Under the pieces are notes generated by a model. It saw only the letters and a program-made list of their open reading frames with translations. It was not told the origin of the DNA and searched no databases. Below are positions 1 through 64,000 of a stretch of DNA of 64,000 bases, piece by piece. The position numbers were made by a program, and so were the translations under genes. Location of the stretch: positions 128,001 to 192,000 of the forward strand of contig OY776215.1 of assembly GCA_963675495.1 (NCBI GenBank). Direction: 5' to 3'. The DNA is from an uncultured Methanolobus sp. (GTDB taxonomy: Archaea; Halobacteriota; Methanosarcinia; Methanosarcinales; Methanosarcinaceae). How positions within the stretch are numbered: position 1 is the stretch's first letter; every line of letters begins with the position of its first letter.

Positions 1-771
1 TATGTCTTTTTCGTGGATTCAGAGGATAAGAACGAATTACTTCTGCAACTCCTAAGAGGCAAACATCTGGAATGTATTCTTGTTTTCACACGCACAAAGC
101 ACCGTGCAAACAAGGTTGCTCAGACACTTAACAAGAATAGGATCCCTGCTGATGCTATTCATGGTAACAAGTCCCAGACCCATCGCACAAAGGCACTCCA
201 TGATTTCAGGTCAGGGAAACTTCGAGTGCTTGTTGCAACAGATATTGCAGCTCGTGGAATTGATATTCCGGATATATCCCATGTCATAAACTATGACCTG
301 CCAAATCTCTCTGAAAGCTACGTACACCGTATCGGGCGTACTGCAAGGGCAGGCGCTGAGGGAACAGCATATTCTTTCTGTGCTGCAGATGAGCGTGATT
401 TCCTCCGTGGGATCGAAAAGCTCACCAGAACAAAAATCGAGGTTGCTGAACACGAGTATCATTCAGAAAAAGCTAGAACCGCCACTGGTGATGCAGCAAA
501 ACCAGCTCCAAGACAACAGCGGGGACAGAAAAACCCAAGAGGAAGTTCAAAATCCAGGGGTACAAGCAGAGGTAAAAAAGGTGAGAGTAAAGGCCATAAA
601 AATAAGCCTGCACACTCAGGTGCCAAAAAAAGCCAGGGTAATAATGCAAACAAGAGCAGCAGTTCTGGCAATAAGAGCAGTAGTAAAACAGGTGTCAAAA
701 AGGGTAGCAAAACAGGCACCAGAAACCACTCTGCTAACCGAGGCTCTGGTCAGTCCAGAAGTCGACAGTAA
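1..771 (+). CDS. DEAD-box RNA helicase, C-terminal part (5' end outside window) with basic Gly/Ser/Lys-rich tail
   Basis: Motifs IV-VI: VFTRTK, IHGNKSQ, LVATDIAARGIDI, YVHRIGRTARAG; frame open from base 1. Confidence 0.95.
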   Translation, partial: YVFFVDSEDKNELLLQLLRGKHLECILVFTRTKHRANKVAQTLNKNRIPADAIHGNKSQTHRTKALHDFRSGKLRVLVATDIAARGIDIPDISHVINYDLPNLSESYVHRIGRTARAGAEGTAYSFCAADERDFLRGIEKLTRTKIEVAEHEYHSEKARTATGDAAKPAPRQQRGQKNPRGSSKSRGTSRGKKGESKGHKNKPAHSGAKKSQGNNANKSSSSGNKSSSKTGVKKGSKTGTRNHSANRGSGQSRSRQ

Positions 772-882
772 TCGTATCACCTCCTATAATTTTATTTTTT
801 TGATATTTGAAGGGTTTAACAAGCCTGAAGAATAGAATCACTTACAATAAGTTTATGTTTGGATGCGATGAAGATTACGAGT

Positions 883-1230
883 TTATCCTAAAGTATTTTT
901 CTTTATTACCATTATCTGTGCCCAGACCCATTTTTTACATTTGGGGCATTTGAGATACTTTTTAGTTATGTTATTAGGACCCAGAAAGTTATCGGTGACT
1001 GCTATCTCGAATATCTCGTTGCAGTTGGGACATTGATATGCAAAGTTCTTTGTATGCCAAATCACGATTAAATAAGTGCTGCCAACTATCATCACCGTCC
1101 AGATATACCAATGTTTTGGTAGCAGAGACACAGAGGCGAGAGTTATTAACAGTATGAATAGCAGGATAAGCCAGATACCTCTGTACCAATCGGATTTTTC
1201 AATATCCCTGTAGCGGTCTGCTCCCATCAT
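883..1230 (-). CDS. Two-TM membrane protein with C-terminal Zn ribbon
   Basis: Two hydrophobic helices, then CPNC...CPKC. Confidence 0.75.
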   Translation of the reverse strand: MMGADRYRDIEKSDWYRGIWLILLFILLITLASVSLLPKHWYIWTVMIVGSTYLIVIWHTKNFAYQCPNCNEIFEIAVTDNFLGPNNITKKYLKCPKCKKWVWAQIMVIKKNTLG

Positions 1231-1391
1231 AAGAGCACCTCCCTAAATACATTATTATGAACTGAGTTGTTCATAAATACATCGGGGGTATTCCCCATGC
1301 ATGAACCGAAAGCAATAAAAACTCCAACTAAAGTTACATTCGTTTAACATAATGTATCATTAATTCCTTTAAAAACGAAAGTGATCTCAAA

Positions 1392-1748
1392 ATGAAGTAT
1401 CTCATCCAATTCGCTATAATTTTTGCTATATGCTTTATGGGTGACTTGCTCCAGAGTTACTTTAATCTGCACATTCCAGGAAATGTTCTGGGAATGATGC
1501 TGTTATTATTATTTCTTCTGACAGGTATCATTAAACTGTCCATGATAGAGGATGTAAGCAACTTCCTGCTGAAGCATCTCTCGTTTTTCTTTATTCCAGC
1601 AGCAGTGGGTTTGATTACCTGCTTCTCGATACTTGAAGGAAAATGGACTGCTCTGATGTTCATATCAGTAGTTTCGACCTTTATTATTGCAGTTGTGACC
1701 GGTGCAACAGTACAGATTCTTATGAAAAGGAGGCAGTCCGTTGAGTGA
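1392..1748 (+). CDS. lrgA: CidA/LrgA family membrane protein
   Basis: IPGNVLGMMLL and FFIPAAVG signatures; overlaps lrgB start. Confidence 0.9.
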   Translation: MKYLIQFAIIFAICFMGDLLQSYFNLHIPGNVLGMMLLLLFLLTGIIKLSMIEDVSNFLLKHLSFFFIPAAVGLITCFSILEGKWTALMFISVVSTFIIAVVTGATVQILMKRRQSVE

Positions 1749-2445
1749 GCTTATTTCTCTGTTCGTGGAGTCTCCTGTTTTTGGAATAGGGATATCTCTG
1801 TTGACGTTCTATGCTGGCGGGTTGCTATACAAAAAAACGGGCTCACCTCTTATGAATCCGCTTGTGATCAGTATGGTGATGATAATCATTTTTCTTCTGG
1901 GCTTCCATATCAGTTTTGAAGATTACAACCGGGGCGGGCAGTTCATATCATTCTTCCTGGGTCCGGCTACCGTTATTCTTGCCGTTCCCCTGTACAAGAA
2001 AATAAGCTTGTTGAAAGAGAATGTCGTTCCCATTCTTGCTGGTATCAGCATCGGATCTGCCGCAGGCATTGCGAGTATTATTGTCATGTGCAAGATGTTT
2101 GGTCTCAATGAGCTGGTGAGCATCTCCATGATTCCCAAATCAGTCACCACTCCAATTGGAATTGAGATATCCAGCCAGCTTGGAGGTTTGCCATCCATAA
2201 CCGTTGCAGCCATAGTCTTTACGGGCATAGCTGGTGTTCTTCTAGGTCCTATGGTCTGTAAGTTGTTCAGGATAGATAACAAGGTGGCAGTAGGGGTTGC
2301 CATAGGGACATCATCTCACGCACTTGGCACGACCAAAGCCGTTGAACTGGGAGAGATCGAGGGAGCTATGAGCGGTCTGGCAATAGGTATTGCCGGTTTG
2401 ATAACCGTGTTCCTTGCTCCGATACTGGCTAAACTGTTGATGTGA
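1741..2445 (+). CDS. lrgB: LrgB family membrane protein
   Basis: LGPATVILAVPLY, PKSVTTPI and SSHALGT motifs. Confidence 0.93.
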   Translation: MSELISLFVESPVFGIGISLLTFYAGGLLYKKTGSPLMNPLVISMVMIIIFLLGFHISFEDYNRGGQFISFFLGPATVILAVPLYKKISLLKENVVPILAGISIGSAAGIASIIVMCKMFGLNELVSISMIPKSVTTPIGIEISSQLGGLPSITVAAIVFTGIAGVLLGPMVCKLFRIDNKVAVGVAIGTSSHALGTTKAVELGEIEGAMSGLAIGIAGLITVFLAPILAKLLM

Positions 2446-2520
2446 GCAGTTTTTGTTTGACTCCTGCTTTTCTGAAGATAGGATGGAAATGGTTATCTCT
2501 ATAAACTAAACTATATCTTA

Positions 2521-2761
2521 ATGGGGAATTTTCACGATTATTATACAAAAAAGATATCAGGATGTAGCTGACGAGATAAATGAGGAAGAAATTGACCGTG
2601 TAAAGCTGAATCTTACCATCACAAGGAAGATATGCTGCGGTGGAATGGACAAAAAAGAGTATGACCTGGGCTGGGTTGAAAATCCCAGGGATATGAAGAT
2701 AACCACTGTTAAGGATTATGAGATCAAGGACAGGGTGCTTGAGGTCTGGGTCGAGCCTTGA
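2521..2761 (+). pseudogene. Small hypothetical protein with +1 frameshift right after the start
   Basis: ATGGGGAATT has one extra G; removing it gives MGIFTIIIQKRYQDVADE...KICCGG...VLEVWVEP*; span is 241 nt = 240+1. Confidence 0.6.
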
Positions 2762-2791
2762 TCGACAATTGAGTATTTCTACAAATCCTGT

Positions 2792-3082
2792 TTATTCAAC
2801 TTCTATTTCCAGACCGCCTATTATTCCTGTTGCTGCATTGAACACCAGTGCAGTGATTATGCCGGTAATTAAACCGAGAATTCCATAGAAAATAGGCAAT
2901 ATTATAATTGCTCCTGCTCCGAAAAACATTCCTCCCATTCCGGGATGGAACGCCATAGAACCAATTGTCAGGGAAGCAAGGGTCATGAAAGCTCCTAGTA
3001 TGAGGCCCATTATTGCGTAAAGAACTCCCACGATCTTTCCAAGTGAAAGCACACCAATTTTTTTAATGTATCTTGTTGCCAC
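2792..3082 (-). CDS. Small two-TM membrane protein (DUF3566-like)
   Basis: IKKIGVLSLGK...YN/FN..A...GGLEIEVE pattern; GGAGG RBS before GTG. Confidence 0.7.
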   Translation of the reverse strand: MATRYIKKIGVLSLGKIVGVLYAIMGLILGAFMTLASLTIGSMAFHPGMGGMFFGAGAIIILPIFYGILGLITGIITALVFNAATGIIGGLEIEVE

Positions 3083-3276
3083 AGATTAACCTCCGTAATT
3101 GTGCATTAAACTCTATTGCTGGGATATAAATGGGTATCTGTTGTGAGTTTGTTAGGAGAGGATATTGTTCGAAGTTTTGATAGAATTAATCCTTTCTTAA
3201 GATAGATAAAGACGATGAGACTGTTTTAATTGCTAAAAGCAGCAATGATTTTATTTTTAGATTTGTGCTTCATTTT

Positions 3277-3577
3277 GGTTCTATAGATTTCCTCATTTTA
3301 ATAAAAAACAACCTTGAAATTATTTCAATAGGATTTTCCCCTCTCCCCCAAACCCCGTCACCCCTTTTTTTTTATTCACATGACCCCTGTAATAGACGGC
3401 TTCTGCTCCTCATTCCACTTAAATGGTGAACACATACGTGATTAGCAAAGTTACTGGTTTTAAAAAAATGGTTGTTTGTTCTGTAAAATACGAAAAAAAA
3501 TTTTTAATATCGGACAGTACACTTAAACCAATCCTTAATTTCACATTCGTCTAAATATTGAAAATTTCTACAGAGCC
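3277..3577. mobile_element. ~300-bp MITE / internally deleted IS5 (IS903-like) element
   Basis: Degenerate left end GGTTCTATAGATTT and right end ATTTCTACAGAGCC; internal CCCCTCTCCCCCAAACCCC..CACCCCTTTTTTT block shared with 14176 and 16800 copies. Confidence 0.7.
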
Positions 3578-3616
3578 GAAAAAAATAGAATATATAATTT
3601 TACAGTTTGAACAACA

Positions 3617-4168
3617 TTAAGCATCTCTTGATCTGAGATATTCTTTAAAAGGTGCCAGAGTCTTAATTTTAATAGTTAACATGGGAATGGGTAAACCCTT
3701 TTCCAGCTTGCTCTCAAAAGAACGATGTGATTGTTCAAAGTCATCGATCGTTTTTGCAGGAATAGGTTGCTTTAGTATATTCTCTGAATATTCCACATAG
3801 TCTTTGAATATATCTGCCCCCATATCACCTGGAAAGAGAAGCAATACATCTGACACATTGCAAATGTTAAACGGAAACATTCGACATATTGTTGGTCTCC
3901 ATTCATATACGCTGCACATATCAGATTCTAAAAAAGGGCAAGGAGGTTGTATTTTATACGGATATTCTCCTTCTTCATCGCAGGATTCAATCACATCGGC
4001 CTTATAGTTTGGTGCCTGCATTAATAGATCCAGATCATTTTCATCCAGATTTATATCTGCTATTTTGCAGCAAAGTGCAGGACACGTAGGTGGATATGAA
4101 TAGTGTGAAAGTATTTCCTGAACAGTATCAAAAAAAGGTAAATCACTTAACATTCTTTTTTCGGACAT
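3617..4168 (-). CDS. YkgJ family Cys-cluster protein
   Basis: CPALCC...CPFL...CSVYEWRPTICRMFPF. Confidence 0.85.
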   Translation of the reverse strand: MSEKRMLSDLPFFDTVQEILSHYSYPPTCPALCCKIADINLDENDLDLLMQAPNYKADVIESCDEEGEYPYKIQPPCPFLESDMCSVYEWRPTICRMFPFNICNVSDVLLLFPGDMGADIFKDYVEYSENILKQPIPAKTIDDFEQSHRSFESKLEKGLPIPMLTIKIKTLAPFKEYLRSRDA

Positions 4169-4290
4169 AATAAAAATGTCAATGGATTTCTATATGAACA
4201 TTTCTAAATGTTCTTGTCAGGCATTATTCAGAATTAAATGGAATTCAGGGGAGAATAGTTTAGCCTATTATTTATTGATATTCAGAAAGA

Positions 4291-4542
4291 CTACTTATAT
4301 TTCAGTAACCGGAACATCCCTCTGGATGGTTTATAGATCCTGTCAGGAAACCTTTCGACAAGTTTCCAGATGCATCCGTTGACAGTCTTTGGATGAAAAG
4401 AAGAATCTGATGCCTTGATCATTGAGAGCAGTTCTGACCAGCGCAGACCTTGCGGATGCTTCTCAAGTAATTCAAATGCTGTTGCGTTTATGCGTTCAGT
4501 GACTCTGGATGATCGCATATTTGGTTTTGGTGTTTTTACCAT
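4291..4542 (-). CDS. Small hypothetical protein, probable winged helix
   Basis: Basic ~83-aa ORF, GLRWSELL...KPSRGMFRL; start taken at MVKTPK. Confidence 0.6.
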   Translation of the reverse strand: MVKTPKPNMRSSRVTERINATAFELLEKHPQGLRWSELLSMIKASDSSFHPKTVNGCIWKLVERFPDRIYKPSRGMFRLLKYK

Positions 4543-4611
4543 ATTAAAATTGTTTAGTTTCAAAATCATAAATGTTTTGTTGAAAAGCGCCTGAATTGAA
4601 TATCATATAGA

Positions 4612-4925
4612 GAGCTAAGAAAGTAACTGAGGAGTTCAATAACTGGATGAACAAGAAAGTTCCCTACAAAAAGCAGTCTGTTATGTGGAGCTATGCCCTG
4701 TTATTGAAATCAAGAGAGTTAGCTAAATATCTTGTTGGTAAAAGGAAAGATATTGCTTTTTGTAATCCTGCTTATGTTGTGGAAAGGGAGGATTCAAAAG
4801 AGATTATGAAGAAGATATTGAGTATTGCTTATACTGATTGGGAAGAGATGGGGTTTTCAAAGGGTGCGCTCTATTGCATGAGGAAGAATGCTAAAGCAGA
4901 TAAAGCATTTACTCTTATTGCTCAT
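4612..4925 (+). pseudogene. cas1: C-terminal fragment of solo Cas1 (methanogen stand-alone/casposase-like type)
   Basis: AKKVTEEFNNWMNK...WSYALLLKSRELAKYLVGK...WEEMGFSKGALYCMRKNAK..K.FTL resembles the solo-Cas1 C-terminus; N-terminal catalytic part absent; no CRISPR array. Confidence 0.65.
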
Positions 4926-4983
4926 GCTAGCGAAGGGGGTGGAAATAACTCGGATCCATATATGATAATGCAATGGCAATTAT

Positions 4984-5049
4984 TAGTTTCATGCGTAACT
5001 ATTTAATGAATAAATTGTAATATGCTAATATAGTTTCATCTGGAACTAT
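4984..5049. promoter_or_regulatory. Tandem palindromic operators TAGTT-N8-AACTA upstream of nitroreductase (probable MarR sites)
   Basis: TAGTTtcatgcgtAACTA at 4984-5001 and TAGTTtcatctggAACTA at 5031-5048. Confidence 0.6.
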
Positions 5050-5093
5050 TTGTTTAATTATTCTAACTGCTACAATATAATGAGGAGATTACC

Positions 5094-5711
5094 ATGGATT
5101 ATGAAATTCTGTCAAAAATCACAGCAAATAGAAGGTCAATCAGAAAATTCAAAGAAGATGCTGTATCCAGAGATTACATTGAGAAAATAGTGAAAATAGG
5201 TATGCAAGCTCCCTCAGGATTTAACGCGCAGCCATGGGAAATTGTTGTGATTGACGATAAAGAGCTAAGGAATGAAATAACCCAGTATTTATTAGATGGG
5301 ATTGGAGAAGGTAAGACCTCAAAAGCTTTTAGAAAAGCACCGGTGTTCATCATATTATATGGAGATGAAAGAACCAGAGACTATGGGCCTGCTGGCAAAA
5401 AAGATAATGACAAGTGGTGGGAATTTACATTGAATACTTCTTTGGGGTGTTCTTTTATGAGTATGCAAATGGCTGCTTCGAGTTTGGGACTAGGATCAAT
5501 GTGGGTCTCAGCATTCAGAAACCCCGATGTTGATAGTCGGGCCAGGAAACTTTTGAAAATACCAGAACACCTTAAAGTTTATGAAATGATGGCAATTGGA
5601 TATCCCGATATGAAACCAGGGACAAAGAAGCTTAGAGAACTGACTGATGTAATTCATTACAATCAGGATGAAAATTATCGAACAAACGACGATCTTGAGA
5701 ATTGGTTCTGA
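5094..5711 (+). CDS. Nitroreductase family protein
   Basis: RRSIRKF, APSGFNAQPW, LGLGSMW, AIGYP. Confidence 0.93.
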   Translation: MDYEILSKITANRRSIRKFKEDAVSRDYIEKIVKIGMQAPSGFNAQPWEIVVIDDKELRNEITQYLLDGIGEGKTSKAFRKAPVFIILYGDERTRDYGPAGKKDNDKWWEFTLNTSLGCSFMSMQMAASSLGLGSMWVSAFRNPDVDSRARKLLKIPEHLKVYEMMAIGYPDMKPGTKKLRELTDVIHYNQDENYRTNDDLENWF

Positions 5712-5716
5712 TATAC

Positions 5717-5744
5717 AAATAAATAAATAAATAAATAAATAAAT
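5717..5744. repeat. (AAAT)7 microsatellite
   Basis: Seven perfect AAAT units. Confidence 0.9.
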
Positions 5745-5762
5745 CGATATATGGGGTTGCTA

Positions 5763-5845
5763 ATGCAAAAATCCAGGCTCGAATCATTTTCTGATGCTGC
5801 TCTAGCCATTTTTATCACCTTTTTTTGATTGTGGTGCTGGAATGA
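5763..5845 (+). pseudogene. TMEM175/DUF1211 K+-channel N-terminal remnant
   Basis: MQKSRLESFSDAALAIFIT, frameshift in T-run, then IVVLE*; matches RLEAFSD..AI..T..VLE signature. Confidence 0.65.
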
Positions 5846-5901
5846 TTGAGGATTAAATATATGAAAAAAGATGCTAAAAATATGGCAAGGATGTAAAGCA
5901 G

Positions 5902-6381
5902 ATGAAGAAACCTGGAGCTGAGTTAAAACCAACTGAGATCTTAGTACCAATAGTGGAGATGTTCAGAAGTCATCTTGTATATATGTCCAGATATTTGAAA
6001 TCTTATGGGTTTAACTGGGTTCATTTTGAATTTTTGATGTATCTCTACCATAAAGAAGAAGGAATATCTCAGGAGAATCTTGCAAAGGTTTTCATGGTTA
6101 GTAAAGCAACAAGTACACGTACCATACAAAAACTGGAATCTGAAGGCTATGTATCCAGAACCAGGGATGAAAGTGACAGAAGGGCATACAAAGTCTATCT
6201 CACAGATAAAGGAAGAGATATACAAGAAATAATTTGGCCGAAACTTCTTGATTGGGTTGATATAGTCTTTTCAGACTTTGATTATGAAGAAAGAGAGACT
6301 TTCAAGAAGATGTTAAAGAAAGCATGCTACAAAGCACGCATCGTAAGAAATTCTATTTTAGCAGATGACACTATGAAGTGA
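5902..6381 (+). CDS. MarR family transcriptional regulator
   Basis: SQENLA...LESEGYVSRTRDESDRRAYKVYLTDKG. Confidence 0.92.
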   Translation: MKKPGAELKPTEILVPIVEMFRSHLVYMSRYLKSYGFNWVHFEFLMYLYHKEEGISQENLAKVFMVSKATSTRTIQKLESEGYVSRTRDESDRRAYKVYLTDKGRDIQEIIWPKLLDWVDIVFSDFDYEERETFKKMLKKACYKARIVRNSILADDTMK

Positions 6382-6613
6382 CTGGACATAAGGATTAAAA
6401 ACTGAGTCTTATGCAACTTATCCAAAATTAATTTACTTAATATGCATTTTTACTTGTAATACATTAAAATTATACACTATAATATTTATTACAAATTAAT
6501 TTTCATTAAAAGAGCGTACAAAAAATTACAGTTACCTATATCCCAAAAATGAGGTGCTACAGAAAATATTTGAACCATTACTATCCAGAACTAAATCAAA
6601 GAGGGAAGTTATT

Positions 6614-9025
6614 TCACCTCCCCATCCCCTTCTCAACCTCCAGCACTTTCAGCGCGATCTTCATCACTGAATCAGGGTTCAGTGATATTGAATCGATGCC
6701 TTCCTTCACCAGAAACTCAGCGAATTCGGGGTAATCACTGGGGGCCTGGCCGCAGAGGCCGATGTGTCTCTTGTTTCTTTTAGCTCCCTGTATTGCCATT
6801 GAGGTCATTTTTTTGACAGCTTCGTCACGTTCGTCAAAAGAGGTGGCAAGTATCTCGGAATCCCTGTCCACGCCAAGAGTTAGTTGTGTCAGGTCATTGG
6901 AGCCGATGGAGAAACCATCGAAGTACTTGCTGAATTTGTCTATCAGCAGGACATTGCTGGGAATCTCGCTCATCATGTAGACCTGCAGGCCGTTCTCTCC
7001 CCTTACGAGGCCATTCTTCTTCATTTCCTCAATGACCTTCTTGGCTTCCTCTATGCGCCTGCAGAAAGGGATCATAAGAATGAGGTTGGTCAGTCCCATC
7101 TCATCTCTCACTTTTTTCATGGCTTTGCACTCAAGAGCGAAGCCTTCCCTGTAACGCTCATCATAGTAGCGTGAAGCACCCCTGAAACCAAGCATTGGAT
7201 TGCTCTCTTCGAGCTCAAAGTACTCTCCACCTAAAAGGCTTGCGTATTCGTTGGATTTGAAATCGCTCATACGCACCACCACGGGCTTCGGGTGGAATGC
7301 AGCTGTAATGGTTGCAACACCCTCTGCGAGTCTCTCCACGAAAAAGTCTGTTTTGTTCGCGTATTTACCTGTGAGTTTGTTAATATCTTCCATTACTTGT
7401 GGATTCTCTATTTTTTCAGGATGTACAAGTGCCATGGGATGCACTTTGATATAACTAGTAATGATGAATTCCAGTCTTGCAAGCCCTATACCATCATTTG
7501 GTATCATGGACATCGCAAAGGCTTCCTCGGGATTGCCCAGATTCATCATTATCTCTGTCTTTGTCTTCTCCAGTCCCTTGAGGTCAACAGTTTCAATGTG
7601 AAACGGAAGCATGCCTTCATGCACTTTGCCTGCATCTCCTTCTGCGCAATTAACTGTGACATCCATGTCATCTCTCAGTTTTTCCGTGGCATCCTCTGTG
7701 CCCACAACAGCCGGGATGCCAAGTTCACGGCTCACAATAGCCGCGTGGCAGGTTCTTCCGCCTTTATTCGTAATGATGGCTGCTGCCTGCTTCATTACAG
7801 GCTCCCAATCGGGGGTGGTGGTATCGGCCACCAGTATCTCCCCTGCATTGAAATCCGGAAGTAGTGCAACATCTGAGATAACATGGACCTTACCAGCAGC
7901 TATCTTTGAGCCAACACTTCTTCCTGTAACGATCACATCCGAACTCTCATCCAGGTAATATGTCTCAAGCACGTCCTTCTTTTTCAGGGACTGCACCGTT
8001 TCCGGCCTTGCCTGAACGATGAACAGCTCTCCGGTTTCGCCATCCTTGGCCCACTCAATATCCATTGGCACATGCTTGCTTCTCTTTTTGGAATAGTGGT
8101 CCTCAATTGTCATTGCGAATTTTGCAAGTTGTAATATCTCATCATCAGTGACACAATACTCTTTCCTGTCCGCTTCAGGCACATCCACATTACGTGTCAG
8201 CACACGGGAATCACCACGTCCGTATATCATTTTGATATCTTTGCTACCCAGTTTCTTTTTTATTATTGGGCGGTGGCCTTCTTTCAGTGTGGGTTTGAAA
8301 ACATAGAACTCATCAGGATTGACAAGTCCCTGCACTACATTCTCTCCGAGACCGTAGGCTCCAGTTATGAATACCACATTTTCAAAACCTGATTCTGTAT
8401 CGATGGTAAATATCACGCCACTTGATGCAAGGTCCGAACGCACCATTTTCATAACGCCTATTGAAAGGCCAACTGTGAAGTGGTCGAATCCGTTGTTCAC
8501 CCTGTATGAGATCGCCCTGTCAGTGAAAAGTGATGCAAAACATCTGTTACAGGCATCCTTCAGTGAGTGGTATCCATGTACGTTCAGATAAGTTTCCTGC
8601 TGCCCTGCAAAAGAGGCATTCGGAAGGTCCTCTGCAGTCGCTGAACTGCGCACCGCCACATCTGTGTCCTCTCCATACTGCTCGCAGAGTTTGTCGTAAG
8701 CCTCCTTTATCTCTTCCCAGAGGTCATCGGGGATACCTGCATCAAGCACGATATTCCTGGCTTTCTTGCCTCTCTGTGAAAGATCAGTGATATCATCGAT
8801 ATCCAGTCCTTCAAGTACTGCCTTGAGTTCTTCCAGCACTCCTGCTGCCTTGAGAACATGCCAGTAGGCATCTGCAGTTATGGCAAAACCATTGGGAATT
8901 TTGATACTTTTGTCTGTAAGTTCCCTGTACATTTCTCCAAGGGATGCATTTTTTCCTCCAACTGAAGGCACATCATCTATTGTTATTTCTTCAAACCACC
9001 GGATATACTCGCTATTTATCGTCAT
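6614..9025 (-). CDS. ppsA: Phosphoenolpyruvate synthase
   Basis: VGGKNASLGEM, RSSATAEDLP, GGRTCHAAIVSRELG, FSIGSNDLTQ. Confidence 0.97.
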   Translation of the reverse strand: MTINSEYIRWFEEITIDDVPSVGGKNASLGEMYRELTDKSIKIPNGFAITADAYWHVLKAAGVLEELKAVLEGLDIDDITDLSQRGKKARNIVLDAGIPDDLWEEIKEAYDKLCEQYGEDTDVAVRSSATAEDLPNASFAGQQETYLNVHGYHSLKDACNRCFASLFTDRAISYRVNNGFDHFTVGLSIGVMKMVRSDLASSGVIFTIDTESGFENVVFITGAYGLGENVVQGLVNPDEFYVFKPTLKEGHRPIIKKKLGSKDIKMIYGRGDSRVLTRNVDVPEADRKEYCVTDDEILQLAKFAMTIEDHYSKKRSKHVPMDIEWAKDGETGELFIVQARPETVQSLKKKDVLETYYLDESSDVIVTGRSVGSKIAAGKVHVISDVALLPDFNAGEILVADTTTPDWEPVMKQAAAIITNKGGRTCHAAIVSRELGIPAVVGTEDATEKLRDDMDVTVNCAEGDAGKVHEGMLPFHIETVDLKGLEKTKTEIMMNLGNPEEAFAMSMIPNDGIGLARLEFIITSYIKVHPMALVHPEKIENPQVMEDINKLTGKYANKTDFFVERLAEGVATITAAFHPKPVVVRMSDFKSNEYASLLGGEYFELEESNPMLGFRGASRYYDERYREGFALECKAMKKVRDEMGLTNLILMIPFCRRIEEAKKVIEEMKKNGLVRGENGLQVYMMSEIPSNVLLIDKFSKYFDGFSIGSNDLTQLTLGVDRDSEILATSFDERDEAVKKMTSMAIQGAKRNKRHIGLCGQAPSDYPEFAEFLVKEGIDSISLNPDSVMKIALKVLEVEKGMGR

Positions 9026-9075
9026 AACCCCACTCCATTTTTAATTCAATTTGATCGTGTAATTCAAGATTGGTT

Positions 9076-9306
9076 TTAGCCATCATTTCCTATTGCATCG
9101 ACCGGACAAATACTCAATGCTCTTTCGCAATCATTCTTTTCATCATCATTTTCCGGCTGTTTGAAAACATAAGCTCCCCTATTATTATTGGCCATTTTGA
9201 AATGGTTTGAAGCTTCATCCGCACATACCTGACATGCTATGCAATTCCCATCAACATAATAAGGGCCTGGAACATTATCCGGCATTTTGCTATTTTTATC
9301 TGCTAT
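9076..9306 (-). CDS. Ferredoxin (single cluster)
   Basis: CIACQVC...CPVDAIG; RBS GGGGGAG points to in-frame ATA at 9306 (I/M-ADKNSK), seven codons upstream of the ATG at 9285. Confidence 0.85.
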   Translation of the reverse strand: MADKNSKMPDNVPGPYYVDGNCIACQVCADEASNHFKMANNNRGAYVFKQPENDDEKNDCERALSICPVDAIGNDG

Positions 9307-9478
9307 ATTGACTCCCCCTTAAACTAATGGTAATTATTTGAGGTGCATAGTACATAAGATATTAGTCATGGAAGTAAAAGCAAATTATCATGCATTTTGG
9401 AATACCACTATAAACCAGAATAACCATTGAAAGCAAATTACCAATGGATAAAAGGAATACTAAAAAAGGAAGGTCATC

Positions 9479-10501
9479 ATGGGCACACAAATAGGAGCAT
9501 TACTCACAAAGAACCCTATCACTTACGAAGAACTCAGCGGCAAAGTGATTGCTATCGATGCATACAATACCATTTACCAGTTCCTTAGTGCTATTCGCCA
9601 GCGTGATGGTTCACTGCTCACAGATTCCAATGGAAATCCCACATCCCATCTTACCGGCATGTTCTCAAGAACCAGCAAACTGAGGGATGCAAACATCAAA
9701 CCGGTCTTTATCTTTGATGGTAAACCGCCGGATATGAAGAGGGAAACACTAGATAAACGTAAGGAATGCAAAGAGAATGCAGCCCGTAAATATGAGATTG
9801 CCAAGGATGAAGGCAACATTGAGGACATGAAGAAATTTGCACAGGGAACTTCCCGAATAACCCCGCAGATACTTGATGAATCAAAAAAACTCCTTGACCT
9901 TATGGGTATTCCTCACATTCAGGCAGAATCCGAAGCAGAAGCACAGGCGGCGTTCATGGCTTCCCGAGGGGATGCGGATCTTGTTGGTTCACAGGATTAC
10001 GATGTTTTTCTTTTCGGAGCCGAAGATGTCGTTCGCAATCTGGGAAGCAGTGGAAAGAGAAAGGTCCCTGGGAAGAAAGAGTACGTTGTAAAGACCCCGG
10101 AGCATATTTCCCTGACAGGTTCCCTTGAGCAGTTAGACATAACCCGTGAACAACTTATTGATCTTGCCATCTGCATTGGTACGGATTTCAATGAAGGTAT
10201 CCATCGTGTAGGTGCCAAGACAGCCCTTAAGCTTATTCGTAAACACGAGGACATTGATACTATTATCAGGGAAGAGAACAAGGATATCAGGGCTTGTACT
10301 TCAGTAGAAGAAATTAGGCAATTCTTCCTGGATCCACCCGTAACTACTGATTATAATCTCAGTTGGAAGAAGCCGAAGTCAGAGACCTTGTGTGATTATC
10401 TTGTTGAAAGGGACTTTTCGGAAAAGCAGGTGCTCAAGAATACTGAGATCTTAGAGAATAAAGCGAATGATGAGTGTCAGTCCTGTCTTGGAGATTGGTA
10501 A
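9479..10501 (+). CDS. fen: Flap endonuclease-1
   Basis: IDAYNTIYQFL, VFIFDG, EAEAQ, SQDYD, GTDFN; C-terminal PIP box QSCLGDW. Confidence 0.95.
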   Translation: MGTQIGALLTKNPITYEELSGKVIAIDAYNTIYQFLSAIRQRDGSLLTDSNGNPTSHLTGMFSRTSKLRDANIKPVFIFDGKPPDMKRETLDKRKECKENAARKYEIAKDEGNIEDMKKFAQGTSRITPQILDESKKLLDLMGIPHIQAESEAEAQAAFMASRGDADLVGSQDYDVFLFGAEDVVRNLGSSGKRKVPGKKEYVVKTPEHISLTGSLEQLDITREQLIDLAICIGTDFNEGIHRVGAKTALKLIRKHEDIDTIIREENKDIRACTSVEEIRQFFLDPPVTTDYNLSWKKPKSETLCDYLVERDFSEKQVLKNTEILENKANDECQSCLGDW

Positions 10502-10761
10502 GGTTGAATATCAAAAGTATATAATAGATGCTATTTGGCAAAAGTGACATCTAAAGGTGGACTGGCAACTGAGGTTAAATGTTTTGTCCATTCCACAAAT
10601 AGGTGGCTGAATTTGTGGGAACCTTTGCTTTCATATTTTTATATTGTGGAAATGGCCGAATACCTTTTCCAGATTTTTTTGTTTGATCTTGTTACAAAGC
10701 TATTCCCTGCAAAAACTAGAAATCTAATGCACACAGATTTAATTTTACAGAGGTGTTCTAA

Positions 10762-11397
10762 GTGGATAAAGAAGTCAAGCCTTCAATAAAGGTATCAAAG
10801 AATGGACCATATATTGTAAAAGATCTTAAATTATTCAGGAACTCAAAGAGTGTTTTCATCGAGACAAAACCCGTTATGACACTTTGCAGATGTGGAGGCT
10901 CGGTAAATATGCCATTCTGCGATGGAACACATACAAAGAACGGTTTTTCCGGTGACAATGAAAAAGACCGTGTTGCCAGCAAAGTTGAAACTTACGTCGG
11001 GAAAAATATTAGCATCCACCGTAACAAAGATGTGTGTTGCCATGTAGGTCATTGTGTTCGTACTCTGCCTTCTGTTTTCAAAAAGGGTGAAAAACACTGG
11101 GCATATCCGGATGCTGTAAGCCCGGAAGAGATCGCAAAACTAATCAAGACATGTCCTTCTGGCGCATTGAGCTATACTATTAACGGAGAAATGCATAAAG
11201 AATATCCACATGAGCCGGAAATCTTTGTTCTGAAGGATGGACCTTACAATGTTACAGGGATAGAGCTTAATGACCCCGATGGTTCAGAACCCGAAACCCA
11301 GGACCATTATTCCCTTTGCAGATGTGGAGCCTCTAAAAATAAACCATTCTGTGACGGCAGTCACCGCGATGTTGAATTCAAAGATGATAAGAATTGA
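10762..11397 (+). CDS. CDGSH Fe-S protein with central 4Fe-4S-type domain
   Basis: Two LCRCG..S...PFCDG[TS]H motifs flanking CCHVGHC...CPSGAL. Confidence 0.9.
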   Translation: MDKEVKPSIKVSKNGPYIVKDLKLFRNSKSVFIETKPVMTLCRCGGSVNMPFCDGTHTKNGFSGDNEKDRVASKVETYVGKNISIHRNKDVCCHVGHCVRTLPSVFKKGEKHWAYPDAVSPEEIAKLIKTCPSGALSYTINGEMHKEYPHEPEIFVLKDGPYNVTGIELNDPDGSEPETQDHYSLCRCGASKNKPFCDGSHRDVEFKDDKN

Positions 11398-11503
11398 ATC
11401 TCCTTGATCTTTTGATATAATATTCAAAAGATAACTCTAAGGGCAATAAAACTGCTCTGGATGGTCTTTCTCAAGTAATTTACAGTCATAGGACCGCCAG
11501 TAC

Positions 11504-11516
11504 CTTATATTATAAA
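11504..11516 (+). promoter_or_regulatory. Candidate TATA box for the downstream structured RNA
   Basis: CTTATATTATAAA; its first TTATAT lies ~26 nt before the 5' stem at 11532. Confidence 0.5.
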
Positions 11517-11531
11517 GCACATATAGTCACT

Positions 11532-11778
11532 TGGTTACAAGGGAGTAAGCTGTAAAATGGAGCAGCGTTCAGGGCGGGGAGCACATTGGAACCGTACCAT
11601 AACAAACTTCATTTACGCGTCGTTTGGATGAAGCAAATATTAGGTGAATATAAAGTAAATTTCAGAACGGGATAAAGCTCGTTCACACAGTCGCTTCATC
11701 AACGTATAGCCGAAATGAAGTGAAATTCAGGACGGGATAAAACCCGATCCCGTAATAACCTTCAACACCTTGTGACCA
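11532..11778 (+). ncRNA. Candidate ~250-nt structured non-coding RNA, family unrecognised
   Basis: 11-bp closing stem TGGTTACAAGG/CCTTGTGACCA; three internal hairpin-TTCAG-hairpin modules; G.U wobbles only on the + strand; no ORF in the track. Confidence 0.6.
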
Positions 11779-12587
11779 CCATATTGCTTTTCTGATCGAG
11801 CTTTTGATGTTACACTATTCAGCCTTGCGTTTATTATCTGGCAGACCGGTAAAAATGTAGTTATCGGATTACAAAAGTGGGAATGAGCAATAGAATAAAA
11901 AAATTAAAAATGATTTGTATTCGGATGTAAAGCAATTTATTTTATCTTTGTATGTGATATCCAATTTAATCACCTAAATCAAAACGTATATTTGTTTTTT
12001 GCAACAGAAATTGCGAATATATATCGCTTGAACGTCATTTTTCCTCAATTGTGAAAGTGATATCAAAAGTACGGTTGGACTGCAACACAAGCATTTGCTG
12101 AAATTGTAAATAGCAAAGCAAGAATTTAGAAAATCATCACAGCCTGTACAACATGTTATACATCACATTAGTATATTAAAAATATATGATTAGTGGAGAA
12201 TGAAGATTATCTCTCAGTATCCGATTTTCATATTTATCTTAAAGGATCATTGAGTATGAGTTGCATTACTATGGAGCTGGTCAGTTGTTTGGGGCATAGA
12301 GCATCTATGAGTTATGTGTATATATTTCCAGGTGAATTTTCAGGAGCAATCCTTCCCAGTTGAATCAACTCTCACTTTTATTGATACTTATTCTTTCAGT
12401 AATGACTACTCACAGCAAAAAACAGTGGAGAAGCAAATCATACATACACGCCGGTTACTGTCGATAATAAAACTGTAAGAGAATAATAATAGAGAGTACT
12501 TTTTTCAGAAAATGTAAAAAAGAGTCACGATATCGATTAGCCCACTAAATATTGTGGAGATCCAAAAAAAAGAGAAATGGTAGAGAA

Positions 12588-14051
12588 TCACTCTCTCCAT
12601 TCGTATATGTAGTTCGTTCTGTAGGTTGCTCCATTGCTGTATGTGTAAAGAATTCTGAATGAGCCTCCAAATGCGTTTTCCCACGGTGCATTTGCCTTGA
12701 ATGTACCTTCTTTGATGGTGCCTGTTGCATCCTGCCAGTCCATCTTGAAGTAAGCTCCATACGTTTCATCTTCCAGCTTGTAGTGGCTTGAGGAACCTCT
12801 ATCAATTGGCATTTCAGCCATATCTATGTCAATAGCGCTTGTATCACCAAGTCCAAGTCCGCCAGTTTCCATGAAGGTGGCTTCTTTTGTTACTTTGATT
12901 GAAATCTCTTCTTCAGCAGCATAGAAGTCCTTTGGTTCTTCAGAGATCGTTCTTACCTGTGCAGTTTCGCCTTTGTCCCCGATGTCACTGGTCCAGACAT
13001 TAGCTCTTTCGTAATCTACATCGTAGCTATAGTAGTCATGCGTGCTTACCACCTTGTCACCGTAGTCTTCAACTGTTGTAAGATACCAGCCAGGTACTGT
13101 GTCTGATGTGCTTGTACTAGATGACGATGCTACTCTGGTTCCTGTCCAGCCACCGCTCCATCCTGCACTATCAGAGCCATATCTCCAGTTTCCGGTGAAT
13201 GAATTACCATCACTGCTCAGTTTTAGTTCTGCGTCACCTGCATCGTTTGGTTCTGCGTATGAAGGACTTTCGGACCAGGTTCCTATGAATACATCACCGT
13301 TTACAACACCTTCAAGTCTTCCCTCATCATGTGTGTATTCACCGATGATCTTATCGCCTGATTGTGTGAATGTCATATCGCCCCAGTTCGAAGTCCATTC
13401 TCCTACGAAGCTGTGCGATGTGCTTTCTGCTGTGAATCCGCTTTGTGGAGTTGGTATTTCTTCTGTTGAATCTGCGTTTTCAAAATCTGCTTGCTGGCTG
13501 CCTATCGTTGTACCGTCCAGCAGGTCCAGTGGTATTGAGACTGTTGCTCCGTCTATTATCTCAAATTCTACGGATTCTTCAACTCCTGCTCCACTTATTA
13601 TTACTTTGTAGTCTCCAAGTGGCCAGCCTTCATCTGGTTTTTCAAGAATGAATGTTCCACGTCCAAAGTCTTCACCTGTTTCAGATTCGAAAGTGTGGAT
13701 CGAGTAATCTGTGTCAAGGTATATCCATTCTATACTTATTATGTCGTTCTCGAAGTTATCGTAAATGAACCATGCGTACAATTCTTCTGAATCCTTTGAA
13801 TATTTCAGTACTTTATCGACTGGTATGAAGTTTTGTGTTGCTGATGTCATCATCACTTCAAGAAGTCGTGGTTCGCCTGTGGCTGTCATGTCACCATATT
13901 TATCCGTTACTGCCTCTACGATCTGCTGTTCTTCTTCGGTTGCTCCGAAGCTTCCAGGTTTATATGAGTCACTTATATCCGTACATCCTGAAAATGCTAT
14001 TATGCCTATCAAGAGTAATGCTACTACTATTTTTGATTTCATTTTTACCAT
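12588..14051 (-). CDS. Secreted lipoprotein of unknown function
   Basis: Lipobox IAFSGC; Ig-like N-terminal region; GEWTSNWGDMTFTQSG beta-rich domain; Ser/Thr linkers. Confidence 0.8.
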   Translation of the reverse strand: MVKMKSKIVVALLLIGIIAFSGCTDISDSYKPGSFGATEEEQQIVEAVTDKYGDMTATGEPRLLEVMMTSATQNFIPVDKVLKYSKDSEELYAWFIYDNFENDIISIEWIYLDTDYSIHTFESETGEDFGRGTFILEKPDEGWPLGDYKVIISGAGVEESVEFEIIDGATVSIPLDLLDGTTIGSQQADFENADSTEEIPTPQSGFTAESTSHSFVGEWTSNWGDMTFTQSGDKIIGEYTHDEGRLEGVVNGDVFIGTWSESPSYAEPNDAGDAELKLSSDGNSFTGNWRYGSDSAGWSGGWTGTRVASSSSTSTSDTVPGWYLTTVEDYGDKVVSTHDYYSYDVDYERANVWTSDIGDKGETAQVRTISEEPKDFYAAEEEISIKVTKEATFMETGGLGLGDTSAIDIDMAEMPIDRGSSSHYKLEDETYGAYFKMDWQDATGTIKEGTFKANAPWENAFGGSFRILYTYSNGATYRTNYIYEWRE

Positions 14052-14175
14052 CCAACCATTTTATTTGGTAATTTATTGTCCATTTTATGTTACACTATTT
14101 ATTTATTAACTTTTTGATTTTAATCCGGTAAATGGATTACACGTAATTTAGTAGCATAAGAAATACCGATTTTAT

Positions 14176-14320
14176 GCCTCTGTAGAAATCCTTATTTTAA
14201 CAAAAAATAACCTTGAGATAACCATAAGCTTTTCCCCTCTCCCCCAAACCCCCTCACCCCTTTTTTTTATTACAGGAGTCCCAATAGTAAATGTTTTCTC
14301 ATCCTCATTTCATTTAGTGT
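14176..14320. mobile_element. IS5-like left end / MITE remnant
   Basis: GCCTCTGTAGAAATCC followed by the block shared with 3277-3420. Confidence 0.7.
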
Positions 14321-14471
14321 AAAACTACACTTAGAAAACCCACTAGCTTTCTTTCTTACCTGAACTTTTGAAAATTCCGATGTTTTCGTCCTTGCCCGGT
14401 AAATTTCTTCGAGAAATCCTATGTATTAAGCAATATTTTAGTGATTACTTTTCAATTCATTGCAATCATTT

Positions 14472-16628
14472 CTACTTCACCATTTCAAGAGAGACTCTCT
14501 TTAAGGCAACATCAACATCCAAAACCTTGACAACTACAGTATCGCCAACAGAAACTATATCGTTGGGATCTTTTACAAAGCTGTCATTCAATTTTGAAAT
14601 ATGGATAAGTCCGTCCTGATGAACACCTATATCGACAAAAGCACCGAAATTCGTCACATTGGTTATATTACCTTCAAGTATCATATCCTCTGCCAAATCC
14701 TCCAGATGGTTGATCTCTGAAGAAAATTCCACGCTTTTAAACTCTTTTCTAGGATCAATACCCGGCTTCTTCAATTCATTCAGTATATCTGTCAACGTAG
14801 GAATTCCGAAATCTTTTGTTACATATTTATCAATATCTATCAATGATATTAATTTCTCATTCCCAATTATCTGATCGAGACTGACTTTTCTGTCGGCAGC
14901 CATTTTTTCGACAATATGGTACGTCTCAGGATGGATCGCAGAATTATCAAGTGGGTTAGAACTAGCCCGTATTCTCAAAAAACCGGCACATTGCTCAAAT
15001 GTTCTTGGGCCCAGTCTGGACACCTTATTAAGCTCCTTTCTGCTCTTAAAAGAGCCGTGTTCAGTTCTGTATAGTACGATATTCTCAGCAATTGCTCTTT
15101 TGATACCTGATGCATATGACAACAATTCAACTGAGGCAGTATTGAGCTCGACCCCCACATAGTTAACGCAGGATTCAACTGTCATATCAAGGAATCTCTT
15201 TAATTCTTTCTGGTCAATATCATGCTGATACTGGCCCACACCTATTGATTTAGGATCAATTTTTACCAATTCCGCAAGCGGATCCTGTAGTCTTCTGGCA
15301 ATACTGATAGCACCCCTGACTGTTACGTCCATATCAGGGAATTCTCGAATGGCATTTTCAGATGCAGAATAAACCGACGCTCCTGCCTCACTGACCACAA
15401 CTGACCTTACGTTGAGCTTGTGCCTGTTTATAATATCCCTGACAAAAATATCGGTTTCCTTAGAAGCAGTACCATTTCCAATTGAGATAAGCTCGACTTC
15501 ATATTGCTCAATTAGATTCTGGAGAATTCTGGATGCTTCATCCTCTCTTTTTTGAGGCTCATGTGGATAGATTACATTAAATTTCTTAAAATCGCCTTTT
15601 TTGTCGATTACAACAACCTTACATCCTGACCGGTAACCGGGGTCTATACCCATTATTATTCTACCGCCGGCAGGAGGCGATAGAAGCAGATTTTTGAGGT
15701 TCCTTGAAAACACCTTTATGGCTTCTTTTTCAGCATCCTCCATCTTGAGGTTGAATACTTCTTTTTCAATGGAAGGGAATATCAGTCTTTTAAAACTATC
15801 TTTTACTGAATCCTTGATTTCCGCGGTGAATAAAAAGTCACTTCTTTTAACAATATCTGACTCGATCAGCCCTATTATGCGCTCTTCATCAACTTCAATC
15901 TTCCAGGTGAGTACACCCTCTGCTGATCCACGTCGAATCGCAAGCATCCTGTGAGATGGTGATTTTCGTATTAATTCAGAAAAATCATAATAATTCTGGA
16001 ACTTTGATTTTTTTTCGATCCAGTCTTTCTTTGCTTTTGAGGAGATAAAACCCCTTTTCTGAATAATATTTCTTACCAATCCTCGCGTGGACTCGTTGTT
16101 TGATATCAGTTCAGCAATAATGTCCAAAGCGCCGGTTAGGGCATCTTCGTATGTCTGTACTCCTTTTTTTGGATCAATATATTTTGAGACGATTGATTTT
16201 TTTGTTCCCTTTATATTTTGCTGAAGGTATATCAGATCAGCAAGCGGCCCAAGACCCTTTTCTTTTGCAATGGTAGCCCGTGTCATTTTTCTGGGCTTGA
16301 AAGGGAGATACATGTCCTCAAGCATGTTTTTATCGGTACAACCAAGTATCTTCTGCTTAAGTTCAAGGGTTAGCTTATCCTGGCCTTCAATTGTCTTTAA
16401 AATGATTTCTTTTCTTTTTTCGAGCTCTTTATAATATTCATATTTTTCAGATATGGAGCGGATATCAGTCTCATCCAGACCCTGGGTTTTTTCTTTTCGG
16501 TACCTTGCAATAAAAGGGATGGTTGCCCCATCTTCTAAAAGTTCAATTGTATATTTAATTGAAAGGCCATTTAATCCAAGATCTTTTGCAATATTACTTA
16601 TAATAAATTGTGAACTCATCCGGCACAT
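14472..16628 (-). CDS. tex: Tex family RNA-binding transcription accessory protein
   Basis: ATIPFIARYRKE, GIDPG (YqgF-like), SIARRLQDPLAELVKIDPKSIGVGQYQHD, HhH, S1 domain. Confidence 0.96.
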   Translation of the reverse strand: MCRMSSQFIISNIAKDLGLNGLSIKYTIELLEDGATIPFIARYRKEKTQGLDETDIRSISEKYEYYKELEKRKEIILKTIEGQDKLTLELKQKILGCTDKNMLEDMYLPFKPRKMTRATIAKEKGLGPLADLIYLQQNIKGTKKSIVSKYIDPKKGVQTYEDALTGALDIIAELISNNESTRGLVRNIIQKRGFISSKAKKDWIEKKSKFQNYYDFSELIRKSPSHRMLAIRRGSAEGVLTWKIEVDEERIIGLIESDIVKRSDFLFTAEIKDSVKDSFKRLIFPSIEKEVFNLKMEDAEKEAIKVFSRNLKNLLLSPPAGGRIIMGIDPGYRSGCKVVVIDKKGDFKKFNVIYPHEPQKREDEASRILQNLIEQYEVELISIGNGTASKETDIFVRDIINRHKLNVRSVVVSEAGASVYSASENAIREFPDMDVTVRGAISIARRLQDPLAELVKIDPKSIGVGQYQHDIDQKELKRFLDMTVESCVNYVGVELNTASVELLSYASGIKRAIAENIVLYRTEHGSFKSRKELNKVSRLGPRTFEQCAGFLRIRASSNPLDNSAIHPETYHIVEKMAADRKVSLDQIIGNEKLISLIDIDKYVTKDFGIPTLTDILNELKKPGIDPRKEFKSVEFSSEINHLEDLAEDMILEGNITNVTNFGAFVDIGVHQDGLIHISKLNDSFVKDPNDIVSVGDTVVVKVLDVDVALKRVSLEMVK

Positions 16629-16797
16629 CCTGTATTAATAAATAGTATTTTTGTAAAAATACTCTACGTTTTCTAATTCTTCAATTGTTGATGTACTTGC
16701 ATCCATTGCATTACCTATTTTTATAGATTGGTATTTTCCATAGATGTCTGGGGAATGATTCGCATATATGTACAGCCCACCACAAAAAACAGGCACA

Positions 16798-16947
16798 ATT
16801 TGAACAAAAAAAACAACCTTGAAATCTTCTCAATAGGATTTTCCCCTCTCCCCCAAACCCTCTCACCCCTTTTTTTTTATTTACAGGAGCACCCATAGTA
16901 AACGTTTTCTCATCTCTCGTCGAAATATCGAAGATTTCTACAGAGCC
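16798..16947. mobile_element. IS5-like MITE remnant with right end
   Basis: Shared C/T-rich block plus ATTTCTACAGAGCC at 16934-16947. Confidence 0.7.
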
Positions 16948-17000
16948 TGAATATAATTGAAACTCAACCTCTACTATTTGTATTGCTTATGGGTAACAGG

Positions 17001-17165
17001 CTTCTGAACTCATTTTTTTGCATTAGACTATTTGAGGAAGATGCTGGATTCAGAAGGGTTTGAGAACATCGAATGTTTTGATGATGTGCTGCCGGATATT
17101 GATATGTGGAATGGGAGAATGTGTTGTTTTGTAAAGCTAGGAAGGTTATTGGGGAAATGGATGCC
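17001..17165 (+). pseudogene. Degenerate duplicate of the 3' end of the methyltransferase gene (21496-21658)
   Basis: Near-identical GAGGAAGATGCTGGA...ACATCGAATGTTTTGATGATGT...GATATGTGGAA...AATGTGTTGTTTTGTA. Confidence 0.8.
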
Positions 17166-17356
17166 TGAGTGTGTCTGTTTCTTGTTTTTTCAGACTAAAT
17201 AAGGATCACTGGCTATGAAACAGACAATAATCATGATTTCTCTGACATTCATGGAAGCAAACAAGGCATACCGATCCCTATATTATAATATGTATAGATT
17301 ATATCTACGTTAAATTTTTAACAGAATATATATATCATTACTTTGATAGGCAATAT

Positions 17357-18655
17357 ATGCTTAAAATTAAGACTGTTCTATTAATTATAATTACCACGTT
17401 TGTTTTGATTAGTGCAGGCTGCATAGAAGATTCTGTTTCAGATATCAAGAGTGCAATAAGTACAGATTCAACTGTGGATATCACTACAACATTAAATGCA
17501 AACTCTGCTGAAAATTATGAGATGGCAGCAGCAAACAATGCTTTTGCTTTTGATATGTATGGCAACCTGAAGAATAACAGTGAAAATGTTTTCTTTTCCC
17601 CTTACAGCATATTCACTGCAATGGCAATGTGTTATGATGGTGCTGAAGGTTCTACAAAAGAACAGATGGCAAATGTATTCTATTTTCCTCTCAACAAGAA
17701 TGTTTTAGAAATGAGTTTTGGTGAAATGATCGCTACGACTAATTCAAAATCAGATTACTATGGACTTGAAAGCTATGAACTTGAGACTGCAAATGCATTG
17801 TGGATAAACGAATTTTATCCAATAAAGGAACAATACATTTCCAGTGTTGAAGATCATTTTTATGGGAATGCAAGGAGTATGGACTTTGCCGGTAATCCTG
17901 GAGGTTCAAAGGATACTATCAATAAATGGGTAGAAGAAAAAACGAATGATAAAATAAGTAATATCATTCCAGATGGTATGATCAATAAAAATACCCGATT
18001 AATAATCACAAACGCAGTTTACTTCAATGGAAAATGGAAATACGAATTTGATGAAGACTACACATCTGAAAGAGAATTTTATCCCTCTGAGGATGAGACG
18101 ATCCTTGCTGAAACAATGTTTATACAAAAACATTTTAATTATGGTGAAAGGTCAGGTGCAAAGATATTGGAATTACCATACAAAGGCAACGATCTTACCA
18201 TGTATGTTGTTCTTCCAGATAATAATGATATCAAAAATTTTGAGGCTGATTTCTCAGTCAGGGAATATGAGAAACTTAAATCCAAGATAGATTCAGAATA
18301 TGATGTCAAGGTATGGATACCCAAATTCAAGTTTGAGACCAAGACTGAATTATCTAACTCACTTCAGGAAATGGGAGTCACAGACGCTTTTGGTCCTGCA
18401 AACTTCTCTGGTATTTCGGATAAGGATCTGGTAATATCCGAGGTAATCCATAAGGCTTTTGTGGATGTCCAGGAACAAGGAACTGAAGCAGCAGCAGCAA
18501 CAGCCGTTGAATTTGAAATAGACGATGCAATGGGACCCGAACCTGAACAAAAAATAAGGGAATTCAAAGCTGACCATCCATTCATTTTCTTCATTGAGGA
18601 TAAGAGAACAAATTGTATACTTTTCATGGGAAAGATTGAATATCCTGAATATTAG
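17357..18655 (+). CDS. Serpin, predicted lipoprotein
   Basis: Lipobox ISAGC; NVFFSPYSI, NAVYFNGKW, hinge EQGTEAAAATA, FKADHPFIF. Confidence 0.95.
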   Translation: MLKIKTVLLIIITTFVLISAGCIEDSVSDIKSAISTDSTVDITTTLNANSAENYEMAAANNAFAFDMYGNLKNNSENVFFSPYSIFTAMAMCYDGAEGSTKEQMANVFYFPLNKNVLEMSFGEMIATTNSKSDYYGLESYELETANALWINEFYPIKEQYISSVEDHFYGNARSMDFAGNPGGSKDTINKWVEEKTNDKISNIIPDGMINKNTRLIITNAVYFNGKWKYEFDEDYTSEREFYPSEDETILAETMFIQKHFNYGERSGAKILELPYKGNDLTMYVVLPDNNDIKNFEADFSVREYEKLKSKIDSEYDVKVWIPKFKFETKTELSNSLQEMGVTDAFGPANFSGISDKDLVISEVIHKAFVDVQEQGTEAAAATAVEFEIDDAMGPEPEQKIREFKADHPFIFFIEDKRTNCILFMGKIEYPEY

Positions 18656-18715
18656 GAAATGTCATTATGATATTTTCAATTTTATGATTGCATATAAATT
18701 TAGACAGAGGTAAGC

Positions 18716-20599
18716 ATGGGTTTAAGCAATATGAATTTAAAAAAAGTTAGAATGCTAATAATTCTGATTCTTTCTATAATGCTTTTTGCTTCGACGATTA
18801 TTGTCGCATCGGCAGCTACAACTTATGAGTTTCAGGACCCTGAGGGGAAATATATTTTCAAGCTTACTTTTCCCGATGGGGATATAGTAGGATATGATCC
18901 TGTCTGTCATGTTGAAAATTGGGGTGATTATGTCAAATTATCTGTTGATCAGACAGGGGAAAATCAGGAGGATGGAGTTAATGCCAAAATTGAAGTTGAA
19001 GGAGTAGATGCTAAAGAATGGCAACTCATCAAGCGAAGTGCTCCGATAAAGCGATATTATGATTCAAATAACGAGTTTACTTTACCCTATAGTTCAGGTT
19101 GTGAGGAGCTTCATCACTGCGGAGTACATGCACTTTACTCTGTGCAGGTAGCGAGTAAAGCATCCAATGGTCCTGCAGTTTTCCGTTTTACCTTAGTGGC
19201 TTCAGAGGATGAAACGGATGATTTCTTTATTGTTCCGGCATATGAAGAGATAAAATGCGGTGAAACGATTGATTTCACCCTGAAAAAAGAAAGGAATGGC
19301 ATCTATTCAGATGTAGATGACAGTGATGTCGAATGGATTATTAGACAATCCAGATCGCTTAGTGATTTTAGAATGAACGTAATTATAGGAACAATTGATA
19401 ATGCAGGTATTTTAAAATCAGATGCTGGTGTTTTCACTTCTCAGGATCTCGGTAGCTGCACTGTTTTTGCCAGAATGGATGGGGAGATCAAAGCCTATGC
19501 TGAAGTAGATGTAAAATGTCCCTGTGAAGATGAAGGAGATCTTGATGAAGTAATTCGCCTCTATAAGCTCCGTATTTCAGAAGGTCCGTATCAAAAAGAC
19601 CTGATAGACGGAAAAGAATGGACTACTCTTGGTCTTGGTCCTGGCAGAGTAACAAACATGTATTCTATCATCGATAGTGACTACGGAGATTTTGTCTGTG
19701 GAGCATATCAGTACAAAGTTTTGGTGTTTCTGAGCAATATGAGGTCCACACCAGAAGAATGCCATCTTTTGAACGGATATGATTTCGGACCGATAGAAGG
19801 CTCATTCAGTGGACACCATGCGGTGGTGGTTTACCCAAGAGGTACTGACTGGAAGAAGACCGGAACGGTATTTGATCCATGGCCTCAACAGAAACCGGAG
19901 GTAATGTCCATTGGTGACTGGGAAAACACCTTCTGGACTATTGCAGGTGATACATCTCCTGCCTATAGGAATGAATATAACACCACCAAAAATCCGGATG
20001 ATTACGACTATGCTTATTGGAATAGAGCTTGGAATGCTTTTAGTGTTGCTGGAGAATTTGCCCAGAGAACAGGTGCATTGGTGGGCTTTGGACAATGTCC
20101 GGTAAACATTCTGATCACTGACAGTAGTGGCCGTCAGATGGGTGCTGTTGGCGATGATGATATGGTATTTGATATCCCAGGTGCTTTCATTACAAGAATG
20201 TCTGATGAAGAAGGAGGATATCTATGGTATTTTACTCTCCCGGCAACAGATGAATATGATGTTGATATAACAGCATTTGATGACGGCGAGTTTGACTTCT
20301 TTGTTTTGAACAGCAATACAGAACAGTTACAACTGTATGGTGAACATCCAATTCAAAAAGGTGAGACCGCAGAAGTTGAACTGAGCTCAGATGACCCAAC
20401 AACGCCAATGACATTGCCTGATAACTCAGAAGTAATTCCAATTCTGGAAGAAATTGTCGTTCCTGAAATATCCGATAAATCTAATAGCCCTGATAACCCA
20501 AATAATCCTTCAGTGGTCAAAGATAAAGGGCTTCCGGGTTTTGAACTCTGGATAGCGACTTTTATGATTTTTCTGGTGATGCTGGTAAGAAGACCATAA
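18716..20599 (+). CDS. PGF-CTERM-anchored surface protein with putative Cys-His-Asp domain
   Basis: Signal peptide; C-terminal LPGFE-TM-RR; internal CGAYQ...HHAVVVY...VFDPW. Confidence 0.75.
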   Translation: MGLSNMNLKKVRMLIILILSIMLFASTIIVASAATTYEFQDPEGKYIFKLTFPDGDIVGYDPVCHVENWGDYVKLSVDQTGENQEDGVNAKIEVEGVDAKEWQLIKRSAPIKRYYDSNNEFTLPYSSGCEELHHCGVHALYSVQVASKASNGPAVFRFTLVASEDETDDFFIVPAYEEIKCGETIDFTLKKERNGIYSDVDDSDVEWIIRQSRSLSDFRMNVIIGTIDNAGILKSDAGVFTSQDLGSCTVFARMDGEIKAYAEVDVKCPCEDEGDLDEVIRLYKLRISEGPYQKDLIDGKEWTTLGLGPGRVTNMYSIIDSDYGDFVCGAYQYKVLVFLSNMRSTPEECHLLNGYDFGPIEGSFSGHHAVVVYPRGTDWKKTGTVFDPWPQQKPEVMSIGDWENTFWTIAGDTSPAYRNEYNTTKNPDDYDYAYWNRAWNAFSVAGEFAQRTGALVGFGQCPVNILITDSSGRQMGAVGDDDMVFDIPGAFITRMSDEEGGYLWYFTLPATDEYDVDITAFDDGEFDFFVLNSNTEQLQLYGEHPIQKGETAEVELSSDDPTTPMTLPDNSEVIPILEEIVVPEISDKSNSPDNPNNPSVVKDKGLPGFELWIATFMIFLVMLVRRP

Positions 20600-20805
20600 G
20601 CAAAAATGCAGGAAGTGGCATTTTATCGGACCACTTTCTTTTTATCCAGAAAATAATATTCTGTCCTGTACACCACAAATATTATAGTATTCACTGACCT
20701 ATTCATTCTGATGAACAACAACTAAGCATCCTGTTCTATTGAAGTTGTCAGCGGTTAATCGAAGATTTAGAGTCCCGGGACTTATCCCTAAAGGAGGGCT
20801 CACTT

Positions 20806-21653
20806 ATGAATTTAACAGATATTATTGAATTTACACAGAAGCCACAGCTATACGTTGAAGGAAATGCAGTTATGTGGACAGATGCCCACATTTCAGAACA
20901 GTTGTTGAACATCCATCTTAACCCGGATATCGATCTGGCAAGCCGGAGAAAATCAAGTATTGAGAGTACGGTTGACTGGATTCTCAATTCGGTGAAAAAA
21001 AAACAGATGACCATACTAGACCTCGGATGCGGCCCGGCCTGTATTGTGAGATGATGGCTGAAAAAGGTCATAGGATCACAGGCATAGATTTCTCAAAGAA
21101 TTCCATCGAGTATGCCAGAAAGGAAGCCACAAAGAAAAATCTGGACATTGAGTATGTGAACCAGAACTACCTCGAACTCAACGAGGAGAACAGGTGTGAC
21201 CTTGTGATAATGGTCTTCACCGATTTCGGTGTCCTGAAGCCACATGAAAGAGATATACTCATCAGGAACGTCCAGAGGGCTTTAAAGCCGGGGGGAAACT
21301 TTATCTTTGATGTCCTGAGCGACAGAAATCTTGACAAGAAAGTTTCGGACAAGACATGGGAGATGGAAGAGAGCGGTTTCTGGAAGGACAGTCCATATCT
21401 GTTACTCTCAGATTCTTTCCTGTATTCAGATGAGAAGCTAATACTGTATCAAAATATAGTGATGGATGAATCCGGTATTTTCGATGTCTATCGCTTCTGG
21501 ACTCATTTCTTTGTGTTTGAGGATTTGAGGAAGATGCTGGAACCAGAAGGCTTTGAGGACATCGAATGTTTTGATGATGTATTGCCGGAGATTGATATGT
21601 GGAACGGGGGGAATGTGTTGTTTTGTAGGGCGAGGAAGGTTGTTGGGAGATGA
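20806..21653 (+). pseudogene. Class I SAM-dependent methyltransferase split by a 1-bp deletion
   Basis: ILDLGCGP|GLY motif broken at ~21035; the two ORFs join into one MTase. Confidence 0.85.
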
Positions 21654-21715
21654 ATGCTCGAGGGCATCTATTTATCATTTCTTTTAGAACAAACAACTTC
21701 TGAAAATTCCAAATG

Positions 21716-23667
21716 TCACAGTTTGTTTTCTTTGATTTTCAAGAGATAAGTCCTGGCTCCGTTAGAAACAGCTTGCTCCCGGATGATAAGTTCATCATCC
21801 AAAAGCTTCGATACAACTCGGGAGCATTTACGACTGTCTATATCAAGCAGTTTTCATAGTTCATTCTGGAAAATACCTTCTTTACTATCTCGAATAATAT
21901 TAAATGCGTCTTCCTTGATGGCATCACTTACTTCTTCTGATTTTGGAATTTTGCTAATATTGGATAGTGGCAATTTAACTATTGGTGAAACAATGAGCAA
22001 TTTGTCATAGTCTAACTCATCTAAAGAATATATTTTAGCATTTTCTGAATTGAAAGATTCGTCTATGTTAAAACATCCGTACTTTAAAAGTTCAATTAAT
22101 TTTGTTTGTTCTGACCAATATGTCAACTTAGAATTATCTTTTATTCCTTCTATTGTAGACTGTTGATTTAAGGCGATTTTTTGTAAATAATGGAACAATG
22201 CTTTGTTTGAAGCAAGATGAGTTATTAATAATGGCCATTTTATACTTATAGCAATAAACTTGGCAAGTTTTTTTGTATTCCATCTTTTTTCAATTGTCGC
22301 TTTTTTATTATAAACAAATAAGTTTGTTTCCATTGATATATACAATTTAAGCCGGAGTAAATTAATGAACTGTTTTAAACGTCGTGGGTTATTGTCTAAA
22401 GCATCAGAAACCATACTAATTAATTCTGTGAATGAGTTATCTTCTTCTCCAGTTTCTATTTTTTCACAAGCTAATAAATCTTTAAACTCTTCGTCTAGTA
22501 TTCTATTAGAACTTTTATTAATTTCCTCATAATCATCTTCATCCAATTGATTTGCTTTTGGACTTGTTTTTTCATCAGGTAAACAACTATTAAGTTTATC
22601 AAGAAATTCTGTTATGCTTTTTTCATCAGGTTGCGGTACTAAAAATGGGATTTGAATAAATTTCTCTATAAATTCGAAACCATATTCTAAACCTTTTAAC
22701 GAAAGATTGCTGGTATTTGCAGATTCGGTTATAGAATTATTTGGATAAAGGTATGGTAGCAATTTTTCATTTTTAGCTGCAATACCTGCAGCTATTTTAG
22801 TTCTATCCATTCCTATTATGAAAATTAGATTTGGACTATCATCTATTAACATGTTTATTGCACGCATTAATTCAACAGCTTTTGGAATGTCACAACGATC
22901 CAAATCATCTATAAAAATGTAAACTCTTGAATTATCAGAATAAGCAGATACTATGTTAGCAAAATCATGATGAAGTTTTTGAATAAACTCTGTATGGATT
23001 TCATAATCAGGCGATGTTAAACATTTATTTAGATCAACTTCCATAGATGTATCAAAAAAGTTCCGAATAGTATCACTGAATGAAATAATAATTCCCAAAG
23101 ATGCAATGATACCTATTAAAGTCGTAAATAACGTTTTATCACTTAATGCATCACTAATTGCTTTAACTAAATTTTGAATAGAGAATGAATATTGTGATAA
23201 GAACAGAATTATCACAATGATGATACTAGCTAAAGAAAGTAAAAAAATTGAAACTCTTATTATTTCGAAAATGAATTTTTTAAGTTAAGTCTTAATCGCA
23301 GCAATCTAAAATACCCTTTTAAACGTCCTTTGTTTGATGTTTTTTCGGACAGTTGTGATATCAAATCTGAAATGAAGGTTGCCCAGAGTGCTTCTGCTTT
23401 ATCATGTCTCCATGCATTAAAATGTACAATTTTTCCATTTTTATCTTCAATTTTATCTTCTAGTTGTAGAATAAAAGAAGATTTGCCACTTCCCCATTCT
23501 CCTTCAATGGACATAGTAACGGGTGGATTTGTATTTTTATTTGTAAGGAAATCTACGATTGCCTTAACATACGGCTTGAAACCTAGTAGATCTTCTCTTG
23601 TAGCTAAATCATTAATATTCGAAGGCGATATTTTGGTAGTATTTAATTTATTCAACAATTTCACCAT
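21716..23667 (-). pseudogene. KAP-family P-loop NTPase with two TM helices and C-terminal wHTH; frameshift plus nonsense codon
   Basis: Walker A GEWGSGKS, FNAW, Walker B IFIDDLDRC, EKFIQIPF, NNPRRLKQFIN; frameshift ~23265; TGA at 21854-21856 followed in frame by KLLDIDSRKCSRVVSKL...RTYLL. Confidence 0.8.
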
Positions 23668-23784
23668 GATGATTGATTATAAATTCAGCCTAACTATTTT
23701 TAAAATGCAATTCTCTTTTAAAAGTCTGTCGAAATTAAAAAGGATTAAATTGACTGGGTGATAGTCACATTCCTATACAATACC

Positions 23785-23792
23785 CTTAAATA
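23785..23792 (+). promoter_or_regulatory. TATA box of the ilv leader transcript
   Basis: CTTAAATA ending 25 nt before the uORF ATG, implying a leaderless start. Confidence 0.55.
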
Positions 23793-23816
23793 CCACTTCC
23801 ACCCTCCAATTAAATA

Positions 23817-23885
23817 ATGTCTTACCCTACCTCAACTCGCACTTTACGCAATGTGTCTGTAGTAGTGGTAGTGTTACACGCTTGA
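23817..23885 (+). CDS. Val-rich leader peptide MSYPTSTRTLRNVSVVVVVLHA upstream of acetolactate synthase
   Basis: GTG TCT GTA GTA GTG GTA GTG TTA codon run; TGA ends 103 nt before the ilvB ATG. Confidence 0.75.
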   Translation: MSYPTSTRTLRNVSVVVVVLHA

Positions 23886-23927
23886 GCACGATAATCGGAA
23901 CTTTTCTGGCTCAAGTGCGCTGTTTTT
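23879..23927 (+). terminator. Attenuator-like hairpin plus U-tract overlapping the leader stop codon
   Basis: CGCTTGAGC (23879-87) pairs with GCTCAAGTG (23909-17); TGTTTTT at 23921-27; competing pairing CGCACTT (23838-44)/AAGTGCG (23913-19). Confidence 0.6.
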
Positions 23928-23988
23928 GGTTAATTTACTGATTAGTGTATCCTGTGTCGGAATTGTTTCTTTCCACGGAGAATTGAAA

Positions 23989-25719
23989 ATGGAAGAAATG
24001 AATGGAGCAGAGATCTTAGTTAAAAGTCTGGAGGACCTTGGGGTCAAACATATCTTTGGTTATACGGGAGCGGCAATACTCCCGGTATTCCATGCGCTTG
24101 AGCAGAGTGATATTGAGATCGTAGTCAATTCCAACGAGCAGTCATCGGCGTTCAGTGCAGCGGGGTATTCCCGGTCAAGCGGCGAGGTCGGTGTAGCCAT
24201 AGTCACATCCGGACCTGCAATTACCAACACACTCACTAGCGTTGCTGATGCTTTTGGTGACAGCATTCCTATGCTTGTTTTTGCAGGGCAGGTCCCCGAG
24301 CATAAGATAGGCACCGACTCTTTCCAGCACATCAATGTCAAGGGAGTCTTCGGGGATGCAGCCAAGAAGGTTATCCAGCTATCCAATGACGATGACATCG
24401 AAGCAATAATCAAGGACGCCTACTATTTTGCAATGTCTGGGAAACCAGGGCCTGTTGTCATAGATGTTCCTCTGGACAAACAGCAGAAGATGCATGAATA
24501 CCAGGATATGAACGTCCTGAGATTCGAGGAAAGTTACCACGATGACCGGCACCTATGCGAAGAACAATGTGAAGAGTTCTTCCAGATGTTCCTTAACTCC
24601 AAAAGACCGCTCCTCTATCTGGGTGGTGGTCTGAACTCAGAAGCAGGAAGTCATGCTATCAGGGAGTTCAATGAGTATTTCGGGGTTCCTTCAGTTAATA
24701 CTCTCATGGCAAAAGGTGTCGTTGACGAACGAAAAGACCTGAACCTCGGGATGCTGGGGATGTTTGGCACACCATCCGCTAATATGCTCATACAGGAGAA
24801 CGATTTCTTCTTCGCCATTGGTGTCCGCTGGGATGACAGGGTTGCGGAAAAGGTCGGGTTTGCAATAGGCACCGACATAGCCTACATCGATATAAATCCC
24901 GAGAAGATGCACCAGATAAAGATAGAACGAGGACCTAAATTCTCATTTATCGGGGATTCTGCCACAGCTATACGGGACCTGCTGAACTATGCTAAAAAGC
25001 ATAGCATCACATTGAATATCCATGATTGGCAGGAACGTGCCAGATTCCTGAAGAGGTCCTGGCCTCTGGATTACAACCGACAGTCCCAGCATATCCAATC
25101 AGCCGAGGTCATGGCACTGCTGGCAACTTATGTTGACGGGAACACAAGGATAACCACAGGTGTCGGCAATCACCAGATGCTGGCCGCACAGCACCTTCCA
25201 ATGCAGAAGGCAAAATCCTTCATGACCTCTGGCTCCTTTGGAACAATGGGCTTTTCCATGCCAACGTCCATCGGTGTTCACTATGCAAACCCGGATTCAA
25301 AGGTTATTGCCATCGATGGTGACGGCAGTCTTAGAATGAATCTGGGAGAACTGCACACTGTTGCTTCACTGGACCTGCCCATCAAGATACTCATGCTGAA
25401 CAACAGGAGTGACGGCATGGTTCAGAACCTGCAGGATGCGGCTTATGATGGAATTCGTACCGGAACACAAAGACCAAAGGATGTTCACTTTGCTGAGATC
25501 GCAAGTTCATTTGGCTTCAGTTATGCAGAAAGGATAAGCGACAGAAGTGATTTAAAAGCCGGTATGGAAGCCTTCCTTAATGCAGACGGACCTTGCTTCC
25601 TGGAAATCTGCACGGATAGGGAAGAAATTCTGTATCCAAAGGTTCCGGCAGGTGGAGCATATAAGGATATGATATTGGGGCCGTATATTAAGGAGGTACC
25701 CGGTAATAACATCGAGTGA
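23989..25719 (+). CDS. ilvB: Acetolactate synthase large subunit-like ThDP enzyme
   Basis: MNGAEILVKSL, TSGPAITN, GTDSFQ, GVGNHQM, GDGSLRMN...LNN ThDP motif; GGAG RBS at 23977. Confidence 0.88.
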   Translation: MEEMNGAEILVKSLEDLGVKHIFGYTGAAILPVFHALEQSDIEIVVNSNEQSSAFSAAGYSRSSGEVGVAIVTSGPAITNTLTSVADAFGDSIPMLVFAGQVPEHKIGTDSFQHINVKGVFGDAAKKVIQLSNDDDIEAIIKDAYYFAMSGKPGPVVIDVPLDKQQKMHEYQDMNVLRFEESYHDDRHLCEEQCEEFFQMFLNSKRPLLYLGGGLNSEAGSHAIREFNEYFGVPSVNTLMAKGVVDERKDLNLGMLGMFGTPSANMLIQENDFFFAIGVRWDDRVAEKVGFAIGTDIAYIDINPEKMHQIKIERGPKFSFIGDSATAIRDLLNYAKKHSITLNIHDWQERARFLKRSWPLDYNRQSQHIQSAEVMALLATYVDGNTRITTGVGNHQMLAAQHLPMQKAKSFMTSGSFGTMGFSMPTSIGVHYANPDSKVIAIDGDGSLRMNLGELHTVASLDLPIKILMLNNRSDGMVQNLQDAAYDGIRTGTQRPKDVHFAEIASSFGFSYAERISDRSDLKAGMEAFLNADGPCFLEICTDREEILYPKVPAGGAYKDMILGPYIKEVPGNNIE

Positions 25720-25888
25720 AAACGATACATATCTCGATCGTGATTGGGGAGTACGAAAATCCCCATCAATCATCATCCATAAAACAGTGAGTTCATGAAG
25801 TTGCATCTCATCGCCTTAATTTAAGGAAAAAACTCTTCCGCTGAACGTAACCCATAAGGTTTATGACCTCAATAACCTGAGTAATCCT

Positions 25889-26080
25889 ATGGACTCAAGA
25901 AAGGCAGTATTTCTTAATATCGTAATTTCCATAATATTTGCAGTTTCGATCGTCGTTTCAAATTACTTGCTTGACGGCACACCGTATGACCAAACGGTAT
26001 TGTACATACTTATCGCTTTATGGTGGATTCCTTTCATGTTATTATCAATGGCAGGAGTGAAGGAACAAAATAATCCCTGA
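25889..26080 (+). CDS. Small two-TM membrane protein
   Basis: Two hydrophobic helices in 63 aa. Confidence 0.6.
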   Translation: MDSRKAVFLNIVISIIFAVSIVVSNYLLDGTPYDQTVLYILIALWWIPFMLLSMAGVKEQNNP

Positions 26081-26286
26081 TTTTTTCCATCATATAATTC
26101 TACCTGGATATTGAACTTAAAAGTACACAAGGATTCAAATCCGGGCCTGCTGAAATTGTGTGCATACCAATGGCATAACAAAGTAGTATATGGAATTAAT
26201 TATATAGTAACCTGTAGTACTTGGCACCAGCTAAAAACGTTATAAGACATCTGAACAATGTCTTAAGCTAATGAGATGAAATAATT

Positions 26287-26568
26287 ATGACAGACGACTC
26301 AATCGATGAACAGGTAAAATGGATTGTAAGTGTTGACCGCAGGCTTATTTTAATGGAATACATGACAAACCACTTAATAGCCAAAGCTTCTGAAATAGCT
26401 CATGATACCCAGAGATCGACCCAGAATATCAGTCGTGCCTTAAAGGAATTTGAAGAACATGGACTTATTGAGTGTCTCACACCCGCAAAGACCACATGGA
26501 AAAAATACGTACTGACTGATATGGGGACCAAGGTCTTGGAAAAGATGGATGGCAAGTTTTTCAACTAA
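26287..26568 (+). CDS. Winged-helix transcriptional regulator
   Basis: ASEIAHDTQRSTQNISRALKEFEEHGLIECL...YVLTDMG. Confidence 0.85.
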   Translation: MTDDSIDEQVKWIVSVDRRLILMEYMTNHLIAKASEIAHDTQRSTQNISRALKEFEEHGLIECLTPAKTTWKKYVLTDMGTKVLEKMDGKFFN

Positions 26569-26619
26569 GCAGGAAAGTATATTGCTATCATTTTTATTTC
26601 ACTATATATGATTTTTCCA

Positions 26620-27246
26620 GGCTCTGTAGGAAGTGTGATGACAATGATTTTTGAGATAGATGAATGCATATAATAGCAGGTATGAGTAAACATAAGCTAT
26701 ATGCATTTGTAGCCCCTGATCGATTCATACCTCTAATTTCTACCAGGCCAATAGTTTATTCTTAATAGGATGATAACCTATACAGCAAATCAAAAAAAGG
26801 TGTTTTATGTGGATAAGGATGAACATGAAATTAAATTAGCAAACTGGCTGTCTACGGAAATAATTGCATATTCTAAACAGTTGTTCCCATTGATGGAGTT
26901 TGTAGAAGCTGAGGGAGAAAGTGACGGTCCATCAAAAATATATCGCTATGGTGAACCAATACCTGAAGCCAAAGAGATTCTTGACATATTGCCTGGTAAA
27001 TATGAAGAATGGAGTACAAAATGCAGGCCACTGCTCGAAAAATACTTTCCGGGAGAGCTTGAAGATTTCAATTGTTCATATGAGGTCGTAAAGAATGTCC
27101 TCAGCTCTGACTACAGAACAAAAATCCCAAACACAAACAAAGCATATATGGAATTTCACAAGCATATAATGACTCAGGTGACCATTGCATCCCACCTATC
27201 TAAACAGTTAAAGAAATGATTCATGTATAATTAATTCTACAGAGTC
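26620..27246. mobile_element. Non-autonomous IS5-like element with a passenger ORF
   Basis: GGCTCTGTAGGA (26620) and TTCTACAGAGTC (27235-46) in inverted orientation around ORF 26770-27219. Confidence 0.5.
26770..27219 (+). CDS. Hypothetical protein
   Basis: 149-aa ORF, no recognised motif. Confidence 0.55.
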   Translation: MITYTANQKKVFYVDKDEHEIKLANWLSTEIIAYSKQLFPLMEFVEAEGESDGPSKIYRYGEPIPEAKEILDILPGKYEEWSTKCRPLLEKYFPGELEDFNCSYEVVKNVLSSDYRTKIPNTNKAYMEFHKHIMTQVTIASHLSKQLKK

Positions 27247-27445
27247 CTTTTTTTATTAATTTTCTGTGTCTCAGTTTTAGCTATGGTACTTTGCAGCCTG
27301 AAATCTGTATCTCCATAAGTAATAGAACAAACAAAAAAAAGTAGGGATTTAAATTACAGATATATCAAAAAATAATGGGAAATAACTGGAAAAATCATAT
27401 TAAACATATTTTTCCATTTTCCTAGCATAAACTCTCACTTTTTAG

Positions 27446-28003
27446 TCAGGCTTCCTGAGGGAGAGCTTTGTAACCATCGACCAGTTCTACATTAGCATTG
27501 ATAACAGAACTCTTGAACTTGACAAGATCGGATGTTATATCCTCAAGACTTTCCACGTCTTCCTGCTTTGTGACCACTTTACCGTCTGATACGACCTTTT
27601 GAGGAGGTATTTCCACAGTGCGAACTGTTGCATTATGTAAAATCACTACATCATCACCGATATTACAGTCAAACACTACAGCACCGAATCCTACAAAGCA
27701 TCTGCAACCGATACTGCATGGTCCATGAACAATACATCCATGTGCAAGTGAAGTATTCTTTTCTATGATTACCTCTGAATTGGACAATGCATGAATTATT
27801 ACATTATCCTGCACATTACAGTTGTCTCCTATTGTAACTGAAGAACCGGGTTCATCTGCCCTAATAATAGCGTTGTGAGCTACGTATACGTTATCTCCAA
27901 TTGTTACATCTCCGACAATGATCGCAGTTTCAGAGATCCATGCCTTTTTACTGATTATTGGATGTTGATTTTGGGGATTTGGATAGAGCATTTTGATTAC
28001 CAC
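27446..28003 (-). CDS. Gamma-class carbonic anhydrase (CamH-like, no signal peptide)
   Basis: Hexapeptide repeats; RADE, NVQDNVIIH, SLAHGCIVHG metal ligands. Confidence 0.9.
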   Translation of the reverse strand: MVIKMLYPNPQNQHPIISKKAWISETAIIVGDVTIGDNVYVAHNAIIRADEPGSSVTIGDNCNVQDNVIIHALSNSEVIIEKNTSLAHGCIVHGPCSIGCRCFVGFGAVVFDCNIGDDVVILHNATVRTVEIPPQKVVSDGKVVTKQEDVESLEDITSDLVKFKSSVINANVELVDGYKALPQEA

Positions 28004-28331
28004 CTTTTATTTAAGATTAATTTTCTGAAGGATAACCTCAGATGTGACTGTATATGAGAATATATGAGAACTTATTTAAACGTATTGATGAAAATGCATC
28101 ACTGTGTGATTTTTACCATGTGCAAAACAATAAAATATGATATGTCATGGAATTTCAACTTCATAGTAGTACAGAATTCATCAGAAATCCCACTGTGAGA
28201 TATACTATGTTGATACTTACATCAATGAACCAAGTCCAATACAGGGGAAATATTGTGATGTTCTGGTAATTCTTGTTTCCATTTGTTTCCGGGAACTTTG
28301 TGCTTTGCTTGCCGGAAAAGCAGGTTGCGGC

Positions 28332-29147
28332 TTAGGAATTCATGATTTCAGGTGTGCCAGCGGATTCATCCACCGATCTCAGATAATTCTTAGCTGCATC
28401 TTTCTCTGCGTTTCTTTTACTGTTGCCTGATCCTGTTGCAAGTAACTCTTCATCCAGATAAAGCCCGACAGTATAGTGCTTATTGTGATCTGGTCCTTCC
28501 TCTCCTATAAGCTTATAACGCGGGCTCCCTGTTCCACTCTTATGGAAGAGCTCCTGTATCCTTCCCTTTGGATTGGAAACTGGTATTTTTTCAAGGGCAT
28601 CATCTATGTCAAAGAACCTGTAAACAAATTCCTTTGCTATTGAATAATTGTTATTGGAATTATTGTCTTTTTTGGCATGGCCACCATCAAGATAAATTGC
28701 TCCAATAAGTGCCTCGATTATATCCGAAAGCTTTCCGTCAATATTTACCAGCTCTTCAGACAATACAAACCTTGAGAGCTTGATTTTTTGGGCTACTGGT
28801 TTGAGGTTCTTGTTCGAAGCAAGCACTTCCCTGATCTTTGTGGAAACACCTTCGATTGTAAGTCCATTTGATCTTGCATACTCATCGATCTCTTCACTAT
28901 GGTATGCATACTCAGCAACTATAAGGCCCAGTACCGAATCTCCAAGGTATTCAAGTTTTTCGTAATCCTTGTTCTCAAGACCATTCACTTTTTTAAAAGC
29001 ACTCAGTTTATCCTTATTGCCACTAAAAAGTGAACCATGTAACAATGCCTGTATCAGGTATCTTGTATCATTGAACCTGAATTGTATGATTTCCTGGAAT
29101 TCCTCAAGTTCATTCTGATTCACACTCAGGTCTGGATTAACTCTCAC
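28332..29147 (-). CDS. rnc: Ribonuclease III (bacterial type, with dsRBD)
   Basis: YEKLEYLGDSVL, DIIEALIGAIYLD, dsRBD NPKGRIQE...GSGNSKRNAEKDAA. Confidence 0.92.
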   Translation of the reverse strand: MRVNPDLSVNQNELEEFQEIIQFRFNDTRYLIQALLHGSLFSGNKDKLSAFKKVNGLENKDYEKLEYLGDSVLGLIVAEYAYHSEEIDEYARSNGLTIEGVSTKIREVLASNKNLKPVAQKIKLSRFVLSEELVNIDGKLSDIIEALIGAIYLDGGHAKKDNNSNNNYSIAKEFVYRFFDIDDALEKIPVSNPKGRIQELFHKSGTGSPRYKLIGEEGPDHNKHYTVGLYLDEELLATGSGNSKRNAEKDAAKNYLRSVDESAGTPEIMNS

Positions 29148-29174
29148 TTTTTTCCCTCATTCTTTTCAGTTTGA

Positions 29175-29711
29175 TTATTCAAGCAGCAGTATTCCTATAC
29201 ATTTGACCCTTTCAAAATTACAATACTCAATGTCAAGTCCTTTTTTCTCCATGAGTTTGGACAGGTTTACTCCAACTGCTTCAGGAGGAAAACGTCTCAT
29301 TTCCGGTTTCCTGCATTCATCACCGCAAGTATCGCATTCGTTGCAAGCACCCGGACGAAGTAATTGTGCATAGATGAACCCATTTCTGAAAGCTTCATAT
29401 TCCAGTTCCAGCATCTTGTGGAAAGAACCTTTGCGCAGCCGTGACCAGGCTTTGAATATATCTTTTTCATCAGAAGTATCATGTTCTTCGATAAGCAGGA
29501 TGGCAGAGTTATATTCTTTCACTATCTCCCTGAACTCATCAATAGAAATAATATGCGGTGGGCAGCTCAGACGTTTTCCATATCCTCTGCATCCATAGGC
29601 ACATTTGAGTCTGGCTCTGTTCTCAACATCTATTTCAGAGGCATCCAGCAAGTATGCTGCAAGCCCAAGTTCTTCTGCTTTATCCAGTATTATATGGGTA
29701 TCTTTTGGCAT
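29175..29711 (-). CDS. DUF2284-like metal-binding protein
   Basis: KC..GC.GYG...SCPP and GACNECDTC...CRKPE...EAVGVN. Confidence 0.85.
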   Translation of the reverse strand: MPKDTHIILDKAEELGLAAYLLDASEIDVENRARLKCAYGCRGYGKRLSCPPHIISIDEFREIVKEYNSAILLIEEHDTSDEKDIFKAWSRLRKGSFHKMLELEYEAFRNGFIYAQLLRPGACNECDTCGDECRKPEMRRFPPEAVGVNLSKLMEKKGLDIEYCNFERVKCIGILLLE

Positions 29712-29831
29712 AAGATATCCCTTTTAATAAGAACTATTTATTAAAAAAGAATTGTGTTGTCTTTACTCGGTAAAGAAGGTGTAAATGTTGTCTTTATAGT
29801 AAAGTTTTATATTGATTGTAACAAATGGAGC

Positions 29832-30145
29832 ATGTCGATGATCGACTACAGAACACAACTTAAAAACACAATGTCAAGAATTGTAAATGAATATGATAAA
29901 AAAATCCTGATGAAATACATTCGATGGATGCAGGACAAAGCTTATTCTGAAAAAACAATTGCTGAAAAAATTAGAGTTAATTCAAAAATGATAAGTTTCT
30001 TTGAAAAACCTGTTGAAGATGTCACTATCGATGATATGGAAGACTATATCTATTCTGATGATTTCTGCATCCACTATAGGACTGGAAAACCAATGGCAAA
30101 ATCATCAATTGACACATACAAAGCAGAAATAAGATACTTCATGAG
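29832..30145 (+). pseudogene. Tyrosine integrase N-terminal (SAM-like) fragment
   Basis: YSEKTI...FEKPVEDVTIDDMEDYI...SSIDTYKAEIRYF; sequence then runs into the opposite-strand UvrD fragment. Confidence 0.55.
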
Positions 30146-30401
30146 AATGAAAAGTAGAAATTGTAATTCCGGTTCCAGTACCTATTTTTTTCTCTATTCT
30201 GTTTTGCATCTCATCTGCTGCTTTTTCCGAGAACGTGAGTGCAAGTATCTTTTCGGGAGGAAAACCACTTTCTATTAACTGCAGTACTTTTTCGGTTATC
30301 GTTAAGGTTTTTCCGGAACCAGGTCCTGCAAGGATCAGAAGAGGTCCATCAGTATAAGACACTGCATTTAATTGATCATCGTTAAGTTCTGTAGTTTTCA
30401 A
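30145..30401 (-). pseudogene. UvrD/PcrA helicase N-terminal fragment
   Basis: LNDDQ, LILAGPGSGKT, ILALTFSEKAA, ISTFHS, then truncation. Confidence 0.85.
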
Positions 30402-30525
30402 TATTACCTCTCCTTACCACATACTTTGCATTGTGTCGTTTTATTCTGTATAACAATAGACCTATTATAAAATATATTAATGTATTGAATTTATTTTCGG
30501 TGAGGAGAGAGTAATCCTTTGGATT

Positions 30526-30696
30526 ATGGAATTTGTCTTGGTCCTTGAGGACCAGATGTGTGACTGGGTTCCGGAAGAGGGAAGTATTCCGGATAGAGTG
30601 GATGCACTTGTATGGGTATTGTCGGAGCTTAGTAAATCAAGATCTGGACCGCAGAAACTGAACATGTCAGCACTTATCAAAACAAGACCGAGGTAA
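30526..30696 (+). pseudogene. Terminase large subunit C-terminal fragment
   Basis: LEDQMCDWVPEEGSIPDRVDALVWVLSEL resembles the TerL nuclease C-terminal D-R-x-D-A motif. Confidence 0.7.
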
Positions 30697-30698
30697 TT

Positions 30699-30905
30699 AT
30701 GAGACCAAAACTCTATGCAACTGTTAGCAAGAATACGACCGCAGTACTTCACAGGGTGATGAAAGAGCAGGACTGCAACAAGAGCCAGGCTGTGGACTTT
30801 ATTGCATATTATTATTCGAAGATGCAGAATAATCTCAGGGAGAAGCAGGTAGAAGAGACTGCAGAGCTTGTGATAGAAAAACTCAAATTGAAGAAGTTGG
30901 TGTAA
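30699..30905 (+). CDS. Small putative DNA-binding (RHH-like) protein, probably viral
   Basis: beta-alpha-alpha pattern, NKSQAVD; 2 nt after the TerL fragment. Confidence 0.5.
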   Translation: MRPKLYATVSKNTTAVLHRVMKEQDCNKSQAVDFIAYYYSKMQNNLREKQVEETAELVIEKLKLKKLV

Positions 30906-31084
30906 AGATTCGAATTAGATGCTCGCACTTTAATGAAGGGATATATACAAGTGGAAAAAAGTATATGCTAAAAACACATCAGTAAATATTAATATAAGTT
31001 ATAGGAATATTGTGAGGATACATTTTTAAAAAATATGCCAGAGAGAATTTTTGCTCCTGACATTATTCCATTTGCAGATCAAGG

Positions 31085-31270
31085 TCAAACTCTTTTCCAA
31101 ATCGCTGAAATCTTAGCTATTTCAATATGCGTGTATTCATCCCCTGAATCCCACTTCAGGCTTAATACATCATCAGCACATTCAGCAACCATACCATTGT
31201 ATGTTGTACCATCAGCGTTTAAAGATACATTCTTTCCCATGTAGTATTTTTCTATAAAAGACTGTTTCAA
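31085..31270 (-). CDS. Small Sm-like-fold hypothetical protein
   Basis: YMGKNVSL...YNGMV..C.DDVLSL...HIEIAKISAIW; GGGGG RBS. Confidence 0.65.
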   Translation of the reverse strand: MKQSFIEKYYMGKNVSLNADGTTYNGMVAECADDVLSLKWDSGDEYTHIEIAKISAIWKRV

Positions 31271-31525
31271 ATTTTAACCCCCTATATTAACAGAGGATTA
31301 TTTTCTGTTTTTCTCGCTAATCAATTTATTGAAACAAAGTTTCTTACTTTAGTTAATTAACAAGCACAAAATGTTTTAAAAACTGCTTCAGCAGAATATA
31401 ATTATGAATAATCTTCTTCTGAAATACCCCTATAAAGAACTATATAGTAGTATATACAAAATTAAAGTGCAATACAATTAAATAAGGCCTAAAACAGAAA
31501 ATCAAAATTAGGAGGAGTGGAGTAA

Positions 31526-32086
31526 ATGAAATTATTGAATATTTTGATATGTTTGCTAGTTGCAACATGTTTACTCTTGTCAGGCTGTGCAGAACAAGCC
31601 CAAGAAGAAAGTATGGAAACTGAAGAAATGGTAACTGAAGAGATGGAGACCGAAGAGGAAGAAGAAGTAGAAATGAACATTGTTGAGACAGCAGTCGCTG
31701 CAGGTTCGTTTGATACTCTGGTAACCGCAGTTCAGGCAGCTGGACTTGCTGAAACCTTAAGCGGAGAAGGACCATTTACAGTTTTTGCACCAACCGATGA
31801 AGCATTTGCCGCATTACCTGAAGGCACACTTGATGGATTGCTGGAAGATGAGGAAGCACTTGCATCCGTACTTACATACCATGTGGTCGCAGGAAAAGCA
31901 ATGTCAGGTGATCTGTCAGATATGATGGTACTTGAAACCGTACAGGGTGAAGAAGTTACTATATATATAACCGATGGAAATGTAATGGTCAATGATGCAA
32001 ACGTAGTTCAGGCAGATATAGAAACCAGTAATGGAGTGATTCATGTCATTGATAAGGTAATACTACCACCTTCTATGACAAGTTAA
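31526..32086 (+). CDS. Fasciclin (FAS1) domain lipoprotein
   Basis: Lipobox LLSGC; [34 protein letters not shown]. Confidence 0.95.
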
Positions 32087-32221
32087 TAGGTTTAATTAAC
32101 CTATTTTCTACATTTTTTCTAAAATTTCATCTTGATTAATAGATATCTGTATCATCAATAATCAGTCTCTATGAATGTTGATTAAGCGTGATATGACGTT
32201 TATCTGTAAGGTCATACCAGT

Positions 32222-33577
32222 TCATCTCCTGTCAACTAGCCTTTTCGGTCTGCCTTTGATACGATAGAACTCTAGTTGTCCAGGTCCTGTATAGTTGAAA
32301 ATGATGTTCAGAATTCCCTCTGAATGCGCATTTTCCAGATTTTTCTTGTATTTAAAAAAGGATTCCCGGAAATTATTTTCTATGACACTTTTGTCATATT
32401 GATCGAGATCATTGCATTCCATGCTTACTCTAAGGGTTGTCTCTCCCTCATCATCTCCACCATAAAGGAAGGCTTCATACTCACCTGTAAGATATTCCAT
32501 ATTCTCCCTCTGGAAAACCCCTTTTTCAATATCAACACGGTTAAAAGGAGTTCCAGATACCCAAAAAGTCTCAGCTTCCCTTTCAGGATTCATGATCTTC
32601 ATGTGTGTCCTTCCACATGCGCATTTGTCACGTGTCATTACAACCGTTGTATCTTCGGTATCATAGTTCAAAAGAAGGTTGCCACTTTTAGCCCCTACTG
32701 GAAGTAATGTTGTGAGCACCATTCTCCCACATTCTCCGTCCTTTACAAATTTGCTCATTTGAGGATCATAAACATCCAGATGTAACAAGTCTTCTGGAAC
32801 ATGTAAACCACTTATGTCACTACATTCTCCGCACATGGTACCTTCGGTGCTACCATAATTGTTGAATACATCACAGTTCCATATCTCAGAAACATATTTG
32901 CGTGCTTCTTCTGGAAAACTTTCCCCGCCCACCACAAGACGCTTAATGCTCGATTCTGTGGGATCTATACCTTCGGTTTTCATTCTTTTTGCCAAACGTA
33001 TAAATTTGAAGATACTACCTACAATAGAAGTTGGTTTGTAAGATTCCATTATCCTTAAGGGGAATGTGCATTTACCTTCAGGTATGATGCTCATGCCTAT
33101 GCTTTTGGCTGCCAGTGTCATGGTATTAGCACCAATATTCATCCCATAAGAAGCACACACTACTAGCCTGTCCTCCTCATTGAATCCTTGGGACACAAAA
33201 CTCCGTGAATACTTTTCTGCGTATCTTTGCCAATCGTCCCATGTCAGGAAGAAAGATTTCGGTGTTCCGCTGGTCCCACTTGTTTCATGGACAGTGAATA
33301 CATCTTTCCAGTCAACAGACTTAAAAGCAAAATCATCAATTTCAGGCGGCTGGTTCTCTCGAATAGTCTTACCTGATATAATAGGAAGTTCAAGTAGGTC
33401 TTCATGGGATCTTATATCAGAAGGTTTTATTTTGTGCTCCTTGAACCATTTTTTGTAGAAAAGTGAGTTTTCAGCAGCATATTTAACAGTGTATCTAACC
33501 CTTTCATCGACAATGGCATCTAGTTCTGCTCTTTCCATGGTCTCAATTTCTGAATTGTAATATCTTCTTTCATCCAT
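32222..33577 (-). CDS. ftsA: Coenzyme F390 synthetase (phenylacetate-CoA ligase family)
   Basis: HETSGTSGTPK, YGSTEG, NYDTEDT, GRPKRLVDRR. Confidence 0.85.
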   Translation of the reverse strand: MDERRYYNSEIETMERAELDAIVDERVRYTVKYAAENSLFYKKWFKEHKIKPSDIRSHEDLLELPIISGKTIRENQPPEIDDFAFKSVDWKDVFTVHETSGTSGTPKSFFLTWDDWQRYAEKYSRSFVSQGFNEEDRLVVCASYGMNIGANTMTLAAKSIGMSIIPEGKCTFPLRIMESYKPTSIVGSIFKFIRLAKRMKTEGIDPTESSIKRLVVGGESFPEEARKYVSEIWNCDVFNNYGSTEGTMCGECSDISGLHVPEDLLHLDVYDPQMSKFVKDGECGRMVLTTLLPVGAKSGNLLLNYDTEDTTVVMTRDKCACGRTHMKIMNPEREAETFWVSGTPFNRVDIEKGVFQRENMEYLTGEYEAFLYGGDDEGETTLRVSMECNDLDQYDKSVIENNFRESFFKYKKNLENAHSEGILNIIFNYTGPGQLEFYRIKGRPKRLVDRR

Positions 33578-33762
33578 GTTGTATCGACCCCATTAATCAG
33601 ATATTTTCTTAATTCTTCAATTACGTCAATCATATGGTTACTGTCATTTCAAAGCATATTACAATATAATTCCAGCACATTCACTGTAATCAATTTTCTT
33701 CATTTTCACAGGTTCAATATGGCCTTGAAATAATCGATGCTATCTGAAAAAAAGAAAGGAAA

Positions 33763-34032
33763 TTACATTCCTTTCGAAACCATAAGTTTTATGAAATCTG
33801 TGGATTCCATAACAGGAGAACTGTCTATATAACAAATATCGGACCATGGAAGGCTAAATTCAGCGTATGCTTCTGGACTTTCGGTTTCATAAAGTATGAA
33901 ATATCTTCCTCCATTAAGGTCCATCCACTGGTTAATTATTTTAATATTTGCTGGTGGTTTCAACTCCTTAAAGTGTTCAACTATTTTTTCACTATCTTTT
34001 GGTTCCCATGTGCTTATACTAAAAAATAACAT
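33763..34032 (-). CDS. DUF3303-like protein
   Basis: MLFF.I.TWEP...QWMDLNGGR...PWSD...PVM. Confidence 0.75.
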   Translation of the reverse strand: MLFFSISTWEPKDSEKIVEHFKELKPPANIKIINQWMDLNGGRYFILYETESPEAYAEFSLPWSDICYIDSSPVMESTDFIKLMVSKGM

Positions 34033-34066
34033 TTCTTCCTCCTATAATGATAATAATAATCTATTT

Positions 34067-34267
34067 TTATTTCTTGGTAGCAGCGAAATATATCATATAA
34101 ACTGCTGCAAGACCTACCAAAATGTAAACTATTCTGGATATCATTGACATTTCACCGAAGATTGTTGCTACAAGATCGAAATCAAATGCCCCGACAAGAC
34201 CCCAGTTTAGACCTCCAACAACAACTAAGGCTAATGCTACTAGGTCAACAGTTTTAAACATCCCCAC
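34067..34267 (-). CDS. DUF378 membrane protein
   Basis: VGGLNWGLVG.F.FDLV...RIVYILVGLA. Confidence 0.9.
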   Translation of the reverse strand: MGMFKTVDLVALALVVVGGLNWGLVGAFDFDLVATIFGEMSMISRIVYILVGLAAVYMIYFAATKK

Positions 34268-34448
34268 TTTCTCACCCCCTGTGGAATTGTTAAAATAACT
34301 TTGGAAATAAAACTATATAAATATGATTCATTATTCTTTAAATATTATAAATTAATTTTTACTATTAGTTATCTGTGTTTACTATCTTAAATAGTATGAT
34401 GCTAACCATGGCAGTATATCAGTTCACACTTGACATTAATATTTTATA

Positions 34449-35243
34449 CTAACTTTCTCTTTTTGAAATCACAAGATATGTGCTGGCAGCAAGCAACAAA
34501 AATATGCAAATAGATGTGGTTACAATAACTGCAAAATATTGGCCACCAAATCCTTCAGGCAACACATGCTTTAATAATATTCCTACATAGGCCCAAACAA
34601 TAACAAGTCCATATGCGACATCTCTGTTTTTTAGCATCGTTTTGGCTCCGATAATGAATCCAAGAAAAATAATTATAACAGCCCAGGTTTCCTCGGCCAG
34701 ACCAAAACCATTCCAATTTAAACTGACAAGAAGTACAGTAGCATTAGCAATTGTTGCCACTGTGATCCATCCAAAATACACACTAAATGGGAGTCGTATA
34801 AACAAATATTCACTTTTAGAAAGCTGTTCACTGTTTATCGTCTGATTAATCAAGATCAGGCAAACAAGGATTACAACCATCAAAACCATAGATAATGGAA
34901 TAATTTCATAATGCCACGAGAATATCCAGGCCGCATTGGCAATAGAAGAAATAGAAAATAGTATTCCAATATTATTCAATAGATCATTCTTGAAAGCACT
35001 TGAGTTCCCTTTAAAAATATCAAGCTGATAAAGTGTATATGCTCCCAACAAAAAATATATTACTCCCCAAATTGCAAACGTGAATCCTGCCGGAGCAAAA
35101 AGATTTTCATAAGAGTCTGAAAGTTGGCCTGTAGTGACATCGTTGATCGGTAGAATGTTAGCTAGGGCATTGACAGTAATCATGGCCAAAAAAGTTACTA
35201 GCACGACAATTCTAATCATTGTAGTCTTATATTTCCTTTCCAT
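34449..35243 (-). CDS. TspO-like multi-TM membrane protein
   Basis: FAPAGFTFAIWGVIY, PFSVYFGWITVATIAN. Confidence 0.8.
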   Translation of the reverse strand: MERKYKTTMIRIVVLVTFLAMITVNALANILPINDVTTGQLSDSYENLFAPAGFTFAIWGVIYFLLGAYTLYQLDIFKGNSSAFKNDLLNNIGILFSISSIANAAWIFSWHYEIIPLSMVLMVVILVCLILINQTINSEQLSKSEYLFIRLPFSVYFGWITVATIANATVLLVSLNWNGFGLAEETWAVIIIFLGFIIGAKTMLKNRDVAYGLVIVWAYVGILLKHVLPEGFGGQYFAVIVTTSICIFLLLAASTYLVISKRES

Positions 35244-35395
35244 GACTTTTCCTTTCCTATGAATAACTATGGCTTTAGATAGACTGAAATGTCACTACTG
35301 CAAATCCATTCTAGCAACCATATATTGATTGCGAAGTAAATAAGTATTTATATTAAGCCTAAAAAACACAATCTGTTGTTCTCATACATGTTTAT

Positions 35396-35992
35396 TCATA
35401 CTTCTGTTTGTAGTAATTTTTTGAGTGAAATGAAGTGCTTATCGATAAAGACTCCTACAACAATTAAAGCCATGGTAATCCAGATCAACTGCATTATTCC
35501 AGATTGTAGATCTGTTCCTATTAACCAGGCATGAATTAAAATCAACAAGAAAGCTATGTAATTAATGTAATGGAACTTAATCCATTTCCTTCCAAGATTC
35601 TTTCTATACAACCCAGCTGAAACAGCTATTATTATTAAGTAGAATGCGGGTCTTCCGGCAAGCTCTAAAAAATCCATTACTGGATGCAACACTGGAACAA
35701 AAACGGATACACTTTTTTCTTCTAATGCAAATGCAATAGGATGTAATATCATTAGAAAAATACCAACTCTGGCAAGGAAATGATGTATTGCAATAAACCC
35801 TTTTCCAAAGACTTTTTTCATCTGGATCATGTATTCAGATGACAGTATTGCTAAAAAAATAAAGAAATATGCAAATAATCCCGTAGCTCTATCAACCATA
35901 AGCAAAGGATTTTCCTTTTCTTGAAAAAGCGAGAGTATGAGAATTCCAGAAATTAGAACAACAAATGACAGTATCTTAATTTTGGTTTGCAT
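35396..35992 (-). CDS. Ferric-reductase-like heme b transmembrane protein
   Basis: HH...H and W..FH...H His pairs; start at MQTKIK after AGGTGG. Confidence 0.8.
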   Translation of the reverse strand: MQTKIKILSFVVLISGILILSLFQEKENPLLMVDRATGLFAYFFIFLAILSSEYMIQMKKVFGKGFIAIHHFLARVGIFLMILHPIAFALEEKSVSVFVPVLHPVMDFLELAGRPAFYLIIIAVSAGLYRKNLGRKWIKFHYINYIAFLLILIHAWLIGTDLQSGIMQLIWITMALIVVGVFIDKHFISLKKLLQTEV

Positions 35993-36173
35993 TTTTGACC
36001 ACCTATATACTAGGAACTTCAATCCAACACCTTTTCTAGCGTTCCAGGAGATGAGGTGAAAAGACATAAAGTAAAAGCCTACAAACCAATCTACCTGAGC
36101 AAGCCCACTCCAACATGCCAATTTTACAATCTCTTTTCCCTTATATATTCATTTTTGTGTTAGATTAAGTATC

Positions 36174-36830
36174 ATGGACTATGAACGAGAGCTTGTCCGC
36201 AATGTCCGCAGGGAATTTGGCTCCAAGACCTACGTGAAACAACTGGACAATATTATCACTGAGATCATCAAACAATCACTGCTGTATGCAGATAATCAAC
36301 TGAAGCAGATGTCTGCAGCTGCAATCGAAGAGTCATATGTATTAACAGAAGAAGCTGTGAGGACATCCACAGAACTGGCAGATAATGTTGTAGAATCTAT
36401 TGTTTTGGTGCTCAAAGATGAAGCAATCTATACGATGCACCCCAACCAGCTGGCCAAAAGGATAGTAGACCTCTGGGAAGGAGAACGATACAAGGCAGTA
36501 AGATTTGCCAGGACTTTCACTGCAGATGTTGCCACCTACATAACTGTTTACAAGTATCGCCAACGTGGAGTTGAATATGTTGAATTTGATGCTGAAATTG
36601 ATGACAGAACAAGTGATCAGTGCAGAGCTTTGCACGGAACAGTGTTCAATCTATCAAATGGTTCCGTGGATCTGTATCGTCCTCCGCTCCACCACAGCTG
36701 CCGGAGTGGTCTGAAAATAATCCCCATCACTTTACAGATAGACACGAATAAATCATTTGAAAATAGAGATTTCAGCAGGTATGAAAAAGCGTCCAAGGAG
36801 ATTGACGTTTTCAATAAAAATATCGTATAG
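36174..36830 (+). CDS. Phage head morphogenesis (SPP1 gp7/MuF-like) protein, possibly truncated
   Basis: RFART, DDRTSDQCRALHG, PPLHHSCRS; possible frameshifted tail KYRIDKFVLDAD to ~36907. Confidence 0.8.
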   Translation: MDYERELVRNVRREFGSKTYVKQLDNIITEIIKQSLLYADNQLKQMSAAAIEESYVLTEEAVRTSTELADNVVESIVLVLKDEAIYTMHPNQLAKRIVDLWEGERYKAVRFARTFTADVATYITVYKYRQRGVEYVEFDAEIDDRTSDQCRALHGTVFNLSNGSVDLYRPPLHHSCRSGLKIIPITLQIDTNKSFENRDFSRYEKASKEIDVFNKNIV

Positions 36831-37251
36831 ATAAATTCGTGCTTGATGCTGACTTCGGGACAAAATTTGCAGGGGTGAAAGGCCTAAGTATATTAGTGGA
36901 TGTTTAACTTTGCCGCTTGATAGTGGGAGATATTCTTTTTCTTCTCTACCTTTTCTATTACCCCACGCTTTCTATATGACTATCTGATGTTTGCACGAGG
37001 GGAAAACGATGAAGATATTGATGTTTGTACCTATGAAAACTAGTCTCTAGGTGAAATTTGCACATGTGAAGCTTCTAAAGTTTATTTTTGTATTGAAAAA
37101 TGGATTTCTATGTTTCATATAGAATATATCTCATCATAATTATAATCGTCATTTCAACTTTGTTTGGAAAGTTTTATATGCACACTTAATAACATGTCCA
37201 TTAGTTTGAATATTCGACATGTTTCCTGAACATTACAATATGGTGGTATAT

Positions 37252-40200
37252 ATGAAAAACAGATTACAGATTGCAAAAATTCAAAGTGGGAAGTTATTGT
37301 TGACCCTTTTTGTACTTTTGATGTTAGCATTTGTTGTTACAACAAGTGGATGTTTGGATAACGATGGTGGAATCGGTGAAGCCGGAACTATTGATGAAGT
37401 AGAAAATACTAATGGAATAGATTCTGAAGACCATGGTTCAGATGGGTCTGAAGAGGCAGGAGATAGCCAGAATGACTCATCAGAAAAAACCTATTTCGGT
37501 GCGCCTGAAATCAATGAAGAGCCTGAGCCGTTAAATCAACCTGTTGTTCTAAAAGTACTGAATCCAATAACTTCTGGTGGTAAAAAGAGTTCTTCTTCAG
37601 AAATCTCAATTCCAGCACCTGTACTTGTAACCGGGATAACTGTTACAGGACCAGGATCTGCTAGCAGTGTGATAATTGATCAGACACTTCAAATGAATGT
37701 GGATGTATTGCCAATAAATGCAGCTAATAAAGACGTTACATGGTCTGTCATAAATGGGACAGGCAATGCCACTATCAATTCAACTGGCTATCTGAGAGGT
37801 AATGAACTTGGAACAGTAACTGTGAAAGCAACTGCCAATGATGCATCAGGTACCGAAGGATCACTTCTTATCACAGTAACTGAACCTCCTGTGCTTGTAA
37901 CAGGTATCACATTAACAGCTGCTGGCTCAGTTACTAATGTTATTAATGGGCAAACTTTGCAAATTAATGCAGATGTTCTTCCCTTAAACGCCACTGATAA
38001 AAGTATTAACTGGTCGCTTACAAACGGAACCGGAAGCGCCATGATTGATTCAAATGGTTTACTAACTGCTATCACCGTGGGAAATGTTACCGTCAGGGCA
38101 ACAGCTAACGATGCATCAGGTGTTGAAGGTACTATGAAGTTGACAGTAGACCCTTTACTTGTAACCGGGATATCTGTGACAGGGACAGGATCAGCTACTA
38201 TGCTTATTAATGGCCAAACCCTGCAAATGAATGCATCCGTAGTTCCAGTGGATGCAACTGATAATAGTGTAACCTGGTCCGTTATAAACGGAACCGGCAA
38301 TGCCACAATTGATTCTAACGGTTTACTTACAGCAAGAGGTACAGGAAATGTAACTGTAAAAGCAACAGCCAACGATGCTTCAGTTACAGAGGGAACATGT
38401 GCGATAACTGTGACTCCTATGATCTATACAGTATCATTTGACAATAATGGTGGCGACACGGAAGCTAACCCCCTCAACAAAGACATTGCTGAAGGTTCAA
38501 CAGTTGACTTCCTGCCTTCAGAACCAACAAAAATCGGCCATAGCTTTGAGGGTTGGAACAGTCAGTCTGACGGTCTTGGCACATCCTTTAACGCATCTAC
38601 CGTTGTGACTGGGGATATAACAGTCTATGCAATGTGGGAGCCTATTAATTATACAGTTACTTTCGATAAGAACGGTGGTGACGTTGATGCTTCCCCAACC
38701 AGTGACACTGCTGACTATGGTACCACTCTTGCTTCGTTACCAACCTCACCAACAAAGACCGGCCATACCTTTGAAGGCTGGAACACCGAGTCCGATGGCA
38801 CTGGTACTTTCTTCACGACTGCAACCGTTGTGACTGGAGATATCACAGTCTATGCAATGTGGGAGCCTATTAATCATACAGTTACTTTCGATAAGAACAG
38901 TGGTGACGTTGATGCTTCCCCAACCAATGACACTGCTGACTATGGTACTACTCTTGCTTCGTTACCAACCTCACCAACCAAGACCGGCCATACCTTTGAA
39001 GGCTGGAACACTGAGTCCGATGGTTCAGGTACTTCCTTCACTACTGCAACCGTTGTGACAGAAGACATCACAGTTTATGCAACGTGGGAGCCTATTAATT
39101 ATACAGTTACTTTCGATAAGAACGGTGGTGACGCTGATGCTTCTCCTACCAGTGACACTGCTGACTATGGTACTACCCTAGATTCATTACCAACTGCACC
39201 AACAAAGACAGGCTATACCTTTGAGGGTTGGAATAGCCAGTCTGATGGTCTTGGCAGTTCATTCACCAGTTCAACAGTTGTGACAGAAGACATCACAGTT
39301 TATGCAACGTGGCAACTTGCTATATATACTGTTATCTTCGACAAGAACGGTGGCGACATTGATGCTTCTCCAACCATTGACACTGCAGACTATGGTACCA
39401 CTCTTGATTCGTTGCCAACCGCGCCGATAAAGACGGGCCATACTTTTGAAGGCTGGAACACCGAGTCCGATGGTTCAGGTACTTCCTTTACAACCTCAAT
39501 AATTGTGACTGGAGATATCACAGTCTACGCAATGTGGGAGCCTATTACCTATACCGTGACTTTCAACAAGAACGGTGGTGACGCTGATGCTTCTCCTACC
39601 AGTGACACTGCTGATTATGGTACAACTCTTGATTACCTGCCTACAGAGCCTACCAAAGAAGATCACAGCTTTGAGGGCTGGAATACTGAATCCGATGGTT
39701 CAGGTACTTCCTTCACTACTGCAACTGTCATAACTGATGACATCACTGTCTATGCAATGTGGGAAGAGATTATCCTTGTGCCAACAGGGACATTGCTCGA
39801 TGCAGCTCAGGGTTCAGATTTCACCGGTGTCCTGTACACCAAGGATAGCAAACTGTACTATAACCAGGTATCTAATGATAAATGGAGTGGAGAATCATGG
39901 ATAGGTAATGGAACATCTGGAAGAATTGCTATTGACAGTTCGGACAACGTTCATGCTGCTTATACAACAGATGGGAAGATCGGATATCGTGTCTTTGATG
40001 GAAGCAGCTGGGGTGTAGAAGAGCTTATTCTCTCTAACAATGGCGGTTCCTGTTCCAAACCGGATATTGCTGTGGATGCCGATGGGGATGCTCACATGAC
40101 TTATACTGACTCTAGAGGACAACTTGGTGGTTACTCGGAGAAAGGTGACATTATGTATACAAACTCCTCAAGTTCCTTTGTTAAAACAGTAGTGTATAAT

Positions 40201-40776
40201 GGATATTATGAGCATTTTGGTGGCGCAGACTATTATGGTATGTATTACCTCAAAGGTTCTTACATCACAGTTGATGAATATAAGAACTATTACATATTGA
40301 CCCATAGCCAATCGTATTCAAAATGGATGGGTGGAGCTGATAGGGCTTATACTGTTGTTGTATCATCAAACCTTGGTACCGGTTCAACTTCGACGGTGTA
40401 CACTGATGTACTGGGTATCTATGATATCATTACAAGAGATGGAAAGCCATACGCTCTTTACAAAAATAGTGGTATTCAGTCTTCCGAACTGTCTGTGAGT
40501 GGAGGTGTCATTAGCTTTGTCAATCCAACACCAGCATCATCTGCAGCCTCTGCTTATTCGCATGATGTACTCTCTGGGAATATAGTTGTAGGTAGCAAAG
40601 ATGGAAGTAACCTTCAGACAAGCTACAATGGAATTTCTGCAACTAACAGCTCCATAGTGGTTGGAGGTAACGCAGTTTCAATCGTCAATGATGGAGCAAA
40701 CTTCTATGTGTTCTACACTGACAATGCAGACAGCAATATCAAGAAGATGCTAGTACTTCCTCTTGCACCAGCATAA
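37252..40776 (+). CDS. Large surface lipoprotein: 3 Big_2 Ig-like domains, 6 Listeria-Bacteroides (InlB B-type) repeats, C-terminal beta-rich domain
   Basis: Lipobox TTSGC; V.GITV..VTWSV repeats; YTVTFDKNGG...GHTFEGWN...ITVYAMW x6. Confidence 0.9.
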   Translation: MKNRLQIAKIQSGKLLLTLFVLLMLAFVVTTSGCLDNDGGIGEAGTIDEVENTNGIDSEDHGSDGSEEAGDSQNDSSEKTYFGAPEINEEPEPLNQPVVLKVLNPITSGGKKSSSSEISIPAPVLVTGITVTGPGSASSVIIDQTLQMNVDVLPINAANKDVTWSVINGTGNATINSTGYLRGNELGTVTVKATANDASGTEGSLLITVTEPPVLVTGITLTAAGSVTNVINGQTLQINADVLPLNATDKSINWSLTNGTGSAMIDSNGLLTAITVGNVTVRATANDASGVEGTMKLTVDPLLVTGISVTGTGSATMLINGQTLQMNASVVPVDATDNSVTWSVINGTGNATIDSNGLLTARGTGNVTVKATANDASVTEGTCAITVTPMIYTVSFDNNGGDTEANPLNKDIAEGSTVDFLPSEPTKIGHSFEGWNSQSDGLGTSFNASTVVTGDITVYAMWEPINYTVTFDKNGGDVDASPTSDTADYGTTLASLPTSPTKTGHTFEGWNTESDGTGTFFTTATVVTGDITVYAMWEPINHTVTFDKNSGDVDASPTNDTADYGTTLASLPTSPTKTGHTFEGWNTESDGSGTSFTTATVVTEDITVYATWEPINYTVTFDKNGGDADASPTSDTADYGTTLDSLPTAPTKTGYTFEGWNSQSDGLGSSFTSSTVVTEDITVYATWQLAIYTVIFDKNGGDIDASPTIDTADYGTTLDSLPTAPIKTGHTFEGWNTESDGSGTSFTTSIIVTGDITVYAMWEPITYTVTFNKNGGDADASPTSDTADYGTTLDYLPTEPTKEDHSFEGWNTESDGSGTSFTTATVITDDITVYAMWEEIILVPTGTLLDAAQGSDFTGVLYTKDSKLYYNQVSNDKWSGESWIGNGTSGRIAIDSSDNVHAAYTTDGKIGYRVFDGSSWGVEELILSNNGGSCSKPDIAVDADGDAHMTYTDSRGQLGGYSEKGDIMYTNSSSSFVKTVVYNGYYEHFGGADYYGMYYLKGSYITVDEYKNYYILTHSQSYSKWMGGADRAYTVVVSSNLGTGSTSTVYTDVLGIYDIITRDGKPYALYKNSGIQSSELSVSGGVISFVNPTPASSAASAYSHDVLSGNIVVGSKDGSNLQTSYNGISATNSSIVVGGNAVSIVNDGANFYVFYTDNADSNIKKMLVLPLAPA
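38422..39770 (+). repeat. Six intragenic 225-bp tandem repeats
   Basis: High nucleotide similarity among the FDKNGG units at a 225-bp period. Confidence 0.9.
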
Positions 40777-41530
40777 GGTAGCAAATGCTCAGATAGATAA
40801 AAAAACGGAATTTTTAGTATTCAGGATTTTTCCTGAATACTTATTTTTAAGTATAATTGAATTGAAGCTAAGGTTTTTTAAATTTGTTTGAATTTCCCTT
40901 TTATGTCAGATGGCGAGAATTTCCACAAATACTTAAAATTATGATGTTAACATAATATATGAATTGGGGTTTTGCAGAATCGAATCAGTATAAACTGGTT
41001 TGAGAACAACTAATTAAACGTGAGTTAAGGTTTCGTTGTTTTTTCTTTGTATATTGTGTGGGGTCCTTGATCACATTAACGTTTTCATTTGTACAATCTT
41101 TTTATACCCGTTGTATTATATCAGGAGTTGTGCATGTGACTTCTCTGATCATGAATATAAGCAAAAAGCAAATCGAGACATTTTACAGAGCCGTATATTT
41201 AGTCACGCGTAAACATTTCAATTTATGTTACATCTATTATTTTTGAACACCTATATTATTAAATATGTTAAGTACATACTTTTAAATGTTACACATTGCC
41301 AAATAAAAAGCATATGTGTGCAGAATAAAAGGTATCTAGGACTGGGGTAATAGATGCCTGAATTAATAAATGTAGGGTATTTATTTTTGGAACAAGGGAG
41401 CGAGCAGTGGGGCGATGATAACTCCTTTTGATTAGTGTGAGCTTTATTTTATAATCGGAGTGGTTAAATGATTTTATGTGAATGTGGAGAATTTGTCAAA
41501 AAATCAATATTTAAAGATTATGTGAATATT

Positions 41531-41795
41531 TTGGATCTATAATGTTCTATGCAGTGAGAGTTTCTACATAGCTCAATTTCTGCTATGTTTTTAGAATTTG
41601 TAAATTGATATTGTCTGTTATGCTCTTACAGAACTGAAATAATATTCCTGTCTTCATATAGAATTAATTGTAAATGTACTTATTTAAGTACTATTTAAGT
41701 ACTATTTAAGTGTATCTAGGACTTATTTGCAACTAAATCTTCATACATTTGTAGCAAACAAGCAAAAAGTTTGTACGTAGAATATATCTACATTT
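41531..41795 (+). repeat. ~230-260-bp AT-rich dispersed repeat, copy 1 (IS end plus conserved flank)
   Basis: TTTCTACATAGCTC...GATATTGTCTGTTATGCTCTTACAG...TTTGTACGTAGAATATATCTA; extra AAGTACTATTT unit. Confidence 0.85.
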
Positions 41796-42121
41796 AAGGT
41801 GTGTGCCTGCTTCGGGCATACTGCTCGAGAGTAGCCACTTACTTACGGGTTTCTGATGTACAGCTTTGCTCCACATACCCATTAATGTTTTTGAATACCT
41901 TTATCAGACTGAATAGTTAACAAATAAGTGGGTTTTTAAGCCAAAATTCTAATTAGCCAACCTCGTCAGTTCGTTGAGTAGGAATTGGAAAAAAGATGAG
42001 GCAGGACTTATCTGCCGGATAAGTGATTACATTTTTTAAATGCTGCAAAAATAAGGTCCAAAATAAGGACAGTGAGGTATTTTCTGGATATACCTCACTT
42101 ATATGGTGTTTTGTTTACGTA

Positions 42122-44326
42122 TCAGTCATCGTCGCCGCTGAAACGGGCAGATTCGTGGCAGTTGCCGCACGAGTTGGGCATTATGTCCGCATCCCGTGTG
42201 GAAAAAGGCACTAGTGCAGAGCTCTGGCCTGGCCACACCACATCGAACACATGGGATCCCGCGTTGCCCTCAGCCACAGCACTTTTACCGTCCGCATCGA
42301 GAGCCAGATGCCACTGGGCATCGTCATTCACGTCCTGAAGTTTGCCGATCTTCGGCATGTGGCACGAGGTGCACCTGCCTATTGGTAAGTTCTCATCGGT
42401 CGGGGTATAGGGGGCAACACCCATGCTTGCTTTCTCTTCCATGTGCTCGGCAACCGCACGAGCCACAGTGTCAAGAGCCATGAACCCATCTTCTCTGGTC
42501 ATATTGAGCAAGTCTTCTTTTGCAATATCTTCAAATGGCTCGTGGCTCGCATGGCAGGCCAGACACAGCATGTTGTCGTTATAGGCAGCTTCCTCGAACT
42601 TGACATCATCCACCTCAAGGTCTGGAGCACCCAGGGTGTGAGCGTCGTGGCAGGTAAAGCAGGTAAGCTTTTCGAACGGGTTGTCGTAGTGAACCGAGCG
42701 ACGCATCTCAGAAAGCATTTGGGAGTGCGACCTGGCGTGGGTCTGGTCGGGCCAGCTGTGGAATGTGCCCTCTTTCCAGATTCCGGAATAATCCTGCAGA
42801 CCGGAAGTGGGTTGATCATAATTGAAGTAGAAGTCTTCGATTTCGTACACGCCGGGCACGAAGAAACCATAGCCCAATGAGCTTTCGTAGTTGCCGTTAT
42901 AGGGGTATTTGTGAATACCTTCGGGGGTAGCACTTTTGCCCGCATGGGATCCGTGACACTGGCCACACAGCTCATTGCCTGCCTTGACCGTTAGATATTC
43001 GGGTAAGATAATCTTGGTTTTATCCCCGTTCTCCGCGTGATCCGAGCCGGGGCCGTGGCAGCTTTCGCACGTTATGTCGAGATCTTTGAACTCGAAGTTC
43101 GTGGCAACCTGTTTAGCATCGCCCGGTTCGTGGGCGTCGTCAAAATCTTGCTTCTCGATCTTTGCACCTGTGGCGTGGCATCCAGCACAGTTACGTGACA
43201 TGGTGTTTGCAGGGTAAGCCCAGTGTCCGGGGCTCTTCTGCCAGAACTTGGGTGCAGGCACATCGTTGGGACCCAGAGCGTCGCTATCCACAGGGGTGCC
43301 GTCCTGCATGAGGTACACGGGCATATAGGCTATGTAGTCTGTGTAGTCATCCTCAAGCCAGTTGGTCACATTGTTATCTTTGGCCCACTGGCGAACCCAA
43401 GGCACATCCTGCATCCTGCACATGTAACGTTGCTTGCCTTCGCCGAAGTTAGGGTGGGAGTCGTTTTGTTCATGATTGGGATCTGCCCATCCCTCGCCCC
43501 AGTTCCCCTGTCCTCCAATGGTGGCTGCCACAGGGATGAAAATGGGATTCTCCTCAGGATCGTACGTTCCGGTATCCTGTTCATCCTTCCAGGCGAAAAT
43601 GTCCCCGTCAGGCCCCGAGCAGTCGAGTTCGTTCTCGGTCAACTTCGTATCGCTTTCCGGATAGAATTTGAAGAGATACTCTTGCTCTCCTTCTTTATCC
43701 CGGGTGCAAAGGACCACGTTAACGAGACCTTCGCCATCCTGGGGGTCCTGCACCATTAGAAGGTCGCCATTGGGATCTCGGGGCAGCACTTTGTCACCGG
43801 GTTCGGGCCACATGTCAGGATAGACCATCTGATTGGTACCCTGAACCACGAAACGCGAATGTGCTGCTGCATCCCCGGTGCCATCATAAGTTTCGAACAG
43901 GTCGGACCAAGCTTTGCCGTGGCACATCTGGCATGTCGCCATGCCAACGTAGGTCGACTGGTTGCTCGGCCTGCCCGAAAGAGTAATCATGACATCAGAA
44001 ACCGTCGAACCTGATTCGACAGGGATCGACTTAAGAGTTTCACCGTCCAGGTACACTTCCGATGGTGAAGTTACGTAAAGATATACTGAGCCGGGTTCGA
44101 CGTTGGTAAGTTTGAAAGATCCATCAGACTTCGTAGTATCGGTGGCTGTTTGTCCCACCACCTGTACGATGGCATTTGATACAGGATTCATTTTGACATC
44201 CAGGATCTTCCCCTGAACCGTTTCGACATCTGGATCATTAGTTTCTGGCTTCTGTGAGACACACCCCGCTATAACGATTACTATTAATGAAAATAATACT
44301 AACAGTCCTATTTTACTCATTTTCAT
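42122..44326 (-). CDS. Octaheme c-type cytochrome lipoprotein with N-terminal carboxypeptidase-regulatory-like domain
   Basis: 8 CxxCH motifs (CQMCH, CAGCH, CESCH, CGQCH, CFTCH, CLACH, CTSCH, CGNCH); lipobox VIAGC; GGGGTGG RBS before ATG at 44326. Confidence 0.92.
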   Translation of the reverse strand: MKMSKIGLLVLFSLIVIVIAGCVSQKPETNDPDVETVQGKILDVKMNPVSNAIVQVVGQTATDTTKSDGSFKLTNVEPGSVYLYVTSPSEVYLDGETLKSIPVESGSTVSDVMITLSGRPSNQSTYVGMATCQMCHGKAWSDLFETYDGTGDAAAHSRFVVQGTNQMVYPDMWPEPGDKVLPRDPNGDLLMVQDPQDGEGLVNVVLCTRDKEGEQEYLFKFYPESDTKLTENELDCSGPDGDIFAWKDEQDTGTYDPEENPIFIPVAATIGGQGNWGEGWADPNHEQNDSHPNFGEGKQRYMCRMQDVPWVRQWAKDNNVTNWLEDDYTDYIAYMPVYLMQDGTPVDSDALGPNDVPAPKFWQKSPGHWAYPANTMSRNCAGCHATGAKIEKQDFDDAHEPGDAKQVATNFEFKDLDITCESCHGPGSDHAENGDKTKIILPEYLTVKAGNELCGQCHGSHAGKSATPEGIHKYPYNGNYESSLGYGFFVPGVYEIEDFYFNYDQPTSGLQDYSGIWKEGTFHSWPDQTHARSHSQMLSEMRRSVHYDNPFEKLTCFTCHDAHTLGAPDLEVDDVKFEEAAYNDNMLCLACHASHEPFEDIAKEDLLNMTREDGFMALDTVARAVAEHMEEKASMGVAPYTPTDENLPIGRCTSCHMPKIGKLQDVNDDAQWHLALDADGKSAVAEGNAGSHVFDVVWPGQSSALVPFSTRDADIMPNSCGNCHESARFSGDDD

Positions 44327-44656
44327 TCTTTTTCCACCCCTTCTTTTCCGGTAACTATTCACCCACTCGTTAACGGCGTTAATCATGTAAAAATTGACTA
44401 CAATAAGTTATAATATTAGCGCCTCCTTCAACAAGGTCTAAATCATCGGGTGTTTTTTTCACCGGAAAACAGTGAACTTTATCCTTCCCTCAATTACAAC
44501 AGGTTCTCTGTGCTTTCTCCTGCTCAAAGAGATGATAAAGCACTCTCTTCCTAGTTTTGTCATCCAACAGCTGCCCAATATAGAAAGAACCATGGAATGC
44601 AGAACTTAGCTCCATAAGCAATATTTAGACAACATTGCTATATATCAAAAGCAGGT

Positions 44657-45039
44657 GTGAAAAAAGCGGGCATAGCTGCAAAGGATAACTCAATTACCCT
44701 GAAAAAAATGGTACAATCTCTTATCCTCAGGGTAGTCTGTCAGGAGCAACTTCACGGTTATGGCATCATAAAAGCAATTGAGCACCTAAACGAGGGTAAA
44801 CACACCATCAAATCAGGCACCATGTATACCACCCTGCGCAGGATGGAAAAGGAAGGTCTGCTGGAATCCTTCTGGGGAGGAAGTGATACAGGACCTGACA
44901 AGCGCGTATGTAAGGTTACCATGGATGGAAGCATCTCAAGGAGTGGCTTGAGATGCTCGTGGAATGGAAAAGGATGATGGAAAAGATTATCTTATTCTAT
45001 GGTCAGGAATTCAGAGGTGATAACAGTGAAGATATTTGA
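44657..45039 (+). pseudogene. PadR family regulator, frameshifted
   Basis: LHGYGII..I...GTMYTTLRRMEKEGLL...GPDKR; helix KHLKEWLEML continues in another frame. Confidence 0.75.
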
Positions 45040-45194
45040 TGTAATAGATGAAATGAAAGGAAGGCAGCCTGCAGAGGGAACAAGATCGAACCTGCTATAC
45101 GAAGCAGGCGAGTTTAACTTAAGAAGGATAGAACTCTCTCCCCAAGATGAAATCCTCCCATGTAAGATGGCATATAATGTTGTTTTCAATAGTT
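45026..45194 (+). pseudogene. Cupin-like gene 5' fragment cut by the IS end
   Basis: MKIFDV...LLYEAGEFNLRRIELSP...PCKM..NVVF then repeat copy 2. Confidence 0.45.
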
Positions 45195-45417
45195 TTTCTA
45201 CAGAGCTCAATTTTTCCTATATTTTTAGAGATTATTAATTGATATTGTCTGTTATGCTCTTACAGCACTGAATTAATATTCCGGTCTTCATATTAAATTA
45301 ATTGTAAATGTAATTATTTAAGTACTATTTAAGTGTATCTAGGACTGATTTGCAACTAAATTTTCACACATTTGTAGCAAATAAACAAAAAGTTTGTACG
45401 TAGAATATATCTATATT
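45195..45417 (+). repeat. Dispersed repeat copy 2 (direct to copy 1)
   Basis: Same blocks as 41561-41795. Confidence 0.85.
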
Positions 45418-45535
45418 CCAAGTATCACATAGTGTCCATCATGTTACTTTTTTCTTAAAGATTCAATTTTTTGCTTTAACTTTTTATTGTTGGCTATTGG
45501 AACGGTTCCCCATTTATATCCGTGCTCCTCCTCTG

Positions 45536-45805
45536 TTATTCCATGTTTTTTGAGATATTCTTGAGCCCCAACTGATCGCTAACTCCCAGCTCCAACTCAG
45601 AACCAATATTACCAACAATGCCATTAACTACGCTAGTGGACCTGTCACGTACATCACCTGAGTTGGCAGCTATGTAATGATTGATGAACTTGCGAATATC
45701 ATCGTAATCCTGGAATTTCTTGCCGTGTATTCGCTGACGTAGTTTATCCTGCTTGTCCACGGCAGTGAAATTAGATCCCTTGAGAACTTGCACAGGCATA
45801 TTCAT
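45536..45805 (-). CDS. Hypothetical protein, possibly a fragment
   Basis: 89-aa ORF; RBS and ATG lie within a 19-bp tandem duplication at 45796-45833. Confidence 0.4.
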   Translation of the reverse strand: MNMPVQVLKGSNFTAVDKQDKLRQRIHGKKFQDYDDIRKFINHYIAANSGDVRDRSTSVVNGIVGNIGSELELGVSDQLGLKNISKNME

Positions 45806-45846
45806 CGTCCTTTCGCATATTCATCGTCCTTTCTTTTTACTTTTAA

Positions 45847-48231
45847 TTACTCCGTCCGCTCATCTTTAGTAATCATTAGCACTACATGAGAATTTCGTGG
45901 TACTTCTGTGTTAGCAAAGGGTGCTGTTTCTAAAACGTGACTTTCAGATCGCTTGTCGCTAGCTACAAGACTTGTCTCTACTCGTAAAGAGAACTCCTCT
46001 AATATTGCAGTGGCCTCATTCACATTTAAACCAGTAACATCAGGCACTGCGACAGGACCACTGGATACAATCAGGCTGATAGCCTCCTCTTTCTTTACTG
46101 TCGTACCTGGGTTGGGGAACTGGTTGAGTACTGTATCAAGCGGCTCCAAAGCATCTTTATACGTGACCTTATCGCTGATAACCAGCCGCGTTCTATCAAG
46201 TATTTTTTGTGCTTCTTCCAATGACATGCCTTCTACGTTTGGAACAATTATTCCCCCTGGCTCTACTTCCAAGCTTGGTCCATTGCCTATTAACTGAGTG
46301 CGTAAACGCATGGCTTCTACCTTTGTCAGACCCAGCCCTGAACAAAGCTGGTAGAGTTCGATACTAAGAGCTTCTTTGCGCGTTTTAGCGTCGAATAATG
46401 TGTCTAAACGTAACCTAATTTCTCGATCCAGTCCCTCTATTTGATCAAGAGAGAGATTATAAGAATCGTCGTTAGGCATTTGATTCAAAGCCTCCCTTAT
46501 TGGCTCCTGAACGAATGATGCTTCCTCGAGACCGACTTCTCCATAAGGTAAGCGGTCAGGTGAGGAAAGGCTCTCGATCATTTCATTACCAATTATTTCA
46601 ACAAGCTGATTTGCCGCTGCTACATGACTAAGATTAGTACCGGCTGGATTATCCATTTGCTCAGGTATGCCGATTTTGTTCTGCCATGTAAGGAAGTCCT
46701 GTTTATCTTTGGCTATATGTAAAGCTGAAGAAGTAGTACAATTTGTTGTGGTACGACCTGTAAGGAAAAGATCACCGGATTTTTTGTGTATAGTTTCGAA
46801 TATGATTTCTGCATTTTGTACTCCAACATTTTCATTATTACCTAATACTGCAGTAATCAATCCCATCAGATGACCTGGACTTTCTCTGATCCAATTACCA
46901 GTATCATCTAAATACCAGCATCTTCTGTCATTTGACTTACCAATACCAGGCATAAGAATTATTTGGTCATAATCTGGAAATGCACTGCTCAGATCACCTT
47001 TCTTATAGGCTTCTATTAATTTGGCCCGTTCATCCAGAGCAAGATCATTCCATCCTCTTCTAAGACATATTTGAATCTTATTCTTATTCTTCCTTTTCAA
47101 ATGGAAAATTGCATCATAACCGGTCTTTAGCGTATAGTTGCCTAAATCATCCCAGCGTCCATACACGATTTCTTCTAACCATTTGGCATGTTCGTTTTTA
47201 TCATCTTCATTTAATCCTAAAGCGAGTGTTGTCTTCTGAAGGTTACTGCTAACGTATAAATCACTTCTTGGTATAATCCGGGGCCAGAAAACTGTATCCA
47301 TTTCAAGATGCGCTGTTTCTAAGGTAGCTTCAACACAAATATGGGGTATATCTTTTGGGCGTTCGACAACCAAGAAAAATTCCTGAATACCTTCAAGTTT
47401 CCTTGGGCCATTAACAAATGTGTATTCGGAGTCCATTATATGAGGACGAGGAAGCACTAGAGACACAACACGATTCGTACCCAGATGGTAAGAATTGAGC
47501 AATGTGTACATGTGAGACAAATTTGTTGTGTACGAATAGTTCTCTCGTTTCTCACGCGAGTAATCGGCAGTAGTTTGATCAACGGTCTCGTGCCTTGTCC
47601 CTTTCTTGTAGCTGAGTTTAGCACCGACACCAGCTGTTTTTTCACTACCGTATTTGGCCCATGCTTCTGTGCCAAACTCTGAATATTCCAAATCGGTTGT
47701 GCCTTTTTTTGTGTTAATACCGGAACGTGATTGAGATAGAATTTGACTTCCCTCAGTTGAGGATTCGTACATCTCCCTTTTTTTTGGTTCAAAATCTAGT
47801 ATATATGGATATTTCTCAATAGGTGGAAGTGGTTCCTGAGTATCACCTGGGAATACTGCAACCTGGAGCATAGCACCGTAGCAAGGATAATATGCCCGCA
47901 CAGTCTGATTGAAATTTTGCCAAGGCTTCCATTTCCAGAGTGGTAATAGATCTTTAGGTTGCATATGAACTTCAACAAGGTTTCCCTCATTGTCGTAGCT
48001 ACCTTCATTTTGTAAACCTGTTATAGTACAGCTCACTTTTATGTAAGTAATGATACGATCATCGAACTTTTGTTCATCTTCAGTAGGCTCATAAAAAAAG
48101 ACCGCAAGCGAGGACCTCCACTTTGGAGGATATTTGCGATCCCCCGCTTTAGGGTCCATCATGTCTTTACTAGTTCCCAGTCTCTTCCATGGGATGTCAA
48201 CCGGCAAAGACATCAAATTTGAAGAAGTCAT
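45847..48231 (-). CDS. Large hypothetical protein with two C-terminal PASTA domains
   Basis: VPNVEGMSLEEAQKIL...VLNQFPNPGTTV...LIVSSG and VPDVTGLNVNEA..IL; GGGGG RBS. Confidence 0.85.
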   Translation of the reverse strand: MTSSNLMSLPVDIPWKRLGTSKDMMDPKAGDRKYPPKWRSSLAVFFYEPTEDEQKFDDRIITYIKVSCTITGLQNEGSYDNEGNLVEVHMQPKDLLPLWKWKPWQNFNQTVRAYYPCYGAMLQVAVFPGDTQEPLPPIEKYPYILDFEPKKREMYESSTEGSQILSQSRSGINTKKGTTDLEYSEFGTEAWAKYGSEKTAGVGAKLSYKKGTRHETVDQTTADYSREKRENYSYTTNLSHMYTLLNSYHLGTNRVVSLVLPRPHIMDSEYTFVNGPRKLEGIQEFFLVVERPKDIPHICVEATLETAHLEMDTVFWPRIIPRSDLYVSSNLQKTTLALGLNEDDKNEHAKWLEEIVYGRWDDLGNYTLKTGYDAIFHLKRKNKNKIQICLRRGWNDLALDERAKLIEAYKKGDLSSAFPDYDQIILMPGIGKSNDRRCWYLDDTGNWIRESPGHLMGLITAVLGNNENVGVQNAEIIFETIHKKSGDLFLTGRTTTNCTTSSALHIAKDKQDFLTWQNKIGIPEQMDNPAGTNLSHVAAANQLVEIIGNEMIESLSSPDRLPYGEVGLEEASFVQEPIREALNQMPNDDSYNLSLDQIEGLDREIRLRLDTLFDAKTRKEALSIELYQLCSGLGLTKVEAMRLRTQLIGNGPSLEVEPGGIIVPNVEGMSLEEAQKILDRTRLVISDKVTYKDALEPLDTVLNQFPNPGTTVKKEEAISLIVSSGPVAVPDVTGLNVNEATAILEEFSLRVETSLVASDKRSESHVLETAPFANTEVPRNSHVVLMITKDERTE

Positions 48232-48806
48232 TTTATTTACCCCCTACAGGTTCGATTTTATGAAATACATTATTCTCTATCGAAGTATGGTCTGCTACTT
48301 GTCCGGCGCTGTTGTGAACGCAATTGCTCATGTGGTTATCGCATTCATTAAAAGCTAAATCCATCAGAAAGCAAATCATTATATTATGTTCATTTCTCAT
48401 TTCTACTCCCCAGAAAAACCATTTATAAGTAATAAATAAAATTTTGTGCATCATTCAAAGTTAAAAATATCAAAGTTATTTCAATGCAAACAAACATCTT
48501 CGGTTTAATTTCAGTTTTTTTAAAACATTTAATTATATATTTCTCATTTGCAAAACATTTTGCGAAACAAAGCTAAGTAAAAGAAATACTAATTAAAAAA
48601 AGAAAGTATAGCACTAAGATGATTGCTATTCTAATCAAGGACAAATACCTGAACATTGTGCTTAATCAACTATTAGCAGTGTCAAGGACAAGAATTCATC
48701 TGGTCCACATAAGTCCATTTTGCCACAGAGACAAGAGGCGGAAAAAAAGTTAAGTTTAAATAAATTGAGAGATAAAGTGGTGAGCAAGGCACCACTTATT
48801 TTTTCT

Positions 48807-49442
48807 TTACTCGGTAAAGACAACGTTGACTTCTTTAACATCCCAGAGAGATTCTATCTTTTCAAGGACCTCTTCTTTGATATTTGTTGCAAACTGGTGG
48901 TTAGATGGCAGGTCAATAAGTATCCTTACAACACCATCATTGATCTCCATTTTAGTCACAAGTTCGGTCCTGACAATGTCAAGTCCGGCCATTGGGTTCA
49001 TTACATGCTTCAACCTGCTCCTGATAACATCTGGTGTAGTTGCTTCCTGTTCGGTTACAAGACCGTGCTTTTCCTCATAATCACGGATAGCAGCCCTCAG
49101 ACCTTCAACTGCCAGCACTGAGCAGTGTGCTTTAACAGGTGGTAGACCTCCAAGTTCTTCTGTGGCTTCCTGCCATGAGATCTTTTTTGCTTCTTCTATG
49201 GTCTTGCCCTTTGCAAGTTCTGTAATGATGGAAGCTGTGGCAATGTTGGAAGCACATCCATATGATTCGAATTTGATATCATCAATTACCAGTGTATCCG
49301 GGTTGACCTGCAAGTAAACAGCGACCATGTCCCCACATGCAGGACTTCCTTCAAGTCCTTTTCCATCTGGCTCTTCCATTTTCCCTACGTTACGGGGGTT
49401 CTTAAAGTGCTCAAGCACCTTCTCAGTATATGGGAATTTCAT
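48807..49442 (-). CDS. iscU: IscU/NifU scaffold fused to a DUF59/SufT-like domain
   Basis: HFKNPRN, ACGD, YGCAS, LPPVKAHCS plus C-terminal VMNP..GLDIV domain. Confidence 0.9.
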   Translation of the reverse strand: MKFPYTEKVLEHFKNPRNVGKMEEPDGKGLEGSPACGDMVAVYLQVNPDTLVIDDIKFESYGCASNIATASIITELAKGKTIEEAKKISWQEATEELGGLPPVKAHCSVLAVEGLRAAIRDYEEKHGLVTEQEATTPDVIRSRLKHVMNPMAGLDIVRTELVTKMEINDGVVRILIDLPSNHQFATNIKEEVLEKIESLWDVKEVNVVFTE

Positions 49443-49451
49443 CTTCTCACC

Positions 49452-50618
49452 TCATTTGTTAAACAGGGGACTGATTGCCCTTAGCTGGGTCACTACTTCT
49501 TTCATTGCATCTACAATAGCGTCTACATCTTCCTTGCTGTTGTATCGTCCGAATGTGAATCTGATTGAACCGTGTGCACGTTCGTGGTCACCACCAATAC
49601 CCAGTATCACGTGGCTTGCCTCAAGTGAACGGCTAAAGCAGGCTGATCCGGTACTCACTGCAAAACCTCTCATATCCAGATGTAGTGTCATTGATTCACC
49701 TTCAACATAGTGGAAAGTTATATTGGCATTTTGTGGGGTTCTTTGTGTTCTGTTTCCATTGAGTGTCACATGTGGGATCTCATCAAAGACCCTCTTAATT
49801 GTGTAGTCCCTCAGTGATTTGAGGAATTCAGTTTCTTCTGTGGTTACAAGTTCCACAGCTTTTGCAAAACCCACTGCACCAGGGATATTTTCAAGTCCTG
49901 CGCGGCGGTTTGTTTCCTGGAAACCTCCATCCATCCATTTCTCAAGCGGTGTGCCTTTGCGAACATACAACGCTCCGACACCTCTTGGGCCATGGATTGT
50001 GTGAGCTGACATGGTAATCAGGTCCACAGGTGTTTTTGATACATCTATTGGAACACGCACGTAACTGTGTGTGGCGTCAGTATGGAACAGTACATCCTTT
50101 TCCTTGCATATCTTTGCAATTGCATCAAGATCCTGAAGAGTGCCAATCTCCTGATTTGCATGCTGAATGGATACAAGGACAGTGTCATCACGTATCTTGC
50201 TCTTAAGTTCTTCAATATCTACAATTCCTTCTGCATCAACACTGATATAATCTACACTGTAACCCTTTTTCTCAAGGTTTTTCGCAGTGTTCAGGACAGA
50301 GAAATCTTCAATTTTAGACACTATGATGTGCTCTCCCTTCTTTTTCTTCAAAGCAGCTATGACGCCTTTGATAGCCATGTTACTTGACTCGGTCTCTCCA
50401 GATGTGAACACAATTTCCTCTGCTGAAGCACCCAGGGATGCTGCGATGGTTTCTCTGGCTTCCTCCAGTCCTTCTTTAGCTTCAATCCCCATCGAGTAAC
50501 CAAATTCGGATGTGGCCACCGCATAGGTGTCAAAGTAATAGGGTTTCATTGCATCCATTACTTTTTCATCTAATCGGGTACTGGCAGAATTATCAATATA
50601 TATCATTTTATCGAACAT
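49452..50618 (-). CDS. iscS: Cysteine desulfurase IscS/NifS-like
   Basis: YIDNSAST, FHTDATH, STGSAC; the usual PLP motif S-x-H-K reads SAHT. Confidence 0.88.
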   Translation of the reverse strand: MFDKMIYIDNSASTRLDEKVMDAMKPYYFDTYAVATSEFGYSMGIEAKEGLEEARETIAASLGASAEEIVFTSGETESSNMAIKGVIAALKKKKGEHIIVSKIEDFSVLNTAKNLEKKGYSVDYISVDAEGIVDIEELKSKIRDDTVLVSIQHANQEIGTLQDLDAIAKICKEKDVLFHTDATHSYVRVPIDVSKTPVDLITMSAHTIHGPRGVGALYVRKGTPLEKWMDGGFQETNRRAGLENIPGAVGFAKAVELVTTEETEFLKSLRDYTIKRVFDEIPHVTLNGNRTQRTPQNANITFHYVEGESMTLHLDMRGFAVSTGSACFSRSLEASHVILGIGGDHERAHGSIRFTFGRYNSKEDVDAIVDAMKEVVTQLRAISPLFNK

Positions 50619-50668
50619 CTATTTCTCCTCTGAAATTATTCCTACTTTCAAAAATGTAATTGATACTC

Positions 50669-51088
50669 TCATATGAAAAGTGTTATCTTAGCGTCTTTTG
50701 CTTCCATTATATAGGTGCCTACCGCTCCATATTCATCTATCCATTCCCGGTTTAGTTGTTCTGGTGCGATTCCCATGATCTCCATGGTCATCTCACAGGC
50801 AATGACCTTTCCGCCAAGTTCCTTGTAATCTTCCATCAGTTTGTCAAGTGAAACAACGTTGGCTTTTTTCATCCTGCTTTTGATCATCCATTTTCCAAGC
50901 CCAAGGAAATTCATCTTGGATAGAGGACCTTTATCGAGTCCGTTCTTCTTCAGACGTTCCAATCCCCAGAATGTAAAGAAAAGAGAAGCATCCATGCCCA
51001 TTGAAAGTGCACCGTTTGCAACTATCATGGCGCTGTATATTTTGTCAATATCCCCACTGTGAACTATTATTACGGCCTTTTCAGCCAT
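50669..51088 (-). CDS. DsrE/DsrF-like sulfur-transfer protein
   Basis: LFFTFWGL, IACEMTM, GAVGTY; start at MAEKAVII. Confidence 0.85.
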   Translation of the reverse strand: MAEKAVIIVHSGDIDKIYSAMIVANGALSMGMDASLFFTFWGLERLKKNGLDKGPLSKMNFLGLGKWMIKSRMKKANVVSLDKLMEDYKELGGKVIACEMTMEIMGIAPEQLNREWIDEYGAVGTYIMEAKDAKITLFI

Positions 51089-51098
51089 ATAATTCCCC

Positions 51099-51320
51099 CT
51101 AACGCTTGATACGTATTTTCCATTCATCGTTTTTATCTTCAACTTCCGTAACTTCAAGTCCCATTGCCTCACAGGCCATGGGTATCTCTTTTTTGGAAGC
51201 AGGATGGGTGCCAACTATGACAATTTCATCGCCAGGCGCAGCTTTTTTAATGGCTTTACGGCATTCCACAAGAGGGACTGGACAGGTTTGTCCTCTAACG
51301 TCAATATTCGTTTCAGTCAT
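51099..51320 (-). CDS. tusA: Sulfur carrier TusA
   Basis: DVRGQTCPVP motif. Confidence 0.92.
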   Translation of the reverse strand: MTETNIDVRGQTCPVPLVECRKAIKKAAPGDEIVIVGTHPASKKEIPMACEAMGLEVTEVEDKNDEWKIRIKR

Positions 51321-51585
51321 ATGATCTCCCCTTTTCTATATCTGTTACTGGATAACTTAAATGTTCCTAACAACCAATACTATGAATTTTTAGATATTTA
51401 ACAATTGTGAATCGAAATTTATTATTAATATATGAGTAAATATCGCATCTCATAACTTCGGGAATGATTGAATGAAACCGTATTCAAACGAACATTTTGT
51501 TTTCATTGTTATGAAATGCATTTTGTGATCGTAGTTCCCAGCTAAACTCAAATCATCTTGTGTAAAAAGTATCTATCATATGCTA

Positions 51586-52434
51586 TTAGGCTGAAATGAA
51601 CACAATTGCAAGCATGGCAACAGCTACTCCTATCCATTGTTTTGAAGACAATTTTTCTTTTAGTATCAGCCATGCAAGCAACACTGTACCTGCAGGGTAG
51701 AGGGATGAGAGGATGGAGGCAATATCGAGTCTGCCTGCCTGGGAGGCCAGTGCAAAAAAGGTGTTTCCTCCTGTGTCAAAGATTCCTGCAATGATAATTA
51801 CAGGAAGGATATTTTTAGGTGGGAGGTACACCTGTTTGCTTAATGCAATAAATATAATTAATGTCACCACAGCTGCTATTCTTGCAGCAGTAAGGGGCCA
51901 GAGTACAGCCGTATCGCTGACCTTGTCAATGGATATGAAAAACAGTCCGAATCCCATTCCGGCGACCAATGGGAGCACAAGGTCTGTGCGTTTGATCTTG
52001 CTGTTTTCGTCTCCTCCACCGGCAATGAGCCAGACTGCTACAAGTGCAAAAACAAAACCGACTATTTGGTGAACAGCAGGCAATCCTTCATAGAATGAAC
52101 CGTAGATCACAGGTACAGTAGCAGCTATTACTGCGGAAATTGGTGCCACAAATCCCATCCGACCCTGCGAGAGACCACGGTAAAGTGCCAGAAGTCCGAT
52201 GCTGATGAAAACTCCGGCAACAGCTCCCCAAATCATACCGCCAAGGGGTGGCACTTTCTCTGCCATCAGATAAGCTGAAGCTGCAAGAAGAAAAACTCCG
52301 ACTAGTTGAGTTATCAGAACAACACTATAGACATTTGCACGTTTGGAGGCAAATCCACCACTGAAATCTCCGGCACCCCAACATATAGCTGCCACAAGTC
52401 CAAAGAAAACCACAAGAAATTCAGCAGGTATCAT
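51586..52434 (-). CDS. EamA/DMT family transporter
   Basis: Ten TM helices; WGAGDFSGG, SSLYP, LKEKLS. Confidence 0.9.
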   Translation of the reverse strand: MIPAEFLVVFFGLVAAICWGAGDFSGGFASKRANVYSVVLITQLVGVFLLAASAYLMAEKVPPLGGMIWGAVAGVFISIGLLALYRGLSQGRMGFVAPISAVIAATVPVIYGSFYEGLPAVHQIVGFVFALVAVWLIAGGGDENSKIKRTDLVLPLVAGMGFGLFFISIDKVSDTAVLWPLTAARIAAVVTLIIFIALSKQVYLPPKNILPVIIIAGIFDTGGNTFFALASQAGRLDIASILSSLYPAGTVLLAWLILKEKLSSKQWIGVAVAMLAIVFISA

Positions 52435-52547
52435 CTATAATCCTCTGGAAAATTAATAAATTGAAGCTATTTAGTTTTATGCAGTCTGAAATGTTCTTGA
52501 ACGATTGCTACACTTGTGAACAGTCTATTAGTTTATTCAGGATCCAT

Positions 52548-54059
52548 CTATTCTTTCAGGATCTTGCGTATCATCATAAGTCCGGCAAGATTCACAACTC
52601 CAATAAGGGTTCCCCCTATAATATAACGTGGCTTTTGATAGGGGTTATTGCTTGTGGGTTGTTTTGACGAGCTGAACATATTCACAATTGTGCTGGATTC
52701 TGTGTTTATGGTCTGTTCCATTACGTCATCTGAATCTGATGTGGATACATATTTTATAACATAATCAGTATCCTGCTCCAGTCCAACCAATGAAATAGTA
52801 TCCTGGATGGTTCTTTCAAAAAGTATCGCGTCATTTTTCATCAGGATGAGTTTTCCTTTTTCAGGAACATTGACTTTTAAATTCACATATTCTTTGACGG
52901 GAATTACTGTACCATCAGCAGCCCTCAGATTTCCAGGAAGGTTTAGTATTTCAAGTATTGTGGGTGCGATATCTTCCTGTCCAAACTGGCCTTCTATCAC
53001 GCCGGCATCAACATCTTTTGCTGCAATTACCAGCGGTACCTTTTGTGATTCAGTCATTACGGAATACTTATCAGACTGGTGTCCTCCACGTGAGTCTGAT
53101 GTTGGAAAACTCATACCATGGTCGCCGGTAAGTATAAATGCCATATCATTCTTCCGGCATGTCTTGTAAAGATCCATGGTTGCATTGTCTATGCCTTCTA
53201 TAGTTGCAATGTACCCGCTATCCTTTTTGTAGTGACCTGCACAATCCACAGCCCCTACGTTTATTGTGAGGATGTAGTATTGGTCAGGGTACTCATTTTG
53301 CATCATATCGATCAGGTCAATGGCAGTTTCAATAGCCCATACATCATATGTGTCGTATCTTTCCAGTGAGCCTTCGGGATACTGATCAAGTTGTTTCTGT
53401 AATTTCAGGGACTGTTCCTGCATCATGCCTGCAACGTCAAGGGCTATGCTTTTGTCTGTCCCGGAAAACATATTTGTTTCTGTGACCATTTCCGGTTTGT
53501 TTATTGAGTTGTCCACATCGTGAATTATCACATTCTGCTTGCTACGCATGCCTGAAGAATCCCCTTTCTCCATGATGGCAAAAGTGAGATATCCATTATC
53601 ATGTGCTACATCATACATTGTCGTTCCAAAAGAACTCACGAGTTCACTATCTGCTTTTGAGTATCCTGTGGCTATAACAGAGTGCCCTCCTTCTGTGAAT
53701 GTCTGTGGGGCTACCACGTCCAGCACTCTGCAACTCTGGTCAAATATTTGCAATATATTTTCAGGTTCAGCTTTATCCAGTTCACTGCCATCAATAGCAT
53801 GAGGTGTATACTCTGGATAGACATAACAGGAACTGAGTCCATCAACAATAAGAATGACAGCGCCATGTGGTGTGTTTACAGGATTTATTTCCACAGTTTC
53901 GCTTGCACTACAGGTAGGAATCAGGAACAAGAGTAAAAAGAAAATTGCACAAAACCGAAAGGCTCTAAGCCTGTACCTGCTGTATCCAGTGTATTTTAAA
54001 CACTTATGCTTCATTCCGTTTTTTCCGACTGTCATCTCTTCATGGAAGAAACTTTCCAC
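52548..54059 (-). CDS. Alkaline-phosphatase superfamily exported metalloenzyme with C-terminal anchor (start uncertain)
   Basis: LIVDGL, D.AGH, TGDHG, GHQS, VPLVI, DIAPT. Confidence 0.8.
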   Translation of the reverse strand: MESFFHEEMTVGKNGMKHKCLKYTGYSRYRLRAFRFCAIFFLLLFLIPTCSASETVEINPVNTPHGAVILIVDGLSSCYVYPEYTPHAIDGSELDKAEPENILQIFDQSCRVLDVVAPQTFTEGGHSVIATGYSKADSELVSSFGTTMYDVAHDNGYLTFAIMEKGDSSGMRSKQNVIIHDVDNSINKPEMVTETNMFSGTDKSIALDVAGMMQEQSLKLQKQLDQYPEGSLERYDTYDVWAIETAIDLIDMMQNEYPDQYYILTINVGAVDCAGHYKKDSGYIATIEGIDNATMDLYKTCRKNDMAFILTGDHGMSFPTSDSRGGHQSDKYSVMTESQKVPLVIAAKDVDAGVIEGQFGQEDIAPTILEILNLPGNLRAADGTVIPVKEYVNLKVNVPEKGKLILMKNDAILFERTIQDTISLVGLEQDTDYVIKYVSTSDSDDVMEQTINTESSTIVNMFSSSKQPTSNNPYQKPRYIIGGTLIGVVNLAGLMMIRKILKE

Positions 54060-55044
54060 ATAATAAAGTTTCTATTTGAATCTACTTTTTATTCAATGAT
54101 ATAAATGGAATCTGATGTATTTTTTGTATTTTGGTTCGGTGTGTGGAACTATATTTAGTTACATATTTTTCTGATTTTGTATATACTTCAAAATATGTTT
54201 GGCGTAATAATATTTAGTTACATTCATTACAATTTAATAAATATGGGGCTATCATTAAATTTTGTAAAAAAGTAAACAATTATATTTAACTATTTTTATA
54301 TATTACTTTTTAGCTTATATTTGATAGAGGTTGCAACAACAAAATACTAATATTAATCTATCAAAAATAGTGCAGTGAGTTACTGCAAATCATGGCTACT
54401 TAACAAATTTACTAATAAAGATATCACTTAACATTGTAAACATATTATATGGTTTCCTTGTTTCAAAAGACACGTAAACAAAATATTATTGTTCTCAAAG
54501 TTCTGTATTAGTAATAGAACTGTGCAAAAAGGGTATGTTTTCCAAAAACGAGTTATTCAATAGTATGCAAGAATACTGGTGTTCTGATTTTCACCATCAC
54601 AAAAAATCAGTAGCATTAGAATTGGCGTATGTTTTTATTTTGATCAATAAATCTATATATGTATGCTATAAGCTTGCCATATAAGTTTGTGTCAATTAAA
54701 AGTTAAATGTAATCGTCCTTATTCTATATTTCACTGATAATTGGGAGAATTTAGGCGTAGTCAGCCTTGCATACTTAATAAGCGTTCTTTTTTGGGAGGT
54801 TACAAAGGCATGAGTACTGACTATGTGCAATAGAAAGCTTAAACTTGAAACGATTATTATAATACATGCGTAATCCGAGAAGTATTTCCAGCATAAAAGA
54901 TGAAGAAACACATCTCAATGAAAAAAAGAAAGGCTATTGCAAACTCTCTTAGGCGTCTTCCGGAACCATCTAGGGATAAATGACATTAAAAATAATGCAA
55001 CAGCCTAGTTAAAAATTACAAAAAATATACAACCCTGCAAAATT

Positions 55045-56175
55045 TCACTCCTCACTTTTCACTCCATCCTTCAGGAAAAGTGACAAAACCATAAAAACAG
55101 CACTCAAAACAAACACTGCCTGGTAACCCAGATTAACAAATAATCCTGCGAGAATTGGCATGAATGCGAGTCCTGCGTAGGTGTATGTATTGAAGATCCC
55201 CATGGCAAGTCCTTTGTCAAAAGGCATGTGGGATACGGCTATTGGCAGTCCTATCATTCCTGTTCCTGAGCCTATGCCCAGTAGTGCGAAGCCTAAAAAC
55301 GGGAATTCGGTGGCTATTATCACACCGGATGCTGCCAGTAGAACTCCTGTGAATACCATTTTATTATATTCCAGGTTCATTCTTCCGACAATGATATTGG
55401 TGGCCATTGAACTTGCATAAAGTATGGCGATTGCAATGCCAAGTTCTGGTTTGCTTAGGGTGTCCTTGCTGTATTCCGGATAGAAAGCAAGCATCACTCC
55501 TGTTATTCCGAAAATCAGGAATGCTGTGATCCATATGCGCAGAAATCTTATGTCGAATATTTTATTGATTATCTTCCTGGCATTTGATACAGGGGTAGTC
55601 TTTCTGACTATTGTTTTAGTAGGCTCGTTCTTTGTAAATAAAGAAGGTAGACCAATGGATAATATTAGTGCAGCTACAATGGTGAACAGGATGATTCCGC
55701 CTTTTATTGACCATTCAGCTAAAAATCCTGACGATAAGACTCCTACAGCAAGACCGGCATTTAGCAGAAAATTGAACTCTCCGATGTAGCGGTTCTTTTC
55801 CCGGAAGCCAGAAAGTATTGCATAGGCTGCTGGGAAGAATGCTCCACAAGCGATGCCTTCGATAAGTCGGCCAGCGATAAGCAGGTATATATTTTCAGTA
55901 AAAGTAAGTACCATTCCTGCAAAGAAAGTGAGTGCAATTGAAAGCACAATGAATCTTATATACTGATAGGCATCCGCCAGTAATCCAAAGGGAATCATGG
56001 TGAGTAAAGCGCCAATGAAGTAACCTGAAAATAATAATGTACTTATAAGGCTACTATAGTTTGCCTGTCCGCTTGAAGATATTTCAGGCAATACCGGAAT
56101 AACAGAATTAGATAATGCCATAATTAGAAATACTGTCGAGTAAATCAAAAACCGGTTTTTTTCCATATATTTCAC
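55045..56175 (-). CDS. MFS transporter
   Basis: Twelve TM helices; FGLLAD, GRLIEG. Confidence 0.9.
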   Translation of the reverse strand: MKYMEKNRFLIYSTVFLIMALSNSVIPVLPEISSSGQANYSSLISTLLFSGYFIGALLTMIPFGLLADAYQYIRFIVLSIALTFFAGMVLTFTENIYLLIAGRLIEGIACGAFFPAAYAILSGFREKNRYIGEFNFLLNAGLAVGVLSSGFLAEWSIKGGIILFTIVAALILSIGLPSLFTKNEPTKTIVRKTTPVSNARKIINKIFDIRFLRIWITAFLIFGITGVMLAFYPEYSKDTLSKPELGIAIAILYASSMATNIIVGRMNLEYNKMVFTGVLLAASGVIIATEFPFLGFALLGIGSGTGMIGLPIAVSHMPFDKGLAMGIFNTYTYAGLAFMPILAGLFVNLGYQAVFVLSAVFMVLSLFLKDGVKSEE

Positions 56176-57501
56176 CTGTTATAGGAATATTCAATAACAT
56201 GGCATACTATTTAGGTTTAGAAGTTGTAATTTAATGATTAAGTGCCTGTTGAATATTTTGCTATGAAAAACTCTCACAAATTCATATATGTATAGTAAAG
56301 TATATACTTCTAAAAAATGTCGAAAAAAGTGAGTTCAAAGAATTTAACAGACTTATTTAGCATATAGTTTATTATCTATATTTAGTAGTAGTATTGTAAA
56401 AAAAATAGTTCATAATTGTAATATTATTATTTAAAATTTAAATTTAATAAAAAAGCTCTAATTTTATAAGCTTATATTTATATTATATTTATTAGTTTGC
56501 TGAGTATAGACTAAACATACAGATTAATTATTTATAAAAATATAGGGATAAAAATAATAACATTTATATAAAATTTTACGATATAGTAAATAAATTAGTA
56601 ACTTTCAACAAATATTAATTCTAAAAACTTATTTTATTATAATGTTATATTTTCTGACAATTTGTGCTCACTTTGCTTCGTGTAATATATTTCATTTACG
56701 AACCATTGTTTTAATTATGGTTTGGTGACTGATTATAAGTAAATATCTTTTTATTAAGGCAAATTTCGATTTAACTTTGCAATTCTACAGTTTCAAAGAC
56801 TATATGAATAAGGTGTGCATTATATCCGGTATAATTTTCTTTACTATTATTGTATAGATCCTGGTGATGGTGAAGGTCAAGACTAGTGTATTCATACATA
56901 CTATGGAATGACCAATTTTAGAAAAACATACCCTTTTTAGGATTTTTGAGAAATCCAATAATCCGTTCATATATACTATAAGAATATGGATTTTTTATGT
57001 TTTTACGCTTTGAGATCAGGAAATCCATGCAATATTTTTTTTAAAGTTCTTGAAAAAAACATTTTTAATAATATTATTAAGTTCCCGGATTTTTAAGCAC
57101 TTTTTATATTATTGGCGTTAGTTTTAGTTTAGTTTTTTCGGCGTCCGACCTATAGACTAAACATGTTGAAAACTATTATATAAAAATAGCATAATTTAAT
57201 TGGTTCTGAAACTACATGACAGTTTAAAGAAATTAAGCTAAATAACTGCAAGTAATAATAAACATCTAATTTTATTAGAATTTTAGCGACTTGTTGGGTA
57301 AATCGGGAAAATTGCCGTTTTTGTTCGTAATTGTACGAAAACAACCGTTTAATTAAGTATATCTTTATAAATATAAGTTAATAATATTCTATTATTATCA
57401 CATTGTAATAATTAAACGTAACAAAATATTGTTACATTGCATTATACAGTAAAGTATATACTAAAATCAAAGAAAATGTAACTATATTCAGTTACATTTT
57501 A

Positions 57502-57639
57502 CTATTTTGGAGACACTTTGAAGTTTTCACAACTTTTAACCCGGTTTTCAATACTTCCTAATTTATACCAGACAGATGCATTAATCAGCAAACTTGCACC
57601 AGTGGTTAAAGATAAGATCATTGTTTCAATTTCCGGCAT
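57502..57639 (-). CDS. Small one-TM protein (virus-like cassette)
   Basis: MPEIETMILSLTTGASLLINASVWYKLGSIENRVKSC...; overlaps the upstream stop codon. Confidence 0.45.
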   Translation of the reverse strand: MPEIETMILSLTTGASLLINASVWYKLGSIENRVKSCENFKVSPK

Positions 57640-57799
57640 TGTCCTTATCTCCTGTTGCAAAGTAGTAAGCCACCACGGACCCTGTAAGAGTCAATAATTC
57701 CGTACATGGTATTTGACCAGCAGTAAAACCAATGCAAGAACCTGTTAGCAAAAGTGCCAGAGCTGCCCGGATACTTCTTTTAGGTAAGTTAAAAGCCAT
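57626..57799 (-). CDS. Small two-TM holin-like protein
   Basis: MAFNLPKRSIRAALALLL...LTGSVVAYYFATGDK; start overlaps the upstream gene end. Confidence 0.55.
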   Translation of the reverse strand: MAFNLPKRSIRAALALLLTGSCIGFTAGQIPCTELLTLTGSVVAYYFATGDKDNAGN

Positions 57800-58145
57800 G
57801 CTCATTTAATACCTCCTGATATCGCTTTTTTAATCTGTTCCGTGTGTATAGGTCACACTCTTTTGAGCTTACCAAAGCACCCCGGAGTAATCCCCACGGG
57901 TGCATTACATGGCCTTTTTTCTTGATGTGCTTAAGCCCGTATTCATGGCCTAATTCATGCAGTAAACGCAATTTCCAATTAAGAACCTTACATATCACAA
58001 TTTCCTTACTGGAATGGTAACAAATACCTAAAGCCAAAATGCAAGGATATCCGCTATCTGTGGGCTTTGTTAGGTACTTGAAACCGTGACGTTTAAACTT
58101 GTAAAGGAAAAAGGGAAGTAGGCCCATTATCTTTATTTTGTACAT
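57789..58145 (-). CDS. Small metzincin-type Zn peptidase
   Basis: HELGHEYGLKH...VMHP Met-turn; GGAGGG RBS. Confidence 0.65.
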   Translation of the reverse strand: MYKIKIMGLLPFFLYKFKRHGFKYLTKPTDSGYPCILALGICYHSSKEIVICKVLNWKLRLLHELGHEYGLKHIKKKGHVMHPWGLLRGALVSSKECDLYTRNRLKKRYQEVLNEHGF

Positions 58146-58160
58146 GTCTACCCTCCAATT

Positions 58161-58430
58161 TCACGAAAATGAAGGGGTTGCTATTGGTTCTGAAAACGAA
58201 CCAAGCATTTTAAAGTTTCTTACTTCTGCATAGTAATTTGCATCTTTTACTACATGTAGCTCTACGATATCGCCTGCTTTTATTCCTGACACATCAAGGG
58301 TTTTTGTTTTCCATGATCCAGATGATGTTCCATAATTTACAGTATGTAGAATTTCGCTATTGACCTCTATTGTGAAAGTACATATTGGGTATGTATCAAA
58401 GTAATATTCAAAGGTAAACCTTACTGCAAA
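58161..58430 (-). pseudogene. 3' fragment of a beta-rich (virion-like) protein gene
   Basis: Open frame VRFTFEYYFD...PIATPSFS* with no start codon, abutting the peptidase RBS. Confidence 0.5.
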
Positions 58431-58525
58431 AACTAAGTTATAATGTATTTATATTATAACAAAAAAAATGCCTACGCAGGTTAAAATGCCCGTCGTGAGA
58501 TTTAAATAAGGTGCCTGAAATGGTT

Positions 58526-58590
58526 AAAAGGGGGAAACACCAGTAGTTGCACTGGTGTTTTTGTGAACCACCCCATTTAATGCCCCATTA
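58526..58590 (-). ncRNA. Candidate small hairpin RNA, copy 1
   Basis: 10-bp stem AAACACCAGT/ACTGGTGTTT, minus-strand U-tract, AT-rich TATA-like box at ~58610. Confidence 0.4.
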
Positions 58591-58707
58591 ATAAGTAATA
58601 TTGTTCAGTATTTAAAATAACTGGGTTGTATTTTTTAATGACACTAAAATTTCAATAGTCTTTAAAACACCCGTCGATAGATTAAAAAAAGTTGCTTGAT
58701 GTGATTA

Positions 58708-58770
58708 TAGAAAAGAACACCGATAATAATTATCGATGTTCGTGTGGGGTTTGGGGGGTGGTACTTAAAA
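58708..58770 (-). ncRNA. Candidate small hairpin RNA, copy 2 (C-rich 5' part)
   Basis: Stem GAACACCGATAA/TTATCGATGTTC with U.G only on the minus strand; downstream flank paralogous to copy 1. Confidence 0.4.
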
Positions 58771-58857
58771 AAGTACAAATTACACTAATGAACTACTATT
58801 ATATTAATGGATAGGTTTCTGATTGGAAACTTACATTACTGAAATAATTCCCGTATC

Positions 58858-59100
58858 CTTACCTAGGGGGATAGGTCTTAAAACTTCGGTTTTCATCGAC
58901 TAAAACATAGTGGTAAGGTTCCAGTGCTCGGACTTCATCCATAAACCCTAGCTTATTGATTTCTTTTAATGATAATTGTTTTTCCCCACCAACCTAAAGA
59001 ATATCAAATAACGGGCAAGTTTTACAAGAACAATGTTAAGCTGTGTGGGTCTTCTGGATCTATAGCCAGTTGCTAACTTGAAATGATGGTTAAAGTCGTT
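58858..59100 (-). pseudogene. Decayed FtsK/HerA (A32-like) ATPase C-terminal part
   Basis: NDFNHHFKLATGYRSRRPTQLN..LVKLARYLIFFRLVGKN, frameshift, then LKEINKLGFMDEVRALEPYHYVLVDENR. Confidence 0.4.
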
Positions 59101-59734
59101 AAGTCCCCTCTATTTGGCCAAATTTCTTTTTTTAGTTAACTTGCAGTCAAAAAAACCAATGGTAAGTCCTCTTTATTGGTCATAGCAGCGTGGGACACTA
59201 GTAGATATTTTTATATTTAGTTCCACAAATTATATATTTCTAATATGTAACACTACTATTAATGTTTTTGAATTTATTTCCTAATTAGGACAATTAACTA
59301 TATTTTGTCCATCGTGCAAACAGAATAATTATCCTTTTGAGGATAAAAATAACCCAATCTTAAAAATAATTTTGTATGCATTTATATGCAACAACGAATT
59401 TAACCTATTTGGGTTAAAACATCTGTACGTGAATTAAGGACATTAGCCAAATATGGACAAAACAATAAGTGTTTAGTAGGGTAACTACTCTCCAATTTGA
59501 TTAGATAATAGAAAGAGAAATAATACTATTTTAATAATGTGTGTATTTTTGATAATGATATTATCAAAATACCTAGCGTATTATTTATTAAATAAAATAA
59601 ACGTTTATTTTGTTAGAAAGACATTCAACTGGCACTTTTTAATTACAATGTATTGTTTAGTAGTTTGATAGATTTGTCATTGTTAAGTGTATAAATAATA
59701 AACAATATGAAATAATAGAAGAAATTTAAACCTT

Positions 59735-59800
59735 AAAAAGGAATGCACCAGCATTTAAACTGGTGCTTTGTGATACCAACCCCTATACTATGCCTACCAC
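59735..59800 (-). ncRNA. Candidate small hairpin RNA, copy 3
   Basis: GCACCAG/CTGGTGC stem, GGGGTTGGTATCACAAA leader like copy 1, U-tract, TATA-like box at ~59825. Confidence 0.4.
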
Positions 59801-60468
59801 ATCTGTATATTTAGAATGCATTATATTTAACTACATTGGCAGATATACATGTCAGGTAAATAAAAAATTCATCTATATACTTGTTCTATAAATGCCAATT
59901 ATTTAAGTGATTGTTACTACAATAAATGTTTAACAAATCAATAAAAATCTCTTAAAAAAAAAGTATCATTAAATGAAATCAGTTTCCTGAAATGATATTA
60001 AATGAGGGTACAAAGGTGGTACTAGGTGAAATACGTTATATAATAGGTCTGATTTAATTTCCCATTTCAAAAAACACAAATTGGTTTTGTTCCCTCATTA
60101 TTTTATTGTATGCAAATGTTGCTATTTAAATTTATTGTATTATTTTAGGATTTTGGATTCCATTTTTTCTTAGTCTAAAACCTAAGGTATAACAAAAAAC
60201 AAACCACTATATTAATTTTAATAGTATGATTATAAATAAATCAAGTAGTATTTTTCACTAATATTTGGTTTCAAAACTCCCACCAGACACAATGTACAAA
60301 TGTAAATATAAAAATAGTATAATACAATACATACTTTTTTGTTTTTTTAATTTAGTTACGGGTGACAGTATATGAATATTTCAAATAGTTATATTTAAAA
60401 AATTTTATATATAAAGTTACTGATGAGTTTGCATTCATCGCACAAATAGCGAGCACACAAATTCATGA

Positions 60469-60918
60469 TTAAATATTAATTTGAAGCCCAAACAGATCTT
60501 TAAAATCTGCATATTTTTTTCTGGCTCTGTAAAGATATTGTCGAACATATTTTTCACCACGGACCTTTGCATACATGGAATTTATCTCGGCAGGGGTGAA
60601 AACAGCCTTTAATTTTTTATTGTCGATATCATCAAGAAATTTAAGATTATTGCTGCTTTCCACATCGAAAAATTGAGATATTAACTCCTCATCCTTCCAT
60701 GTCCAGTCTTTGTCATATATAATAGCAAATAGCTTATTGCATGAATTACATTTTGCCGCCACTATCATTCCATTTTCATAGGAATGATAACTGATACTAA
60801 CTACATTTGAATCACAATGACTGCAAACCCCAATAAAATTCATGTCAATACTTTGGGGTTCCAGATTCACACTGTCAACTTGCATTACATTTTTTTCAAT
60901 ATCGTACCTGATATCCAT
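60469..60918 (-). CDS. Hypothetical Zn-finger protein
   Basis: CSHC...CNSC; C-terminal VFTPAEI...VRQYLYRARKKY; GGTG RBS before MDIRY. Confidence 0.75.
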   Translation of the reverse strand: MDIRYDIEKNVMQVDSVNLEPQSIDMNFIGVCSHCDSNVVSISYHSYENGMIVAAKCNSCNKLFAIIYDKDWTWKDEELISQFFDVESSNNLKFLDDIDNKKLKAVFTPAEINSMYAKVRGEKYVRQYLYRARKKYADFKDLFGLQINI

Positions 60919-61077
60919 ATAGTCACCAAAAAACTGAGAGATATAAGAAAATGTTTTTATCATATTAGGCTTTTTTCTCATTTCGATATATTAATTCACC
61001 TCATACTATAAAAATTTAGAAACATTTATATGGATTAAATTCCATATAAAAGATTGTGCTATATATGGGGTGAAGTA

Positions 61078-61401
61078 ATGGACTCAATTCGCGCAAAAAT
61101 AAAACGAAGATTACAAAAGTTCATCGAACTCGATTGTAATGGACTCCGTAGTCATATATTGTCGCTGTTCTTAAATGCAAAAGAGACAACTGTTGATGAA
61201 TTACACGCAAATATCGCTCAAAAATATGATATTTCGCGTAGTGCTGTGGCATCAATGGTAGGTTACATCTATTCAAAATTAGGTGTGCTTAGATCTCATA
61301 AGGAATCTTATAAGACTCCTATAGTTTATTCTTTGAAAGAAGAATATGTGGATCTTATCAGAAATACACTGGAATCACAATCAGCAGTCTCAAGCTGCTG
61401 A
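61078..61401 (+). CDS. DUF2551-like wHTH protein
   Basis: SAVASMVGYIYSKLGVL...YSLKEEY; GGGGTGA RBS. Confidence 0.75.
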   Translation: MDSIRAKIKRRLQKFIELDCNGLRSHILSLFLNAKETTVDELHANIAQKYDISRSAVASMVGYIYSKLGVLRSHKESYKTPIVYSLKEEYVDLIRNTLESQSAVSSC

Positions 61402-61424
61402 TATTTATTTAGGCTTGATAGTAA

Positions 61425-61829
61425 ATGTCTATCGTAAAGAATGCTCCACGTACATCCACTACGTTAGTTGTACGTTCTGATTCTAATTCTCGTATAACAC
61501 ATTCCAGGGACCCGTACTACAATTTAATGAGGCGACTTTTTCAGGAAGAGGCAACTGCTATTCGTGGCCAGAAATTTCTTATGATGGTTGAAGATCGCCA
61601 AAAAAGTGGAGATCCTATCAAAACAAGTGAATGGGAATCATTACTTGCAGAGCTGGATATAGGACGCGCTTCATTTTATGCCATGCGCAATAAATTGCTA
61701 GGCGCTGGCCTTATTTCTCACAAAAATCAGGAATATCGTCTATCAGGACAGTTCAGTAAAGACCTGGTAGACATGGCTAGATGGTGGTGGACTGCAATTC
61801 TCGATGAAAATCCGGAAGGACTTGAATAA
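61425..61829 (+). CDS. Hypothetical wHTH-like protein
   Basis: FYAMRNKLLGAGLI...YRLSGQFS. Confidence 0.75.
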   Translation: MSIVKNAPRTSTTLVVRSDSNSRITHSRDPYYNLMRRLFQEEATAIRGQKFLMMVEDRQKSGDPIKTSEWESLLAELDIGRASFYAMRNKLLGAGLISHKNQEYRLSGQFSKDLVDMARWWWTAILDENPEGLE

Positions 61830-61886
61830 GCATCCTACCGATACCTTAATATCTAACCTTTACAATTAAGGGAATGCATTCACCAT

Positions 61887-61959
61887 AGCCCGGTAGTGTA
61901 GTGGTCAATCATGCAGGACTCTGGATCCCGCAACCTCGGTTCGAATCCGTGCCGGGCTA
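61887..61959 (+). tRNA. tRNA-Gln(CTG)
   Basis: AGCCCGG/CCGGGCT acceptor with archaeal A1-U72; anticodon CTG at 61921-23; TTCGAAT loop; one mismatch in each of the anticodon and T stems. Confidence 0.92.
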
Positions 61960-63052
61960 TAAAAATTATTTAGATAGTCCTCTTCTAAATGCGTTTTTTA
62001 TGCTTTACATCTACAAGAAAGTCACATACGTTTAGGGTGTTTTGTGCGCAACTCAAAGAGTGAGCTTTAAACTTAGTTTTATTAAATGTTGTGTTAATTA
62101 TTGACAATAACTTCTTTTTGAGACAAATTAACCAAGGAATAAATTCCCTACTATATGTACAGAGAGAACGTAAGCGTTCAATCTATGATTGTACGCTGGA
62201 GTTGGAACGGTAAGCACCCTCTTGGGTGTGAGGACGAAGGCAGCGACCCCTTCTTAGCCCTAAAACAGTTCGCTATAAGTGACTTTCATATTTTCCATCA
62301 CGTGAAAACCATCTACGCTTATATTATTTCTACTGGATTTTTAAGGCTAACTGATCAGTTTGAGACAAGTTCCTGACGTGTGCCACTTTCTTATTGTTTT
62401 ATCCCGCAGCTTTTTATTATTGAATCTACTTATCGTCCCTCGGTTTTATTGGTCAATGAAGATGCTTTTTCTACTGCACATGATTTACATATGATACTTA
62501 TAGAATACATGTATACGTTGAAGATACTTCAAGAGTGATTCTTTACTTAACTTGATAACATCTTTGCATTAAACTAAGTTTTTATAATGATATTTTTTTG
62601 GTTTGTGTTCTTTTCGAACTTATCCGGTGCTCGAACACAATTAATCTCGAGGATTTGCTCAGATGCCCACAGAGAGAAGATATTGTGGAATAGATGTGAG
62701 TCTACCATTTAGATGGAGTCGATTGAAATAGCTTTATTATTGAATATGTTTTACAATGTCTATTAATCTAAAGAAATTGTTAGCTTTTTTGCATCAACAC
62801 ACGTTTATACCTAAATTTTAAGAGTTGCTAATCTTAATAAGGAATGTAACTGTTATTTAGAATTGCAAGCTATATTGCAACTACAGTCACATGCTTTTAA
62901 CGTATGTGTTTTTTGAATTAATACCTTTAAGATATTTGATTTTGAAAAAGAAATGGACGATAAGGTTATGAATTGCCTATCAATCAAAAATCTGCATACC
63001 TTGAGTTCATAATAAAAGAAAATGTATTGTCTTGACGTATGGCATTTCTATT

Positions 63053-63303
63053 AATGTAGATACATTCTACGTACAAACTTTTTGCTTGTTGTTACAAATG
63101 TGTTAAGATTTAGTTGCAAATCAGTGGTAGATACCTTTAAATACTATTTAAAAAAGTACATTTACAATTAATTTATATGATGGTATGAATATCATTTTAG
63201 TGCTGTAAGAGCATAACCAACAATATCAATTAACAATCTCTAAAAATATAAAAGAAATTGGGCTCTGTAGAAACTCTCACTGTATAAAACATTATAGGTC
63301 CAA
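63053..63303 (-). repeat. Dispersed repeat copy 3 (inverted relative to copies 1 and 2)
   Basis: Reverse complement of the 41531-41795 blocks. Confidence 0.85.
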
Positions 63304-63387
63304 AAAATCGTAGCTTGTGATGCAAATGTTGAAACTTAATCTAATTTTCATATATATAAGTTGATTTGAGAGGTATTCTAGAGAGCC
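63261..63387. mobile_element. 127-bp MITE with IS5-like TIRs
   Basis: GGCTCTGTAGAA ... TTCTAGAGAGCC. Confidence 0.65.
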
Positions 63388-63462
63388 GGATTTTTGCCTA
63401 ATCATATGGTATCATGGATTACCTGCTTTCTGGAATTTTCACTCACAACATTGTACGAAATA

Positions 63463-64000
63463 TCAGTAAATGCTCTTGTTTTTTATCTTGGACTTTCTGT
63501 TATTTTTTTCGGCACGTCTGTCTAAATATTTCTCAAAATGCTCAGGATAACCTGATTCAATTTCATTTTCAAATGACTTTTCCAGCAGATATCTATTATC
63601 TCCAAGAAACCATCTATGATATAATGGATCTTCATTAACCATTTGTACTATTTCTGAATTGGCTAATTGTTGATTAAGATGTGATTTTAATACCGATCTA
63701 TTTCCTTCTTTTTTAGGAAGAACGTCATCAAAGATACCATCTTCATAAAAATCAGGGTTCATGATTACATTATTTAATTCCCCAAAAAGCTCTTTTACAA
63801 AAGACATAGAAGGCCTCACAGCATCGTTAATAAAAAGTACCTTATTTTGCATTTGAGTTGAGAACATGTTTCTGATATATGCAAATTTACTATTATCCGA
63901 TTTTAGTTTCAAAATCATTGCAACAGGATCTTTGATATGACTGACTTTCAAAACCTCTAATTCTGAATTTATTTTTAATTCTGCTTTTGAATATACGGTG
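63463..64000 (-). CDS. Hypothetical protein, C-terminal part (start probably outside window)
   Basis: Frame stays open to the window edge. Confidence 0.55.
   Translation of the reverse strand, partial: TVYSKAELKINSELEVLKVSHIKDPVAMILKLKSDNSKFAYIRNMFSTQMQNKVLFINDAVRPSMSFVKELFGELNNVIMNPDFYEDGIFDDVLPKKEGNRSVLKSHLNQQLANSEIVQMVNEDPLYHRWFLGDNRYLLEKSFENEIESGYPEHFEKYLDRRAEKNNRKSKIKNKSIY

What the first reader, a model, noticed from the sequence alone, without database searches (positions are those of the whole stretch)
11504..11790. Stand-alone ~250-nt structured RNA built from three repeated hairpin-UUCAG-hairpin modules
Seen in sequence, in an ORF-free gap: an 11-bp terminal stem (11532-42/11768-78) encloses three modules. 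These are GCTG..CAGC-gTTCAGggcgg..ccgt, then CTTCAT..ATGAAG...TTCAGAACGGG-ATAAAG-CTCGTTC, then CTTCAT..ATGAAG..TTCAGGACGGG-ATAAAA-CCCGATCC. The last two end in stems with an AUAAAR loop and compensatory changes. The two CTTCAT/ATGAAG blocks can fold locally or zip into one long duplex (11606-34/11693-721), so the RNA may have two conformers. G.U pairs favour the + strand, a TATA-like box precedes it and T-rich sequence follows. The next gene is convergent, so a cis riboswitch is unlikely. It does not resemble SRP RNA, RNase P RNA or tRNA. Inference: a multi-site protein sponge/scaffold or tandem-aptamer RNA of a family I do not recognise.
Basis: partly seen in the sequence, partly recalled or inferred. 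Interest (0 to 1): 0.82.

Follow-up and report, generated by a model that had tools for sequence, protein, structure and literature searches.

The report
New modular RNA family in Methanosarcinaceae
The gap holds a real gene for a roughly 260-base non-coding RNA that matches no catalogued family, built from three copies of a folded module that related methanogens repeat up to twelve times; what the RNA does is still unknown.

Summary
Window 11532-11795 (+) is an ORF-free, single-copy locus. An 11-bp clamp helix (11532-42/11768-78) encloses three diverged copies of a ~68-nt module.

It is a gene family. BLAST hit 74 of 177 genomes of the family, in 4 of 16 genera. A covariance model of the module hit 29 of 151 genomes of the order, all in those 4 genera and none in 5 other families. 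Named records with several units are Methanosarcina, Methanolobus and Methanomethylovorans.

Conserved across genera are a TATA-type promoter ending about 25 nt before the clamp, the clamp itself (5 of 11 pairs with compensatory changes), the distal hairpins and a T-run. G.U outnumbers A.C 109 to 11, so the + strand is the RNA.

Nothing in Rfam 15 matches, ARAGORN finds nothing, and the literature I could search describes nothing like it.

Two compensatory changes favour redrawing the module as one long arm: AUGRAG/CUUCAU stem, conserved internal loop with UUCAG, distal hairpin. That gives a clamp plus three arms.

Unit number runs from 3 to 12. Long arrays in Methanosarcina-type genomes mostly lie just after type I restriction hsdR genes.

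Function is untested. My best guess is a multivalent protein-binding RNA (about 0.4). Transcription was not shown.

The parts
11491..11523 (+). Conserved promoter region: upstream motif GGACCGCCAGU (11491-11501), TATA-like CTTATATTAT (11504-11513) and ACATA (11519-11523). The predicted start is at about 11532-11534.
   Evidence: Conserved in 16 of 16 aligned full-length homologs, including other genera (and sequences printed). The TATA box lies about 25 nt before the clamp, which fits the usual archaeal TATA-to-start spacing (my own knowledge). No transcript end was mapped.
11532..11542 (+). Clamp helix P1, 5' strand (UGGUUACAAGG).
   Evidence: Pairs with 11768-11778. On alignment A3 (23 RNAs) 97.6% of cells pair, and 5 of 11 pairs have changes on both sides.
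11543..11556 (+). Linker 0 (GAGUAAGCUGUAAA). It is homologous to the 3' half of the inter-arm linker of full units.
   Evidence: Alignments.
11557..11612 (+). Arm 1: AUGGAG (11557-62) pairs with CUUCAU (11607-12). Inside are UUCAG (11568-72) and the distal helix 11572-77/11592-97.
   Evidence: Model B pair counts: helix 26-31/84-89 pairs in 99.3% of cells with one G-C to A-U double change. The distal helix has 3 of 6 pairs with double changes.
11613..11627 (+). Linker 1 (UUACGCGUCGUUUGG). It carries the ACGCGU palindrome typical of the family.
   Evidence: Six-mer counts over 133 units.
11628..11699 (+). Arm 2: AUGAAG (11628-33) pairs with CUUCAU (11694-99). Inside are a 22-nt insertion seen only in this genome (about 11635-11656), UUCAG (11661-65) and the distal helix 11665-71/11678-84 with loop AUAAAG.
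   Evidence: insertion absent from the other 22 aligned RNAs. (helix 109-114/182-187 pairs in 95.6% with one double change; distal helix has 4 of 6 pairs with double changes). Covariance model R1 scores 25.3 bits at 11607-11661.
11700..11714 (+). Linker 2 (CAACGUAUAGCCGAA).
   Evidence: Alignments.
11715..11764 (+). Arm 3, the best conserved: AUGAAG (11715-20) pairs with CUUCA (11760-64). Inside are UUCAG (11726-30) and the distal helix 11730-35/11744-50 with a bulged A and loop GAUAAAAC.
   Evidence: Covariance model R1 scores 77 bits, E 4.5e-12, at 11694-11758. Pair counts.
11768..11778 (+). Clamp helix P1, 3' strand (CCUUGUGACCA).
11779..11795 (+). 3' tail with a T-run (TTTT at 11788-11791), the probable archaeal oligo-T termination site.
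   Evidence: A T-run 10-20 nt after the clamp recurs in homologs. The bacterial-type terminator scan found none, as expected for an archaeon. The end was not mapped.

Best explanation
Window 11532-11795 (+) is an independently transcribed gene for a ~260-nt non-coding RNA of an uncatalogued family.

Anatomy:
- The ends pair in an 11-bp clamp.
- The clamp encloses tandem copies of a ~68-nt module: three here, and up to twelve unit hits in a single relative's array.
- Each module is best drawn as one long arm. It has a 6-8 bp basal stem (AUGRAG with the next CUUCAU), a nearly invariant internal loop (CAAAUUCA opposite CCGUAAYAAA), a 6-bp distal stem with a bulged A, and an A-rich 8-nt loop.
- Arms are joined by ~16-nt linkers that are less conserved and usually carry an ACGCGU palindrome.

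Proposed mechanism: the RNA displays several identical, sequence-specific sites on one nuclease-protected scaffold. In that way it binds, and titrates or assembles, several copies of one protein, or one oligomeric partner. Capacity is set by the number of units.

Shown: the family, its limits, conservation of the promoter, clamp and T-run, covarying helices, and the strand.

Inferred: transcription, the arm register, and any partner.

I put about 0.9 on 'real structured RNA gene of a new family' and about 0.4 on the multivalent-binding mechanism. The confidence figure is for the mechanism.
For: Real and non-random:
- z -4.3, 0 of 200 shuffles.

Family:
- Full-length homologs at 70-81% identity in the same genus.
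- BLAST hit 74 of 177 genomes of the family, only in genera g1 22/35, g16 6/6, g23 6/11 and g25 39/59.
- Covariance model R1 hit 29 of 151 genomes of the order: g1 10/13, g25 12/13, g16 4/4, g23 2/2, and 0 of 102 in the five other families.

Structure:
- Unit alignment A2 (81 units): 96.9% of cells pair, and no shuffle of 500 reached the observed percentage paired, cells with double changes or covariation score. The distal helix has 5 of 6 pairs with double changes, one of them A-U 39 / G-C 29 / G-U 10.
- Full-length alignment A3 (23 RNAs): 94.3% paired, 15 pairs with double changes, and no shuffle of 500 reached any of the five measures. Slid controls pair in 31-52% of cells.
- Clamp: 5 of 11 pairs with double changes.

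Strand:
- G.U 109 against A.C 11 on A3, and 74 against 17 on A2.
- All unit hits in a locus lie on one strand.

Gene-like flanks:
- Conserved TATA-type promoter and T-run.

Trans-acting, independent gene:
- Single locus in the genome.
- Neighbouring genes differ between genomes.

For a multivalent binding role:
- Nearly every position of the arm is fixed in sequence, not only in pairing (column counts).
- Unit number varies 3 to 12 while the clamp and the end units are kept.
- The truncated first and last units complement each other, so the RNA holds only whole arms.
Against: - No transcript was seen.
- No partner protein is identified, and no RNA-binding gene is consistently adjacent.
- No archaeal RNA of the sponge type is known to me (my own knowledge), so the analogy comes from bacteria.
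- High sequence conservation would also fit recognition by a processing nuclease, ligand binding or tertiary contacts.
- The register of the arms rests on only two compensatory events. Model A fits almost as well (93.9% against 94.3% paired; 760 against 756 pairs).
- The element is missing from near-complete genomes of the same genus searched (for example G001, G005 and G099), so it is dispensable.
Confidence: 0.4

Rival explanations
1. It is a precursor RNA. An endonuclease cuts the array at a fixed place in each module and releases ~68-nt unit RNAs that are the active species, as with ToxI antitoxin repeats or pre-crRNA.
For: - Head-to-tail units of constant length: 68-nt period, with 3-12 units.
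- Invariant sequence around the unit junctions could be a cleavage signal.
- Arrays in Methanosarcina-type genomes lie in restriction and defence islands.
Against: - The conserved, covarying clamp that pairs the two ends over 220-800 nt argues for a function of the intact molecule.
- So does the complementary truncation of the first and last units.
- No nuclease or toxin gene follows the array in the same orientation. The next gene in the window is convergent and about 800 nt away, and contexts vary.
- The variable segments of units are homologous to each other, not spacer-like.
Confidence: 0.2
2. It is an RNA tied to type I restriction-modification or defence islands. It would be a regulator, decoy or component that modulates restriction or another island function. 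The 3-unit copies such as the one in this window would be dispersed relatives.
For: - Of 19 arrays with 4 or more unit hits whose flanks I annotated, 11 lie within about 3 kb of hsdR, hsdM or an hsdR C-terminal remnant. Usually the array sits directly after hsdR on the same strand (L051, L052, L054, L055/L228, L059, L063, L068, L213, L217, L218, L219).
- Of 22 loci with 3 or fewer unit hits, 1 does.
- PDC-M11A/B candidate defence genes follow the array in L054.
- A zeta-toxin-domain gene and transposases lie near others.
Against: - The window's own copy is not near restriction genes. G000 has two hsdR genes elsewhere with no array beside them.
- 8 of the 19 long arrays have no restriction gene nearby.
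- The loci were picked from best hits and come from related genomes, so the counts are not independent.
- Variable islands collect unrelated insertions.
- No match in plasmid, phage or viral-contig collections.
Confidence: 0.12
3. It is a base-pairing regulatory sRNA. Its repeated single-stranded segments (linkers or loops) pair with mRNAs, like the Methanosarcina mazei intergenic sRNAs.
For: - It is a stand-alone promoter-driven intergenic RNA in a group known for trans-acting sRNAs (abstract and passages of PMC3510493 and PMC4152357, seen).
- CUUCAU is complementary to AUGAAG start regions (seen in the sequence).
Against: - BLAST of the whole element against its own genome, both strands, gave only chance-level matches of 14-22 nt with E 2.5 or worse.
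- The most conserved segments are inside helices or an internal loop.
- There is no anti-ribosome-binding-site motif (CCUCC) in the unit consensus.
Confidence: 0.1
4. It is an RNA-only function: tandem small-molecule aptamers, or an RNA that assembles with itself through the palindromic ACGCGU linkers and A-rich loops.
For: - The ACGCGU palindrome is the commonest linker six-mer. Variants ACAUGU and GCGUGC stay self-complementary.
- The internal loop and the A-rich loop are nearly invariant.
Against: - There is no regulated downstream gene, so it is not a riboswitch in the usual sense.
- Up to 12 units would be unprecedented for aptamers (my own knowledge).
- Palindrome covariation is weak and confounded by relatedness. 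This window's own linker 2 (ACGUAU) is not self-complementary.
Confidence: 0.08
5. It is not an RNA. It is a DNA-level repeat, either a protein-binding array or the remnant of a mobile element (MITE).
For: - It is a tandem repeat with internal dyad symmetry.
- It lies at a synteny break: similarity to the closest relative G001 ends just after the upstream gene.
- Its distribution within the genus is patchy.
Against: - G.U against A.C asymmetry of 109 to 11 and 74 to 17 makes no sense for DNA.
- A conserved promoter and T-run frame the element.
- There is one locus in the genome, and no dispersed copies.
- Compensatory changes keep the helices.
Confidence: 0.04

Closest known systems
CsrB/RsmZ-type and CrcZ-type protein-sequestering RNAs of bacteria
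   Same: A stand-alone RNA that repeats one short structured site many times. The number of sites varies between relatives. The proposed logic is titration of a multimeric RNA-binding protein. (The properties of these families are recalled, not taken from a call.)
   Different: - There is no sequence or model match (Rfam scans).
- The sites here are ~50-nt arms with a conserved internal loop, not GGA hairpin loops or A-rich single strands.
- The organism is an archaeon and no partner is known.
- A terminal clamp closes the molecule.
ToxI and other type III antitoxin repeat RNAs
   Same: Head-to-tail repeats of a structured unit transcribed from one promoter. Some relatives' arrays lie in defence islands.
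   Different: - The unit is 68 nt rather than about 34-45 nt (recalled).
- No toxin gene follows in the same orientation.
- The ends are clamped.
- No PADLOC hit for a ToxN-like protein among the nine proteins scanned, all from relatives' loci; the window's own downstream protein was not scanned.
Methanosarcina mazei intergenic sRNAs (sRNA162, sRNA154, sRNA41)
   Same: The same family of organisms. Independent intergenic genes with archaeal promoters (PMC3510493: abstract in the listing; PMC4152357: abstract and passages).
   Different: Those are 100-200-nt base-pairing regulators without a 68-nt modular repeat, as far as I recall.
Cold-induced 'cold box' sRNAs of Methanolobus psychrophilus (Li et al. 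2015, PMC5378194)
   Same: The likely genus is the same. The paper reports nine highly conserved intergenic sRNAs with a conserved motif upstream of their promoters (passages read). The family here also has a conserved motif upstream of its TATA box.
   Different: No sequence is given in the main text. The motif and the sRNA list are in supplements I could not open, so identity is untested. In G000 the upstream motif occurs once as a promoter element. The only other close match lies inside a coding sequence.
CRISPR arrays
   Same: A period of 60-80 nt. A conserved part alternates with a more variable part in each unit.
   Different: - The variable ~17 nt are homologous between units, not unrelated spacers.
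- The conserved part is about 50 nt.
- No cas gene appeared among the neighbours with Pfam hits.
- The ends are clamped.

Membership tests
Any Rfam 15 family | A score at or above the family's gathering threshold, or at least a credible E-value. | tested here: not met
   The whole window at gathering thresholds gave only a tRNA at 61887-61959. Permissive scans of 11350-12200 and of a 4-unit relative (L229 8900-9450) gave no match on the element.
tRNA / tmRNA | Cloverleaf or tmRNA model. | tested here: not met
   ARAGORN found 0 genes in 11300-12300.
CsrB/RsmZ-type sponge | Many GGA motifs in hairpin loops (recalled definition). | tested here: not met
   The loop consensus is AUUAAAAC. GGA occurs only inside the distal stem (GGAC).
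CsrB/RsmZ-type sponge | A cognate CsrA-family protein in the genome. | not tested
   I ran no search for CsrA. It is not expected in archaea (my own knowledge).
Type III toxin-antitoxin (ToxIN-like) | Repeat array directly upstream of, and co-oriented with, an endoribonuclease toxin gene. | tested here: not met
   The next gene in the window is convergent and about 800 nt away. No co-oriented conserved downstream gene appears across 41 distinct loci. No ToxN-like PADLOC hit.
CRISPR array | Identical short repeats separated by unrelated spacers, usually with cas genes nearby. | tested here: not met
   All 68 positions of the unit align between units. No cas family appeared among the Pfam hits.
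MITE or other dispersed repeat | Many dispersed copies per genome. | tested here: not met
   There is one locus in G000 by BLAST and by covariance model.
Cis-acting riboswitch or leader | Fixed position upstream of a co-oriented regulated gene. | tested here: not met
   The downstream gene is convergent. Neighbours differ between genomes.
C/D box sRNA | C box RUGAUGA and D box CUGA flanked by a terminal stem, about 50-70 nt. | tested here: not met
   No C/D family hit on the element. On the + strand the units lack both boxes (seen in the sequence).
The new family itself (clamped tandem-arm RNA of Methanosarcinaceae) | Promoter, then clamp 5' strand, then N units with UUCAG plus the GGACRG/CYGAUCC hairpin, then CUUCA, then clamp 3' strand, then a T-run. 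| tested here: met
   The window's RNA aligns end to end with 22 others from four genera. R1 scores 77 bits on arm 3.

The most novel reading that the evidence does not exclude
This would be the first archaeal example of a copy-number-tunable, multivalent RNA platform. A clamped rosette of identical arms would capture several copies of a protein. In Methanosarcina-type genomes it would have been recruited and expanded next to type I restriction hsdR genes, as an RNA component or regulator of a defence island. That class of RNA has no described counterpart in archaea.
Probability: 0.2. Interest if true: 0.85.

Novelty: new variant of a known kind. Interest (0 to 1): 0.65.

Why it matters
Methanosarcinaceae are the main model methanogens, yet few of their non-coding RNAs have a known structure or role.

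- This family is conserved across four genera. It has a clear modular design with a clamp and identical arms, and unit number varies four-fold.
- That design points to stoichiometric binding of a partner. If so, it would open a layer of post-transcriptional or defence control not yet described in archaea.
- The link of long arrays to type I restriction loci gives a concrete, testable handle in genetically tractable Methanosarcina strains.
- Even if the function proves modest, the family deserves a curated model so that these loci stop being annotated as empty gaps.

Tried and rejected
- **Expression data.** The look-up of sequencing runs listed no RNA holder for window 11300-12300. The four holders are contigs of unknown kind from one study. 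Laying them showed only that the DNA is present, so nothing can be said about expression, ends or level.
- **Literature.** Searches, and passages read, found no description of this RNA. Jager et al. 2009 (PNAS) is not held. They may bear on the 'cold box' question.
- **Earlier scan notes**: nothing on this element.
- **K-turn reading of the internal loop or of hairpin 1.** The needed tandem G.A positions are not conserved (column counts). Rejected by inspection.
- **GNRA mini-hairpin in the linker.** Only 118 of 212 units pair at columns 12/17, with 34 C.A. Rejected.
- **H-type pseudoknot between the A-rich loop and the 3' linker.** No covariation among the top mutual-information pairs. Rejected.
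- **Three-unit higher-order periodicity of long arrays.** Not consistent: the best lag is 3 in one array, 4 in two, and none in the others. TRF does see a 205-nt period in one array.
- **Regulon search with the upstream motif in G000.** The only other close match is inside a coding sequence.
- **Partner by neighbourhood.** A 404-477-aa lipoprotein-like protein is next to arrays in 7 loci. It looks extracellular (weak DUF4352), has no PADLOC hit, and is absent from G000 with this query. I do not take it as an RNA partner.
- **Plasmid, phage and viral-contig collections:** no match.
- **The loose pattern scan of genome contigs** gave many single chance hits in bacteria. Only hits with several units were used.
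- **One BLAST hit in another family** (G033, E 1.4e-4) falls in the insertion specific to this window and was not reproduced by the covariance model (0 of 6). Treated as chance.
Full report
**1. The observation**

Window 11400-12580 has no ORF longer than 56 aa. Only a 31-aa minus-strand ORF touches the element. The flanking genes are a CDGSH/4Fe-4S protein ending at 11397 (+) and a convergent 487-aa gene at 12588-14051 (-).

- The 11-bp clamp is 11532-42 with 11768-78.
- The three UUCAG pentamers are at 11568, 11661 and 11726.
- CUUCAU/AUGAAG blocks are at 11607/11628 and 11694/11715.
- The two AUAAAR-looped hairpins are present.

The + strand folds to -80.6 kcal/mol, z -4.30, with 0 of 200 shuffles as good. 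The - strand is slightly weaker (-78.6, z -3.66).

**2. It is a gene family, not a local oddity**

In its own 2.87-Mb genome the element is single-copy by BLAST and by covariance model.

Relatives of the same genus hold full-length homologs at 70-81% identity, sometimes two per genome.

Across the taxonomic family, BLAST found matches in 74 of 177 genomes. All were in four genera: g1 22/35, g16 6/6, g23 6/11, g25 39/59. The other twelve genera had none.

I built covariance model R1 from 81 units and searched 151 genomes of the order.
- It hit 29 genomes: g1 10/13, g25 12/13, g16 4/4, g23 2/2.
- It hit 0 of 102 genomes in the five other families.
- It hit none of the other genera of the same family that were sampled.

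These are samples, so I say 'not found in those searched'.

In the named genome collection, records with several units are titled Methanosarcina, Methanolobus, Methanomethylovorans or Methanosarcinaceae. One short contig with three units is binned as Cloacimonadota. The many single hits in bacteria are chance matches to a loose pattern. From these titles and the genome size, the window's organism is probably a Methanolobus. That is an inference.

**3. Anatomy common to the family**

- A conserved upstream block (..AGUnAUA-uRACCGnCAGU..), a TATA-like box and an ACAUA element come first.
- About 25 nt after the TATA box comes the 5' strand of the clamp (UGGUCAYAAGG).
- Next comes a first unit that lacks its 5' part, and then N units of ~68 nt.
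- The unit consensus is CUUCAUUGACGCGUAAGCUGUAAAAUGRAGCAAAUUCAGGACRGAUUAAAACCYGAUCCCGUAAYAAA.
- Then a last half unit (CUUCA..), the 3' strand of the clamp (CCUUGUGACC), and 10-20 nt later a T-run.

All unit hits in a locus lie on one strand: 242 hits in the loci then held. Tandem Repeats Finder sees the 68-nt period in a 12-unit relative. It sees nothing in the window, where the three modules have diverged.

The window's arm 2 carries a 22-nt insertion (about 11635-11656) that the other 22 aligned RNAs lack.

**4. Structure and strand**

On the unit alignment, 96.9% of cells form standard pairs, and no shuffle of 500 reached the observed percentage paired, cells with double changes or covariation score. 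Slid controls pair in 29-52% of cells. The distal helix has 5 of 6 pairs with changes on both sides. The clearest pair reads A-U 39, G-C 29, G-U 10 and other 3 (the same pair in 133 units reads G-C 60, A-U 58, G-U 12, A-C 3).

On the full-length alignment of 23 RNAs the clamp pairs in 97.6% of cells, with 5 of 11 pairs changed on both sides.

G.U pairs outnumber A.C 109 to 11 on the full-length alignment and 74 to 17 on the unit alignment. The structure therefore belongs to the + strand RNA and not to DNA or the opposite strand.

The relatedness of the sequences inflates shuffle statistics. The slid controls and the double changes in several lineages are the more telling evidence.

**5. Where a module begins and ends**

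CUUCAU and AUGRAG can pair in two ways.
- Model A: within a unit.
- Model B: each AUGRAG pairs with the CUUCAU of the next unit, enclosing UUCAG, the distal hairpin and CCGUAAYAAA.

Because the arms hardly vary, both fit: 760 against 756 base pairs formed, summed over 129 adjacent-unit comparisons of six arm positions each.

Two independent lineages break the tie.
- In L231 a G-to-A change in the first AUGRAG is matched by C-to-U in the next CUUCAU.
- In L188 the same double change occurs one arm further on.
- Both give A-U pairs in model B and mismatches in model A (15 against 13 pairs with double changes, 94.3% against 93.9% paired).

ViennaRNA ensembles of a 4-unit relative also lean to B (0.38-0.55 against 0.21-0.33). 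The window's own minimum-energy fold nests both.

In model B four further pairs (A34-U65, U35-A64, U36-A63, C37-G61) can extend the arm. They are nearly invariant, with slight covariation at 34-65 (A-U 150, A.C 41, G-C 6, G.U 4).

I therefore draw the RNA as a clamp plus three ~50-70-nt arms, a four-way junction. I keep model A, or an exchange between the two, as possible.

**6. What varies and what does not**

Inside the arm almost every base is fixed.

The ~16-nt linker varies in sequence and length. It usually holds ACGCGU, and the variants ACAUGU and GCGUGC stay self-complementary.

Unit number ranges from 3 (this window and most of its genus) to 12. Identity between units of one array runs from 72% to 97%, so arrays grow and shrink.

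**7. Context**

The window's gene follows a CDGSH protein gene. The same holds in G105 and one locus of G023. In the closest relative, G001 (93% identical protein, no RNA), similarity stops just after that gene.

Other copies in the genus sit beside unrelated genes, three times beside a FilR1/DUF1724-type regulator.

In Methanosarcina-type genomes a pattern appears.
- Of 19 arrays with 4 or more unit hits whose flanks I annotated, 11 lie within about 3 kb of a type I restriction hsdR or hsdM gene or an hsdR C-terminal remnant. Usually the array sits just after hsdR on the same strand.
- Of 22 loci with 3 or fewer hits, 1 does.
- These loci were picked from best hits in related genomes, so this is a lead and not a statistic.

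G000 has two such hsdR genes with no array beside them. No match exists in the plasmid, phage or viral-contig collections.

**8. What it is not**

- No Rfam family, even at permissive thresholds, for the window or for a 4-unit relative.
- No tRNA or tmRNA.
- Not a MITE, because there is one locus.
- Not a CRISPR array, because the units are homologous throughout.
- Not a type III antitoxin by context.
- Not a cis leader.

**9. Mechanism**

The design is identical, sequence-fixed arms on a clamped scaffold. Arm number changes while the ends are preserved. The first and last units are truncated so that only whole arms result.

This fits best an RNA that binds several copies of one partner and works as an intact molecule, by titration or assembly. 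I give that about 0.4.

A precursor diced into 68-nt RNAs gets about 0.2. It is disfavoured by the clamp and by the absence of a linked nuclease.

A role tied to restriction and defence islands gets about 0.12 and is not exclusive of the others.

Base-pairing sRNA, RNA-only function and DNA repeat follow.

Nothing here shows transcription.

**10. Literature**

Six searches and the passages read gave no description of this RNA.

Li et al. [quoted passage not shown] The sequences are in supplements I could not open, so a link to the conserved upstream block seen here is open.

The Methanosarcina mazei sRNA catalogue of 2009 is not held. I therefore cannot exclude that one of its unnamed candidates overlaps an array.

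**11. Verdict**

This is a real, conserved, structured RNA gene of an uncatalogued family confined, as far as searched, to four genera of Methanosarcinaceae. The module boundaries should be redrawn as above. The function is unknown, and multivalent binding is the best guess.

Noticed in passing
window 12086-12148 (-): Weak matches to eukaryotic C/D box snoRNA models (best 21.9 bits, E 0.49). There is a C box GUGAUGA and a terminal stem, but I see no CUGA D box, so this is probably not a C/D sRNA.
   Followed up: partly
window 9479-10501 (+) and 10876-11397 (+): A flap endonuclease (XPG_N/XPG_I) gene is followed by a protein with two CDGSH iron-binding zinc-finger stretches and a divergent 4Fe-4S domain. 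A paralogue of the latter (70% identity) lies elsewhere in the genome.
   Followed up: partly
window 12588-14051 (-): A 487-aa protein with an N-terminal lipobox-like signal (..AFSGC..) and no Pfam family. It is convergent with the RNA gene.
   Followed up: partly
L063:609-2042, L217:4318-5742, L213:7117-8352, L062:1474-2715, L051:325-1539, L052:1179-2150, L050:3988-4680: One family of proteins lies next to the RNA arrays in seven loci, mostly convergent with them. Full-length members are 404-477 aa; two loci hold shorter ORFs of 230 and 323 aa. The proteins are lipobox-bearing, 44-94% identical in pairwise matches, with only a weak DUF4352 match and no PADLOC hit. The family was not found in G000 with this query. 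It is unrelated to the window's own lipoprotein gene.
   Followed up: partly
L054:4216-6501: Directly after a 9-unit array lie genes matching the candidate defence system PDC-M11A (E 3.9e-147) and PDC-M11B, the latter running into a type I specificity-subunit fragment.
   Followed up: no
L218:5194-5565, L219:6961-7332; probably also L054:2413-2784 (123 aa, not scanned): In genus g16 a small PRC-barrel protein gene sits between an hsdR C-terminal remnant and the array, on the same strand as the array. A 123-aa ORF in the same position in L054 was listed but not scanned against Pfam.
   Followed up: no
L228:8700-8795: A separate 12/24-nt tandem repeat (GGTTCGGAGAAAAGTTTGGAGAAA, 4 copies, 95% matches) lies between hsdR and the promoter of the 12-unit array.
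   Followed up: no
L011/L231, L024, L057: A FilR1/DUF1724-type winged-helix regulator gene lies next to the RNA gene in three loci. In two of them it is divergent and 300-450 nt away. It is a possible regulator of the conserved upstream block.
   Followed up: no
window 61887-61959 (+): A tRNA gene is the only Rfam match at gathering threshold in the window.
   Followed up: no

Follow-up and report, generated by a model that had tools for sequence, protein, structure and literature searches.

A conserved valine-codon leader ORF and two mutually exclusive RNA folds upstream of an orphan AHAS paralog in Methanosarcinaceae

Leader-peptide attenuation is a textbook form of gene control that rests on coupled transcription and translation. 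The trp, his, ilvBN and ilvGMEDA attenuators of Escherichia coli combine an SD-bearing leader with a terminator made of the 3:4 hairpin plus U8, and with a polymerase that responds to hairpins. Their end-product codons lie near the end of the leader ORF, the stop codon is in or next to segment 1, and the segments overlap (1:2, 2:3, 3:4), all of which is also seen in the archaeal leader described here. A search of the full-text literature found no archaeal precedent, leader-peptide attenuation being described there only in bacteria. One such case is the ilvBNC attenuator of Corynebacterium glutamicum, for which PMC11857589 describes a leader peptide, MTIIRLVVVTARRLP, and a three-hairpin model, and which turns on at low supply.

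The locus considered here lies in a 64,000-nt stretch of an uncultured Methanolobus sp. (GCA_963675495.1, contig OY776215.1, positions 128,001–192,000, forward strand), referred to below as the window. An earlier note on this DNA had proposed a branched-chain amino-acid attenuator, with a leader peptide and switchable hairpins before an acetolactate synthase gene. That overall reading survives in part: the conserved Val uORF, the hairpin at the stop codon and the presence of mutually exclusive folds were upheld, while the pairing partner CGCACTT, the antiterminator, the terminator (by scan) and the identity assumed for the gene were not. The features of the locus, in window coordinates, are as follows.

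23786–23793 (+): TATA-like box CTTAAATA, at which sequence conservation among relatives begins
23817–23885 (+): leader ORF (uORF) MSYPTSTRTLRNVSVVVVVLHA, 22 codons plus stop, from the ORF listing; without a preceding SD and predicted to be leaderless
23827–23871 (+): helix P0 inside the uORF, CUACCUC (23827–33) with GUGGUAG (23865–71), from the RNAalifold consensus
23859–23873 (+): run of five Val codons, GTA GTA GTG GTA GTG, with an extra Val codon at 23853–55
23879–23917 (+): hairpin P1, CGCUUGAGC (23879–87) with GCUCAAGUG (23909–17), loop of 21 nt, enclosing the uORF stop
23897–23969 (+): long-range fold P2, GGAAC...UGGCUCAAGUGCGC (23897–23920) with ...GUAUCCUGUGUCGGAAUUGUUUC (23945–23969), from the consensus fold and covariation
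23923–23927 (+): U5 run, candidate archaeal termination or pause signal, beginning 5 nt after P1
23950–23979 (+): alternative helix that may cover the SD, UCCUGUG (23950–56) with CACGGA (23974–79), overlapping the SD GGAG (23977–80)
23965–23999 (+): possible sequestering hairpin, GUUUCUUUC(CA) with AUGGAAGAAAU (start codon and codons 2–4), from conserved complementarity
23989–25719 (+): stand-alone acetohydroxyacid synthase (AHAS/ALS) large-subunit paralog, 576 aa, with Pfam TPP_enzyme N, M and C

The valine-codon leader ORF and its conservation

The Val-run leader is real and far from a product of chance. The uORF runs from ATG 23817 to TGA 23885 just as the earlier note had it, and encodes six Val, five of which are back-to-back (codons 15–19, 23859–23873). 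When intergenic ATG ORFs of 8–50 codons with at least five of one residue per 7-residue window were collected from the 2.87-Mb genome, this Val-rich ORF was unique among the 126 ORFs with single-residue enrichment that were compared. No other convincing amino-acid leader was found genome-wide among these 126 low-complexity short ORFs; an Ile-run ORF before a hisD-like gene, considered as a further example, resembles A/T-rich chance.

The unit composed of the TATA box, the uORF and the ~100-nt leader precedes every copy of the paralog found (62/62 genomes). Genomes holding the paralog make up 62 of 177 Methanosarcinaceae and belong to 8 of 16 genera, and the unit is also present at 9/9 close metagenome loci, the metagenome scan having given 10 loci and little new diversity. 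A pattern scan across GTDB returned 42 matches, and the titles of 40 of these are of Methanosarcinaceae type, more broadly archaeal, or metagenomic. Matches L078 and L081, outside the family, proved on reading to be chance, and a few chance matches are roughly expected. Across 34 sequences, compared in 561 pairs, the stretch between the Val run and the gene ATG has a mean divergence of 0.137, as opposed to 0.478 at four-fold sites of the gene and 0.45 from TATA to ATG.

Alignment of the relatives, the check suggested in the earlier note, revealed a conserved Val-rich uORF, synonymous variation at Val codons outside P0, and one covarying fold (P2). An ATG uORF is kept in 60 of 62 relatives and ends at the same stop as 23883–85. 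Its length classes are 22, 23, 24, 25, 26, 27, 30 and 35 codons, all eight in frame, while the distance from stop to gene takes 12 values among relatives, with remainders of 0, 1 and 2 modulo 3. The claim of a Val-run uORF at the predicted 5' end of the transcript thus finds support in an open frame that is conserved across 8 genera and in which length changes are frame-keeping only. In the two leaders that have no ATG (2/62) the frame is still open, and an SD-like motif, GAGGAGA, lies just upstream.

Each of the 60 uORFs carries 5–9 Val, with 5–9 inside the last 12 codons, and the last Val sits 1–3 codons ahead of the stop in all of them (60/60). In the 27-codon class the run can start as early as 12 codons ahead of the stop, and in the 22-codon class codons 17–18 are Val in 22/22 uORFs. 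Where a residue of the run is not Val, it is always L, I, A or T. Synonymous variation occurs at those Val codons that lie outside the paired core of P0, and the invariance of GTA GTG GTA GT(A/G) is at least partly due to P0 pairing and not to codon identity.

The TATA-like box reported in front of the uORF is present, but the spacing given for it needs correction, as 23 bases, not 25, lie between CTTAAATA and the uORF ATG. A TATA-like octamer ending 22–26 nt before this ATG was detected by script in 55 of 62 leaders, and by eye also in L001, L016, L027 and L068, in which the script chose another A/T match or missed a variant; L008, L055 and L060 lack such an octamer at 22–26 nt. Upstream of the box the sequence is not alignable among relatives, and no SD occurs before the uORF ATG in the aligned leaders. 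For Methanolobus psychrophilus, PMC5378194 reports promoters ~19–22 nt from the TSS and ~16% of transcripts leaderless. The present unit would be transcribed from the uORF AUG itself, or from a position just a few bases ahead of it, as a leaderless mRNA. Metatranscriptome contigs of relatives bridge nt 23826–24011, these being assembled contigs that show no transcript start, end or level; one relative's contig extends past the promoter by 255 nt on the upstream side, which leaves room for DNA carry-over. Among the public RNA sets (Logan contigs), X4 has one contig, at depth 2, over nt 23782–23943, X1 and X2 derive from relatives, mostly 85–95% alike, and X3 has no contig placed, uncovered stretches carrying no meaning.

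Pairings in the leader RNA and the downstream gene

Helix P0 joins codons 4–6 of the uORF to the core of the Val run. Over its 7 pairs 97.5% of cells are paired and one pair shows a double-sided change; in the window it includes one U.U mismatch.

The 9-bp hairpin with one G.U that had been described as spanning the stop codon is indeed present (P1; in DNA letters CGCTTGAGC at 23879–87 against GCTCAAGTG at 23909–17). The stop TGA 23883–85 is within its 5' arm and is invariant among relatives. In the 62 leaders 96.6% of P1 cells are paired and 5 of the 9 pairs are invariant, the changes comprising one compensatory G-C to A-U (L014) and G.U pairs in L023 and L024, and in free RNA P1 is predicted with a mean probability of 0.98 over the 62 leaders. 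A distal mini-stem within the P1 loop was rejected: in the window's register it is 76.2% paired, with one pair unpaired in 55/62, and reflects an alignment register problem. For the whole leader, the stability of the single-sequence fold is unremarkable (z = -1.29 and z = -0.72).

Three bases past the P1 stem is the sequence TGTTTTT (23921–27), and in the 30 nt that follow P1 the longest run of T is at least 5 in 53 of the 62 leaders, 4 in 8 and 3 in 1. The termination architecture of a bacterial attenuator, which the earlier note had seen here, found no support in a terminator scan or in the consensus fold. A bacterial-type terminator scan of the hairpin plus U-run found 0, the loop being 21 nt and the U-run lying 5 nt from the stem, and masking either arm of P1 in a consensus fold that ended at the U-run revealed no conserved antiterminator upstream of this run. 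Archaeal terminators reportedly need U-tracts and no hairpin (PMC8716108), and a run of four or more U, the archaeal signal by that account, occurs in 61 of the 62 leaders.

In fold P2, 96.9% of cells are paired, and 7 pairs and 25 cells are changed on both sides. These double changes were matched by 0/500 shuffles, and slid controls were 30–69% paired, so that covariation supports P2 as a real competitor of P1. The two folds are mutually exclusive because both use GGCUCAAGUG. The 3' strand of P2 is transcribed after the U-run, and a competitor of P1 in that position cannot serve as a classical antiterminator. Of the switchable hairpins proposed earlier, P1 is therefore retained as one of two exclusive folds, but not its supposed partner. 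Although CGCACTT (23838–44) is complementary to AAGTGCG (23913–19) in the window, this pairing is perfect in just 2/62 leaders, with 67.9% of cells paired, and was equalled by 432/500 shuffles.

Near the start of the gene, the start-codon helix is 93.1% paired with one double change, and the SD helix is 85.8% paired with no covariation. Sequestration of the SD/AUG region is possible, as the complementarity is conserved, and covariation gives it no support. Folding with a ribosome mask showed no consistent opening of the gene start in the 62 leaders: the unpaired value of the AUG changes from 0.44 to 0.51 (up in 19/62, down in 2, unchanged in 41), and that of the initiation region from 0.63 to 0.60 (up in 4 and down in 16 of the 62).

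The gene itself, with its ATG at 23989 (103 nt past the uORF stop), is an orphan AHAS-family paralog and not the housekeeping ilvB. The earlier assignment to acetolactate synthase is correct as to family, given the three TPP domains and the top PDB matches, which are all AHAS catalytic subunits, but this is not the gene for the first enzyme of the main ilv operon. Against TIGR00118 the paralog scores 492 bits, below the cut-off of 538.35, whereas the ilvB of the same genome, to which it is 36% identical, reaches 867 bits and has ilvN (223 bits) as its downstream neighbour. The ilvB-ilvN pair, followed by a third ORF, sits elsewhere in the genome and is without such a leader; no ilvN-like small-subunit ORF was found near the paralog. 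These observations suggest that methylotrophic methanogens may have a second isozyme of AHAS.

Proposed mode of action and alternative explanations

The leader may be a cis-acting 5' element that reads valine supply via the translating ribosome, that is, a leaderless attenuator, an interpretation given about an even chance of being correct. A ribosome starting on the leaderless mRNA would translate the 22-codon uORF, the last third of which is the Val codon run, ending 1–3 codons short of a stop codon that would be buried in the 5' arm of P1. If charged tRNA-Val were scarce, decoding would slow, and a ribosome held on the last Val codons would block P1. The 3' arm of P1 could then pair downstream (P2), and a full-length, translatable message would be formed from which the orphan AHAS paralog would be made. 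If the ribosome left quickly or never loaded, P0 and P1 would form, the polymerase would reach U5 behind the hairpin, the downstream strand would be free to cover the SD/AUG, and expression would be low. The predicted direction of control is thus on at low valine, and it would be exerted either at U5, through termination or pausing, or at the gene AUG, through initiation.

When the 62 leaders were folded with a ribosome mask, the probability of P1 fell from 0.98 to 0.25 if the last Val occupied the A-site and to 0 if the stop codon did, and it remained at 0.86 for a ribosome placed on the first Val of the run. In this model, stalling at the start of the run does not prevent P1, and the sign of the response is therefore not readable from the sequence. 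The same device could act with the opposite sign, as a coupling sensor. If valine were plentiful, the ribosome would keep pace with the polymerase, reach the stop in P1 and block the hairpin, leading to readthrough and P2, whereas with scarce valine it would stall at the first Val codons, P1 would form and expression would drop. The orphan subunit would in this case be an AHAS that valine does not inhibit, and its induction would accompany the shutdown of the IlvN-regulated enzyme by valine. Such a scheme agrees with the two extremes of P1 probability (0.86 for a ribosome with the first Val in its A-site, 0 for one with the stop there), with Val runs that begin up to 12 codons before the stop (27-codon class), with an invariant stop codon in the P1 arm, and with a paralog that has no small regulatory subunit gene adjacent to it, ilvB-ilvN being elsewhere. 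It is considered unlikely all the same, as a last Val 1–3 codons from the stop in 60/60 uORFs fits stalling that covers P1, all characterised amino-acid leaders, to our knowledge, switch on at low supply, and that the enzyme is insensitive to valine is conjecture.

An RNA structure that recognises a metabolite, tRNA or protein via P2, the uORF being either constitutive or a by-product of the P0/P1 constraints, would account for the covariation of P2 (7 double-change pairs, 0/500 shuffles) and for the core of the Val run being held by P0 pairing. It would also suit the ~40 nt of the P2 apical part (UGUUUUUGGUUAAUUUACUGAUUAGUG), which are near-invariant in 6 genera without predicted pairing, but this part is swapped for other sequence in two genera. 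No Rfam family was matched either: a search of Rfam 15 with nt 23500–24200, both strands, gave chance-level scores (best 16.2 bits with a gathering threshold of 50; another 11.8 bits, gathering 40). Nor would such an RNA explain why none of the eight uORF length classes breaks the frame when the neighbouring leader takes lengths of any remainder, why Val codons outside P0 vary synonymously yet remain Val, L, I or A, or why the two ATG-less variants have gained an SD-like motif. This explanation is rated unlikely, slightly below the coupling sensor.

A functional hydrophobic micro-protein that is merely co-transcribed (e.g. a partner of the orphan AHAS or a membrane peptide) is very improbable, for although the frame is conserved in 60/62, the C-terminal half of the peptide is hydrophobic and Methanosarcina mazei is reported to translate small ORFs that are leaderless (PMC11456600), residues outside the Val run and the helices drift at about a neutral ratio (968 nonsynonymous vs 372 synonymous codon differences), there are 57 distinct peptides among 60, with lengths of 22–35 codons, the stop codon is held fixed by its place in an RNA helix, and the hydrophobic stretch, at 7–13 residues, is too short for a membrane span.

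Extended beyond the single locus, the leaderless-attenuator interpretation leads to a general proposition that is judged somewhat probable, namely that archaea have ribosome-mediated amino-acid attenuation. A leaderless Val uORF would report the charging of tRNA-Val to the P1/P2 switch, and this would set the level of a second, probably feedback-free AHAS via a U-tract terminator or pause, access to the start codon, or both. The system would have arisen within Methanosarcinaceae, independently of the bacterial attenuators, and would move with the gene as one cassette. If true, this conserved archaeal example would represent a compact natural test bed for functional coupling of ribosome and RNA polymerase in archaea, as well as for the influence of hairpins on archaeal termination or pausing at U-tracts and for leaderless initiation in regulation. 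It would also be of use in methanogen engineering, as a small and portable control element that responds to valine.

Comparison with described leader systems

The archaeal leader differs from the E. coli amino-acid attenuators in that its U-run comes after the 1:2 pairing and its 3:4 pairing is predicted to mask the start codon. In E. coli pyrBI the position of the ribosome on the leader ORF blocks a hairpin, and in ermC-type translational attenuation it frees a hidden start site, both of which have counterparts in the scheme proposed here. These two systems, both bacterial, depend on UTP-dependent pausing or antibiotic-induced arrest, and not on amino-acid supply.

The polycysteine leaderless short ORFs of mycobacteria (the 'Cys ribulon'), as described in bioRxiv 10.1101/834739, resemble the predicted archaeal arrangement in having a leaderless sensory ORF with a run of cognate codons, and correspond to the translational version of the proposed model. 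They differ in being bacterial, cysteine-sensing and proven by mutation (bioRxiv 10.1101/834739), whereas in the archaeal leader sequestration of the start would involve a conserved complementarity that folding calculations did not confirm.

The C. glutamicum ilvBNC leader has no sequence relation to the archaeal one, and in the description given in PMC11857589 its last hairpin is a proven terminator with an antiterminator upstream. In the archaeal leader the competitor of the stop hairpin lies downstream of the U-run, the polymerase is archaeal, and the gene, an orphan paralog, is not accompanied by ilvN and ilvC. The general plan is nevertheless similar. In both cases, by prediction for the archaeon, a leaderless transcript opens with a short ORF rich in Val/Ile/Leu codons before an AHAS gene; a hairpin is located inside that ORF (H1 in C. 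glutamicum, P0 here) and accompanied by overlapping alternative hairpins; and the arrangement is conserved across a whole taxon (PMC11857589 for C. glutamicum).

The leader and its short ORF

Read from the sequence, the leader in the window has the following elements, all on the plus strand:

23786–23793, plus: TATA-like box, CTTAAATA
23817–23885, plus: short upstream ORF (uORF) of 22 codons, ATG 23817 to TGA 23883–23885, peptide MSYPTSTRTLRNVSVVVVVLHA
23879–23887 with 23909–23917, plus: hairpin P1, CGCTTGAGC paired with GCTCAAGTG, the uORF stop codon within the 5' arm
23923–23927, plus: T5 run downstream of P1
23989, plus: start ATG of the AHAS paralog, with GGAG (23977–23980) ahead of it

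The description in the earlier note of the uORF, the hairpin over its stop codon, the U-run and the next gene was borne out almost to the base; the TATA-like box is also present, but 23 bases separate it from the uORF ATG rather than the 25 given. Folded alone, the leader has an unremarkable stability (z = -1.29; z = -0.72 in a second calculation) and matched no Rfam family, so it is the comparison with relatives that carries the case. Alignment A1 contains the regions upstream of all 62 paralog copies.

An ATG-initiated uORF occurs in 60 of the 62 leaders, ending with TGA inside GCTTGAGC or with TAA one codon earlier (L046). Its length is 22 codons (22 leaders), 23 (5), 24 (12), 25 (5), 26 (2), 27 (12), 30 (1) or 35 (1), the changes being multiples of three without exception. 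The distance from its stop to the gene ATG (92–131 nt) takes 12 values with remainders 0, 1 and 2 modulo 3, so no frame on either strand spans that part of the leader. In the two ATG-less leaders (L055, L060) the frame is still open, and GAGGAGA lies a few bases ahead of an in-frame ATT. Each uORF has 5–9 Val codons, the last 1–3 codons from the stop. Substitutions inside the run are Leu, Ile, Ala or Thr, and Val codons beyond the paired core vary synonymously among GTA, GTG, GTT and GTC, the kind of variation that the earlier note proposed to look for in Methanosarcinaceae. The remainder of the peptide, beyond the Val run and the helix arms, drifts (57 different peptides among the 60), and codon differences in the 22-codon class number 968 nonsynonymous and 372 synonymous. 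Such conservation marks a leader peptide rather than a protein with its own function. Among 126 low-complexity candidates in the whole genome, this is the sole Val-rich short intergenic ORF.

Averaged over pairs of the 34 sequences with a full gene, divergence reaches 0.478 at the gene's four-fold sites and 0.45 from TATA to ATG. It is lower in the 5' portion of the uORF (0.306) and lowest between the Val run and the gene ATG (0.137). In most leaders a C-rich stretch such as CCACCTCC, which resembles the 3' end of 16S rRNA, occupies the interval between TATA and ATG (23794–23816 in the window), where divergence is about neutral overall. The TATA-to-start region is a frequent binding place of archaeal repressors. 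A TATA-like octamer ends 22–26 nt ahead of the uORF ATG in 55 of 62 leaders by script, plus four by eye where the script mis-picked, and alignability among relatives ceases just upstream of the box. This spacing fits the distances of about 19–22 nt between promoters and mapped TSSs that the available portion of PMC5378194 gives for Methanolobus psychrophilus, which leads to the prediction that the uORF is leaderless. The same portion reports 5' UTRs under 10 nt for about 16% of transcripts, and leaderless small ORFs that are translated are described for Methanosarcina mazei in the accessible part of PMC11456600.

Conserved pairing and the output step

RNAalifold on A1 returned a helix within the uORF, P0 (CUACCAC of codons 4–6 with GUGGUAG of the Val run), and a long-range fold, P2. 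In the MAFFT alignment P0 and P2 together are 96.9% paired, with both sides changed in seven pairs (25 cells); none of 500 shuffles reached the real value, and slid controls gave 30–69%. The outer helix, GAAAC/GUUUC, shows independent compensatory changes in three separate sequence groups, and such changes are also seen in the UGGC/GCCR helix. P1, the hairpin of the earlier note, is 96.6% paired, but five of its nine pairs are invariant and there is one compensatory change. The proposed alternative pairing of the P1 3' arm within the uORF is not conserved among the 62 leaders, and no other conserved partner for either arm was found up to the U-run.

P1 and P2 are mutually exclusive because both use GGCUCAAGUG. 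Under ribosome masks the predicted probability of P1, 0.98 without a mask, remains at 0.86 when the ribosome occupies the first Val codon of the run, falls to 0.25 when the last Val is in the A-site, and is 0 when the stop codon is. Predicted access of the gene AUG and initiation region hardly changes. The switch itself is therefore well founded, unlike what it switches.

Two outputs may be considered. The T run after P1 has at least five residues in 53 of 62 leaders and at least four in 61, and a scan for bacterial-type terminators did not recognise P1 and the U-run. As the archaeal signal is a U-tract of 4–7 for which no hairpin is required, according to the part of PMC8716108 at hand, the U-run may terminate or pause polymerase, its hairpin dependence being unproven. 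Regarding the start site, GUUUCUUUC, directly behind P2, is complementary to the start codon and codons 2–4 of the gene, and UCCUGUG to the CACGGA of the SD; relatives retain both, in each case without covariation. Metatranscriptome contigs of relatives (two studies) span the leader and gene start (23826–24011), and one extends 255 nt upstream of the promoter, so that DNA carry-over is possible and the contigs do not show transcript ends.

Val codons in the 60 uORFs are 65% GTA, 29% GTG, 4% GTT and 1% GTC, against 29, 20, 34 and 18% in long ORFs of the genome (GTA plus GTG, 94% vs 49%), a bias that P0 pairing explains in part only. The genome has one tRNA-Val gene each with anticodons TAC, CAC and GAC, and the leader may report on a single isoacceptor. 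Beyond the window, the short ORF MMNRYKHQEIIIIIY (G000:C1:2518840-2518887) precedes by 46 nt a gene that we take to be hisD-like from its N-terminus; the Ile run and single His of this ORF make an A/T-rich chance occurrence probable.

The downstream gene and its distribution

The gene (23989–25719, 576 aa) carries the three TPP-enzyme domains, and its closest solved structures are all AHAS catalytic subunits. The acetolactate synthase of the earlier note stands as to family; the best family of the gene, the biosynthetic acetolactate synthase large subunit, is matched with 492 bits, below the curated cut-off of 538.35. A second AHAS copy in the same genome (2.87 Mb, one contig), 36% identical, scores 867 bits, and behind it lie a small subunit gene (223 bits on TIGR00119) and then a third ORF; no small-subunit-like ORF was found near the paralog. 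For these reasons it is best classed as an orphan AHAS paralog. Several copies have in-frame stops, five in G083 (G083:C88:12636-14341) and one each in G012 (L027), G067 (L041), G054 and G090, and all five retain a recognisable leader.

The paralog is present in 62 of 177 Methanosarcinaceae genomes (E <= 1e-130), by genus g1 32/35, g25 11/59, g16 4/6, g18 4/13, g21 4/11, g23 4/11, g12 1/1 and g20 1/3; an even phylum sample gave 24/52 in the family and 0/349 elsewhere. Leader DNA as query found 63 of the 177, namely the 62 paralog-bearing genomes and one 37-nt match. In a set with a single genome for each GTDB species, a strict leader pattern matched 42 times, with record titles of Methanolobus, Methanosarcina, Methanococcoides, Methanomethylovorans, Methanohalophilus, Methanohalobium, unclassified Methanosarcinaceae or broader labels; two odd matches were rejected as leaders, having the pattern alone in common. 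The leader is present in 9/9 close metagenome loci and was not found at a bacterial-looking relative (44% identical). One g1 bin of 290 contigs has, at a contig end, an additional leader whose 27-codon type is that of g25 and g16 (L125, G024:C268:1-260); it may stem from contamination of the bin or from transfer of the cassette.

Cassette flanks differ among species up to the TATA box and directly past the stop codon. In 4 of the 34 loci with complete flanks, the AHAS leader has a DUF4386 membrane-protein gene immediately upstream, and additional leader copies precede this gene at L124, L034, L015 and L018:

L124 (G109:C4), about 3950–3740, minus: intact TATA box, 24-codon Val uORF, P1 (one mismatch) and U5, without the P2 3' strand
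L034, 536–675: decayed, ATG to ATA, U-run broken
L015 and L018: remnant of the 3' part of the leader only

The DUF4386 gene of G109 has an in-frame TAG (L124, about 3620, minus strand) vs CAG (Gln) in relatives. Either the gene is broken or this TAG is a candidate for read-through or pyrrolysine insertion in these Pyl-using Methanosarcinaceae. Within the window, two adjacent minus-strand ORFs (21854–23215 and 23260–23667), matching KAP_NTPase profile positions 96–287 and 1–86, appear to be the two pieces of a single split P-loop NTPase gene.

Competing readings and known systems

A ribosome-sensed valine leader on the 1:2 / 2:3 / 3:4 plan of bacterial attenuators is the simplest account of all parts, its last step possibly acting on translation; with induction at low valine, this stands at about an even chance. 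Such a device working with the opposite sign is unlikely. An RNA that binds something else is rather improbable, and a functional micro-peptide, given the drift of the peptide, very much so. No archaeal leader-peptide attenuator was found in the openly accessible literature searched. The ribosome-sensed valine leader resembles, as far as the consulted section of PMC11857589 goes, the C. glutamicum ilvBNC leader in the leaderless start predicted for the uORF, and possibly the mycobacterial polycysteine short ORFs in a translational last step, as the available part of bioRxiv 10.1101/834739 describes them.
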